This document shows, one piece after another, positions 1 through 64,000 of a DNA stretch of 64,000 bases. Both the position numbers and the translations under genes were made by a program. Location of the stretch: NCBI GenBank assembly GCA_965649825.1, contig OZ287710.1, positions 425,639 through 489,638 on the forward strand, in the 5' to 3' direction. The notes under the pieces are model-generated. The model had not been told where the DNA came from. It searched no databases and saw only the letters and a program-made list of their open reading frames with translations. The DNA comes from Penicillus capitatus. Taxonomy: Eukaryota; Plantae; Chlorophyta. How positions within the stretch are numbered: position 1 is the first letter of the stretch; each line of letters opens with the position of its first letter.

Positions 1-529
1 CAAACAAGAAGAGACCGACTGCCAGACATCCAGCCAGAATTGGACTGGTGAGCCACGATGCAATGATGGGGACGACCCCTTCGAATTTGTCCAGTCCAGA
101 TTTAGAGCCGTCGTATTCAAACCACTGGACAGCACTCCACCCATGAGCAACCAATGTGAACCCAATGACGCCTCCGATGGTGGAATGGGTGGTAGAAACC
201 GGAAGCTCGAGGTAACAGGCGAGTAGAAGCCAGAGGCCGGTGGCTGCAATGACACACATCATACCATACATCAAGAGCTCTGGCTGAGCATCAAATCGCT
301 TTGTATCGACCAGTCCATGCGATACCGTTTTGGTAACGTCCGCTCCGAGGAGAACGGCACCGGCGAATTCAAAGACGGCAGCGATGGCGACTGCCTGCAC
401 TAAGGTGACAGATTTTGCGCCGACGGACGTCGCAAATGCATTGGCCACATCATTGGCACCGATGCCAAAAGAGGTAAAGAAAGCAAAGAAGATGCTTGCT
501 ATGAGTATCCAGAGGTAATCGTTCCACAT
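1..529 (-). CDS. PiT/PHO4-family inorganic phosphate transporter, 5' part (runs off window)
   Basis: Manual translation from ATG at 529: MWNDYLWILIASIFFAFFTSFGIGANDVANAFATSVGAK...LELPVSTTHSTIGGVIG. GANDVANA and PVSTTH are PiT signature motifs; the frame is open to base 1. Confidence 0.92.
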   Translation of the reverse strand, partial: MWNDYLWILIASIFFAFFTSFGIGANDVANAFATSVGAKSVTLVQAVAIAAVFEFAGAVLLGADVTKTVSHGLVDTKRFDAQPELLMYGMMCVIAATGLWLLLACYLELPVSTTHSTIGGVIGFTLVAHGWSAVQWFEYDGSKSGLDKFEGVVPIIASWLTSPILAGCLAVGLFLF

Positions 530-766
530 GGTTCGTGCGCAGCTGTGAATCGCTACAGGTGAGGTGAAGAATGATGGGACGTTGCTCTTGCCGCCACCCA
601 CCGATCTGAACAGGAATATTCGCGCCTGATCGCGCCGACAAAGAAATTTCCAACATGCGAGCCATGTTTTTACATTGGACAATGAAGTGCAGAAAGTCGA
701 CTTTTAGTATCAAACGATGATCGGAATCTGACTTTATGACATACCGAATAGAAAGCGATTATGATT

Positions 767-1870
767 CTACAGAGCTAACAACTTCTGTAGTTCACCAAGA
801 TTTCGTGGTTGGTGTCCAAGAGCCTCTTCCATTTTCTGACGCGTCTTTCTAAACGGAACAGCATCGTCATGTAACATGGGAAACAAGAAGAGTGGAGCGC
901 GTACTTCATGACAAGAGGAAATTCCATGTAGGTGGCCTTCATGTCTAACCATGTCTTGTCCAAAAGAGCAAACATGATGCAGAACAAATGGGAAAAGAGG
1001 TTTTCTTCGACATCGAGCAGCCGAAGGAATCCTCGTATATGAGATGTGTTTCGAGTCTGAGAAGGATCTCTCAGTTGCAGCATTTCTGTGAGAGTGAATG
1101 TGAGATTGACACCAGCCACTGCAAAGGGATATTCCCATTCTGCCCTTACTCCATCGCTCTTGTTCATGAGCTTTTTAAACAGGACAGGGCGCAGGTGATG
1201 TAGATCCAACAACGATTCCAGAGCCAGCAGGCCTCCACCGCGAAAATCTGTTGCGGGATCCATCCCCTGCGCGGCAATGAGATCGGCAGTCGTATGCAAG
1301 CATGACTTGCCTGCCATCCCATCTCTGTCCACTGGGCAGACTTCTGCCCATTCCATGGAGTATCGGGAAATGCAGCATGCCACAGCTCCTTTAGTGCATT
1401 AACGTGTTCTTTTGAATCACTGTCAAAGGGAATCTGGCATTGATACCACAGAGCCCTAAGTCTTTCTTCCTGAAACACAAATAGCAGCCCCCATTACCAG
1501 CAGTCCTTACTGGATTTTGTTTGTACTTGGTTATCTGTCAAGCTTTGCTGTTTAAATGGAAAAATAGCAGCCAGCAGCGCAGCTACACGGCATAACACCT
1601 TTCTCGTCAAATCTAAGAGTGAGAGAAGAGGACATCGGAATCCAACCGACAGATGTGCTAGTGGGAGACAACAAGGCAAGAGGAGTCCGTACCGACGATG
1701 ATTTTCCATGCGGCGGTGATGGCATCGCACAGTTTATTTTGTCCTTGCTCGACATCTTTTGGTGTGCTTGTCTCTTTGCCGCTTTTATATGCATACTTGT
1801 CACTGGCTCCAGGATGTAGTTCCTCCTGAAGCAGAGGCGCGCGGACATCCGATTCTAAAAATCCATCCAT
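767..1870 (-). CDS. ELMO/CED-12 domain protein (ELMOD-type), spliced; start uncertain (could be 2044)
   Basis: EERLRALW...ELWHAAFP, WTEMGWQ|GMDPATDFRGGGLLALESLL, WEYPFAVAGVNLTF. Includes a 44-nt GC-AG intron at 1267-1310. Confidence 0.88.
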
Positions 1871-2131
1871 CTCATGGACGCAGACAGCGTCTCTGTTAAC
1901 AACGCACTTGCGGTTGAATCGACTCCGAAGCTCATGAAGAACGAGATTATTACGTGACTGACTCAGCGCCGAGACGAAGGAAGTCGTATGCGGTATCCAC
2001 GCGTCCATATACGGTTCATCTACGGTCGGATGCAGGACAGCCATTTTCTGAATGGCTGACTGATCCGATCCATCGAGCTTTCTTGTACAGGAGGTTGTTC
2101 ATCTAATTGTTGGCGAAAGCACGCCATCCAC

Positions 2132-4912
2132 ATGGCTTCATCAAAAACGTACTTCAACCTTCGTCGGATTGAAATGGGAGGCGAGTCATGAAGCAGTCAT
2201 GAACTTCATGACGATACGCTGTTGCACAGACGAGGAGTCGGCATCCAGTGAAGAAGAAGCGTTGTCTGACGTGGATGACAGCAACATTCCCAACAAGAAA
2301 GTTATTATCCTTGGGGCCGGCGTGGCTGGAATCTCTGCTGCGTTGTTCTTAAAGGCACGCCCTACCATTTCGGTCTTTCTGTTCGAACACGACCTGTGTG
2401 ATGTAGAAGCACAATGTTGATGCGGTGGTGTTGGAAGGGCGCGATCGAATTGGTGGGCGAATTTACACAGACTATCACAGCTTTAGTGCTCCAGTCGATC
2501 TCGGGGCTTTCATCATCACTGGTACTCAATGATGTGATGCAGGTTATTGTCAGATGGGAAACGACACGTAGGTGCGGATCCAGACCCGAGTCGAAACAGC
2601 GCATGTGATCCGTGTGGACCCATATCGCGCCATTTTGGTCTGGGACTGCATTACCTAGACAGTCGAACATTACCCATCTATCATGAAGTGTACAAGCAGA
2701 CACCCATTCCACATGACATCGACAGAAAAAGTGCATTGTACGTGTCTTTCGCATTGTTCTGGGCTTAAACATGTCATAGATTGTTTGATCGCATTCTGGA
2801 TGGTATCGCTGACCTGCAATCAGACAGTGAGGATGTGGTCGTTGCTGTCGATGATGCTCGCAGTCTGGGAGAACTGTTCACTCAATGTGTTGAGGAGTAC
2901 GTTGACAAGATCGAGATGCCCAAGGAGCAGACCTCTCTAACGGATACTCATCATATTCTTGGCAGTACCATAGATACCAGTGATCTTGAACTGGTGGAGG
3001 ATATACATGGCGTCAAGACTCCAACATCATCAACTTTAAAACAGAAGCGATCAACTGGTGTGGACGATGATCCAGATCCTCCAGCCAAACAGGAAAGAGA
3101 TCCAAGCCCAATCAGAAAGAAGCTCAAAATCACATGTAGAGGACAGAAAGATGTCGTTCTGGATGTTTACACAAAGAGCAAGACATCCTCCGAAAGTGCA
3201 ACACAATCACCACAGGGTGTCAAAACAATGTCATTAGCACAACTGTGCCCGGCAGAGAAAATGAAGAAAATGCAAGAACTGAAAGAACCTGCACAGATCA
3301 AGGACTCGAAACCAGCGCAACAAAAAAGCGACAAAGCAAAGGCCACAGATATGCACAAAGAGAGTCCAAAAATGAGCAATATTCGAAGAGGTCTGCTCTT
3401 AAGGCCAAATCTATGAGTTCTATGTTTGTACTTAATGTTCCGTTTCAGGGCGTGGGCGACCTCCCAAGAATCCATTGACCCAACCGAAGATCGACTTTGG
3501 AAATGGTCAAGAGACAAAGCAATCGCACCATCTAACTCCAGCAGGTCGAATGCACACATGTCCCTCTAAAGATCCAAATACTGGCAGTACTAGATCCTGC
3601 TGCCAAAGTGGATGTCGTGATGTGGCACAAAGCTCATCTGGAGTATGGATGCGGAACTTCCTTGAGCAACTTGAGCAGTGTACACTGGAATCAGGATGAA
3701 GACTATGGCGGCTTTAATGGCAGACATGCCATCGTGAAAGGTGTGGCAGCACGAGACAGAGCAAATTCTATCGACTGACGGTCTCCCTCTGCAGGTGGAT
3801 TGGCACCCCTTCTTGAAAGATTGAGCATTGGACTCGATATCAGATTAGAGATGATAGTAAACAACGTAGCCTACGGTTCGGATGGTGTTCGAGTGACATG
3901 TCAAAATGGTAGTGATCTCAGCACATCGAATAACAGGGAATGGATGGTGTTTAGGCGATGTGTTTGAGGGTGGATGCGTGATCTGTACCCTTCCTTTGGG
4001 CGTATTGAAGTCCACAACAGTTACATTCACTCCTCCATTGCCTGCCTGGAAGGAGAGTGCCATCAAGAGCATTGGATTTGGAAACCTTAATAAAGTGGTG
4101 CTCGAATTTCAATCTGTTTTTTGGGATGCATCCATCGACTATTTTGGCATTGTGCCTAAACCAAGTCGTCCTTCGGAGAAGACGCATACGTCTGAGCCTG
4201 CATCCAACCACAGCTTTTCTTCGTCCAGCACTCCAGGAGCCACATCTGTCGAGAGTCAGTATGAGACTGCTGGATTCTGTTTCATGTGGTGCACGGCATA
4301 TCGTTACACAGGCAAGCCCCTTCTGACAGGCATCGTTTCTGGAAGTATGGCAGACAAGGTCCAGATATCTAATCTACCTTCCTCTGTCAGCTGTGGCATT
4401 GAGGTCTGTCTGCCTTATCAGGTCGAAGAGATGAGTGAAGACAATGTCATTCAGATGGCTTTGAGCAATCTTTCCTCTGTCTTTGGCGACTGTGTTGCCT
4501 CTCTCTTTCTTCGTGGAAAAATGACACGTTGGAAATCGGATGTCTTCTCCAGAGGATGCTACACCTATGTCCCTGTGGGCATGAGTGGCAAGGGATATGA
4601 GAATCTCGGCCACCCGATTCTGGGGCATGGATTTGGCGTTCTGTTTGGAGGAGAGCACACAAACAAGCAACATCCAGACACCATTGGAGGCGCCATGATC
4701 ACAGGTGTGTCTCGAACGCCTCCTTTCTGTTAATGCTGTGTGGTATGCCAGGCGTCCGCGAAGGAAAGAGGGCACTGCACTTGTTGTACGGTCCTGATGC
4801 CGCAAAGAGGAAGGTGCAGGTGCCGTCCGTACAGAGGGCTCGTGATCAAGATGCATCTGAGCTTCTATTTAAAGAAGCAGAGGCAGAGATTGTCCGCCTG
4901 CACAGAAATTGA
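2132..4912 (+). CDS. FAD-dependent amine oxidase, LSD1/LDL3-like lysine demethylase family, spliced; no SWIRM domain seen
   Basis: [16 protein letters not shown] (GxGxxG), [68 protein letters not shown]|VREG (LDL3-like HPDTVGGAM). Confidence 0.85.
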
Positions 4913-5232
4913 AGGCATCTGCTCGCTGTTCGCGTTTTTTGGTATCATGATTTTACTTTTAAAGCCTCATCGCTCGTTACCGAGGCGGAGTTATTATTCA
5001 ATACACGATTGTCAACGGTTGACATGTGGCTGTTGATGTGACAGTGGACTTGAGCACATTGCATCTTTCCATCGCGTCATGGACTCTGTCGATCGCAAGC
5101 GACAGAATTCGGCAAAGTATCCATTCCCTTTAACGATCTTGGACCCCAATCGAACTCCATTGGCTTAGATCCACAGAAGATGACAATCTCGAACAGCTCA
5201 CTTCTGAGGACAATCCTTCTACTGACGACGAT

Positions 5233-6332
5233 ATGTCGAAGGATAAAGAGAGTGCGTCTATGGACGAAGTAGCAGACGGCCCTGACGATTCAAAGATATC
5301 AGACGAAGAGATTGATGCCTCCTTCGGCTTCTTCGATCCATCTGATAAAGACTTCCATTCACTAAATGAACTGCTCAAGCAGCAGTTTAAGGACATTGAG
5401 GAGTTGACGGTTCCGGAATTGACAGAGACAATCATTCGCCAGGCAGGATCATGAGGGCATTGTCGGCTATACCTACTTTTCTGCTGTTCGACAGAGCACA
5501 GTTGGAAGTGTGGTTCGATGCGAAGAGAGCGACGATGATGGTTTCGTCTTGGGTCTTATTTCGGTGCTGAATTTTGATCGGTACAAGGACCTGAAGTGCC
5601 TAAAGCAATTGATTTCTCATATCTTGAACCAGTGTGAAGATGTCGCAAAGAAACACGTCTTTGAACAGGTGCTTCTTTCATCTGTTGGCTTAGGGATGGG
5701 AATTTCTGCACACAGGTCATGCACTCTTCGAAAGCTGGCTTAATTATCAACGAACGCCTCCTGAATATGCCACCAAAAATCGGACCGCCACTCAACCAGT
5801 CGCTGTTTGAAGAAATTAGCTGGGCACAGGAAGACGAACCCACTGAGGTACATCAATTGCTGTTATCTGTGATGTGTCAGAGCAACAATCGTCTCATGCA
5901 TGCACTCAGGAATTGAGAACATCGTTTAAGATGGATGCGTATGTCGTGATGACCCATGTCTATCAAGATCCACTAACTGACCCAAAAACCGAGCATCCCT
6001 CAAAGAAGAGCAAAGTCCTGTCGGATACAGTGACAGTCCTGTGTCGAACGCTAAGTGTTTGGTCAGGTCGTTGGACCGACAGGCTACATCTATGTCAAGC
6101 CAGAAGATGAGTTCTATCACAAATTCAGCAAAGAATGGTTCGTCATTCCGCGTCCTGACTCGGAGAGCAACACCGAAGGACTGAAATCTTACCGACTCAT
6201 TCTGTTCATCACACACGAGTCTGTCACTCAAGCACAGTAAGGACATCGTCTCCGTTTGCGTCTTGTCACCAGCATGGTGTCGACAGGATTGCCATGGATG
6301 CCATCGTCGGCAATCCTGCAAGCGCGATGTGA
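5233..6332 (+). CDS. BCP1: BCP1/BCCIP-family protein, spliced
   Basis: FGFFDPSDKDFHSLNELLKQ, GLISVLN, GLIINERLLNMPPKIGPPLNQSLFEEISWAQEDEP, YVKPEDEFY. Confidence 0.88.
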
Positions 6333-6376
6333 CAGTCTGTCTGTTCGCTTGCGTAGAGGAGGACGTTTTCCAACAG

Positions 6377-7907
6377 ATGGAGGGTTCCGTCCTCGAAGAA
6401 AAGCTTCGCAAACTTCAATCGACTCAAGAAACGATTAACGCAACAGCGGATTATCTGATTGAGAACAGCGCTGAGGCCAAACGGATTGTAAGGACGTGGA
6501 ATGAAGTAGGGTGCCCTCGCGATATCCTCTCTCTGCGATTGGACACTTGAATTTCAGGAGTTTACGACTTCGAGTGTCCACAAGAAGCTAACACTGCTGT
6601 ATCTTGCCAATGACGTACTGCAGCGTTGCAAGACAAACGCGTTTCTCCCTGGATTTCTGCATTACCTTCCAAAAGCAACGGCACACCTCTACAAGCACGG
6701 CGACGCGAAGATGCGTTGTGCTGTGATGCGGCTAGTTGAGGTCTGGACAGAACGAAAAGTTCTGAGGAGTCAGGGGATCGCTGCTGTCAGATCACACTTA
6801 GAAAAAGTGAAAGACACACCTCCTCCAATCGAAGAGTCCACACAAGAAGACGAATCGATGCAAGGAACCAAACGTAAGAGAGGCATACATCCCATTCAGG
6901 ATTGTCAAGAAGAAGTGGAAGAAACAGCACGGCAAAGGGCAGAACTGGAACAAATGAGTGCTCAACTTGTCAACGATGTACGCATTGCTGACAGCTTCAG
7001 TCGTCGACAACAACACTCGGATATGTGGTGTGTAGAGGAAGGTGAATGAGCTGACGAAGGAAGAGCTGTTGAGGTTGAGCGCCTTTTCTGATCAGCTGTG
7101 CACCGCCGTCAAAATGGAAATTCAAGTTCGAAAAAAGATGGTGGATTTGCTGAGGGATACATTGACAGAGCAGGTCACACAGATCCTACTACACCTGTAT
7201 CTGTCCATTCATACCCAACGACATCGATATGGTGTAGGAGGAAGGCTTGAAGAACAGTAAAGAGATGTTGCGTCTGTGTTTTGTACAACAAGAGGAGATC
7301 AAGAAAGCCTCAACTCCGACAGAGAGCTTTCCGACACAGGAATCCTTCAATGGAAGAAGCTCCATGTCGATTTCAGATGAAAACAATGAAGTGGCCCTGA
7401 TGCCAACGGAGGTTTCGTCATCGACAGTCAATATCTCGAATCCGAGTGCTCACAATTATCAGACTCCTGCTCCGACCTATCCCGCCTCGCTGTTGCCGCC
7501 GTATCCGCATGCAGGACCAATGACCTATGCAAGTCATCCATCCGGACAACCAGTCCATACATTGGCATTTCCAATGATGCATCCTGACGGGAGCGTTGAG
7601 AAATCACAAGAGCACGAGATAACGAACCCTTATCGCCGTGCGCCTCCATTTATGAGACAAGGGTACATACCAGGTACAGTGTGAGTGATTTCTTTGGACT
7701 TAACTCATTTCCTCCTCTGTCGTTGTTTAGACAGTCAGGGATTGCCGCCTGCTCCATATGAGGCACATGTCATTCATGTATGCCTATCTCCTTTCTGATG
7801 CACACTGATCACTGCCAATATAGGAAATGCGCAATCCGTATGGACCTCATTTGAACTATGGTGGGTATCCGGGACAGTACAACTCTGAGAAAGATTGGCG
7901 ATCGTAG
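6377..7907 (+). CDS. CID (Pol II CTD-interacting) domain protein, RPRD1/Rtt103-like, with coiled coil and Pro-rich tail
   Basis: LEEKLRKLQSTQETINATADYLIE...IVRTWNE, KLTLLYLANDVLQ, MRLVEVWTERKV. Confidence 0.8.
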
Positions 7908-7967
7908 ACGATTGATTGATTTGAACATGACAAAGACTGACGCAAATTTGTTGTGTTGATGATCGGA

Positions 7968-9858
7968 TTATGCGACAGACAGTGTTTTTACCATATAATG
8001 TCCTTCAAGATGGTATCCTAGTTTTCGATAGTAATGTCGTGTGCCGACTCCAGATATAACGACGAGTTTCTGTGATCGATGCTCCTTCATGGCAATCTCC
8101 TCTGCCTTCTCCATGAGTAGCGTTCCGTAGCCTTGATGCTGGAACTTTGTCGTGTCTCGACCGTGGACAGAAACGGCAGTGCCATAGACATGGAGTTCAC
8201 GAATAATGGACGTTTTTCCTCTGAGTTCTGGCTGACGTTGTTTGTCGGGGCCTTGACATTTTCTCAACCTCAACAGTCCAACGAGAATGTCTTTTTGAGG
8301 ATCTTCATAGGCAAGGAATGTCTCCCAGCTTCCGTTTGCTGAATAATCCCTTCGGATAAGCTCCACTTCTGTTGGCCTGATTCGATTGTGAATGTCTTGG
8401 ATGCCCACTTCTCTTGTACGCACGTCGCGGCATCGCAATCCAAATTGAGCCATCCGAGCAAGAGCTAATTCGCGAAGATTGCCCTTCTCCACTCCAGATG
8501 TGACCAAAGGCATCGGGATATCTCGCTGAACACGATAGACACGCACCCATGGGGGCACTAATGCCAAGATCCTGGCAACTAGATCCACCAACTGCACATC
8601 GATAAAGAGATCATCCACCGATCGCCATGAGAGATGTCAGTCGCACTTTGTCAGGGTGATAGTTCTTGTAGAGACCCTTCTTCCATAGCTCATAGAGTCC
8701 AGTTCCTCGAATGACGAGAGTTGGATAGATTTTCAGTCCATCCGTACGAAAATCAGGATTCTCGAAGAACTCTCTGAAGCTCTCTATGTCTCTCTCCCAT
8801 CCAACATTCGGCAGATCAGGCATCATATGAGCAACCACTTTAAATCCAGCATTCTTTGCCAGCTGGAAACATCTCTTCACTGCCTCTACTGTGTGACCAC
8901 GATTTGTATCACGGGCCACATCCTCATATATGCTTTGCAAACCAATTTCCAGCCTTGTGCAACCGTAAGAGAGCATCTGTGTCAGATGTGGCATCTGGCA
9001 GAAATCGGGCCGCGTCTCGATGGTTAGCCCAATGCATTTCGTTCTGCTCTCTTCTGAGTAAACGACAGCTTCCTCCACGTTGCGGGATGTGTGGCCTGAT
9101 AAAGCATCATGGAGGTTGCGAATGAAGTAGTCTCTGTAGTCTAGTGGGAGCGACATGAATGTCCCGCCCATCAAAATAAACTCGACTTTGTCGACGTTGT
9201 GTCCAAGCTTCCTCAGTTGCTCGACTCTGTTTCGAGCTTGAACATATGGATTGTATCTGTGAAGGAGAGGGTACTGAGGACAGTTAACATGAACACAAGA
9301 TCACACACCGTGCACGAATGGCTCTCATGCTCGTAGGCTCATATCCTGTGTAAGACTGTGTGCTGTATTCGAAATCCGAATCGGGTCCCCCTGGACAGTA
9401 AACGCAGATGTTCCCAGTGGTCGCAATGTGTGGACATCGATGTGGCTTTGACATGACAGCGACAACTGCAATGCCAGATGCTGTTCGAACTGGTTTTGCA
9501 CGCAACCTACAATGGAAGCGTTGATATTTCGATTGAGCAGATCTTGCAGACAACTGTGGCAGAAGAACAGATTTGTACTCCTCTGGCACAGCAGCAATAA
9601 TCTCGACGAGCTTTGGTGCGCGACTCAGTCCATATTTCTTTGTCACCTAATCGGGAAGGCGACGTTTTGCATTCTACTACTCTGTCGGGGACCTTTGTTT
9701 TGAGATCATTCAGGTCAAGTGTCTGCCCACGAGTCACTCCGCGAATCAAAACGGTGACGATCTCGGCGACAGCGCGAATTCGATCCTACTACAGCGGGAT
9801 GTTCTCGCAAACGTCTTTTGATCGATGCACTGCCAACCACCTCTTCATTTTTCTTCAT
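7968..9858 (-). CDS. ELP3: Elongator complex protein 3 (radical SAM + histone acetyltransferase), spliced; exact start uncertain
   Basis: [24 protein letters not shown]...[63 protein letters not shown]. Confidence 0.97.
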
Positions 9859-10006
9859 AGTTCAGCCGCAGTTCGATACAACAGACCCAGTCGACTTTAA
9901 ACGTCACGTCAAACTCTTTTGTGAAGCCCATCATGCTGAATTGTCGGAATCAATTTCCTCCATCGATATGTCGTCATCTGTCGGGCACCGTTTCCTTATC
10001 AGGCAA

Positions 10007-11814
10007 CCTACAAGAGAAGTCTAACGTCATCATCTGCAGGTTTGAATGGATGGATGGTGGATACCTTCTTCGTTGTCGTCCGCCTGGGCACGTCGTCTCC
10101 TCTTTGGTCTTGATGGAGGTAGACCCTCTATTTCGGCTGGAACATAATCTGCATCTTCATCATCCCGATCTGGCAGTTCTTCTCCTGCCAAGAGATGCAG
10201 CAGTTCTGGATCGTCTGGTGTCTGTGTTCCTGAGGAATCCGACGCGGTGAACAGGTTTTCCATTCCAGATGCCTCCTTAGATCCGTCTATGACCACATTT
10301 GCTTCTGTCTGTCGCATTTCTTCAATTTTCTTCTCCTCGGGTCCACGTTCTTTATCTGTCGCGTGATTCTTGGTAGTTGTTTCCCATGGTCTTGTCGGAG
10401 AATCCTGTTGAACACTGTCGGGGGCGTCTCCACTTGCATCAAGCCGAGATTCATGTCCCAATGCTTGATGCTGTACTGTGTGGATGTCGTTCGGATCAGA
10501 GAACTAAAAGCAGGCCGGCCGAAGAGTGGCAAGCGCACACTTGATGCATGCTGTACTGGAATATTCTTTCGTCTGAAATACCGAAGGATGGTGCTTCTCT
10601 CTGCGTTTGGCAAGAACTTAAGATCATAACTGCATGGACTGCCAGCGATGTACAACATCAGCGTAAAATGTGCTGACTTGTAGGTTCTTGTTCCCACCGT
10701 CACAATATCCTTTAACGGAAAACAGTATGATGGGTCGCTGCCAAAACAAACGGACTTCTCCAGGAGGAACATAAATCCTGCAATGCAGTGGTGATGCTGT
10801 CTTAGTTGATGATGACCATGCCACCTGCTTTCCCTTGATGAATTGGAGAGAAGTAGGGAGCTCCATTCGGCGGACGATCTTGGGAAGGAGCATCAAATCT
10901 CTCTTCTGGAACGCCAGAAAGGCGAAGCAGATCTGCTAAGATTGTCGCCTCATTTCCTGTCATTGTCTCCGATAGAGCATTGGCCGAATGCACGGCAACA
11001 GAGGCTTCGTTGCTGGACTACAGCAAAGATATGCGCACAATGTGCGTCATGTGGGTGATGGATGATCCATCTAACAGACCTTCATCGACAGTGTGAAGAT
11101 TTGCTTTCCTCTGTACATAACACCAGAATCCCTGACCAATCAAGTCTGTCCAGCAAAGAATGAAGACAACGTCAGGAGGCTCACGGATAAAGAGTGATGA
11201 AGAGATGTCCCTCTGTCTTCGACAATTCAGTCTTGGCAATGTTGACATCTTTGAAATCTTCTCCTTGCAGAATGTCCCGCAATGGCACAGCGATGCTCTG
11301 TAGGTAACCAAGAGATCGGTCATCGTAATCATGACCAGGCGACAAGTCATACAGCAATTCCTTCAATACTAGAGAGAGGAATGTGTATCCATTCCTCGTC
11401 GTTTCCCTCAAACCGCAGTGCCAATCCATTCTTTAAGACGGCGACGTCGAACACGCCTCTATCCCAGACACATTCTTCCTAAATCCTCGGATCGGCATCG
11501 TCTACCTGGGAGCTGTCCACACAGTCGAGTTGACGCGAGCGACAAGGTTCGATGCATCCAACATTGACAAAGTGCCATTCGGAGGAATAGAATGGTCACG
11601 GGACTCTATCAAGGAATTTAGGCGTCAGACGCGAAACGCAGATGGTGACGAAATGGATCTTCTTACGAGCTTCCTCGAGGACATGGAAGAAGGCATCTGC
11701 CAATTGTGTGGCCTGCTCTTCTGTCTGCGCCTCAAGTAATGATATCAAGTGATCGCTTCCTTCAAACGATTTCAATGCGGAACGAAGTCGATTCATTTTT
11801 CGAAAGTGTTCCAT
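10007..11814 (-). CDS. Putative histone chaperone with Rtt106/SSRP1-type PH-like domain and acidic tail; boundaries approximate
   Basis: HQGKA|GFMFLLEKSVCFGSDPSYCFPLKDI resembles the Rtt106/SSRP1 middle PH motif (xKAxxGxLYPLEKxFxFxxKP). C-terminal DRDDEDADYVP plus PKRRRR. Confidence 0.5.
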
Positions 11815-12052
11815 CGATGACTCTGATGATGCGCACCATCCATCCATCCATCCATCTATTGACGATGTTCAAATCGAGGCAGCTTCAGAACAATTGACAC
11901 GCAGTCTGTCCTGCCTTCTAGATTGAATTGAGAAAGGGACACAGATCTCTCAGACCATCGTAAAGAATGCAAAAAGCGCAGAAATGTTCGATTCTCTTCA
12001 CACAGAGCATGGACTGTCAAACGAACAGCACCATTTCACCCTGACAACAATC

Positions 12053-12979
12053 TCATGTTTTGGCGACTCCCTGAGGAACCACTGATCTCAATATTTGCTC
12101 TGCCAAAGCATCCACCTAGATGACAAGCAGACCACGAAACATGAGACGTCATACAAGCAGACAGATAGGCCATACCTGTATTTCCAGTGATTTCATGGCT
12201 TCATCTCTTTCCTTCTGGAAATTTGCAAAGGCGGCTGCAACTTCTGCATCCGATTTCTAAGGACAAACCAAGACAGAGTCAGTGTGTGGTAGGCACAACT
12301 GTGTATAGCTTACGCTTTTCGCGTCGCCGAAGACGGTTTCATTCTTCGCCTCGATCTCTCTTCTGTTCTGCATGACAGAATGATCGATGATCATTGATGC
12401 ATGGAAACGCCTTTATGCTTCTTGCCTTGTTGAGTGAAGACTGTGCCTCCACTCGTGCCTTTTTCAGAATATCACTAGCATCTTTCTCCAATTTCTCAAT
12501 CTCATCCGTCCTCGACGCGACGCTTGCGAGTTCGTCGCGGATGAACTTATCCCTTTTGTCCAATATTTCGCCCACAGGGGTAAACCATGCTTTATCCAAG
12601 AAAACCTGACAGAAAACAACCATGGATATCTGTTTGTGGATCTCGAGCCAAACCATGAGAAGCAGAAATTGGATCGCCATGATAGGCAATGTGAAGTTGA
12701 TTTCAAGTAGCTTTCCAGCATCAGCATATGCCGGCAGTGTCAGTACAAGGGAAGAAAGAGTCGTCAGACTGACAGGTTTCGCAAAGGACTCCAAAACTGT
12801 TTTGCCATTTGGACTGTCACATTAAACAACGACTGCAGTCATGTGCCACAGCAGAAATAAGATCACGTGGATGGTTGTGCCGCCTTTGCCACTATGCTTG
12901 TCTTCCGTGATAGAGATGTGCGCGGGAAAGCGGACGAAGTGCCTTTGAAGAGTGACATACGTGGCGACGTGGCCATCAT
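12053..12979 (-). CDS. atpG: Chloroplast ATP synthase CF0 subunit b' (II), nuclear-encoded with transit peptide
   Basis: Ser/Arg/Ala-rich N-terminus, then AYADAGKLLEINFTLPIMAIQFLLLM|VFLDKAWFTPVGEILDKRD; ends VDALAEQILRSVVP. Confidence 0.93.
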
Positions 12980-13172
12980 CTTGTCGGTAATAGTACGCTC
13001 GCCGGCACCTTCTGGAGAACGACGTTGCTCAACGACAGACTGTACGTAGGCGTGCGTACGACAGAGAGATCTTGCAGTTGAGATTGATTACATCATTCTT
13101 CGTCCAACTTTGAACTGTATCCATCTTTGCAAATCATTCCCCGATAACATCCACAAGGTAATACGCTTGATT

Positions 13173-14454
13173 CTAGTGCTCAAGAGGAAGAAGAGACAAA
13201 TGACCCTCCATGACGATCTCGTTCATGTTCAAATCCTCAACTTCTCCACTAAGATACGCTATTCTGTTAAAACAGAACAAACAAGATCAAGGGCAGGATC
13301 ATAGAACAGCGCCATGCTGTATGTATCTATACCTCGCTGTTTTGTTCTCGACATCGAGTTGCTGAATTCGGACCATATACCATTTCTGATCATCCGGCCA
13401 GAACAACTACCGATGCAAGCAGGCATTGGTGTCGATGGAATAGGCAAAGATGGAACAGAAGACCTCGGCTTCTCTGCCGATGAGAGCTTCTGTAATGTCA
13501 TTGGATGTTACCAAACGACCGTGTGGTTTTGGAGATGTCTGTGGTGCTGTCGACTGCGCGATTGCCATCTGCACACATACACGCACCGTGTCTCGACACG
13601 AAGAAGAGGGAGATAGAGGAGGCACTGTTGCTCTCGATTGAGCACATGTATCATCTGGTTTCTTCCTCTTTGTCCCGCTTGGAGCTCTTGCTCGACCTCT
13701 TTCCCTTTCTGTCACAATCTCAAACAGAGTCGGATACTGATTCATCAGTTTGAACATCCTCAGACTGCCACGCCACATCCCAACCACAGAATCATGTCAC
13801 GATGGACGTGGATTACCGTTCATTCTGATCCAACTTGGCACCATAATAGAAGGCAACAGCGTAGAGCCACGAGTCTGAATGGACAGCAACAAGTGCCAAC
13901 CAATCTCTATCATACGAGTCCAACGACAGCATCGCGTCACTAGTGCCTAACAGAACCATGTTTACCTCTTCTGCATGCCGTCTCGCGCAAAGTTGATTCC
14001 AAGACATGGTTCAGGTAATTCAGGAGGAACCTCTTCGGATGGGAGGTCCACAGACCAGGTCCCGTCTCGATCACCTGATCGTTGCCACAACCGTTCGCAT
14101 GAGATCATCGTCCCATTTTCTTCAGGAGTACCGTATAGGCAAAGGTTCTCTCGTTCTGGATCACACTGCTGATAGAATTCGTCCAGGTCTGCACATCACC
14201 GCTATCAGTTCGGATGAGGCCATACAAAAAAAGGAACGACGCCACAGAACGGCAAAGAGGCGACAGCAAAGACAGAAATGAGGTCTGTCTACTAAACGCA
14301 ACGGCATCTCATGGTCTTCTTTGCAGTAAAAAATGAAACGAGCGAACTACATCACGTACTGTTTTTTACCATCAGTGAGCGCTCTCATAAGTCCGGCGCG
14401 TCGGCCGCGGTAGTCTTCAAAAATGTCGTCGACCGTTTTCGGGTGCTCGCTCAT
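13173..14454 (-). CDS. Alfin (PAL)-domain protein with C-terminal Tudor-like domain and no PHD finger
   Basis: [65 protein letters not shown]; C-terminus LIGREAE|[10 protein letters not shown]...[11 protein letters not shown]. Confidence 0.9.
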
Positions 14455-14668
14455 CTTTCCTCTTCCTTCTGTGCGTCTTCGGCTCTGCTAAGAGATAGAA
14501 TATACGGAGTGGTTCTTCTGCGCAGTAGTGCCTGCGCTGAATAAGAAAAAGCGACGGTTACGAGTCTTGGCTCAAGTTTGTTTTTGAGGGAGACCACAAG
14601 TCAACGAACAAAACGGGACAACCGTACAGCGAAAACCAGCTAGCTTCGAGGGATTAAATTGCCTGATA

Positions 14669-16712
14669 ATGTGCGGAATCCTCTGTCTGTTGCGGAAAGC
14701 GGTGATCGACGAGGATGTCCTTCGGGTTTGCGGTCTGACATGCAGTACATGCCGAGAGAATTTCGAGACATTGTACGAAGCAAGAATAGAAGACTTCTAT
14801 GAAACTCTGAGCAGAAGAGGGCCCGATTTATTCGCTCAGATTCAGGTTATGGCTCAGATGATTTCACATGGCGACTGAAAACGGGTGTCTTGTCGATGGA
14901 AGGATGAGGCGGGAGGGGATGAAATCCAGATACACATAGCAGGATCTCTGTTGCAGCTTCGAGGAAAAGAGATTCGCCCTGCCGTGTGCACGGATGACAG
15001 CAAGAATGTACTCGTCTTCAATGGAGAGATCTATGCTGGTCTGGATGTCACTGAGGATGACAATGACACGGAGGCACTCTTCTGTGCACTTCGGGAAGCA
15101 CACCATCCACCAAGTGTGCTGTGATTCAAAGAAGAATGGGTGTCGGATGCGCTTACTGATACCTTTGCAGATATTGTTCATCTGTTCCGTTCCATCAAAG
15201 GACCTTGGTCTTTTGTCTTCTGGAAGCCAGAGAACAAAGAGTTGTGGTTTGGAAGAGATGCCTTTGGTTGATTTCCGACATGTTCTTCTTTGTGTGAGGC
15301 CAACAGATGTGCGTTGTGTTTGTCAGGGAGAAGAAGTCTACTGTTTCATTACGATCCCCGCATTCAGCAATGCATTTTATCATCTACTGTTCCACTGAAC
15401 GGAGATGGCAAGTGGCTGCACACAAGAGAAATTCCTCCTGGAATTTATCGATGGAAAGTATCCAATGCGGAACGGAGAGATTGTCTAAGGATTGAACATC
15501 AGTGGACAGAGATCGTCGCAGCAAGATCTCTGTCGTTTTCATCGATAGAGGTTGCGGCTGATGCATTTCTGGAGAGACTGAGACACTCTGTAAAAGTGAA
15601 GACACATTCTCAGAACAGCAGCCAAGTGAAATGGATCTCCTGCAGATTCGGTATGAAATGGCAAACGCAGCAGCAGACGATCTATCCTCCCCCGTCCTCC
15701 TTCTTTTTAGTGGCGGTGTGGATTCGACATTATTAGCAGCTATGCTTCATGAAGCAATGCCGCATGAATCGCCGATCGATCTGTGCAATGTCACCTTCAA
15801 CAGCGACGAGGCTCCCGACAGAATCAGTACTCTGTCGTGCATATGTCTTTCGAACATGGAGGATATTGCAGATTCGATATCAGCATTGGAGGCGTTGATA
15901 GCATGGGCACCTGAGAGGGAATGGAGATTGATTTGCGTGGACTCTAATCTTGCAGAAATGGAGAGATTCAAGTGGCCTGTTCTCTGTCTGATTTGGATGC
16001 ATTCGTGGTTCCCTTCTAGGGATCGAGTCTTGGCACTTATACGTCCCTGCAACACGATCATGGATATGAACATTGGATCAGCCATTTGGCTGGCAGCACA
16101 GGCAGATGGGTATCTTCATCCCTCAGGCACAACATACACATCTCGTGCTCGAATTGTCTTCGTCGGACATGGTGCTGATGAACAGTGTGCCGGATACGCT
16201 CGTCACCGAACTAAGTGCGAAGCACTTCTCACTGAACCACTTTTTGGAATCACGATTTCAGATATCGAGAGGGGGGATGGTCCTGCGTCGAGGATGAACT
16301 CACTCTTGAGATGTCCAGATTGTGGACGAGAAATCTGGGCAGAGATGATCGACTCATATCAGATCATGGCAGAGAAGCCAGACTTCCCTTTCTCGATGAG
16401 CACGTTGTTTCCTTTCTGCGGCAGATTCCTCTGGAATTTTTGTTCGATCCCAGTCAGCCACGAGGTGCGGATCGACCATTGTATAAAGAAACATTCTGCT
16501 GACCCCCCTGTGATCTAGGCGTTGGAGAGAAGATCCTCCTGCGAGAAGCCCTTCGGCGTTTGGGTCTGGCCAGTATCTCGACAAGAGAGAAGAGAGCAAT
16601 TCAATTTGGGTCTCACATCAGCAAATTAACAAACAGAGATCAGTTTGGCAGCAACAGAGCTGCGAACAGACATCAAGCTGGAACACGTCGTCTTAACAAC
16701 GACAGACCATAA
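14669..16712 (+). CDS. ASNSD1: Asparagine synthetase domain-containing protein (ASNSD1-like), spliced
   Basis: MCGIL N-terminus, LSRRGPD, FNGEIY, FGRDAFG|[48 protein letters not shown]. Confidence 0.9.
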
Positions 16713-16740
16713 CAAATCATGGCATCGCTTCACAATCGCT

Positions 16741-16798
16741 GCCATAACACTGCATCCATCAAGAAACACCGAGTGTTTCCATCATAAACAGTGTAGGC
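16741..16798 (-). other. SECIS-like stem-loop in the 3' UTR of the Rdx selenoprotein (atypically short)
   Basis: Minus-strand RNA: GCCU-ACACUG-UUU-AUGAU-GGAAACAC-UCG-GUGUUUCU-UGAU-GGAUG-CAGUGU-UAU-GGC. This gives helix I, a UGAU/UGAU quartet and an 8-bp helix II, 33-90 nt downstream of the stop. Confidence 0.6.
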
Positions 16799-16830
16799 AA
16801 ACAACTGTTATGCATCGAGTGATATTGTAA

Positions 16831-17180
16831 CTAAGGGTTGTCAGACGTAGAAATAGCCTCAATCTCATCAATGATATTCTTAGCAACCTGTTCAGTGGCA
16901 GAAACAGAATGCGGTTCTCCAGTTTGAAATTTCGACCAAAGAGTGATATCCGTCGCACCACGTCTAACCAGACAAATATTTGCATCCTCTCAAAGAGAAT
17001 GGCCATTGTTTACTTCCAAACGACTTCGAATGCGCCTGTTCGAGGAGCTCCTTGCGGATTCGGACGAATCGCAAAACGGTTCGGGAACTTTGCCTCTAGA
17101 CGATCACGAAGCAGATCGAAACGTGGTGCGTAGTTTCATCTGATGCAGTATTCGATGTCGATATCTTGCTTCGACGCCAT
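16831..17180 (-). CDS. Rdx-family (SelW/SelH-like) selenoprotein, 99 aa, in-frame UGA = Sec at codon 15
   Basis: Exons 17180-17014 and 16963-16831 (50-nt GT-AG intron) total 300 nt: MASKQDIDIEYCIR[U]NYAPRFDLLRDRLEAKFPNRFAIRPNPQGAPRTGAFEVVWKRGATDITLWSKFQTGE... CxxU motif plus GAFEV and WSK. Not in the supplied ORF track. Confidence 0.88.
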
Positions 17181-17370
17181 GACGACGCCTCTTGTTCGAA
17201 TGAGAGCGCGATTTGGACGCGGGTTCCGAAGAACGATTCTCAGTCTATGTGATGCCCGATTTGTCAACATCAGCGAAACCAACGGGGAGATCCAACACTG
17301 GATCGCTCAAAAGCGTTTGGTGAATGAATAAATCGGACATCTCTGGATGAGACGTCGACGCATCATCATC

Positions 17371-17722
17371 ATGCAGCTGTCGACTTCGTTCTTAGGTAAT
17401 CAACTCCGCGCCACTCGTGCGGCCTCTGCACTCAATGCCAGTGGAACGATGTCTACGGCGACGCGCCAAGTGACGACAATGGCCAAGAAGAAAGGCGTGA
17501 GAATGATCGTCACGTTGGAGTGTACAGAAGCACGAGCCCTGGGGAAACCCCCTTCCCGTTATACGACTGAGAAGGTCAGCAAAACGCATCCTAATCACAT
17601 CCTCTCTACTGAGACGGGCCTCTTCTACTGTGCAGAATAAACGCAACACACCGGATCGCCTTGAGCTGATGAAGTACAACCGCTTTTTAAGAAGACACAC
17701 TTTGCATCGAGAGATCAAATAG
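17371..17722 (+). CDS. rpl33: Plastid ribosomal protein L33, nuclear-encoded with transit peptide
   Basis: Transit peptide, then [18 protein letters not shown]...SRYTTEK|[28 protein letters not shown]; 61-nt intron at 17575-17635. Confidence 0.93.
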
Positions 17723-17859
17723 AGATGTCTCCCAATTAGTATCTGTGGAAACTGAGTTTCCATTTGGGCACTGAATGCGTGTCAAGCATACGGATCGGTG
17801 CGATGAAATACACTGACGATTTTGAAGAGCATCAAGATTATGGCCGTTTGTTTGTTGGA

Positions 17860-18538
17860 TCATTCATTAAAGTGAATGGCACCAGATTTCAACACAACCA
17901 CAAAGGTACCTAGCATCGTCGCCGAAATCAATATGAAGCTGCACGCCAAGACCTGTCGACCAAACAAGAGGGGTATGGCGATGCCAGAGAAGATTAGGGA
18001 TCGTTCTTACAATCTGCGTCGTGGTGATGTTGTAAATGAAATTCCACCAAGGCTCGATATCTTCTTTGGATTCGAGTTCGGCAGGAAAGAGATCAGTTTT
18101 GGAAGAAAGGGGAGAGGAGGAGGACATGTCAAATGGATTCACTGCTTTACCGCTGGCCGACGAAAAGGACAATCCAGGATCCACAGTGGCTGTTTTGGCG
18201 TTTTCATCTGCCATTCCTTCGTCTGCGACGATCTCATTCATCGAATCAGAAGCAAATTGATTATTGAGAAGCTCTTCGAAATCGGGCCCCGCATAGTCCT
18301 TTCTGTCTCGACTCGTCAAACGTCGCACTTGTGCCGCTCCCTCATCAAAGGTACCAAGGTCTGAGCAAAACAGAATCTTGAGGAGATGGTAGTGACAAAA
18401 ACAGACCCGACCAGTTTCGGGATCTCGTTCAGCTAAAAGTCTTGATCCTCTGTGACGCTGCACGAAACGCTTTCTTTGCCATCGAACAGGTCTTGGTCCG
18501 CAAGTACAATTGAATCTGGACTGAGGAGAGAGAATCAT
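17860..18538 (-). CDS. Uncharacterised putative plastid membrane protein (transit-peptide-like start, C-terminal TM)
   Basis: Arg/Ser-rich N-terminus, acidic middle, EPWWNFIYNITTTQI|VLVFSFILISATMLGTFVVVLKSGAIHFNE*. Confidence 0.65.
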
Positions 18539-18652
18539 TTCCAACGGGACAGTTTGTAGCTGCGAGCACGTCAATAACACCCACCACCTTGAGAGGTTCT
18601 CAACGCAGCAGCGGTGAATGGCGTTTTGATCGTCATCTATCGCTTCACCGAA

Positions 18653-19424
18653 ATGTCGATGCGACGACAGGCCCTGTCGTCGACCGGGCTGAGGAAACCG
18701 ATGGTGCCGCGGGTAAGGGTGCTATCGCTGTGTTCTGGAGACGACTCGTCAGTCTGAATGTCTTAACTTGTTGCAGTGTCCTCGATTGGCACCCGTCACT
18801 TTTTGGATCCATCACAAGTGGATGGTGGTTTGTGGGGCTGGCTTCGATCCAAATCCTACTCCACCAAAGAAGAAGAAGGAAGAGGCGGTGGATGAGAGAC
18901 AACAATGTACTCTGATGACATGCGACTTCTGTAGACGATCAAGTCAGCAGAGACTTTGGACCTTGATGATTCTGAGATCGAACGACGACTGGTAAATGGA
19001 CACTCGCATTTGCCGATCTGATGGGCATAGTGGTCGCTGATCATGTCAGATGCAACGAAAACTCCGTCGCAAGACTAAGGACACGAACAGCGGAACTGGC
19101 GCTTTCAAGGTGAATACTGAATCTGTCCCAGCTGCAGTGAACACAGACTTGGAGACAACAGCCATCTATGTTCTGACAACACTTTTTGGTCTGATACTGC
19201 TGAATGGATTCGTTCTTGCGGCAGCTGTGAGCAATGGATTCTCTGTTGGCTATTCCTTCCCTACTTATTGATGGATGATTTAGGGATTTCTGCCGAAGGA
19301 AGTGGACTCCTTTGCCGAAAAGATTCTGTATCCATCCTTCACGCCTGTGGTGCTTGTCTTTCTGGCCTGCTCGACTGCGTATGGAGTTTGGAAGACACGG
19401 GAGGAGAAGGAATCAGATGCTTGA
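18653..19424 (+). CDS. LPA2: LOW PSII ACCUMULATION 2-like thylakoid protein, spliced
   Basis: LFGLILLNGFVLAAA|GFLPKEVDSFAEKILYPSFTPVVLVFLACSTAYGVWK matches the recalled LPA2 C-terminus (GFLPEEWD...YLYPxFTP). Confidence 0.8.
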
Positions 19425-19456
19425 ATCTGTCTGCGTCTCGATAAACGTTTTTCGTA

Positions 19457-22298
19457 ATGCATCGTGTTTTTGTGTTTCCACGTCGCTGCGCCAAAGCGTC
19501 GTTGTCCATTTTCTGTCCATCCTTGACTTCTCTCGTAGATAGCCGCGTCGAGAACCAGATCTGCGTCAAACGCTGTCCACAACAGACATCGCAGTCAACG
19601 CGATCGATCTTCACAAGGTTGTTCCGTGGACCTCGTGCTGAAAGAGAGAAGGCAGAACGCACGGCATGTGGCCACACATGGACAGATAGCTACAAGTTGA
19701 TCTCCCTGCCCAGAAATATCTCATCCGAGTCGCCAACTGTTCCCGCGACAGATGGTTGGAAGAGGGCGGAGAGCCATTGCGGACATATCTGCTGGATGAG
19801 ACAGAGTACACGAAGCAGTTTCTAAAAGGGAAACTGAAACACCTCAAGGATTTCAGGAAACAGATTCGAGAGGCATCGGCGCCTGTTGTGAGTGGAAAGA
19901 CCAGTAATGACTCTCCACCTTCCCTTTCTGTGCTCAGATCGAGTTTCCTGAAGTGTGGTGGCCTTATGAATACTGGACGGAACCATCTGAAGCAGATCCA
20001 GACGACCAGGCATTTTACCGAAAGAACTTGGAAAAGAAGGACGCGAAACCGCAGTTGCTCGTAGATACAGGCACGCTTGAGGATGACTATGGACAAACAG
20101 GTGCTGCTGAGAGAGCTTTGCTTCTGTATTAAACCGTTCACTGGTTTCTCTAGGAGTGGGCGGCATCAAGATGTCTCCCTGTCAGAATCTGCTTGCAATG
20201 TTGACAGAGTTTGAGAAAGGTTCAGAATCCTATATAATTCACATCCTCGATCTCGAGAAAGGTGAGTGCCCAGCCTATTTAACCACTGCGTGAAGATTCG
20301 CCTGCCAACAGAACAAGTGCTGGAAGATGAGATTGTCCATCCAAATGTCTCCGGATGCGAATGGTCCAAGGACAGCAAGAAGCTTGTTTACACGACGCAT
20401 GACACGCAGAATCGGCCACACAAAGCGCATTCCGAGGATTTCATGTTTGATTCTGAATGACATGTTTAGGTCTGGGTACATACACTGGGAACCTCCATCA
20501 AGGAAGATCAGTGCATACTGGAAGAGAATGACCCCAAATTCTATCTGCACGTCGGCACAACGAAGAGTCGAGAGTTCTTAGTGATCACTGCCGCGTCAAA
20601 GATGTCTTCGGAAGTACATCTTTTGCCTGGAGCTGTCAACACGCCGTATGCACTGACTTTGGTCCAAGAGCGTCAACCAGGGCTTGAGTACTTTGTTGAG
20701 TGCTGGAAAGACAGGCTTGTCATCTTGGCAAACGATACGTCTAGTGGGAACTATGCTTTGAGCTCAACAAAGATGGCTACACCTCATAAGGAGAACTGGG
20801 AGATTCTGATCGACGAAAACGATGAATTCGTCATCGAAGACCTGGAAATGAACCACAGAAAGTGAGAGCCTGTTGTTGAAGAGCATTTCGTCCATTTTCT
20901 GCCTTAGATGTGTTTTGTTGACAAGATCTTTTAGAGGACAGGAGCTGAAGGTCATTGATTTGGATGTGGATCCGAGGACTCCCTTAAATGTGCCGCTCCC
21001 AGAGTGGTGTCGGCAGATTACACTTGGTGCAAATCTGGATTTTCTCTCCGATAACTTCTGTTTTTTCATTTCGTCGCCAATTCAAAAAACACAAGCTTTC
21101 GAGTACAACTTCGCGACCAAGGAATGTCTGCCAGATCCACACCAAGTACTACTTTGTGTACACTGTTTGTCAGGTTTTGCGATACACGTTTTGGTAGGAG
21201 ACGTCGATTCCGTTTTCCAGTGATGACTACGTTTGCAAAACGGAGATGTCAAGAGCATCCGACGGAGCGATGGTATTCCTTCAGTAAACTCTTCGAGAGA
21301 TCGCTAATCAGCTCTTGGATTCAGATACCGTTGACAATCGTTCACAAGAAGGAATTGGTGCTTGATGGCAGCCATCCCTGCCTACTTGAAGTCTATGGGG
21401 CCTATGGGCATGCTTTGGATCTCGGCTTTCAAGCGCATCGAACACCTTTGCTTACTCACGGATGGATTGTAAGCTTCTCCTGCCATTCATAAAGGCACCT
21501 GGTTCTTAGTTAGCATTTGGACATGTCCGAGGCGGCGGAGAATTCGGCCGACTCTGGCACAAAATGGGAAGACTAGAGAAAAAGCAAAACTCTATCTCAG
21601 ACTGTGTGCATGCTATGCAGCATCTCATTTCGGGAGGTAAGCTTGTCGATCCGGTCTCCATCCATTTGACTGCACGAATCGCTTGCAGGTTACACAAGTG
21701 CTGGTCAAATCGCACTGGAAAGTTTCAGTGCTGGAGGCGTTGTTGCAGGTGCTGTCATCAACAGTCATGCAAATCTGTTGCTTGCAGCTATTCTACAAGT
21801 TCCCTTCCTGGATGTCTTGACAGTGTTGACAGATGAAAACCAACCGTTGACTGTTCACGAATATGAAGAATGGGGAGATCCACACAATCCCGACGACTTC
21901 GTCAGAGTAGCATCACTCTTGTCACTTTACTGCCGTCGAAGTATCTTCTTTGCCCAGATAAGGAGTCTGTGTCCATATCAGAACATAAAAGCAGGCGAGT
22001 ATCCAAGCGTCTTTGTGAGCTGTGGTTTCAACGATTCCCGCGTCCCTGTATGGGGTCCAGCCAAATGGGTCGCCAAAATGAAGGAAAACCAAGTAAGAAG
22101 GATCAGAGTTCGTTTTCAAAGTTAAATGCTTTCATTCAGAGATCGGATGCAAAGATCTTTCTTCATGCGGATTTTGAAGGGGGGCATTTTAGTTCCGAGT
22201 CCGAAAGGAATGATCTGAGGGATCTCCAATACTCTTACTTGATGCATCTTTGGGAACAATACTGTCGGATAAAAATCCCCAGACAGGCAATAGCTTAA
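19457..22298 (+). CDS. S9A prolyl-oligopeptidase family (oligopeptidase B / PREPL-like), spliced
   Basis: LLEVYGAYG, HVRGGGEFG, KQNSISD, nucleophile elbow ESFSAGG, AAILQVPFLDV, HEYEEWGDP, CPYQNI, DSRVPVW, GGH. Confidence 0.88.
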
Positions 22299-22678
22299 GA
22301 ATCTGCCGATCTGTTTACGACGAATGTCGTGAGTCCAACAACGCTCGTTTGAGAAAGAGCATCTAGTTGCTTCCGTCCTCTGCGGATCAGGTGCTCTATG
22401 AGCTCAACTTCCCCTCGACGTAGATGTTGATTTCTGAACAACGGTGTGTCTTTGGAAAAGGTGTTTCGACGAACGCTCTACTTTCTGAACTCTTCCCGCA
22501 CTCGTCGCCGTAGCTCGTGCTTGAATGGTGGTGTCTTTCCCTTAGCGACTCGAAGAAAGCTTCTGTAGAGATGCAGTACCTGTATCTGTTCACCTGTAAG
22601 ACGCAATCGTCATATTCGCGAAGCACACTTGTAGCCCAGATCGACGTGGCCAGAAGAACATGATTATCAGAGAAACCG

Positions 22679-24266
22679 TTAAATTCTAGCCACAGCCCAA
22701 GAAACACCAATTCTGAAATATTTCAAGCAAATACATGATCATAGGCATAGTAAGTGAATAGTCTTCTGATGCTTTTTACTCCTCGAAAGACTTGGCAAAT
22801 GCTTCAATGATATTTGTCTCCTCTGTATAATGGAAGTAGTCTCTTTACTGAGGACAATGCATATCGAGGTTACCTGATAGAACAGGGAAATCTGCCTTCA
22901 TACACATCTCATCACAAATCTTGAGTCCAGCACTGCGACCCTGGCCGCTGTTGCAGAGGTACTTTCTTAATGCTGGGCGCATGCTGACATTGAGAATAGC
23001 ATGCACTGTTTCATCGATGGGATGAACAATGAAAGGAATAGTGGCCAGACCGCAGAAGGTGGGGACACTTTTCTCCACCAGTCCAGCAACGGTGTCCGTG
23101 TTGGTTCCAAACGTGGCAGCCGTGCTGGACAGAGCAGCTGCTACGGCAGGAGCCATCATCTGTAGGATAGGTAGGAAATGATTTTCAGACAGTTTTTGTG
23201 CTGAATGCTGCTTACGTTCGGAGCGTCGATGTGCAAACCATTCTGAAGCAGATAATGTACAAAAGCAACGACCGTGTGAATGGTGTATCCTGTATCAGAA
23301 GTCAACTGTTGTTTCACTTCTGCCAATGAAAGCGTGAGTGGAAATAGACCTGGAATGATGACAGATGCCAGCAGTTGCCAAACAACGGTGTCAATGGACC
23401 GTTCGACTGCCAGTAAGCTAGTCAACCTGTGAATGTACACACCAGAGGTTTTGTTGTCATGGCAAAAGTGGTGATTGTTACCTTCCTGTGTTGACAGTTC
23501 CATTCGTCTCAGTTTGATTTTTCTTGAGCTCGGATGATGCTTTTCTGTATGCTTTGACTCCTTTGTCTCTTGTGTCGAAGAGGACATAGGAAACAGCGAC
23601 AGCATAAGAAAGAGGAACACCTCCAACTGGAAGCCATGCAGCAAAAGCCTCTCTATGCAGAGAGCAGAGCATGAATATATATCCAGCAAGCTCAAAGACA
23701 GATGTGCTTACCCCAACTCATTCGCATATCCAAGATAGCGAAGGGGACCATCCCTCAAAGGATCAAACTCGTCCTCCTCTTCTGTTTCTCTGAACCTGGC
23801 CACCTCTGTTCGATAACATTATGCAGTCAGTCACCATTGAGGTAAAAACAGGAGAACCTGTCGATGGGAAGTTGCCAGGCTCTCTCACTGGAAAGAAACC
23901 GGCATCGTCATCGGTACTCTCTGTCGGATAGTCAACAGCGGGAGAAATAATACCCTCACTGCGAGTGTGGATCAAAACAACAGAAATCTCATAACACGCT
24001 TTTCAGTGAGTCAGTTGGACGGACCATTCGATTTTCTGTCCTTTGCCATTGTTTGTATACCCATTTTCCTTTGCGCTCTCAACAATTCCTTCAGGTGGAC
24101 TCACCGGTGGAGAGGAGTCCGACGAAGACTCGGACGTGGAGGAACAGATAACCCTCCGAACTCGAAGAGAACACGCCGCTCTTCTCGCAAGAGGACGTCT
24201 AACTGTACTGGCGACGAGAGGGACCTTGGCGCGACTGACGATCCTCGAAGCAGAGGCGGTGAACAT
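22679..24266 (-). CDS. MTP18/MTFP1-domain protein with plastid-type transit peptide, spliced
   Basis: DPLRDGPLRYLGYANELG|EAF, SYAVAVSYVLFDTRDKG, DTVVWQLLASVIIPG|YTIH, GLATIPFIVHPID. N-terminus MFTASASRIVSRAKVPLVASTVRRPLARRAACSLRVRRVICSS. Confidence 0.85.
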
Positions 24267-24326
24267 TTCAAGTAAATGATTTGTTGAGAACAATCGCATC
24301 AAACGATCAATCGGCGCTGTACAGAA

Positions 24327-26075
24327 ATGAGTTTCACGACAGGATGCCTAACTGAGGGCAACGCCTCTCTTTCCCTTCTGTGTCAACTACCAAATGGTTC
24401 CGTGTGGGGAGCGACGTCGGAAGGCCGCCTGGCGCACTTTTCCGATGACTCTTTTGATGTGTCCTTCCTCCAGACTCGACCCGACGCCTATCTGGAAGTG
24501 TTGCCAGATCGTTTGCTTGCTCCGCGCCATCCTTTGGGATTCTCAGTGAGCTTACTGGATGTTCACGATTCTGGGCTCAAGGCGATCGTCGCTGGCTACG
24601 CTGGAAATCGTCCGCACCTCGCGGTGGCGGATCTACAACAGGGAACCGATTCCAAAGGTCAATTGGAGTACTACACGTACAGTTACTGCGAGGGAGATTT
24701 CATATTCAATCGTGCTGGAATGAAGCTTCAGCAAGTGTCGTGGTGGCCAGAAACAGTTCTTCCTTCGTTTGTTGTCTTGGCTGGCAACATCTTGGCTGTC
24801 TACCAGTCGAGCTCTGTCTCGGTGCCATTGGCAACGTATCGACTTCAATTCTCTCCAGTCTACTATCCATCCACTATCACGGATTGTGGAAATGCAACAG
24901 CTTTCTGTTTCGTCGAGAATGCCAAGGACTGGGGAGCTTTCACCGTCTGTATACTGAGAGACGATGGAGCTGTGTTTGTTCTGTGCCCAGTTGTCGTGTC
25001 GGGATTTCCATTTGGCACATCAGACGCCATTAAACTCTTAAAGGATGAAACACCAGAAATCACGAAGAGATGGCACCATCAGGTCTTTAGCAGAACACAG
25101 CTGCAAGGGAGTGTGGGTAGGGCACATGGGGATGAAGGCAATTTCATCTACACCAGGAATCTTCGTGATGGTTGGAAATACGCACCGGCCTTGCAGGGAC
25201 CCCTGTGCGTAAGAAGGCATCTACAAGAAAGAGATTTCCACTCGATTGTCAGTATGAATGGTGGCAGTTTGGCATTGGCCAACATCAGAGGCACAGTGAT
25301 ACTTGCCAGCATCTCTTCTATCTTGCCAGTGTTTCATGACAAGGAAATGAGATCAGGTGCCCCTCACGTGTTCTTGTTACAGGACTGTGTCCGAACACCC
25401 AGTGATATCAGAATAGAACAATTGTCGGAAACGCGAATGCCCGATCACGAATCGACGACGGTGCAATTCTTAAAAACTCAAGGGCATTCTTATCTCATTG
25501 CAAAGACGGATGGATACACAGCGCAACTTGACTGTTCGGATCCATCTGCTCCGAAGTCCGCTCTTCAGCAGAATGTGCCTGGTAGTCTGGGATGTATCAT
25601 CCGTGGTCCGTTTGTTCTTTCTGTCCTAGTCGCTGGTCATTTTGAGCTCAAGTGTGCATTCCTTCAAAAGCAGCAATACTCTGTTTATCGTTCTCGACTG
25701 CATTCTGGAGTTGAGGAGGTTCAGGAAAAGACAGACGTCGCCTTAGAGAGTGAAGAAGACACACTCGAAAAAATCTTTAGTCTGCAAGAGTTTTTGAAGA
25801 CAGCATTCGAAAAGGAGGATGCTTTCTGTAGAGGGCAAGAACAAACGGTTGGAGATACATCAACAAAAATCTCTCAGCTCCGTGATGGGATCAGCGAACT
25901 GGTTGCTGGTGCAGTGGCATCGGTGGAAAGAAGAGGGAAAGAGAGTCTGTCACAGAAATACAAAGATGTACTCAACGAGATTTGCTCCGAAGTTGAAGCA
26001 CTGGATCCTTCGGCTATGAATTCACCATCAAGACTGCAGCATATCAAAGACTGCCTCAGAGATTTGGGAAGTTGA
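24327..26075 (+). CDS. Probable nucleoporin Nup88/Nup82-like (beta-propeller + coiled coil), intronless 582 aa
   Basis: Single long ORF. QVSWWP and WGAFTVCILRDDGAVFVLCPVV resemble Nup88 propeller motifs; helical C-terminus. Confidence 0.6.
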   Translation: MSFTTGCLTEGNASLSLLCQLPNGSVWGATSEGRLAHFSDDSFDVSFLQTRPDAYLEVLPDRLLAPRHPLGFSVSLLDVHDSGLKAIVAGYAGNRPHLAVADLQQGTDSKGQLEYYTYSYCEGDFIFNRAGMKLQQVSWWPETVLPSFVVLAGNILAVYQSSSVSVPLATYRLQFSPVYYPSTITDCGNATAFCFVENAKDWGAFTVCILRDDGAVFVLCPVVVSGFPFGTSDAIKLLKDETPEITKRWHHQVFSRTQLQGSVGRAHGDEGNFIYTRNLRDGWKYAPALQGPLCVRRHLQERDFHSIVSMNGGSLALANIRGTVILASISSILPVFHDKEMRSGAPHVFLLQDCVRTPSDIRIEQLSETRMPDHESTTVQFLKTQGHSYLIAKTDGYTAQLDCSDPSAPKSALQQNVPGSLGCIIRGPFVLSVLVAGHFELKCAFLQKQQYSVYRSRLHSGVEEVQEKTDVALESEEDTLEKIFSLQEFLKTAFEKEDAFCRGQEQTVGDTSTKISQLRDGISELVAGAVASVERRGKESLSQKYKDVLNEICSEVEALDPSAMNSPSRLQHIKDCLRDLGS

Positions 26076-26416
26076 CGATACAAGACACGCACGAACCGAT
26101 GTGCATTTGATTTGTGTAATAAGAATCGCTAACCGCTGTTCTGGTGAGTGAGGTGCCTAAAAGAGAGAGAATGCGGCGCCAGAACGAGACGCACGTTGTT
26201 CGCCTTTCGCTACGCCGGGGATATTGTCGTGAGAACATCGGATGCAGGAAACAGTGATTGTCAGACAGCAGCACTCTGCTTCGATTGAAACGCCGCGATC
26301 GTTTGTTAGTCCATTCGATCGATTTGCATTTCTCGATCGTGGTCGTTTCCGCATTCCTCACTGCTCTCCAATCTGCTTGTCTTATTTCAACGTCCAGCGT
26401 CGTCTTTGCCTTCAGC

Positions 26417-28939
26417 ATGGAGGTAATGCGATCAGAATCGAACAAAGATGCATTGACAAATTCAGCTTTGGTGAGTGATCCAACAACAGCAAATTGGTAT
26501 AGAACAGATGACCTTTGCGCGTTGCACCAGGATCTGTCTCCTGGAAATGATCAATCTACCATCAGCACTGCAGAACGGCAGTTGGCAGATAGTCGGCGAC
26601 ACTTAGCTCGTAGTCTGAAAAACGGTGAAATGAAGATTCATGCACTCCATTCGGAAAGGAAAAGAAAAGAAGAAATGCGGAGGATGAAAGAAGAAGAAAT
26701 GCGGCAAGTGCGTTGATTGCTATACCATCCATGCATAACGTTCTGTGAGTACAAAGGAATTGAGAGTCAAATTGCTGGCGGAAGCCGAGGACAGTGCACA
26801 CAAGAATGCATCCGTTGCCATGAACTGGGCCGATCTGTTTGCAATCGAAGTTCCCCAGGTTTCGCCAACCTAACGTATGCTTATCAGGATTGCACAATGG
26901 TGTTGTCTGCAGGATCTCCTATGCAGCATCGAGCAACAAAAAATACTTTGCCGACAGATTATGGAATCTAAAGATAATCTGATATCCGATTTGAAGGCGC
27001 GAGTTATGAAGAAAGATGAGGATTATGTGGCGGTATGTTCCTCATGGGTGCATTCGTTTGGCGAGATAACTGCCAACGCGTTTGTTAGTTGCTCAAGAGA
27101 CAGTCAGAAGAAACAGCGTCTTTACTTGAATTTCTGCGCATCCAGGAAGCAGACGTGAAGACTGCCTACCAATCGGAGCTTCGCGATATCGAGAATGCTT
27201 TCCTACAAGTAAACGGGCGAAAGAATCTTGACAGCATCTGCCAAACAATCTATAGGAAAAGAAAATGATGACGAACGAAACATCAGAGAAATTGGGTATG
27301 GCGCGCGACAAAAGAAACCAGCTTGAGCTCGAGTATATGGAACGATTTGTAAACACCGCTGGAGAGTACGAGAGAATGTTGACAGAACTGAGACTGAATG
27401 ACAACGAAGAATACAATGCACTGAAAGTGAAGTTAGAAACAGACATCCAGACACTTGAGCAACATCTCGAGACAATGAGGGCCACCTATCAGTTAAATGC
27501 CGAGAAGTTAGAGTATAACTATCGTGTTCTTGCGGAACGAGACTCAGAAAACAGTACCACCATAAATCAGCAGAAGCGAAAAGTATGTGTCCTCATTCGG
27601 CAACACCTGCTATCACGACGTGAACGCCTTTGATTAGCTATCGAAGCAGCGAGATGTCCTATGTGGACTGACGATGAAACATTTTCAACTGGAGAAGAAC
27701 TTCCAAAGCGAAAACCAGAAGTTGACAGATGAATACAGACGCATAGCAGAGCATTTCAATGAGCTGCAGGTAAACACGTCTATCAATCTCTTCCTTCTTT
27801 GAATTCGGATATTCACTGCGCGTTTTCAATTGATAGTTAAAAGTTGAGACGACGGAACGTCACGAACTTACCAAATTCGAACAGTTATGGAGAATGAAAG
27901 AAGAGCGAATCTTTGCATTGGTGAGAAAACTTCTGGATGCAGATCGAATCATTCACGAAGAGCTGTTGGGATGGTTATGGGTGCCTCCGAACGAATCCGT
28001 TTTCAGATTTGAGATTAAGAATAGCGGCAGCGATGCCAGGAGTAACTTGGACAGCAGCACGATGGGCGAGAGCCGTGACAGTGGTATTGACGATGAGGTG
28101 AGAAAATAATGGTCCTTGGACGGAGTACTCAGTACACAGGTGCATTTGTAGGTCAGAGATTACATCGACAGCGGAATGCACCACGCTGCGTTATCTTTAA
28201 TATGTGACGAAGCTGGATTCTTGCTCGATGAAAAGGCCAATGATTTGATTGAAAGTGTTCCGGTAAGTGAGCAAGGCTACGTCAGGGCCGAGGAAGTCGT
28301 CCGAGCACTGGGCGTGAGGGATGCCTCTGCGTTTGAAGCACTTGTCGAAGCGATCACCTCTGACGACGGGGAGGGGAACAAAAAGGGAAGTGATTCAGAC
28401 GGCGAAGACAATCACAGTCGTCGACCAAGTACAATACCTTAGTTACTGAGTTCTTTGCACAAATGGCAGTTCGCAGACGACGATCTGACAGCACTAGGAC
28501 AGTCGAACAATCTTGTGCACCAGAACACAGTCTTGAGGCGATTGCGTACGTTCATCGAGAATGAAATTTGGCCGCAAACGGCGACCGCTGCATTCAGAAC
28601 GAAGACAAACAGGAGGTACAATCCTAACTTCGGCAGTTCGACCCTTTTGGTTTCTTTAGGATGGGAAGAACAAACGGTATTAGTCGCCGCGCGTTGAGAA
28701 AAGAGGCTCAGTTTTGGGAAAGACTGTCCAACTCTGTTAACACAGATACATATCAGAGTTGGAGAGCCCTTCAACGACATATGGAAGAGTATCACCAAAT
28801 ACTGAAGAGAAGGTCAGATTGCCTAGCCCAGGTAAAAGAGCTACGACGGCAGAACAATCAGCTGAAGCATCTGCTGAATCAATATCTTTCGTCTAAAGTC
28901 AACGAGGAACTAGTCGTACCTCCAGTTCAGACTCTTTAA
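26417..28939 (+). CDS. DRC1: Dynein regulatory complex subunit 1 (CCDC164), spliced
   Basis: EEYNALKVKLETDIQTLEQHLETMRATYQLNAEKLEYNYRVLAERDSEN...QQKRK; C-terminal WRALQRHMEEYHQILKRR...QNNQLKHLLNQYLSSKVNEELVVPP. Confidence 0.92.
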
Positions 28940-29043
28940 ACGATGCAGATAATTGACAAACATGACTCATAAAAAGTCCGGTTGTAGAGAACCCTGTTGT
29001 TCGTCGAGCAAAATGGGATTTACACGATTCTAGATACTCCACG

Positions 29044-29995
29044 TTAAAGGGAAACAGCTAAAAGAACACCAAAACCCATGTGAAGTGTAGAAAGGAACAG
29101 AATGGCACTGCCAAAGTAAGCATGGGCACGTCTGAGACTCGGATCATCTTTGAAGAACAGAGTAAGCATTCCTTTTATACCAAGGCACGTCAGACCACTA
29201 ATTGCTGTCTAGACATGCGGGCTAATGGTTCAATACACTTATCTGTACAAGCCAGCAAAGGTTGTTTACCTCTCAAAAATTGGCTTATTCCGAACTACCA
29301 GAGATGACAATCCACCCAATCCACCGAGAGCAAAGAAAACTGTCATTCCAATGGCCAATGGAGGGTGGAGCTGTCGTGCTTTTGCTTTCGATTCTCGATC
29401 CTGCAACGCAAACACATCAGAATAGAAAAAGAGTAGTCGAATCGAGAGTTTGTAAAGGAACACGAGGTCCATCAGATTTAACGATTTCTCGAAAACGACT
29501 CTTACCTCAAATGGCGCGTCTTCAAACTGCCGGTGTAAGACCTTCGTCTGAGACTGCAGCTAAAATTCAGTGCGCTGTGTGCTTGTTCTGCGGTCTCCTA
29601 GTCCTATGCTATATCTGTCCTATTAAACTATGAAAAACGACAAGCTCATTCCTGAGTTTTTCTTCTCTTGTCTGCGCACATAAATGGATTCAACCGACCG
29701 AATGGATACCTGCTGATCACCAGTTGCGGTTCCTTTATTCTTTTGTATTATCAATTGTCTAGAATGCTGTGTTTTGCTGGATGAAGTCTGATGCATCTAC
29801 GAAGATTGTCGTGCACAATGGAGCTTTGTAAAAGGACTGGTTGTTATCGAGGACCGCGCTACACCATGTTGTGCAATCTTGCAATCTTACCAAAATGAGC
29901 GGTGTTCTGCCGAGCTGAGAACAGTTGATCGATCGCACAATCAAATTGCAAAACGATTCGAGCCACTCACTGGAGAGCGAATACAAAGCAAACAT
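29044..29995 (-). pseudogene. DUF4079-like plastid membrane protein, disrupted (recognisable part 29044-29410)
   Basis: KARQLHPPLAIGMTVFFALGGLGG...KPIFE|SPHV*TAISG...RRAHAYFGSAIL. In-frame TAG at 29209-29211; upstream exons are degenerate and do not rejoin in frame. Confidence 0.7.
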
Positions 29996-30037
29996 ATAGA
30001 TAGATGCAGATTCGGGACTGGGCTGAGTATGCGATCC

Positions 30038-36210
<6,173 letters not shown>

Positions 36211-36388
36211 TTCGAAAAGAGAATTCTAATGACCGTTCTTTCCGGTGCACGAAAGTGACGAACAGCGCTAATGAGAAGGACGTGTCATTTAACGCTCGAC
36301 ACATGACGCTATCCACTCTGTCATGGCTCGAAATCCTGTTATACCTCACCGTTCGCCTTCTTCTGCGTTTGTTCCCTGAGCAGAGGAG

Positions 36389-38424
36389 ATGGATGTGCAG
36401 GTCGTGGCCAATGCCTTGAGAGTGGTGACGATGAGGGGTGTGGATTTGAGCGAAGCGCTGAGCCAGGGAAGATCTCTTCCTGGACTGCGGCAGGGATGGA
36501 TAGGAAAACAGTTGGTGGATGTGTCTGACATTCAATGGAGAGAGTTTCGATCGAATCTCGCATTACTCGTTGCTGTACTGGGATCTTTTGTCGCGGGATC
36601 GCGAATGGTGCGTGAATGGATGCACACACAGTATGAACAATGGACAGCCGTGAACACTTTTGTAGGTTCAACAGGGACGCGCCCATCTCCGATGTCCCTA
36701 CAACATCATCTGTTCCTTGATCTTCGTGATCTAGACGGGACAAGAAGCATCGATGAAGACGTGTGCTTCTTAGGTTGGTTTTCTCCACGGAATCTACTCC
36801 CTACACTTCCTAACCTTGGTCATCCTGAACTATTTTCTCTGTAAAAGATGCGCCGGCAGATCATTTGGGTGAGCACAGAAGACCAATGCGATTCTGAAGA
36901 TGGCTTGTTCCAGACCTTGGGTGATGTGGATCGCCAACATGGCTATGCTCGTTCTTGTTCGACAGACGAATGGATTTCAGATACCACAGTCCGTGTAAGC
37001 CCGCTCTCTCAGGCTGCGTCGTCCTGAGACGTGCATGGTTCAGCAATTTGCCAGACTGGTTTAGCTACAGAGGATTGATTCGATGGCATGTTTGCTACAA
37101 TCTCTCAGTCCTGAGGTTTCTGTCTTTTGGGATGGATCTGCACTGGGCTAAGAACGCTCAGCAGAATGTCCATCGGCGATCTACTGGTCCGAATGCATCT
37201 GTCAAGGTGATACTCGATTCTGGATGCTGAGATGCGGGACAGATGTGACGGTCGAACAGATCCGAAGCCAGAAGACGCTGGATCTCTCTTGCTACCATGT
37301 TTGGAACTACGTCTCCTACCTTCTCTATGTGCCTCTCTATCTAGCGGGACCCATTTCGACATTCAAAAACTTTGCCTCGCAGCTGCAGAGTCCTCCTAAG
37401 ACATCGCTCTTCCAGGTTCCTGAAAACTCAAAACAGAACGGCATGGATGGTGTGATCGCAGCTCCTGCAGCAGGGCCTCAGGTGGCTCGTGGCATGGATG
37501 CTTCTGGAGCTGTTGACACATTTCATCTATGTCAACAGCATTTCCAGGTTCCGGCTGTGGAAGAGACAGCATCCACCTCTCTTCGGCGCCGTGGAATTCG
37601 CCGTCGTCGGTTTCTGGATGCTCATGTTCATCTGGCTCAAGGTCGCCAACTCCTACAGTGAACCCTCCTGAAAAAGAAATCCCGGTTTAGTTTCTAGTCA
37701 TCTGGAGGCTCTTTCGATTCTTTTCGCTCGCCGAAGGCATAGAGCCGCCAGAAAACATGTGCAGATGCCTGTGCAACAACTACGACAATGAGGTGGTGTC
37801 TCTTCTCCCGATCTGCAGACATGCAGATAACCAGTTCCGTTGCCGCAGGGATTTTGGAGAAACTGGCACTGTTCTTTCAACCTGTGGCTGGTTCGGTACG
37901 TTTACCTGCCCCTCGGTGGACGACAGCGCAGGTGGCTGAGCATCTGGCTGATCTTTGCCTTTGTGGGTGTCTGGCACGACATCGAAATCCGTTTGCTGCA
38001 GTGGGCATGGATCATTGCTGTCTTCTTCTTCATCGAGCTCGTCCACCATCCACCACAGAATCCACGTGCCTTGATCTTTTGAATCTAGGGCATCAAGCAC
38101 TGTGGCCAGATGCTCTTCTCTGCAGAGTTCCGTCGAGGGCGTGGCTATCGACACCTTGCTGCTGCATTCGGTGCAGGCAACGTATTCCTCCTCATGACAG
38201 CCAACATGGTTACGCAGAAGTGTCTGTTTCAGCTGCCGATCTGTTATGTGGTGCAGATTGGTTTTGCCGTTGGATTCCGCGAGGCTCAGACATTTCTCAT
38301 CGAGATTATTCGACAACCGCGGTTTGTGTGCGCCATGTACATCACACTCTACGCAGCGGTCTATTTAATGTTCTTCATCCGGGACTGGGAAAACAGTGCT
38401 CCTCAGCAAAAGACTACTACATAG
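36389..38424 (+). CDS. MBOAT acyltransferase, GUP1/HHATL-like, spliced
   Basis: [85 protein letters not shown]. Confidence 0.9.
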
Positions 38425-38440
38425 AAGACAGTGCTGTCCA

Positions 38441-39352
38441 TCATTCTCTTTCACTGCCAAATTCCAGCAGATTCTCCTGAAGGGAGGCCCTTTGCAGACG
38501 AAATGGCTCCAGCAGAGGCTTGATGTCTTTGTCGTTCTCTCTTACCATGAGCGACAGCACTTCTCCCAGTGCCGGAGCACATGTATTCTTTAAGTCCCCA
38601 CTGGGCAAACCAAGAATGACCTGAAGAAGGACCAGCACGGTTTTGATACGTAGTGCATTTAGATAAGTCCTGACTCGGGATGCTTTTGGATGCCAGTCCA
38701 GAATGAAATTTCCGTCCCTGATCACGCTGGCGGTATCTACTCCGACAGAGACAGGTTTCGTTGACACGATCCCTTGGCAAACTTTTCTCAGCATCGGCAC
38801 ATTCCTTTTTGGTGATATCAGTTTCCATCGGTGCGCTGTACGTCCGGATGTTGCTGCGTCCAATGTCGCTTCTGTAACCATGCAGACATCTAACAGTCAA
38901 TCCATGAGCAAGAACACAGCTATCGTCATTACTCTTTCTCATGTACTCAATTCATCCGGAGATGGCCACAGAAGTAGACGGTCATCAGTGTGCTCGTCAT
39001 CGTATTGCAGGACAAGAATGGGCTGGACACTCACAAATTTGTAGATCCTTTCCAGTCGATAGGCGGCCATGCTTGTGGTCAATACGCGTTGTGCTTTCTA
39101 TCAGCAACCATCCAACAGAACACCACAGAAGTGGGAATGAACTTTCAGTTCGGGTACGAGCGACCCAATGGATCGGCCACACGTCAGAATGAGTTTCTTC
39201 GCCGTATAGGTACACTTGTCTGTGGTAACTGTCACATCCGATGCCGTGGCCTTCCACTCCACCGCCGTCTCCTGGAATCGAAACTTGGCTCCATGTTTCT
39301 TCATGCACAGCAACCAGTCCATGACACTGTGCTTTACGAAGAGGCCTCGCAT
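38441..39352 (-). pseudogene. Sarcosine/pipecolate oxidase (PIPOX/MSOX)-like 3' fragment, 5' half absent
   Basis: KHGAKFRFQE..VEW...VTVTTDKCTYTAKKLILTCG, DGNFILDWHP, APALGEVL, LEPFRLQR. The GHGFK motif is decayed to GDLKN, and the N-terminal GxGxxG region is replaced by the retroelement. Confidence 0.7.
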
Positions 39353-39374
39353 GTGCCAAACTATAAAGGGCAGC

Positions 39375-42043
39375 TGTCGCCACCGCCATCCCAGCCGCCA
39401 TTGGAGCAGTCGCCACCGCCGTTTACGCAGCAGTCGCCACCGCCACCATCCCAGTCACCGCCGCAGTAGTCATCACCGCCATTCAGTCTATCTCGTCCTG
39501 TTGCGCCATCCTAGCCGCCGCCGCAGCATTCGACGTCCACACCTGAGGCACCACGACGGGCAAACCAACAAAATATAGTGACGGAAATCCGCCCAAACCC
39601 GTCGCCGGAAGTCCGCCAAGACACTGAACAACGTGGCTTGATACAATCCCTGATGGAAAGTGTTCAAGCGATGCAAGAGGGGCTTATGATACGCGCTGAA
39701 GAACTCGAGGACAGACTTGTCAATAGGCAAGGGAGAATGGAAGAGATTGTAGAGGCCAGCATACTCACTATCGGGCAACGAGTAGAAGCGGTTGAGGATC
39801 GGATGCGAATTCAGCAAGTCGGATGTGAGTCACATCACCCTGAGCCTGAGCCATCGCACGAGAACCAAGAGACAACCGAACGGAAACAGAGTCGACAAAT
39901 ACGTCAGGACTCAGATAAGTGTCGCCCTGGTGAAGCTGTAACTCCACACACTCTAAAAGGCCAGACTCCCACTAGACGCGTTAAGAAGGATGGTCCAACC
40001 ATAAAGAACGTGCACAAGATGTTGCCAAAGCGCAAGGAGAATCTCTCACAGTTCACAGGCATAATGTCGAAGCTGCTCGAATTGATAGATGACCCCGTCA
40101 AGTATGCTACGGCGGCGGAGAGAATCTTTAATATTGCGAACGCACAAATCCAGTCACGTCTGCGTGGATTGCCATGGGGAGATGCAGACATCTGGCCACG
40201 CGTGCAACTGATCATTGACGAATGTCTACAGAAGGAACGGGACAGTCGAGGACACGCCAGGGCCGATGGCAAGCAAAATGTACGTCAAAAAGTTGGACAT
40301 ACCTGCGAGAACTGCGGACGTAAGGACCACTCTAAAAGGGACTGCCCATCAGTCGCAAGAGCTCCCGGACATCAGGATTCTAGAAAGGTCTCCCGGACAA
40401 CACCAGCTCAGGGTCGGAACTCTGCGAGGATGGCGCGCTACAACATCATGCTTGCTATGGAGGACATAGCCGGAAAAATCTATTGTCTGTTGGGTACCGG
40501 GGCCGAGACTAATATTTTCCCAGCCAAGCTGGCGCGTAAACACAATCTAGTGCTCAGGTACGCGAACGTCCAGAGGGTGACCAGCTTCAGCAACCAGACG
40601 ACTAGTACAAGCGGCGAGGTCTGCATGCTGTGTACCCTAGGAAACAAGGGCGCGAAAATACCATTTGTCGTCTGCGAGGGTGTCCAACGTCCTATTCTGG
40701 GACTCCAGGCCCTCCAAGCATTCAAACTGCAGCTCAACTGCGATGAGGACTGCGTGTACGACGACAAAGGCAACAAAATCTTGATCCACAACGTCATTGT
40801 TTCAAAAAACTAAGGTACATGCCTGTTTTTCAGCAGGCACATGACGACACGCAAGAACCGCAGACAAAACGTTTGGTACTAGTAAAAGCCATCTGGAACG
40901 ACGAGACGCCGCACAAAAAACAGGGAGAAAGACCATCACCTTCACCACTCCAAGTCACGGAATCCATCGATCGGGAGTTATTCCCTTTCAAACAAAACGG
41001 CTGGATTGTCTTCATGGCGGGGAGAAGTTTTGTGCTGGGACCTTCCGGAGCCGCCGCATCATCCTACCCTTCAAGTTTGCCGAGACAACAGAATGGAAGG
41101 CATTTTTCGACTGTACCCACAACAAGAACATCATTCTGCACTTTACTTCGCTTTTGCTTAAGGCCCGTGAACTATGCAAACCTTGCAAAGCTTCGCGCGA
41201 AGAGCATGGGCCACTGTGTTCACAGATAGCTCGGCTGACGACACCGAACGACATATTAGCTCGGGCGCGAGTGACTCGGAAGCAGAAGACACGGCACTAG
41301 TCCGGCGGCTACTAGAAAGACCGAACGCAGAAACGGAACTAAAAATGATCCAAACAACGAAGAACAAAGAAAAAGTTAGGCGATAGAAAGACTGGACGAA
41401 GAACTGATGGAACTATTTCCCGCTACCGAAAGCTGGATGGATGGATCATTGAACCTAATTCACGGGAACTGAAAATGATCGAGGAAGCAAAACAAAGAAA
41501 AAGAGTAAGAGCAAAAATGTAGCAGTAAGACGAATACAAAAACGAAGTTACTCAAAACCACTACACATATTATGCCGGGATGTTCATCATCGATTCCTTT
41601 CATCGCTCAATGGAAATTCAAGTCAAGTTATCGGTCTGTTAGCTCCGATAAATAACATCCGAGAAACAATTCGAAAAGTGATAAGGAATCGTAGATTTCG
41701 AAATGAGAAGCCCGAAGACGAAAAATGTCCAGAATTTTTCGAGGAACTCGAGTATAAAATTGCAACCTGTTCTCTTTGGATCCTTTACGACAAAACAGAG
41801 GGTCGGAAGTTTTCTTGAAGAACTGTTGGGAATAGTGCGGGCCTTGAAGAAATGTTACTTTGTGATCAAGCAAACGGAGATATTCGTTTTTGTTACTTAA
41901 TATAGGCAAACGACCGTAATGCGACGCTACCCTATAAAAGCGTTGTAGATGTACAGATCTTGTCTTTCGTTTGTAAGACTTTACGTTTCAAGGTTTACGT
42001 GCGCCCGCCGTTCAAATTGTTTCCATCTAAAACCTACGCGACA
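39375..42043 (+). mobile_element. Degenerate LTR-retrotransposon-like element (Gag, dead protease, RNase H remnant; no RT core or LTR pair found); boundaries approximate
   Basis: Gag zinc knuckle CENCGRKDHSKRDC (40304-40345). Protease LLGTGA (catalytic D>G). RNase H-like PVLFGS...EELLGIVRALKK...IFVFVT (~41765-41900). TATAAAA at ~41933. Ends TGTCGC...GCGACA. Confidence 0.75.
39578..40813 (+). CDS. Retroelement Gag-protease ORF (411 aa; protease inactive)
   Basis: Intronless ORF with coiled coil, CX2CX4HX4C knuckle and retropepsin fold (CLLGTGAETNIF...RPILGLQAL). Confidence 0.8.
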   Translation: MTEIRPNPSPEVRQDTEQRGLIQSLMESVQAMQEGLMIRAEELEDRLVNRQGRMEEIVEASILTIGQRVEAVEDRMRIQQVGCESHHPEPEPSHENQETTERKQSRQIRQDSDKCRPGEAVTPHTLKGQTPTRRVKKDGPTIKNVHKMLPKRKENLSQFTGIMSKLLELIDDPVKYATAAERIFNIANAQIQSRLRGLPWGDADIWPRVQLIIDECLQKERDSRGHARADGKQNVRQKVGHTCENCGRKDHSKRDCPSVARAPGHQDSRKVSRTTPAQGRNSARMARYNIMLAMEDIAGKIYCLLGTGAETNIFPAKLARKHNLVLRYANVQRVTSFSNQTTSTSGEVCMLCTLGNKGAKIPFVVCEGVQRPILGLQALQAFKLQLNCDEDCVYDDKGNKILIHNVIVSKN

Positions 42044-43060
42044 CCATTTCGGCAGAGACTGGAGATGGAATGATCGACCTGTGCGAGGCTCTCATTCCGT
42101 TCATTCCTCAACCGGACTCGTCTGTCGAAGCGTCCACCGCAGACAGTTCTGTCGACCAAGGAGACGATCGCAAACTCAAAGATTGACTGGAACCTGAACT
42201 TGAACGCAATCTGGCTCTCAGAGTCAAGCCAGGTGTCCTAAACACCACGTCACAGGGATGTCCTTGACAAATGCGACGTCCCTAGGTCCAACAGTAGACG
42301 TCTTTACCGTCAACGGTCGCGGTGGATTGCATCTGGAAATCCTGATCGAAACGATCGCGAAGGATATGAGTTCACCGTCGGGCCGATGACAGTAGAGTTC
42401 CCGCTTCTCTGACCTCTACCGACATGTGAAACTGAAGGTGATCACAAAAGAGATGAAGGTGTAAAATGTGAGCCATTTGAGGATGCGACGGTGGAAGTGG
42501 CTGCGGACTACGTCGGCGTCGTGGTGGAACTCATGGGCAAACGAAGAGGCACGATGCTGAACATGGCTCCTGGCTTTGGATCTCTTAATGTCCTAAAGAA
42601 TAAGATGCCAACGCGCAGACTCCTGGGTTGAGAAATCATCTGCTGACCGTAACCAAAGACAGTGCCATTCTGCACACGATCTTCTCTGCATTTAACCGGA
42701 ATGCAGAGAACTGCCCCTTCGTGAGAACGGTTCGCTGACAGCTCACGAAACTGGCACAGTTACGGCCTATGCACTGGAAAACTTTCAGAGCCGGGGATAT
42801 TCGTTGTAAACCTGGAGATGGCGTTTACGAAGTCAAGTCGTGGGTGTGCACAACAGAGACTCAGATCTCCGAATTGACATCTGCAAGAAGAAGCATCTAA
42901 CGATACATACTTCGCTGTAAGAGAAGAGGCAACCGTCGTGCTCGATAAAGTCATGGACTTAACACTGGATAAGTCTCTGGAATTCATCAAATCGGATGAA
43001 CTTGTGGAAGTGACGCCCATATCGGTGAGGATTCGTAAAATGCACTTGACGCAGAAGTAA
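42044..43060 (+). pseudogene. typA: TypA/BipA GTPase 3'-half pseudogene, preceded in frame by a short Der/EngA-like fragment
   Basis: RKLKD*LEPELERNLALRV, GRGGLHLEILIE, EPFEDATVEV, KRRG, TGTVTAYAL, QVVGVHNR, DELVEVTPISVRIRK. One TGA (42184-42186) and several frameshifts. Upstream ISAETGDGMIDLCEALIP. Confidence 0.82.
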
Positions 43061-43102
43061 TAGACAGGCTTTGGGTTGTGCTTGATTTTTTTGTGGACAT
43101 TA

Positions 43103-45377
43103 TTAAATCCATTCGTCGAAAACACGTTTAAGTGCTCGTGCCTCGTGGGCGATGGTTTGACCCTCTCCTTGCCCATCACCCGATGCAAGATCTGTTCCAT
43201 GTCTCTGGACAGTGATCAAAAATTCCAGGATCTCTTCACATCGCTCGTCGGACATGAGGAGCATGTGTTTGCTCAGGTGTCGCAGAAGAGATAGAAAGCA
43301 TATCTTTGCATAGTGCCAGGTATGCGCTTCCAGTTTCGATTCGACAGGTTCAAAACTCTTGATCACTCGAGAGATGCCGAAATCGAAGTTGCCTTTGGCG
43401 CAGTAGAGAGTGCCGATGACGAGATTGATGATGCAAAGATGCTGTTGTGCATCTTCTGCATCTGCCTCAGCTTCCTGTTCCTCGACTTGTCGCATGATGT
43501 CCTCGGCCAAAGTTGTCTACCACACCCACTCTATGTCTTTTCGAAGCCGATGGCAGGGTGATACTGACCTGATTGGTGACGATGTAGGAGACACAGAGAT
43601 TGGCTAAGATCACAGGAGTGACGTCTAAGAGATAGCCATCGTAGTGCTTGACGATATCTGCATAGTAGCCGATGGCATCCTCGTATTTCTCCTGCACAAA
43701 GAAGGTATGTGCCACGTTCGTTCGCCACACAAGATGCTCGCTGCAGAGAGCAGACGTCTGAAGAAATAAATGCTCGACAGCACTGTAATGCCCACGCTCA
43801 TAGTGCAAGTGCCCGATTGTCATCAGCACTGTACAGATAGATATTGGAGGCTGTGCTTTGTCTTGTCTATCGAACCTGGTATGTTCGAGTCCACCGAGTT
43901 CTTGTAGAGTTGCTGTGCTTCTCTGCTGCTCTTCTCCTCTATGGCCGTTCTCCAAAATCTTTGCGTCTGTGCCCACTGACGATCATTCAGAGCTCCCAAT
44001 CTCGTGAGGTATTCTTCCGGAGAACTGTCTCTCAGAATCATGGCTTCGATGTACTCAAGGGTTTCCGCACGAACATACTGCTGGACCAGGTCGGGATGGT
44101 TGGAGAGTATTTCTGCGGCGCGGTCGATGAGGCCGATCTCTGGTTGGCAGCAGAGGTAGAGCAGTGTCTCCACGGTGGGCCCTGGAAACGGCGGATTCGC
44201 CATCAAATGCTCCAGTTTCTCGATTGCTGATTGTGGATCTTCTTGCCATTGCAGCAGTGCCGAGTTATAGAGAGTGACCTAGATTCGAATTCATGGAAGC
44301 GTCTGGTGTCAGTGCTTTACCGGATCAACATCGCTCTCATCTCTCGGCGGCATACTCTGTAGCACTTCCTGAGCCGCTTCCCTGTTCTTCAGTTCCATCT
44401 CGATGGCGAATTTGAGATTGAGAGCTTCGATGAGAAAGGAGTCCTTGTCGGAATTGTTCGACATCGGTGCCGTTATGATGTTGCTTTGTTCGACAATTGC
44501 CGCAATGTACTGCAGGGCTGGTCCAAATTCTCGGAGTTCGTAACTGCATATGGCGCAGCCGTATGCATAGAAAGCCTTAAGTACTGTTCTGCAGAATGCC
44601 TCTCTCGAACGAGCATTACCTCAAATCCCACCGTCTCGATCGCCTCCATATACTTCTTTCGCGCTTCTCCATATCTGCCCACCTGAACCGAAACAGAAAA
44701 ATCGAGGAAGCACGTTGTTCACTTAAAGGCACCTTGTAGAGTAACGATCCCTGATTGACAAGTGTCTGGACAGTCGTCTCTTCAGTCAGTTGTTCAAGCA
44801 GACCCCGATACACTGCAACCACTTCGGCTGTCGATCAGCGACACGACTTAGACCACTTTTGATATCGTTCGTCTCGTATGCAACGGCGAGTCTCAGTTGA
44901 CCTGCCGCGGCAGTCTCTTCTTTCAAAGATCCGAGCCCCCGGAAGACCTCGTCGTCATCAGCACCTCCTGCCTATGACGAACGATGCGGCGAAGCTCAGC
45001 GAGGAATAGAGATGACCAACTTTGAAGAGGCATTGTGCGTAGTTGATGCGATAGTCCAGATTGCCGGGGCAGATATGCATCAGCTGTGCATACCTGGTCG
45101 ACAAATAAGAAAGGTCCTCGTGAGGCTCTCGTCCTACCGTTGTGTGGCTTCGTCGTACTGCTCTCGTGCATAGTAGCAGTAAGCCAGCAATGAGAGAAAA
45201 GCTCGACACTTGGGGCGTTCCTGCGCAGCCTCGCGTCAAATTGAAGTCGTCAATCACGACATCGACCTGAAGAGCCTCAAGCAAAACAGTAATGGCAGGC
45301 TCATACGTCTCATCCCGAAGCCATTCGTAGACGACTCGTGTGAAATGACCGTCTCTTATGTGGCCACCCAACAGCAT
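43103..45377 (-). CDS. IFT70: Intraflagellar transport protein 70 (TTC30/DYF-1), spliced
   Basis: IRDGHFTRVVY, SRAFLSLLAYCYY, MPPRDESDVDP|VTLYN, PPFPGPTVETLLYLCC, PVILANLCVSYIVTNQ, LCIINLVIGTLYCAKGNFDFGISRVIKSFEP. Confidence 0.92.
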
Positions 45378-46009
45378 ACTTTACAACAGTCTTTCGGCGG
45401 TCACTTCTGATCATCCGTTATTTATTTTCATTTCGTACACTCTTCATTTAGACAGAAGTCAAACGACTCAAACATCGATCGTATTCCTTCTCGCTGCCAT
45501 CGAACAGTCCATCCATGTAGCCCGACAACACGGGACGCAACAAGCGCCAGAGAGATGACATGATCAATGTTACGATTGGAGGTCCGAGTTCCAGATGCAT
45601 AGCCTTCTGTCACGCACCAATAACGTCCAGACGATGGCCAGCACCGTCTCTCTTCTCTATCTGCGCCGCCACCTCGTTCACAGGTCCTCTGTCACATCAT
45701 CCCAATAGTAGAGACGACAGGAAAATGCAGATCTCTTTGACGATGCCAAAGAAATCGATGTGCTGTTGGGAATGCAGCAGGTCGATGCAGTATGACTGGA
45801 TGGTGACGATTTCGCATTTCTGGGCTTCCCATGACGGCAGGGTTATCGTGCAGGGGACATGAATCCGAGATTCCGAATCTCCCGAGAACTAGCTCTAAGC
45901 GAAACGCAGCGGGCAATTTGATTCTTGGGACCGCCGTCCGGGGGGCGATGACGGCACTTGGAGACTAGGTTCTGCTCGTCCACCGAATGTCGTGCTCACT
46001 AGGTGCCTC

Positions 46010-47438
46010 ATGGCATCGCTTTCCGATGACAAGCATCGATTCCACTGTAAGAAGCCGAGAGTGTATGTCGCTGACGGACGCCTGAAAGAGATGTTAGAGA
46101 GAGGCCCGCCGAATCTCTTTCTAGCCTATCGTCCATCGCCCTGGCTCCTGAATTCTCATTTGATGACCGTGGCTGGAGTCGCTGGAGTCGCTGGAGTCGC
46201 TGGAGGTCACATTCCTCCCAGTGTCGGTTTATAGATACCGATGCTGATCTTCAGTACTGCGTCGAATGGGAAGTGATTGTTACGAGCGTTGGTTGGTGAC
46301 GATGCCAGATGGTGGGACTATTGGATTGGATTGGTTTGCCGATTACAATGAGGAAGACAGATGATCACCAACACCTCCCATTGTCCTGGTCATGCATGGA
46401 CTGACAGGTTTTACTCGGTAGAAGATCGATGCGACGTTAAGTGTGTTCTCCATCAGGTGGCAGTCATGAAGGGTACTATCGATGGATGTGCTACGCAGCA
46501 TATGAGCACAAATGAAGATCAGTCTGTTTCATCAACTGCCTGGCTGTAATGGGGTGTCTTCGACATTTCCTAAGGGATGCAGTCCTGTCGTTATAGAAGA
46601 TGTCTACACCGTCATTGATGAGATCAAATAGTTCAATGGGGTATGGGATGGCCTAGTGGTCTGATGGATTGTTTGTGCACGGAGTGTTCTCTGGCGCCTT
46701 TATTCGCAGCGGCGTATTCTCTTGGCAGCTTGATGTTGTGTAAGTACTTGGAGAAAATGAGAGTGGAGAAGGAAGTCGATGACAAGGGGCGGTGATGGTG
46801 AGCAATCCGTGTTGTGCGTTCTCGTCACAGAACAGAATCAGCAAGCCGTTGGCCATTCCTTAGCTGTTTAACCTCGTTCTCACCTATAGGTATGTTCGTT
46901 CGATCATGCAGATCTGCTGTCGTCGAACACACTGTTTCAGATTGCGTTCCTATGCCAATGAGCACAGAGATGACTTTGGCGAAGTTGAGACCGGTATGGC
47001 AGAGAATGTGAAGAAATGAAGGACGATTAAAGATCTTGGAGAAGCCACTGTTTGTCAGCTATTTGATTTCCTTCATTTGATGAGTATATTGCCGTCGTGG
47101 GTCGGGTCAGTTTCACATACCGAATATCCGAACGAAATCTCTTATTCTCGTAGCAGAGCATGACCAATTTATTGGGCAAAGTACCGATCACTCGATTTCT
47201 TTCTTGATAGATAGCTTTCTTCAGGAACATGGAAATCAAACAATGCCTTGAAAACGACAATACAGCACTTGCTGTCACATCGCATGGCGGCCATGTTGCC
47301 TTTCACTAAGGTTTGCTTATAGAGTCTGTAGCAGTGAAAGGGAACGTTCGTTCAGGACTGTGGCCGTTTGGCCGAGCGTGGATGGAAGACACGACTATGC
47401 ATATTTTCAAGAGTTGTCTCCAAACGTCCATCTCTTAA
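46010..47438 (+). pseudogene. ABHD1/2/3 (YheT/EMB8-like) alpha/beta hydrolase pseudogene
   Basis: YRPSPWLLNSHLMT, IVLVMHGLT|GGS, AAAYSLGS, VSNP, TSHGGHVAF. Stops at 46362, 46513, 46861 and 47307; at least two frameshifts; (GCTGGAGTC)x3 expansion. Confidence 0.85.
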
Positions 47439-48075
47439 TCTGTTTTACCTAAGTGCCGGCAGCAGTCTACTATCCGCATGATTTATTTCTTTTGTGGCAT
47501 ATCCAAGCAGAACTACTCATTGAGGAGATGTGTCGTCCACTTCACAGGCGAGACTTCGAGAAAATATCATTAATTTTTGAAACGAGATATTGTTGTTAGA
47601 TTATGGATTGTTACTCGTGGGCGCTATCATCCACCACGCTTCAACCGCAGACGACTGGTACGAAGAGAATCTAGCGAAGGGTAATCGAGTGTGAAAAGAA
47701 CTCACGTTGTACTGGACGAGACAAACGGACTGACGAATGGCCATACGGAGGATGACCCGTATTCTTGGTGTCGACAGGAGGAACCTAGCAATCGAATCGA
47801 TGCGTCGGCTCCTTTCAGCAAAGCGCGTGTTTACTGTCTCCGTCGACGTGGTCAAGAGAGACGCTGTGCAAAGAAGGCATAAGACGATGCAGGACACGCG
47901 ATCCACGGATACCAGCCTCGTGTTCGCTTGCATTGTCGCAGATGAAAAGCCATCTTTGTTACACTCTTCAGCGAGAAAGACGATACACTATTCACCAGGA
48001 ACGATTTCTCTCTTAAATCGACACTATTTACAGCTTCCGCCTTCGATTCCCTGTCCTTGGACTCCAATCCATCTC

Positions 48076-48463
48076 CTACTCTTCTTTCTTCTTGAGACCG
48101 CGTTCGACAGCCAGATCGTCGTACGGCAGTTGTCTGGGTATAACATGGGCACGCGAGGCTGGATCGTACCAGTCCACAATCGCATATCCGATGACGAACA
48201 GAGACATTGATGCTGCAAAGCTGGCTATGGCCTTCAGAGGTGTGACGCGTCCGTAGTCCGTTACCCCACAGTCGTCCAACACGCGTTCCGGATGCGCAGT
48301 TCCGTCATACCAGAATTCGTCGTCTTCCAGTATCAAGGGCTTTGTTGGAGGAACTTCGGGAGGCGGCTGGTGACCAACAGTACCTCCACGGACGGGCAGT
48401 GCCCAACGAGCAGCGGAGAGACGACTGGCGAGTGAACGCAGATTTCCGATGCGTAGTGCCATG
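48076..48463 (-). CDS. NDUFB8: Mitochondrial complex I subunit NDUFB8 (ASHI), intronless
   Basis: PTKPLILEDDEFWYDGTAHPERVLD...DPASRAHVIPRQLPYDDLAVERG matches the recalled plant B8 (PDKPL...WDNGT..PE...PRVYPYDNLRVELG). Confidence 0.85.
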
Positions 48464-48480
48464 ATGAACAAAATGGTAAC

Positions 48481-48506
48481 GACGACGACGACGACGACGA
48501 CGACGA
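48481..48506. repeat. (GAC)n microsatellite between the SIK1 stop and NDUFB8 start
   Basis: gacgacgacgacgacgacgacgacga read directly. Confidence 0.9.
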
Positions 48507-48558
48507 TGTCGATCCCATACGATGGCATTTGTTAACGGACCGCATCTTTGGCGTGATC

Positions 48559-50834
<2,276 letters not shown>

Positions 50835-50879
50835 GAGGGCTCTCGCTGTTTGTACGACAAGTTTTTTGATTCTGCCACT

Positions 50880-53800
50880 ATGTTGCGATTACTGTTTTGT
50901 CTTCTCGTGTCTTTCTCCTGGATGCGTTGCTTGGCAATGTCTCATCGGTTTTGCGGCATTGCGCAGAGGCGGGGAAAGCGCGATCAGGTACCGCCTTAAA
51001 CAAACACGGGTTAAGCAAGTGGTTTCAGATGGAGGACCGAGCCCTCTGCATATGCCCTCTCTTGGACAACAATGCATATCCTTTCATATGGTAGAAAGCA
51101 GTGGTTTCCTTGAAGCCAGAGGAGTGGTGGTATAGTTTTCTGGCGGTCTATGATGGACACGAAGGCAGTGATGTGAGTCAGTACTTGGCAAATCATCTGC
51201 ATCCATATGTTCGGCAGAGCATCCTTTCTCTAAGGCAGGCAACGAACGGGCTTCTGTCTGGGCGACTGTATTTTCTCTAAGGCCAAGTGACGTTTCCCCT
51301 CAATCTGTTGAAATAGTTGTGCGAAGTGCCATCGAACACATTGACCAAATCATCCTACCTCGAGAGACAGCAGGAACAGACGCTGCCGCATGTTTTTCCG
51401 TGAGAAGCTCGGCATCAAATTGATGTGTCCTTAGGGGATGCTGGAAGCACAGCGGTCATTGCGATTGTTGTTGGCTTCAAAGTGCGTTAGTCTGCACTTT
51501 CTGTCAAACATCTTCGTTGTTCATTCTCTTCTGCAGTACATGGTCATCGCAAACGTTGGCAATTCCGGTTGCATGCTGTGCTCGTCTCTGCCTCTAGAGT
51601 GCAATAGCGAAGTCGTGCAAGCCACATGCGTTTGCACTTGAACTGAGCACTGGGGTGAACAGGAATCGAGGTTGCTCGTGAAGACATGGCCGCACTGTCC
51701 CAGTCACAAAGATGAACGGGAAAGAATTGAGAAGAGTGGTGCGCAAGTCATCTATTCAAATCGTAAACAAGCAGTACGAGTTGCCAATTGAAACATGATT
51801 GAAGACAGGCGCCTGGAGAATTGACAACGGTCTGGAAGTGTCTCGGTCCATTGGTGATCTCTCCTATCGGAGTAGAGGAGTGATTTCCACACCGACGATG
51901 ACACACGTCACCCTGGAGAGGGGAATGGGTTCTGTTATCCTGGTTTCAGATGGCATACTGGATAAGATCTCAGAGAAAGACATTTGCGCTTTGGCGGAAG
52001 AGTCCAAACTACAATGTCCTCGAAAAGTCCGAACAAAAGAACCAGATTCAGCCATTCCGCTGAGTGGAGAGACACTTCGTTCTGATATCCCAATGCCTTC
52101 ATGCAGTCCACTTCGACTTGGCATCGATCCTGACATCGAGAAAGAGCTCTTGGGTGTCGCCTTGAGATTTGTGTCGCGTCAGGATACACATGCCACTCTT
52201 AGGACTCCGTGGATGCATTGATTGTGAATCAGAATTATCGTGTCAAGTTCTGGATACGGAGGTGTTTCAGGGGTTCGGTTCCCAGGAGGACCGAATCGCA
52301 GCAGTCTTGGTCGAAGAAGCCTTCAATCGACGGTCTCCTGACAACCTTGCCGCCACTGTGTTAGATCTAACACCGGCAAGAATCCTTTTAGCTACTTTAA
52401 AATGAGTGGCGACCTTCATGCAGATGTTGGGCAGTGATGGGCATATGCTTGCTGCACTTTCGACAGGAATTGAGCAAGGGGCTATCGTGCAGTCCATCAC
52501 GACGATGAATATGTACCGACTGATGAACAAACTAATGCGCATTCCAAGAAAGCGGCATCGTGTTGCACACAGCAGCTTGTTTGGTGAAAAATTGAAACCG
52601 CTGTGCGGTTCTCTGTTTTCTTGGATATAATCCAACAGTATTCTGCTTGCAGATACAGCGAAGACGATGTACAAGGACAGTGTGGGCTCAAGGATAAAAT
52701 GGATGCCACAAAACATTCTCTCATGCTCTTTCGACCATTTGCCTTGCAAATCTATTCTCCACAAACAACTTCTGCAGAGACAACAGAGGATCGCTTTCGT
52801 CCGGAATCCTGCTTCCCCTCGTATTACTTGGAAACTGTTGATTTGCAAGTCCTCCGGGCCCTCGGATCTTTGCCTCGGCTTGATGCACTTCCATCTCCCA
52901 AATCCACAGGAGCATTCATCGGCCAAGATTCTGCAGCCTTTCTGGAACTGCAGTCTCATTATAAGCTCGGCAAGAAGTTTGCCAAAGGTGGATTTGGCGA
53001 AATCTGGAGAGCGGTTCTCTATCCCACAGGTATCACATAACATCAGACTAATTCTGTAGAAAATGAGCTTTGCTGTCCAACCAGAATCACAAGACGAAGC
53101 TGAAAAGTATGTGATCAAGCGTATCCGAAGCGAAGACAGAAATGAGACGCTTTTAAGCGGCCAAAGAGAAGCCTACTTCGGTTCTCTTCTGCGCCAAAAA
53201 TCTTATGAGACGAATTACTTGGTTCGCTCTCTTACTTCTTCTCTGCCTGTTGTGTGATGTCTTTTAGGTTCGTTTTGTGGAGTCCTTTGAGTTAGATTAT
53301 GGGCGGGAGATGTGGTTGGTTTTCAGAGATGAAGGAGTCTCTTTGCACAGTCTAATGTACACGGCACAAGAGGGCGATGGATTCCAGATTGTGCAGCCTA
53401 GTAGCTGGTGGCATGAGTTGAGACAAAGCAAACAGAATGTGGAATTCGAACGACGGCTGATCTATCAGTTATTGAAGGCTGTGCATCTGCTGCATTGGCA
53501 CAATGTTACACACCGGTACTCCTCGAAAGTGGCTTCCAATTGTCAACACCATGCGATTTATTTAGAGACATCAAGCCAGAGAATGTGTTGATAGAGGGAG
53601 AATCCCCACCCGATCCACTGAACTTTAGCATACGACTCATTGATTTTGGATCGGCCATCGATGAATTCTCCATGAGGAATTACTATGGAGAGCACGGGCC
53701 ATCAGCGAAAGAGCAAACCAGGGAATATGCACCACCAGAATCTCTGTTCGACACGTCGATTACATGTTATGTGTTGCATGTCAGAACTGATGTACTGTTG

Positions 53801-54333
53801 CAGGTTGGTATATCATCCGGAGCTTGCTTCGCATTATTTTGCCTACGATATGTGGAGCATCGCCGTTCTGTGGCTTGAATTTATCTTTGGAACACCGCAT
53901 GTGTTTGACTTGCCAACAGGGACCCAGAAACTTATTAAGAGGGACTTTCAGACCTTTAACATGAAAGATGAAGACATCGAAACGGCCTTTCTTCTTAGAT
54001 CAATGATGGAATTCTGCATCTATCCTCCAAGAAGCTTCATGGACACAGGTCTCTCTCTTGCCGCCACTGGCACTGTTCATCAAGCGTGATGATGGCGCAG
54101 AGAGGGGAAGAGGCGCCGAAGTGTCTGTGGATCCGGGAGAAATGTCGTTGACGGCATGGACATGCACAGAACAAGCGATGTTTGAATTGTTTAGAAAGAG
54201 AGACATGCACGCCATTGGTGTGGGATCGATGGCCGGCCTCAGACTCTTGATGTCATTGTTGGCATGGAATCCTTACGATCGTCAAACAGCAAGAAAAGCA
54301 TTGCAGAGCAAAATGTTCACAAACATGGATTAA
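50880..54333 (+). CDS. Signal-peptide-bearing PP2C phosphatase fused to a Ser/Thr kinase domain, spliced
   Basis: MLRLLFCLLVSFSW..., MEDR, YDGH, SRSIGD, SDGILD, DNLA; then FAKGGFGEIW, HRDIKPENVL, LIDFGSA, YAPPE, YDMWS. Confidence 0.85.
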
Positions 54334-54600
54334 GAATGCTCTCTCTCTTTTAAACAGACACTCGAGAAATAAAACAGTCGACGGAGACGAGATCATACAT
54401 ATCTTTGTCTACGAGCCTGTAAGAGTGTCTGTCCAGTTAGAATGTATCACTCCATCGCAAGAAAGACATATACGTCGTTAAATGCCGCGTCAAAATCTGT
54501 TCGCCAGATTACTTGCCGTAGCTTAGAGAGTTAGAAACGGCAATCGCTCTGTTTTCACCAGTCAACGACAGCTGGTTGACTCGACAGAAGGTCATCGGCG

Positions 54601-54829
54601 ATGACGAAGATCACCGTGGAATAGTTGCGTAAGGTTAGGCAGGCTTCTTATTCGCTGTCATTGTCGTCAGAGCTGGATTGGCAGAGGGCGGAGCACAATG
54701 AAGGAATACTGGAGACGCTCGAGGAAATCTCACTGCACCAGCAGAACATTGAAAAAATCAAACTGCTCAACCATCTCTGTCCAAGACTCAAAATCCTATA
54801 CTTACAAAACAATCTCATTGGCAGAATTG
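54601..54829 (+). pseudogene. LRRC6: LRRC6/DNAAF11 5' fragment with nonsense codon, truncated at the satellite
   Basis: MTKITVE*LRK|RAEHNEGILETLEEISLHQQNIEKI...LKILYLQNNLIGRI. TAG at 54622-54624; similarity stops 4 nt before the first satellite unit. Confidence 0.85.
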
Positions 54830-54833
54830 CTCT

Positions 54834-57800
54834 ATGACGCCGGCGACACGGTCGAGCGAGGGCGGGGATGCGTCGGCGGGGTCGAGTGGATGCTGACGGA
54901 CCCTTGGTTGGCGACCGACGGCAGCGTGCTCGACCTGTGGCGCGGCCTTTCCGGATTCGACATTTCGGCACACTGCGGCCGACGGAGGGCCCACCGTCGG
55001 CAGTCTTCGACGCAGACGGGTGCGGGACGCCTCGGGACACACCGCGGATGCCAATCGGTGGAGGCTCGTTTGGCTCTGGGCGGTGTCGTACGGAGTTGAA
55101 ATCGTGGCGGTTACGTCGCATCAGGTGTAACCTGGCCTGTAAGTGACTCGCAGAAGTGCACGATGCCGCCGGCGACACGGTCGAGCGAGGGTGGGAATGT
55201 GTCGGCGGGGTCAAGTGGATGCGGACGGACCCTTGGTTGGAGCCCGACGGCGGCGTGCTCGACCTCTGGCGCGGCCTTTCCGGATTCGACATTTCGGCAG
55301 ATTGCGGCCCACGGAGGGCCCACCGTCGGCGGACTTCGACGCAGACGGGTGCGGGACGCCTCGGGACACACCGCGGATGCCAATCGGTGCAAGCTCGTTT
55401 GGCTCTGGGCGGTGTCGTACGGAGTTGAAATCGAGGCGGTTACGTCGCATCAGGTGTAACCTGGCCTGTCAGTACGATCTGGAAGTGCACGACGACGCCG
55501 GCGACACGGTCGAGCGAGGGTGGGGATGTGTCGGCGGGGTCGAGTGGATGCCGACGGACCCTTGGTTGGAGCCCGACGGCGGCGTGCTCGACCTGTGGCG
55601 CGGCCTTTCCGGATTCGACATTATGGCAAACCACGGCCGACGGAGGGCCCACCGTCGGCGGACTTCGACGCAGACGGGTGCGGGACGCCTCGGGACACGC
55701 CGCGGATGCCAATCGGTGGAGGCTCGTTTGGCTCTGGGCGGTGTCGCACTTGGTTGAAATCGAGGCCGTTACGTCGCATCAGGTGTAACCTGGCCTGTCA
55801 GTACGATCCGGAAGTGCACGACGACGCCGGCGACACGGTCGAGCGAGGGTGGGGATGTGTCGGCGGGGTCGAGTGGATGCCGACGGACCCTTGGTTGGAG
55901 CCCGACGGCGGCGTCCTCGGGCTGTGGCGCGGCCTTTCCGGATTCGACATTTCGGAACACTGCGGCCGACGGAGGGCCCACCGTCGGCGGACTTCGACGC
56001 AGACGGGTGCGGGACGTCTCGGGACACGCCGCGGATGCCAATCGGTGGAGGATCGTTTGGCTCTGGGCGGTGTCGTACGGAGTTGAAATCGTGGCGGTTA
56101 CGTCGCATCAGGTGTAACCTGGCCTGTCAGTGACTCGCAGAAGTGCACGACGACGCCGGCGACACGGTCGAGCGAGGGTTGGGATGTGTCGGCGGGGTCG
56201 AGTGGATGCCGACGGACCCTTGGTTGGAGCCCGACGGCGGCGTCCTCGGGCTGTGGCGCGGCCTTTCCGGATTCGACATTTCGGCACACTGCGGCCGACG
56301 GAGGGCCCACCGTCGGCAGTCTTCGACGCAGACGGGTGCGGGACGCCTCGGGACACGCCGCGGATGCCAATCGGTGGAGGCTCGTTTGGCTCTGGGCGGT
56401 GTCGCACTTGGTTGAAATCGTGGCCGTTACGTCGCATCAGGTGTAACCTGGCCTGTCAGTACGATCCGGAAGTGCACGACGACGCCGGCGACACGGTCCA
56501 GCGAGGGTGGGAATGTGTCGGCGGGGTCGAGTGGATGCGGACGGACCCTTGGTTGGAGCCCGACGGCGGCGTCCTCGGGCTGTGGCGCGGCGTTTCCGGA
56601 TTCGACATTTCGGCACACTGCGGCCGACGGAGGGCCCACCGTCGGCAGTCTTCGACGCAGACGGGTGCGGGACGCCTCGGGACACGCCGCGGATCCCAAT
56701 CGGTGGAGGCTCGTTTGGCTCTGGGCGGTGTCGCACTTGGTTGAAATCGTGGCGGTTACGTCGCATCAGCTGTAACCTGGCCTGTCAGTACGATCCGGAA
56801 GTGCACGACGACGCCGGCGACACGGTCGAGCGAGGGTGGGGATGTGTCGGCGGGGTCGAGTGGATGCCGACGGACCCTTGGTTGGAGCCCGACGGCGGCG
56901 TCCTCGGGCTGTGGCGCGGCGTTTCCGGATTCGACATTTCGGCACACTGCGGCACACGGAGGGCCCACCGTCGGCAGTCTTCGACGCAGACGGGTGCGGG
57001 ACGCCTCGGGACACGCCGCGGATGCCGATCGGTGCAAGCTCGTTTGGCTCTGGGCGGTGTCGTACGGAGTTGAAATCGTGGCGGTTACGTCGCATCAGGT
57101 GTAACCTGGCCTGTCAGTACGATCCGGAAGTGCACGACGACGCCGGCGACACGGTCGAGCGAGGGTGGGGATGTGTCGGCGGGGTCGAGTGGATGCCGAC
57201 GGACCCATGTTTGGCGACCGACGGCGGCGTCCTCGGGCTGTGGCGCGGCCTTTCCGGATTCGACATTTCGGCACACTACGGCCGACGGCGGGCCCACCGT
57301 CGGCAGTCTTCGACGCAGACGGGTGCGGGACGCCTCGGGACACACCTAGGATGCCGATCGGTGGAGGATCGTTTGGCTCTGGGCGGTGTCGTACTCGGTT
57401 GAAATCGTTGCCGTTACGTCGCATCAGGTGTAACCTGGCCTGTCAGTACGATCCGGAAGTGCACGACGACGCCGGCGACACGGTCGAGCGAGGGTGGGGA
57501 TGTGTCGGCGGGGTCGAGTGGATGCCGACGGACCCAAGTTTGGCGACCGACGGCGGCGTCCTCGGGCTGTGGCGCGGCCTTTCCGGATTCGACATTTCGG
57601 CACACTACGGCCGACGGCGGGCCCACCGTCGGCAGTCTTCGACGCAGACGGGTGCGGGACGCCTCGGGACACACCGCGGATGCCGATCACCGGAGGCTCG
57701 TTTGGCTCTGGGCGGTGTCGCACTTGGTTGAAATCGTGGCCGTTACGTCGCATCAGGTGTAACCTGGCCTGTCAGTACGATCCGGAAGTGCACGACGACG

Positions 57801-60800
57801 CCGGCGACACGGTCCAGCGAGGGTGGGAATGTGTCGGCGGGGTCGAGTGGATGCCGACGGACCCAAGTTTGGCGACCGACGGCGGCGTCCTCGGGCTGTG
57901 GCGCGGCGTTTCCGGATTCGACATTTCGGCACACTGCGGCCGACGGAGGGCCCACCGTCGGCGGACTTCGACGCAGACGGGTGCGGGACGCCTCGGGACA
58001 CGCCGCGGATGCCAATCGGTGGAGGCTCGTTTGGCTCTGGGCGGTGTCGCACTTGGTTGAAATCGAGGCCGTTACGTCGCATCAGGTGTAACCTGGCCTG
58101 TCAGTACGATCCGGAAGTGCACGACGACGCCGGCGACACGGTCGAGCGAGGGTGGGGATGTGTCGGCGGGGTCGAGTGGATGCCGACGGACCCTTGGTTG
58201 GAGCCCGACGGCGGCGTCCTCGGGCTGTGGCGCGGCGTTTCCGGATTCGACATTTCGGCACACTGCGGCACACGGAGGGCCCACCGTCGGCAGTCTTCGA
58301 CGCAGACGGGTGCGGGACGCCTCGGGACACGCCGCGGATGCCGATCGGTGCAAGCTCGTTTGGCTCTGGGCGGTGTCGTACGGAGTTGAAATCGTGGCGG
58401 TTACGTCGCATCAGGTGTAACCTGGCCTGTCAGTACGATCCGGAAGTGCACGACGACGCCGGCGACACGGTCGGGCGAGGGTGGGAATGTGTCGGCGGGG
58501 TCAAGTGGATGCCGACGGACCCTTGGTTGGAGCCCGACGGCGGCGTGCTCGACCTCTGGCGCGGCCTTTCCGGATTCGACATTTCGGCAGACTGCGGCCG
58601 ACGGAGGGCCGACCGTCGGCAGTCTTCGACGCAGACGGGTGCGGGACGCCTCGGGACACACCGCGGATGCCGATCGGTGGAGGTTCGTTTGGCTCTGGGC
58701 GGTGTCGTACTCGGTTGAAATCGAGGCGGTTACGTCGCATCAGGTGTAACCTGGCCTGTCAGTACGATCCGGAAGTGCACGACGACGCCGGCGACACGGT
58801 CGGGCGAGGGTGGGAATGTGTCGGCGGGGTCAAGTGGATGCGGACGGACCCTTGGTTGGAGCCCGACGGCGGCGTGCTCGACCTCTGGCGCGGCCTTTCC
58901 GGATTCGACATTTCGGCAGACTGCGGCCGACGGAGGGCCGACCGTCGGCAGTCTTCGACGCAGACGGGTGCGGGACGTCTCGGGACACACCGCGGATGCC
59001 GATCACCGGAGGCTCGTTTGGCTTTGGGCGGTGTCGTACTTGGTTGAAATCGTGGCGGTTACGTCGCATCAGGTGTAACCTGGCCTGTCAGTACGATCTG
59101 GAAGTGCACGATGACGCCGGCGACACGGTCCAGCGAGGGTGGGAATGTGTCGGCGGGGTCGAGTGGATGCCGACGGACCCTTGGTTGGAGCCCGACGGCG
59201 GCGTGCTCGGGCTGTGGCGCGGCCTTTCCGGATTCGACATTTCGGCACACTGCGGCCGACGGAGGGCCCACCGTCGGCAGACTACAACGCAGACGGGTGC
59301 GGGACGCCTCGGGACACGCCGCGGATGCCGATCGGTGCAAGCTCGTTTGGCTCTGGGCGGTGTCGCACTTGGTTGAAATCGAGGCCGTTACGTCGCATCA
59401 GGTGTAACCTGGCCTGTCAGTACGATCCGGAAGTGCACGACGACGCCGGCGACACGGTCCAGCGAGGGTGGGAATGTGTCGGCGGGGTCGAGTGGATGCC
59501 GACGGACCCTTGGTTGGAGCCCGACGGCGGCGTGCTCGGGCTGTGGCGCGGCCTTTCCGGATTCGACATTTCGGCACACTGCGGCACACGGAGGGCCCAC
59601 CGTCGGCAGACTACAACGCAGACGGGTGCGGGACGCCTCGGGACACACCGCGGATGCCGATCGGTGCAAGCTCGTTTGGCTCTGGGCGGTGTCGTACTTG
59701 GTTGAAATCGAGGCCGTTACGTCGCATCAGGTGTAACCTGGCCTGTCAGTACGATCTGGAAGTGCACGATGCCGCCGGCGACACGGTCGGGCGAGGGTGG
59801 GAATGTGTCGGCGGGGTCGAGTGGATGCCGACGGACCCTTGGTTGGAGCCCGACGGCGGCGTGCTCGGGCTGTGGCGCGGCCTTTCCGGATTCGACATTT
59901 CGGCAGACTGCGGCCGACGGAGGGCCCACCGTCGGCAGACTACAACGCAGACGGGTGCGGGACGTCTCGGGACACACCGCGGATGCCGATCGGTGGAGGT
60001 TCGTTTGGCTTTGGGCGGTGTCGTACTCGGTTGAAATCGAGGCGGTTACGTCGCATCAGGTGTAACCTGGCCTGTTAGTACGATCTGGAAGTGCACGATG
60101 CCGCCGGCGACACGGTCGGGCGAGGGTGGGAATGTGTCGGCGGGGTCAAGTGGATGCGGACGGACCCTTGGTTGGAGCCCGACGGCGGCGTGCTCGACCT
60201 CTGGCGCGGCCTTTCCGGATTCGACATTTCGGCAGACTGCGGCCGACGGAGGGCCGACCGTCGGCAGTCTTCGACGCAGACGGGTGCGGGACGTCTCGGG
60301 ACACACCGCGGATGCCGATCACCGGAGGCTCGTTTGGCTTTGGGCGGTGTCGTACTTGGTTGAAATCGTGGCGGTTACGTCGCATCAGGTGTAACCTGGC
60401 CTGTCAGTACGATCTGGAAGTGCACGATGACGCCGGCGACACGGTCCAGCGAGGGTGGGAATGTGTCGGCGGGGTCGAGTGGATGCCGACGGACCCTTGG
60501 TTGGAGCCCGACGGCGGCGTGCTCGGGCTGTGGCGCGGCCTTTCCGGATTCGACATTTCGGCAGATTGCGGCCGACGGAGGGCCCACCGTCGGCAGACTA
60601 CAACGCAGACGGGTGCGGGACGTCTCGGGACACACCGCGGATGCCGATCGGTGCAAGCTCGTTTGGCTTTGGGCGGTGTCGTACTTGGTTGAAATCGAGG
60701 CCGTTACGTCGCATCAGGTGTAACCTGGCCTGTCAGTACGATCTGGAAGTGCACGATGACGCCGGCGACACGGTCCAGCGAGGGTGGGAATGTGTCGGCG

Positions 60801-63800
60801 GGGTCGAGTGGATGCCGACGGACCCTTGGTTGGAGCCCGACGGCGGCGTGCTCGGGCTGTGGCGCGGCCTTTCCGGATTCGACATTTCGGCAGATTGCGG
60901 CCGACGGAGGGCCCACCGTCGGCAGACTACAACGCAGACGGGTGCGGGACGTCTCGGGACACACCGCGGATGCCGATCGGTGCAAGCTCGTTTGGCTTTG
61001 GGCGGTGTCGTACTTGGTTGAAATCGAGGCCGTTACGTCGCATCAGGTGTAACCTGGCCTGTCAGTACGATCTGGAAGTGCACGATGCCGCCGGCGACAC
61101 GGTCGGGCGAGGGTGGGAATGTGTCGGCGGGGTCGAGTGGATGCCGACGGACCCTTGGTTGGAGCCCGACGGCGGCGTGCTCGGGCTGTGGCGCGGCCTT
61201 TCCGGATTCGACATTTCGGCAGATTGCGGCCGACGGAGGGCCCACCGTCGGCAGACTACAACGCAGACGGGTGCGGGACGTCTCGGGACACACCGCGGAT
61301 GCCAATCGGTGGAGGCTCGTTTGGCTTTGGGCGGTGTCGTACGGAGTTGAAATCGAGGCCGTTACGTCGCATCAGGTGTAACCTGGCCTGTCAGTACGAT
61401 CTGGAAGTGCACGATGCCGCCGGCGACACGGTCGGGCGAGGGTGGGAATGTGTCGGCGGGGTCGAGTGGATGCCGACGGACCCTTGGTTGGAGCCCGACG
61501 GCGGCGTGCTCGGGCTGTGGCGCGGCCTTTCCGGATTCGACATTTCGGCAGATTGCGGCCGACGGAGGGCCCACCGTCGGCAGACTACAACGCAGACGGG
61601 TGCGGGACGTCTCGGGACACACCGCGGATGCCAATCGGTGGAGGCTCGTTTGGCTTTGGGCGGTGTCGTACGGAGTTGAAATCGAGGCCGTTACGTCGCA
61701 TCAGGTGTAACCTGGCCTGTCAGTACGATCCGGAAGTGCACGATGCCGCCGGCGACACGGTCGGGCGAGGGTGGGAATGTGTCGGCGGGGTCGAGTGGAT
61801 GCCGACGGACCCTTGGTTGGAGCCCGACGGCGGCGTGCTCGGGCTGTGGCGCGGCCTTTCCGGATTCGACATTTCGGCAGATTGCGGCCGACGGAGGGCC
61901 CACCGTCGGCAGACTACAACGCAGACGGGTGCGGGACGTCTCGGGACACACCGCGGATGCCAATCGGTGGAGGCTCGTTTGGCTTTGGGCGGTGTCGTAC
62001 GGAGTTGAAATCGTGGCCGTTACGTCGCATCAGGTGTAACCTGGCCTGTCAGTACGATCCGGAAGTGCACGACGACGCCGGCGACACGGTCGAGCGAGGG
62101 TGGGGATGTGTCGGCGGGGTCGAGTGGATGCCGACGGACCCTTGGTTGGCGACCGACGGCGGCGTGCTCGACCTGTGGCGCGGCCTTTCCGGATTCGACA
62201 TTTCGGCACACAGTGGCCCACGGAGGGCCGACCGTCGGCGGACTTCGACGCAGACGGGTGCGGGACGCCTCGGGACACACCGCGGATGCCAATCGGTGGA
62301 GGATCGTTTGGCTCTGGGCGGTGTCGTACGGAGTTGAAATCGTTGCCGTTACGTCGCATCAGGTGTAACCTGGCCTGTCAGTACGATCCGGAAGTGCACG
62401 ACGACGCCGGCGACACGGTCGAGCGAGGGTGGGGATGTGTCGGCGGGGTCGAGTGGATGCCGACGGACCCAAGTTTGGCGACCGACGGCGGCGTCCTCGG
62501 GCTGTGGCGCGGCCTTTCCGGATTCGACATTTCGGCACACTACGGCCGACGGCGGGCCCACCGTCGGCAGTCTTCGACGCAGACGGGTGCGGGACGTCTC
62601 GGGACACACCGCGGATGCCGATCACCGGAGGTTCGTTTGGCTTTGGGCGGTGTCGTACTTGGTTGAAATCGAGGCCGTTACGTCGCATCAGGTGTAACCT
62701 GGCCTGTCAGTACGATCTGGAAGTGCACGATGCCGCCGGCGACACGGTCGAGCGAGGGTGGGAATGTGTCGGCGGGGTCGAGTGGATGCCGACGGACCCT
62801 TGGTTGGAGCCCGACGGCGGCGTTCTCGGGCTGTGGCGCGGCCTTTCCGGATTCGACATTTCGGCAGATTGCGGCCGACGGAGGGCCCACCGTCGGCAAT
62901 CTTCGACGCAGACGGGTGCGGGACGTCTCGGGACACACCGCGGATGCCGATCGGTGGAGGTTCGTTTGGCTTTGGGCGGTGTCGTACTCGGTTGAAATCG
63001 AGGCGGTTACGTCGCATCAGGTGTAACCTGGCCTGTTAGTACGATCTGGAAGTGCACGATGCCGCCGGCGACACGGTCGGGCGAGGGTGGGAATGTGTCG
63101 GCGGGGTCAAGTGGATGCGGACGGACCCTTGGTTGGAGCCCGACGGCGGCGTGCTCGACCTCTGGCGCGGCCTTTCCGGATTCGACATTCGGCAGATTGC
63201 GGCCGACGTGGGCCCTCCGTCGGCAGACTACAACGCAGACGGGTGCGGACGTCTCGGGACACACCGCGGATGCCGATCGGTGCAAGCTCGTTGGCTTTGG
63301 GCGGTGTCGTACTCGGTTGAAATCGAGGCCGTTACGTCGCATCAGGTGTAACCTGGCCTGTCAGTACGATCTGGAAGTGCACGATGCCGCCGGCGACACG
63401 GTCAGGCGAGGGTGGGAATTGTCGGCGGGGTCGAGTGGATGCCGACGGACCTTGGTTGGAGCCGACGGCGGCGTGCTCGGGCTGTGGCGCGGCCTTTCCG
63501 GATTCGACATTTCGGCAGATTGCGGCCCACGGAGGCCCACCGTCGGCAATCTTCGACGCAGACGGGTGCGGGACGCCTCGGGACACACCGCGGATGCCGA
63601 TCACCGGAGGTTCGTTTGGCTCTGGGCGGTGTCGTACGGAGTTGAAATCGTGGCGGTTACGTCGCATCAGGTGTAACCTGGCCTGTCAGTGACTCGCAGA
63701 AGTGCACGACGACGCCGGCGACACGGTCGAGCGAGGGTTGGGATGTGTCGGCGGGGTCGAGTGGATGCCGACGGACCCTTGGTTGGCGACCGACGGCGGC

Positions 63801-64000
63801 GTCCTCGGGCTGTGGCGCGGCCTTTCCGGATTCGACATTTCGGCACACTGCGGCCGACGGAGGGCCACCGTCGGCAGTCTTCGACGCAGACGGGTGCGGG
63901 ACGTTTCGGGACACGCCGCGGATGCCAATCGGTGGAGGTTCGTTTGGCTTTGGGCGGTGTCGTACTTGGTTGAAATCGTGCGGTTACGTCGCATCAGGTG
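54834..64000. repeat. 329-bp tandem satellite, ~28 copies, continues past window end
   Basis: Equivalent positions recur every 329 nt (ORF starts 55520, 55849, ... 63087). GC-rich; roughly 45-50 CpG per unit by hand count. Unit core gttacgtcgcatcaggtgtaacctggcctgt. Confidence 0.98.

Follow-up and report, generated by a model that had tools for sequence, protein, structure and literature searches.

A candidate truncated SECIS element, short and without an apical AA(R) motif, in the 3' untranslated region of a SelW-like selenoprotein gene

A SelW-like selenoprotein gene in this DNA is followed by a stem-loop (16808-16732, minus strand), which comparison with a relative and with homologous genes suggests is probably a real, conserved, truncated SECIS of the SelW-like mRNA. 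Positions are those of the window, by which we mean the whole 64,000-nucleotide stretch that was analysed. The hairpin departs from the described eukaryotic SECIS elements in its 8-9-bp helix, its 3-4-nt loop and its lack of AA(R) or CC. Described elements carry an unpaired AA(R) or CC at a fixed helix II distance, and the search tools filter on both features (PMC3753652, PMC2375036). In our literature search we met no description of a SECIS that lacks the AAR motif and also falls short of the usual helix II length.

The gene that the element would serve lies on the minus strand, and its parts are as follows.

17180..16831, minus strand: Rdx/SelW-like selenoprotein gene (hand-spliced translation, Pfam Rdx)
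17180-17014, minus strand: exon 1
17138-17136, minus strand: predicted Sec codon UGA, codon 15, in the motif C-I-R-U
17013-16964, minus strand: intron, GT..AG, 50 nt
16963-16834, minus strand: exon 2
16833-16831, minus strand: stop codon TAG

The spliced product has 99 residues and begins MASKQDIDIEYCIRUNYAPRF, so that the N-terminal CxxU of the Rdx family is present as CIRU. It matches the Pfam Rdx family (PF10262, SelW/SelT/SelH) over residues 7-74 with E = 2e-11 and a score of 44.4 bits (cut-off 22.6); the match spans the UGA, and almost all of it lies after that codon. By BLASTP the product is 34-36% identical to Sec-containing Rdx homologues, with similarity in both exons, and its IEYCIRUNYAPR is the motif of a large Sec-containing Rdx subfamily. 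A scan of JGI metagenomes with a DNA pattern for YCxxUNYxPR returned at least 120 contigs, with 119 true homologues carrying TGA among the matches listed; the UGA of the SelW-like gene is thus aligned with the TGA of at least 119 metagenomic Rdx homologues that share this motif. Among the matches listed nearly all are prokaryotic, five are prasinophyte-like, and a close relative is absent. With the SelW-like protein itself as query, a word-indexed protein search came back empty, as did the first scan of the JGI metagenomes, which was made by protein.

The reading frame stays open for 84 codons past the UGA, across a correctly phased intron, and it holds no Met after the UGA, which means that translation of the SelW-like gene must pass this codon. 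The intron agrees in size and ends with those of ELP3 on the same contig (GT..AG, about 50-55 nt). Judged from these features of its sequence, the gene is an intact, genuine Sec-type Rdx gene that must be decoded through its UGA. A first-pass annotation, made from the letters of the DNA, had described the hairpin as serving a clear selenoprotein, and the Rdx domain, the alignment of the UGA with the UGA of homologues and the phased intron all support that description of the gene.

An in-frame UGA could also be read through under a different genetic code. The window has 2.7 times as many TGA triplets as TAA or TAG, but the genuine coding ORFs are TGA-free, which rules out UGA as a general sense codon for Cys or Trp. 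Among the nearest named relatives are Dasycladales, in whose code UAR specifies Gln and UGA is the sole stop. Because a code of this type would extend the SelW-like ORF into the hairpin, the code was tested on ELP3. Over the 535 codons that align with Caulerpa ELP3 this gene has no stop in frame. Each of its 22 Gln codons is CAA or CAG, and it closes with a TAA that lies no more than three codons from where the Caulerpa protein ends. A Dasycladales-type code is ruled out by the 22 of 22 CAR codons for Gln together with the TAA at the homologous end. The ELP3 protein is 87% identical to that of Caulerpa lentillifera, 85% to those of Neomeris/Acetabularia and 83-84% to those of other chlorophytes; with the more distant ASNSD1-like neighbour described below, this points to an ulvophycean-like green alga as the source of the DNA. 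The genetic code is standard, and UGA is no general sense codon.

Beyond the SelW-like stop the DNA soon meets the end of a convergent gene, leaving a noncoding gap of 118 nt (16713-16830) between the two stop codons. The stem-loop begins 22 nt past the SelW-like TAG and takes up 77 nt of this gap. With the gap so filled, any other 3'UTR element would lie antisense in the coding exons of the convergent gene. The features of the gap and its far border are these.

16519..16712, plus strand: convergent ASNSD1-like gene, last exon with its TAA stop (16710-16712) (sequence)
16808-16732, minus strand: whole stem-loop, 77 nt (MFE fold, RNAfold)
16808-16800 and 16798-16796 with 16743-16741 and 16740-16732, minus strand: outer helix, ACAGUUGUU..GCC / GGC..AGCGAUUGU
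16794-16789 / 16752-16747, minus strand: helix I, ACACUG / CAGUGU (fold)
16785-16782 and 16781, minus strand: 5' half of the core, AUGA + U, preceded by the 5' loop UUU (sequence)
16780-16773 / 16769-16762, minus strand: helix II, GGAAACAC / GUGUUUCU, 8 bp with a basal G.U pair (fold)
16772-16770, minus strand: apical loop UCG, 3 nt (fold)
16761-16758 (whole segment 16761-16753), minus strand: 3' half of the core, UGAU, then the 3' internal loop GGAUG (sequence)

Read along the minus strand from 16794 to 16747, the hairpin is ACACUG UUU AUGA U GGAAACAC UCG GUGUUUCU UGAU GGAUG CAGUGU, with internal loops of 5 nt (UUUAU) and 6 nt (U GGAUG). Every part named in the first-pass annotation, which gave no strand, is present on the minus strand, and the sole AAA of the hairpin (16778-16776) is indeed base-paired in the fold, as had been noted. 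The order of helix I, internal loop and helix II is that of a SECIS, and the fold is stable for its composition, with z-scores of -3.8 to -5.2. The lower of these belongs to the minus-strand hairpin at -31.6 kcal/mol per 81 nt (z = -5.2), a stability reached by 0 of 200 dinucleotide shuffles. Across both strands of the first 54 kb (108 kb in all), the 80-nt segment that holds the hairpin ranks 30th of 10,784, within the top 0.3%. The hairpin sequence is single-copy in the window.

The fold has four G.U pairs, three in the outer helix and the fourth as the basal pair of helix II. On the plus strand these are A.C, the outer helix no longer forms and the fold has -18.5 kcal/mol, versus -31.6 kcal/mol on the minus strand. 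The G.U asymmetry and the difference in energy indicate a structure specific to minus-strand RNA, that is, to the strand of the SelW-like transcript.

How closely does this structure follow what is known of SECIS elements? The canonical rule runs NTGA, 10-13 nt, unpaired AA (or CC), 15-39 nt, GA (PMC2375036), and the core consensus is UGAN/KGAW (PMC3753652). The AUGAU / UGAU core fits UGAN/KGAW, its AUGA...GA sitting just beneath helix II, and the hairpin's lower half as a whole follows the rule, including the U.U pair after the core. The hairpin also lies in the 3'UTR of an mRNA whose in-frame UGA falls at the site that Sec or Cys occupies in a known selenoprotein family. With the type I SECIS (RF00031; NTGA_AA_GA in SECISearch) it has in common its place in the 3'UTR, helix I, the internal loop, the AUGA...GA core, the U.U pair and helix II. 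The spacing between UGA and element is likewise ample, the UGA lying 300 nt 5' of the hairpin in the spliced SelW-like mRNA.

The upper half is another matter. Helix II has 8-9 bp in this hairpin and its counterpart in the relative described below, whereas about 12-14 bp are canonical, and the 3-4-nt loop holds no unpaired AA(R) or CC. In the window the UCG loop begins 9 nt after AUGAU, and no such motif stands 10-13 nt 3' of the core. From AUGA to GA the distance is 21 nt in the window and 24 nt in the relative, short of the canonical 27 nt or more. The first-pass annotation was thus right to call the hairpin SECIS-like with no apical AA, since both the apical and the spacing rules of the canonical element are broken. 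SECISearch-type filters ("helix 2 too short", "apical loop too short") would discard it. The missing apical motif and a helix II some 4 bp shorter than the canonical one count against the SECIS reading, and in mammalian SECIS elements mutations of the AAR motif or of the spacing abolish Sec insertion.

The same early annotation had seen no SECIS-like fold behind the CxxU gene other than this hairpin, and NUGA-core scans from 17400 to 15600 agree, yielding nothing credible beside it. A canonical SECIS, with any NUGA core and an unpaired AA or CC 9-15 nt above it, is absent from the gene, the intron, the 5' region and 1.2 kb downstream. The sole match of the NTGA scan, at 16621, has a CUGA core and two mismatches in an 8-9-nt helix, which is at noise level in controls, and we set it aside. 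A scan of the window for canonical elements with an ATGA core gave five weak matches, none near a gene that needs one. Near a second ATGA, at 16720, there is a hairpin that contains AA, but it lies 22 nt away from the core and a helix II is lacking, so we rejected it. Rfam gave no SECIS or snoRNA match, either over the whole window at the gathering score or around the gene at E <= 10, a negative that counts only weakly against the SECIS reading, because the canonical SECIS elements of the green-algal control loci were also missed by Rfam.

These control loci come from the five eukaryotic contigs among the YCxxUNYxPR matches listed, which have transit-peptide-like N-termini and a GC content of 44-57% and are prasinophyte-like. 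Behind their homologous Rdx genes (L060/L073/L079/L099 and L063, Mamiellophyceae-like) stands a canonical type II SECIS with a GUGA core, a helix II strand of 12-13 nt, unpaired AAAA and a mini-stem. The pattern scan recovers two of them (L099 and L063) with zero mismatches in helix II. Since controls are found by the same scan, the absence of a canonical SECIS from the window is informative. The type II elements and our hairpin share the IEYCxxUNYxPR subfamily, the green lineage in a broad sense and the 3' core context U-UGAU-GG, and the placement of the former, 100-250 nt behind the stop, can be likened to that of the hairpin; however, the hairpin ends where their helix II is two thirds complete. 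Judging by these loci, the ordinary SECIS is the ancestral form for the Rdx gene family in green algae. A weak covariance-model match in L073 (6311-6355) was dropped, as it has no UGA-containing ORF upstream.

A relative of the hairpin came to light through the convergent gene. Pfam PF00733 is recorded for the ASNSD1-like 295-aa ORF and for its homologues, and the protein is 37% identical to that of Caulerpa. The best match overall, a homologue with 55% identity (P0002), is encoded on a JGI metatranscriptome contig of 1,273 nt (Ga0099817_1346191, sample 3300008031; hereafter L123) with 106 nt of ASNSD1 3'UTR past the stop. On the antisense strand this 3'UTR reads UGUUG CU AUGA U AGCCAUCUC AUCC GAGAUUGCU UGAA GUGAA CAGCA, plus an outer helix. 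The hairpin it forms is built like that of the window and stands at the corresponding spot beside ASNSD1. Helix I is UGUUG/CAGCA; helix II, 9 positions long with a single mismatch (C.U), carries a 4-nt loop, AUCC, without AA. AUGAU and UUGA are identical in the two hairpins, and the U.U pair is retained. L123 ends about 10 codons into a convergent gene whose tail, QTILTNEGS*, is loosely like the EAISTSDNP* of the SelW-like product; the resemblance is only suggestive, and the convergent gene is at most a putative orthologue, which counts against the SECIS reading. The other homologues of the ASNSD1-like protein that were followed for synteny (P0004, P0005 and P0006) belong to unrelated high-GC algae and have no convergent arrangement.

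Laid against each other in a hand-padded, ungapped, structure-fitted alignment, the two hairpins pair in 27 of 28 cells, and 6 of 15 pairs are compensatory, four of them in helix II (of 8 shared pairs) and two in helix I. Two further pairs have changed compatibly on one side. When the partners were slid by 1-3 columns as a control, pairing fell to 26-54%, with 0-2 compensatory pairs. The case for conservation thus comes from just two sequences, compared through an alignment that was made to follow the structure, and this too counts against the SECIS reading. Within L123, two G.U pairs favour the SelW-sense strand (-22.4 vs -15.7 kcal/mol); the SelW-sense fold itself has a z-score of -1.2 to -1.6, which is thermodynamically unexceptional and counts against the SECIS reading. 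The idea of the first-pass annotation, that this lineage may use a minimal or non-canonical SECIS, is supported in part by the comparison, in that the short, AA-less form recurs in one relative and the prasinophyte-like homologues carry canonical elements.

The relative's transcript also speaks for a different strand. The hairpin might function on the plus strand, as an element of the ASNSD1-like 3'UTR or as a DNA or bidirectional-terminator palindrome, with AUGA and GA incidental. The transcript evidence, which is that of L123, is solely for the ASNSD1 strand, and an inner 7-bp palindrome and helix I do form on the plus strand, at -15.9 to -18.5 kcal/mol with a z-score of -3 to -4. Against this, the G.U pairs (four in the window and two in the relative) turn into A.C, the outer helix is lost, and the relative's plus-strand fold has a z-score of -0.2. 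On the minus strand of both species helix II stands between AUGAU and UUGA, for which we estimate a chance of about 1/4096 per species, taking the hairpin as fixed in position. We consider a plus-strand function highly improbable.

A second reading denies the hairpin any function. It might have arisen by chance. The SelW-like gene would then be a decaying or untranslated relic, or the cell would get past its UGA by other means, and the likeness of the relative's hairpin would be coincidental. We counted matches to two descriptors of the hairpin. The strict one, which asks for ATGA-N and N-GA on either side of a helix II with 8 bp or more, above a helix I with 6 bp or more, is expected 0.175 times per 108 kb of shuffled sequence, a figure that is indicative only, as the descriptor was defined post hoc. 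The relaxed one, which accepts 8-10 positions in helix II, one of which may be mismatched, together with a 3-8-nt loop and 5 bp or more in helix I, is expected 0.8 times per 108 kb of shuffled sequence and has exactly one match in the real 108 kb, at 16785; it was loosened after the hairpin of L123 had been seen, so that its statistics are post hoc too. On L123 the relaxed descriptor again matches once, at the hairpin, where about 8e-4 matches are expected in 106 nt.

Chance is favoured by the fact that there are two sequences only and by the post hoc nature of these statistics, as well as by the failure of a single-sequence covariance model to link the two hairpins: built from the window hairpin alone, the model did not recover that of L123 at E <= 10. 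Yet with about 8e-4 descriptor matches expected per short interval, one was found in each of two, the fold is in the top 0.3% locally, and 6 of 15 pairs are compensatory. A relic, for its part, would hardly keep 84 open codons past the UGA across a phased intron, with family similarity throughout. The short AA-less form that the relative shares, together with its compensatory changes, argues against a chance hairpin, a reading that we regard as quite unlikely. The G.U asymmetry, the conserved AUGAU and UUGA and the compensatory changes weaken the plus-strand and the chance readings alike.

If the hairpin is conserved on the SelW-sense strand, it could still be something other than a SECIS. It might be a conserved K-turn for an L7Ae-family protein other than SECIS-binding protein 2 (SBP2), or serve the overlapping 3' ends of the two convergent genes, in forming those ends, in stability or in regulating the sense/antisense pair; the true Sec signal would then be of a kind that our scans do not recognise. 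We think this unlikely. In its favour, several L7Ae-type proteins bind K-turns (PMC3706390), and the hairpin lacks the two features by which a SECIS is defined, its apical AAR motif and the length of its helix II. The hairpin also sits where two 3'UTRs overlap, the relative's ASNSD1 transcript crosses it, and a plus-strand TGTAA lies beyond it at 16826-16830. The other candidate Sec signal that this reading calls for is, however, absent from the gene, the intron, the 5' region and 1.2 kb downstream, so that with a different K-turn function the SelW-like gene would be left without any recoding signal. A general 3'-end element should recur, and no second copy stands behind other genes in the 64 kb. 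Moreover, the hairpin stands in the 3'UTR of an Rdx gene with a UGA, and its core has the SECIS-type consensus, with a large internal loop instead of a 3-nt bulge; a SECIS requires both the context and such a core.

With the K-turns that L7Ae-family proteins bind (box C/D, U4 snRNA, the L30 site) the hairpin shares tandem G.A/A.G and U.U pairs, the geometry of which is inferred here, and a canonical stem outside, a non-canonical stem inside and a short, capped inner helix. The sequences in the window and in the relative are both compatible with tandem G.A/A.G pairs in such a geometry. The 3-nt bulge on one strand that marks a K-turn is replaced by loops of 5 and 6 nt, which is the SECIS-type arrangement; the large, roughly symmetric internal loop, the absence of a guide and the selenoprotein 3'UTR context likewise set the hairpin apart from L7Ae K-turns. 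The first-pass annotation had offered a generic K-turn or box C/D-like motif as its alternative. As for a generic K-turn, this proves to be no real alternative, because the SECIS core is itself K-turn-like.

A box C/D snoRNA-like element fares still worse. The consensus of box C is RUGAUGA and that of box D is CUGA. AUGAUGG agrees with box C at 6 of 7 positions and UUGA with box D at 3 of 4, and the polarity of the K-turn is the same; but all that lies between the boxes is a 19-nt self-paired hairpin, so that there is no guide, which should have at least 10 nt upstream of box D or D'. Box C lacks its second GA, no Rfam snoRNA family matches at E <= 10, and the box-like letters beyond AUGAU and UUGA differ in the relative. 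With its guide absent, its boxes imperfect and no match in Rfam, the hairpin does not belong to this class, and we find the box C/D reading scarcely credible.

The eSECIS-like elements of Asgard archaea have in common with the hairpin a K-turn-type AUGA_GA core near the stop and a compact genome, and the models used to search for them permit upper stems down to 7 bp (PMC4989117, PMC11227280). In contrast to the hairpin, whose 3-4-nt loop has no adenines, they carry an apical loop of 8-20 nt that starts with conserved adenines, and the host here is a eukaryote with spliceosomal introns.

Taking the stem-loop as a truncated SECIS, we can suggest how it would act. Helix I, the internal loop and the AUGA-U/U-GA-U core would form a K-turn-like motif, in which the non-Watson-Crick pairs (sheared G.A/A.G, U.U) are inferred. 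This motif would recruit SBP2 and, through it, eEFSec with Sec-tRNA(Sec), and the UGA 300 nt upstream would thereby be decoded as selenocysteine; both SBP2 binding and Sec insertion without AAR would follow from this model. It is tempting to go further and propose that an ulvophycean, siphonous-seaweed-like clade inserts Sec by means of a mini-SECIS, made up of a K-turn core, a helix of 8-9 bp and a 3-4-nt loop, with neither AAR nor ruler. We put this forward as a tentative proposal, one that the present evidence makes possible.

If true, it would mean that the apical motif and its spacing, which are regarded as universally required in eukaryotic Sec decoding, are dispensable there, given the right SBP2, eEFSec or ribosome. 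A conserved AAR-less element would be a minimal system for the roles of the AAR motif and of the helix II "ruler", and one would expect the SBP2, eEFSec or ribosome of these algae to have changed along with it. Should the hairpin prove inactive, the gene would be one of the rare Sec genes that look intact yet have no working signal, which would be of local interest only. A survey of the Archaeplastida, which sampled Ulva alone among the Ulvophyceae, came across selenoprotein genes for which no SECIS was predicted, and proposed "lineage-specific characteristics" as a cause (PMC6627142). An AAR-less element would account for such green-algal selenoprotein genes without a detectable SECIS. Pipelines that look for a SECIS first would then under-count the selenoproteomes of this clade and perhaps of others, and it is plausible that standard tools hide much of the lineage's selenoproteome. 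The descriptor AUGA-N, 8-10 bp, 3-8-nt loop, N-GA could be used to scan ulvophyte genomes again.

Within the window, a tRNA scan found no tRNA, and thus no tRNA-Sec, and a gene of the Sec machinery is also absent. Among UGA-containing ORFs with redox motifs, no second selenoprotein gene is convincing, and a covariance model built from the hairpins of both the window and the relative found no second copy in the 64 kb. One copy of the element in 64 kb agrees with one selenoprotein gene in the window.

Selenocysteine-containing members of the Rdx/SelW-like family can be found from a short DNA pattern encoding YCxxUNYxPR. Of the 120 matches listed (L003-L122, from JGI metagenome contigs), 119 are Sec-containing Rdx/SelW-like genes of about 80 to 95 residues, so among these matches the specificity of the pattern is almost perfect. 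The genes are prokaryotic nearly throughout and range in GC content from 27% to 75%. The SelW-like gene of the window, though eukaryotic, belongs to this "bacterial-type" Sec-Rdx subfamily. Three prasinophyte-like Rdx genes among the matches (L060, L099 and L063) have canonical type II SECIS elements with a GUGA core, and these served as controls for Rfam. A search of release 15 at E ≤ 10 reported none of the three, so Rfam negatives mean little for green-algal SECIS elements.

The SelW-like gene and the convergent ASNSD1-like gene have overlapping 3′ ends (16713-16845). The corresponding region of L123, a metatranscriptome contig from a relative, is 1168-1273. There, the ASNSD1 transcript crosses the hairpin and reaches into the adjoining gene. 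One short motif lies in this region of the window:

16826-16830, plus strand: TGTAA, within the SelW coding end

The ASNSD1-like and SelW-like mRNAs would be natural antisense partners across the SECIS-like element.

Two other hairpins in the window passed a loose descriptor in the pattern scan:

33184, minus strand: ATGA...GA hairpin, loop of 21 nt
40797, minus strand: ATGA...GA hairpin, loop of 42 nt

They are taken as chance matches; the first falls in the gene region of the RNA polymerase I large subunit, the second within a gag-like ORF. This ORF and two further genes are as follows:

39578-40813, plus strand: gag-like ORF of 411 aa with a weak CCHC zinc knuckle
17340-17720, plus strand: nuclear gene for organellar ribosomal protein bL33 (Pfam L33, E = 5e-20)
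7980-9785, minus strand: gene for Elongator subunit ELP3, with at least four introns of about 43 to 55 nt

The gag-like ORF is probably part of a retrotransposon. The bL33 gene is divergent from the SelW-like gene across a gap of about 160 nt; a hand-made gene model gives it two introns and a product extended at the N terminus. As a lineage marker, ELP3 is the best that the window offers, because it is 87% identical to ELP3 of Caulerpa lentillifera.

The genetic code is standard despite an excess of TGA. Over both strands of positions 1-54000, TGA occurs 2,049 times versus 762 for TAA and 756 for TAG (2.7 times commoner), and as a result many non-coding frames run without TAA or TAG over hundreds of codons.

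One ORF of the window, without a Pfam match (loci L001 and L002), recurs on another contig of the assembly, the 41-kb ctg332811_14x_l:

24327-26075, plus strand: ORF of 582 aa

Coverage of that contig is 14x versus 47x for the contig of the window. We suggest that it represents a second haplotype or strain, spanning the right-hand part of the window. The window ends in a satellite:

54836-64000: tandem array of a 329-bp unit, at least 27.9 copies, 94% identity

The array continues beyond the window end; its GC content is about 65% versus 48% elsewhere in the window.
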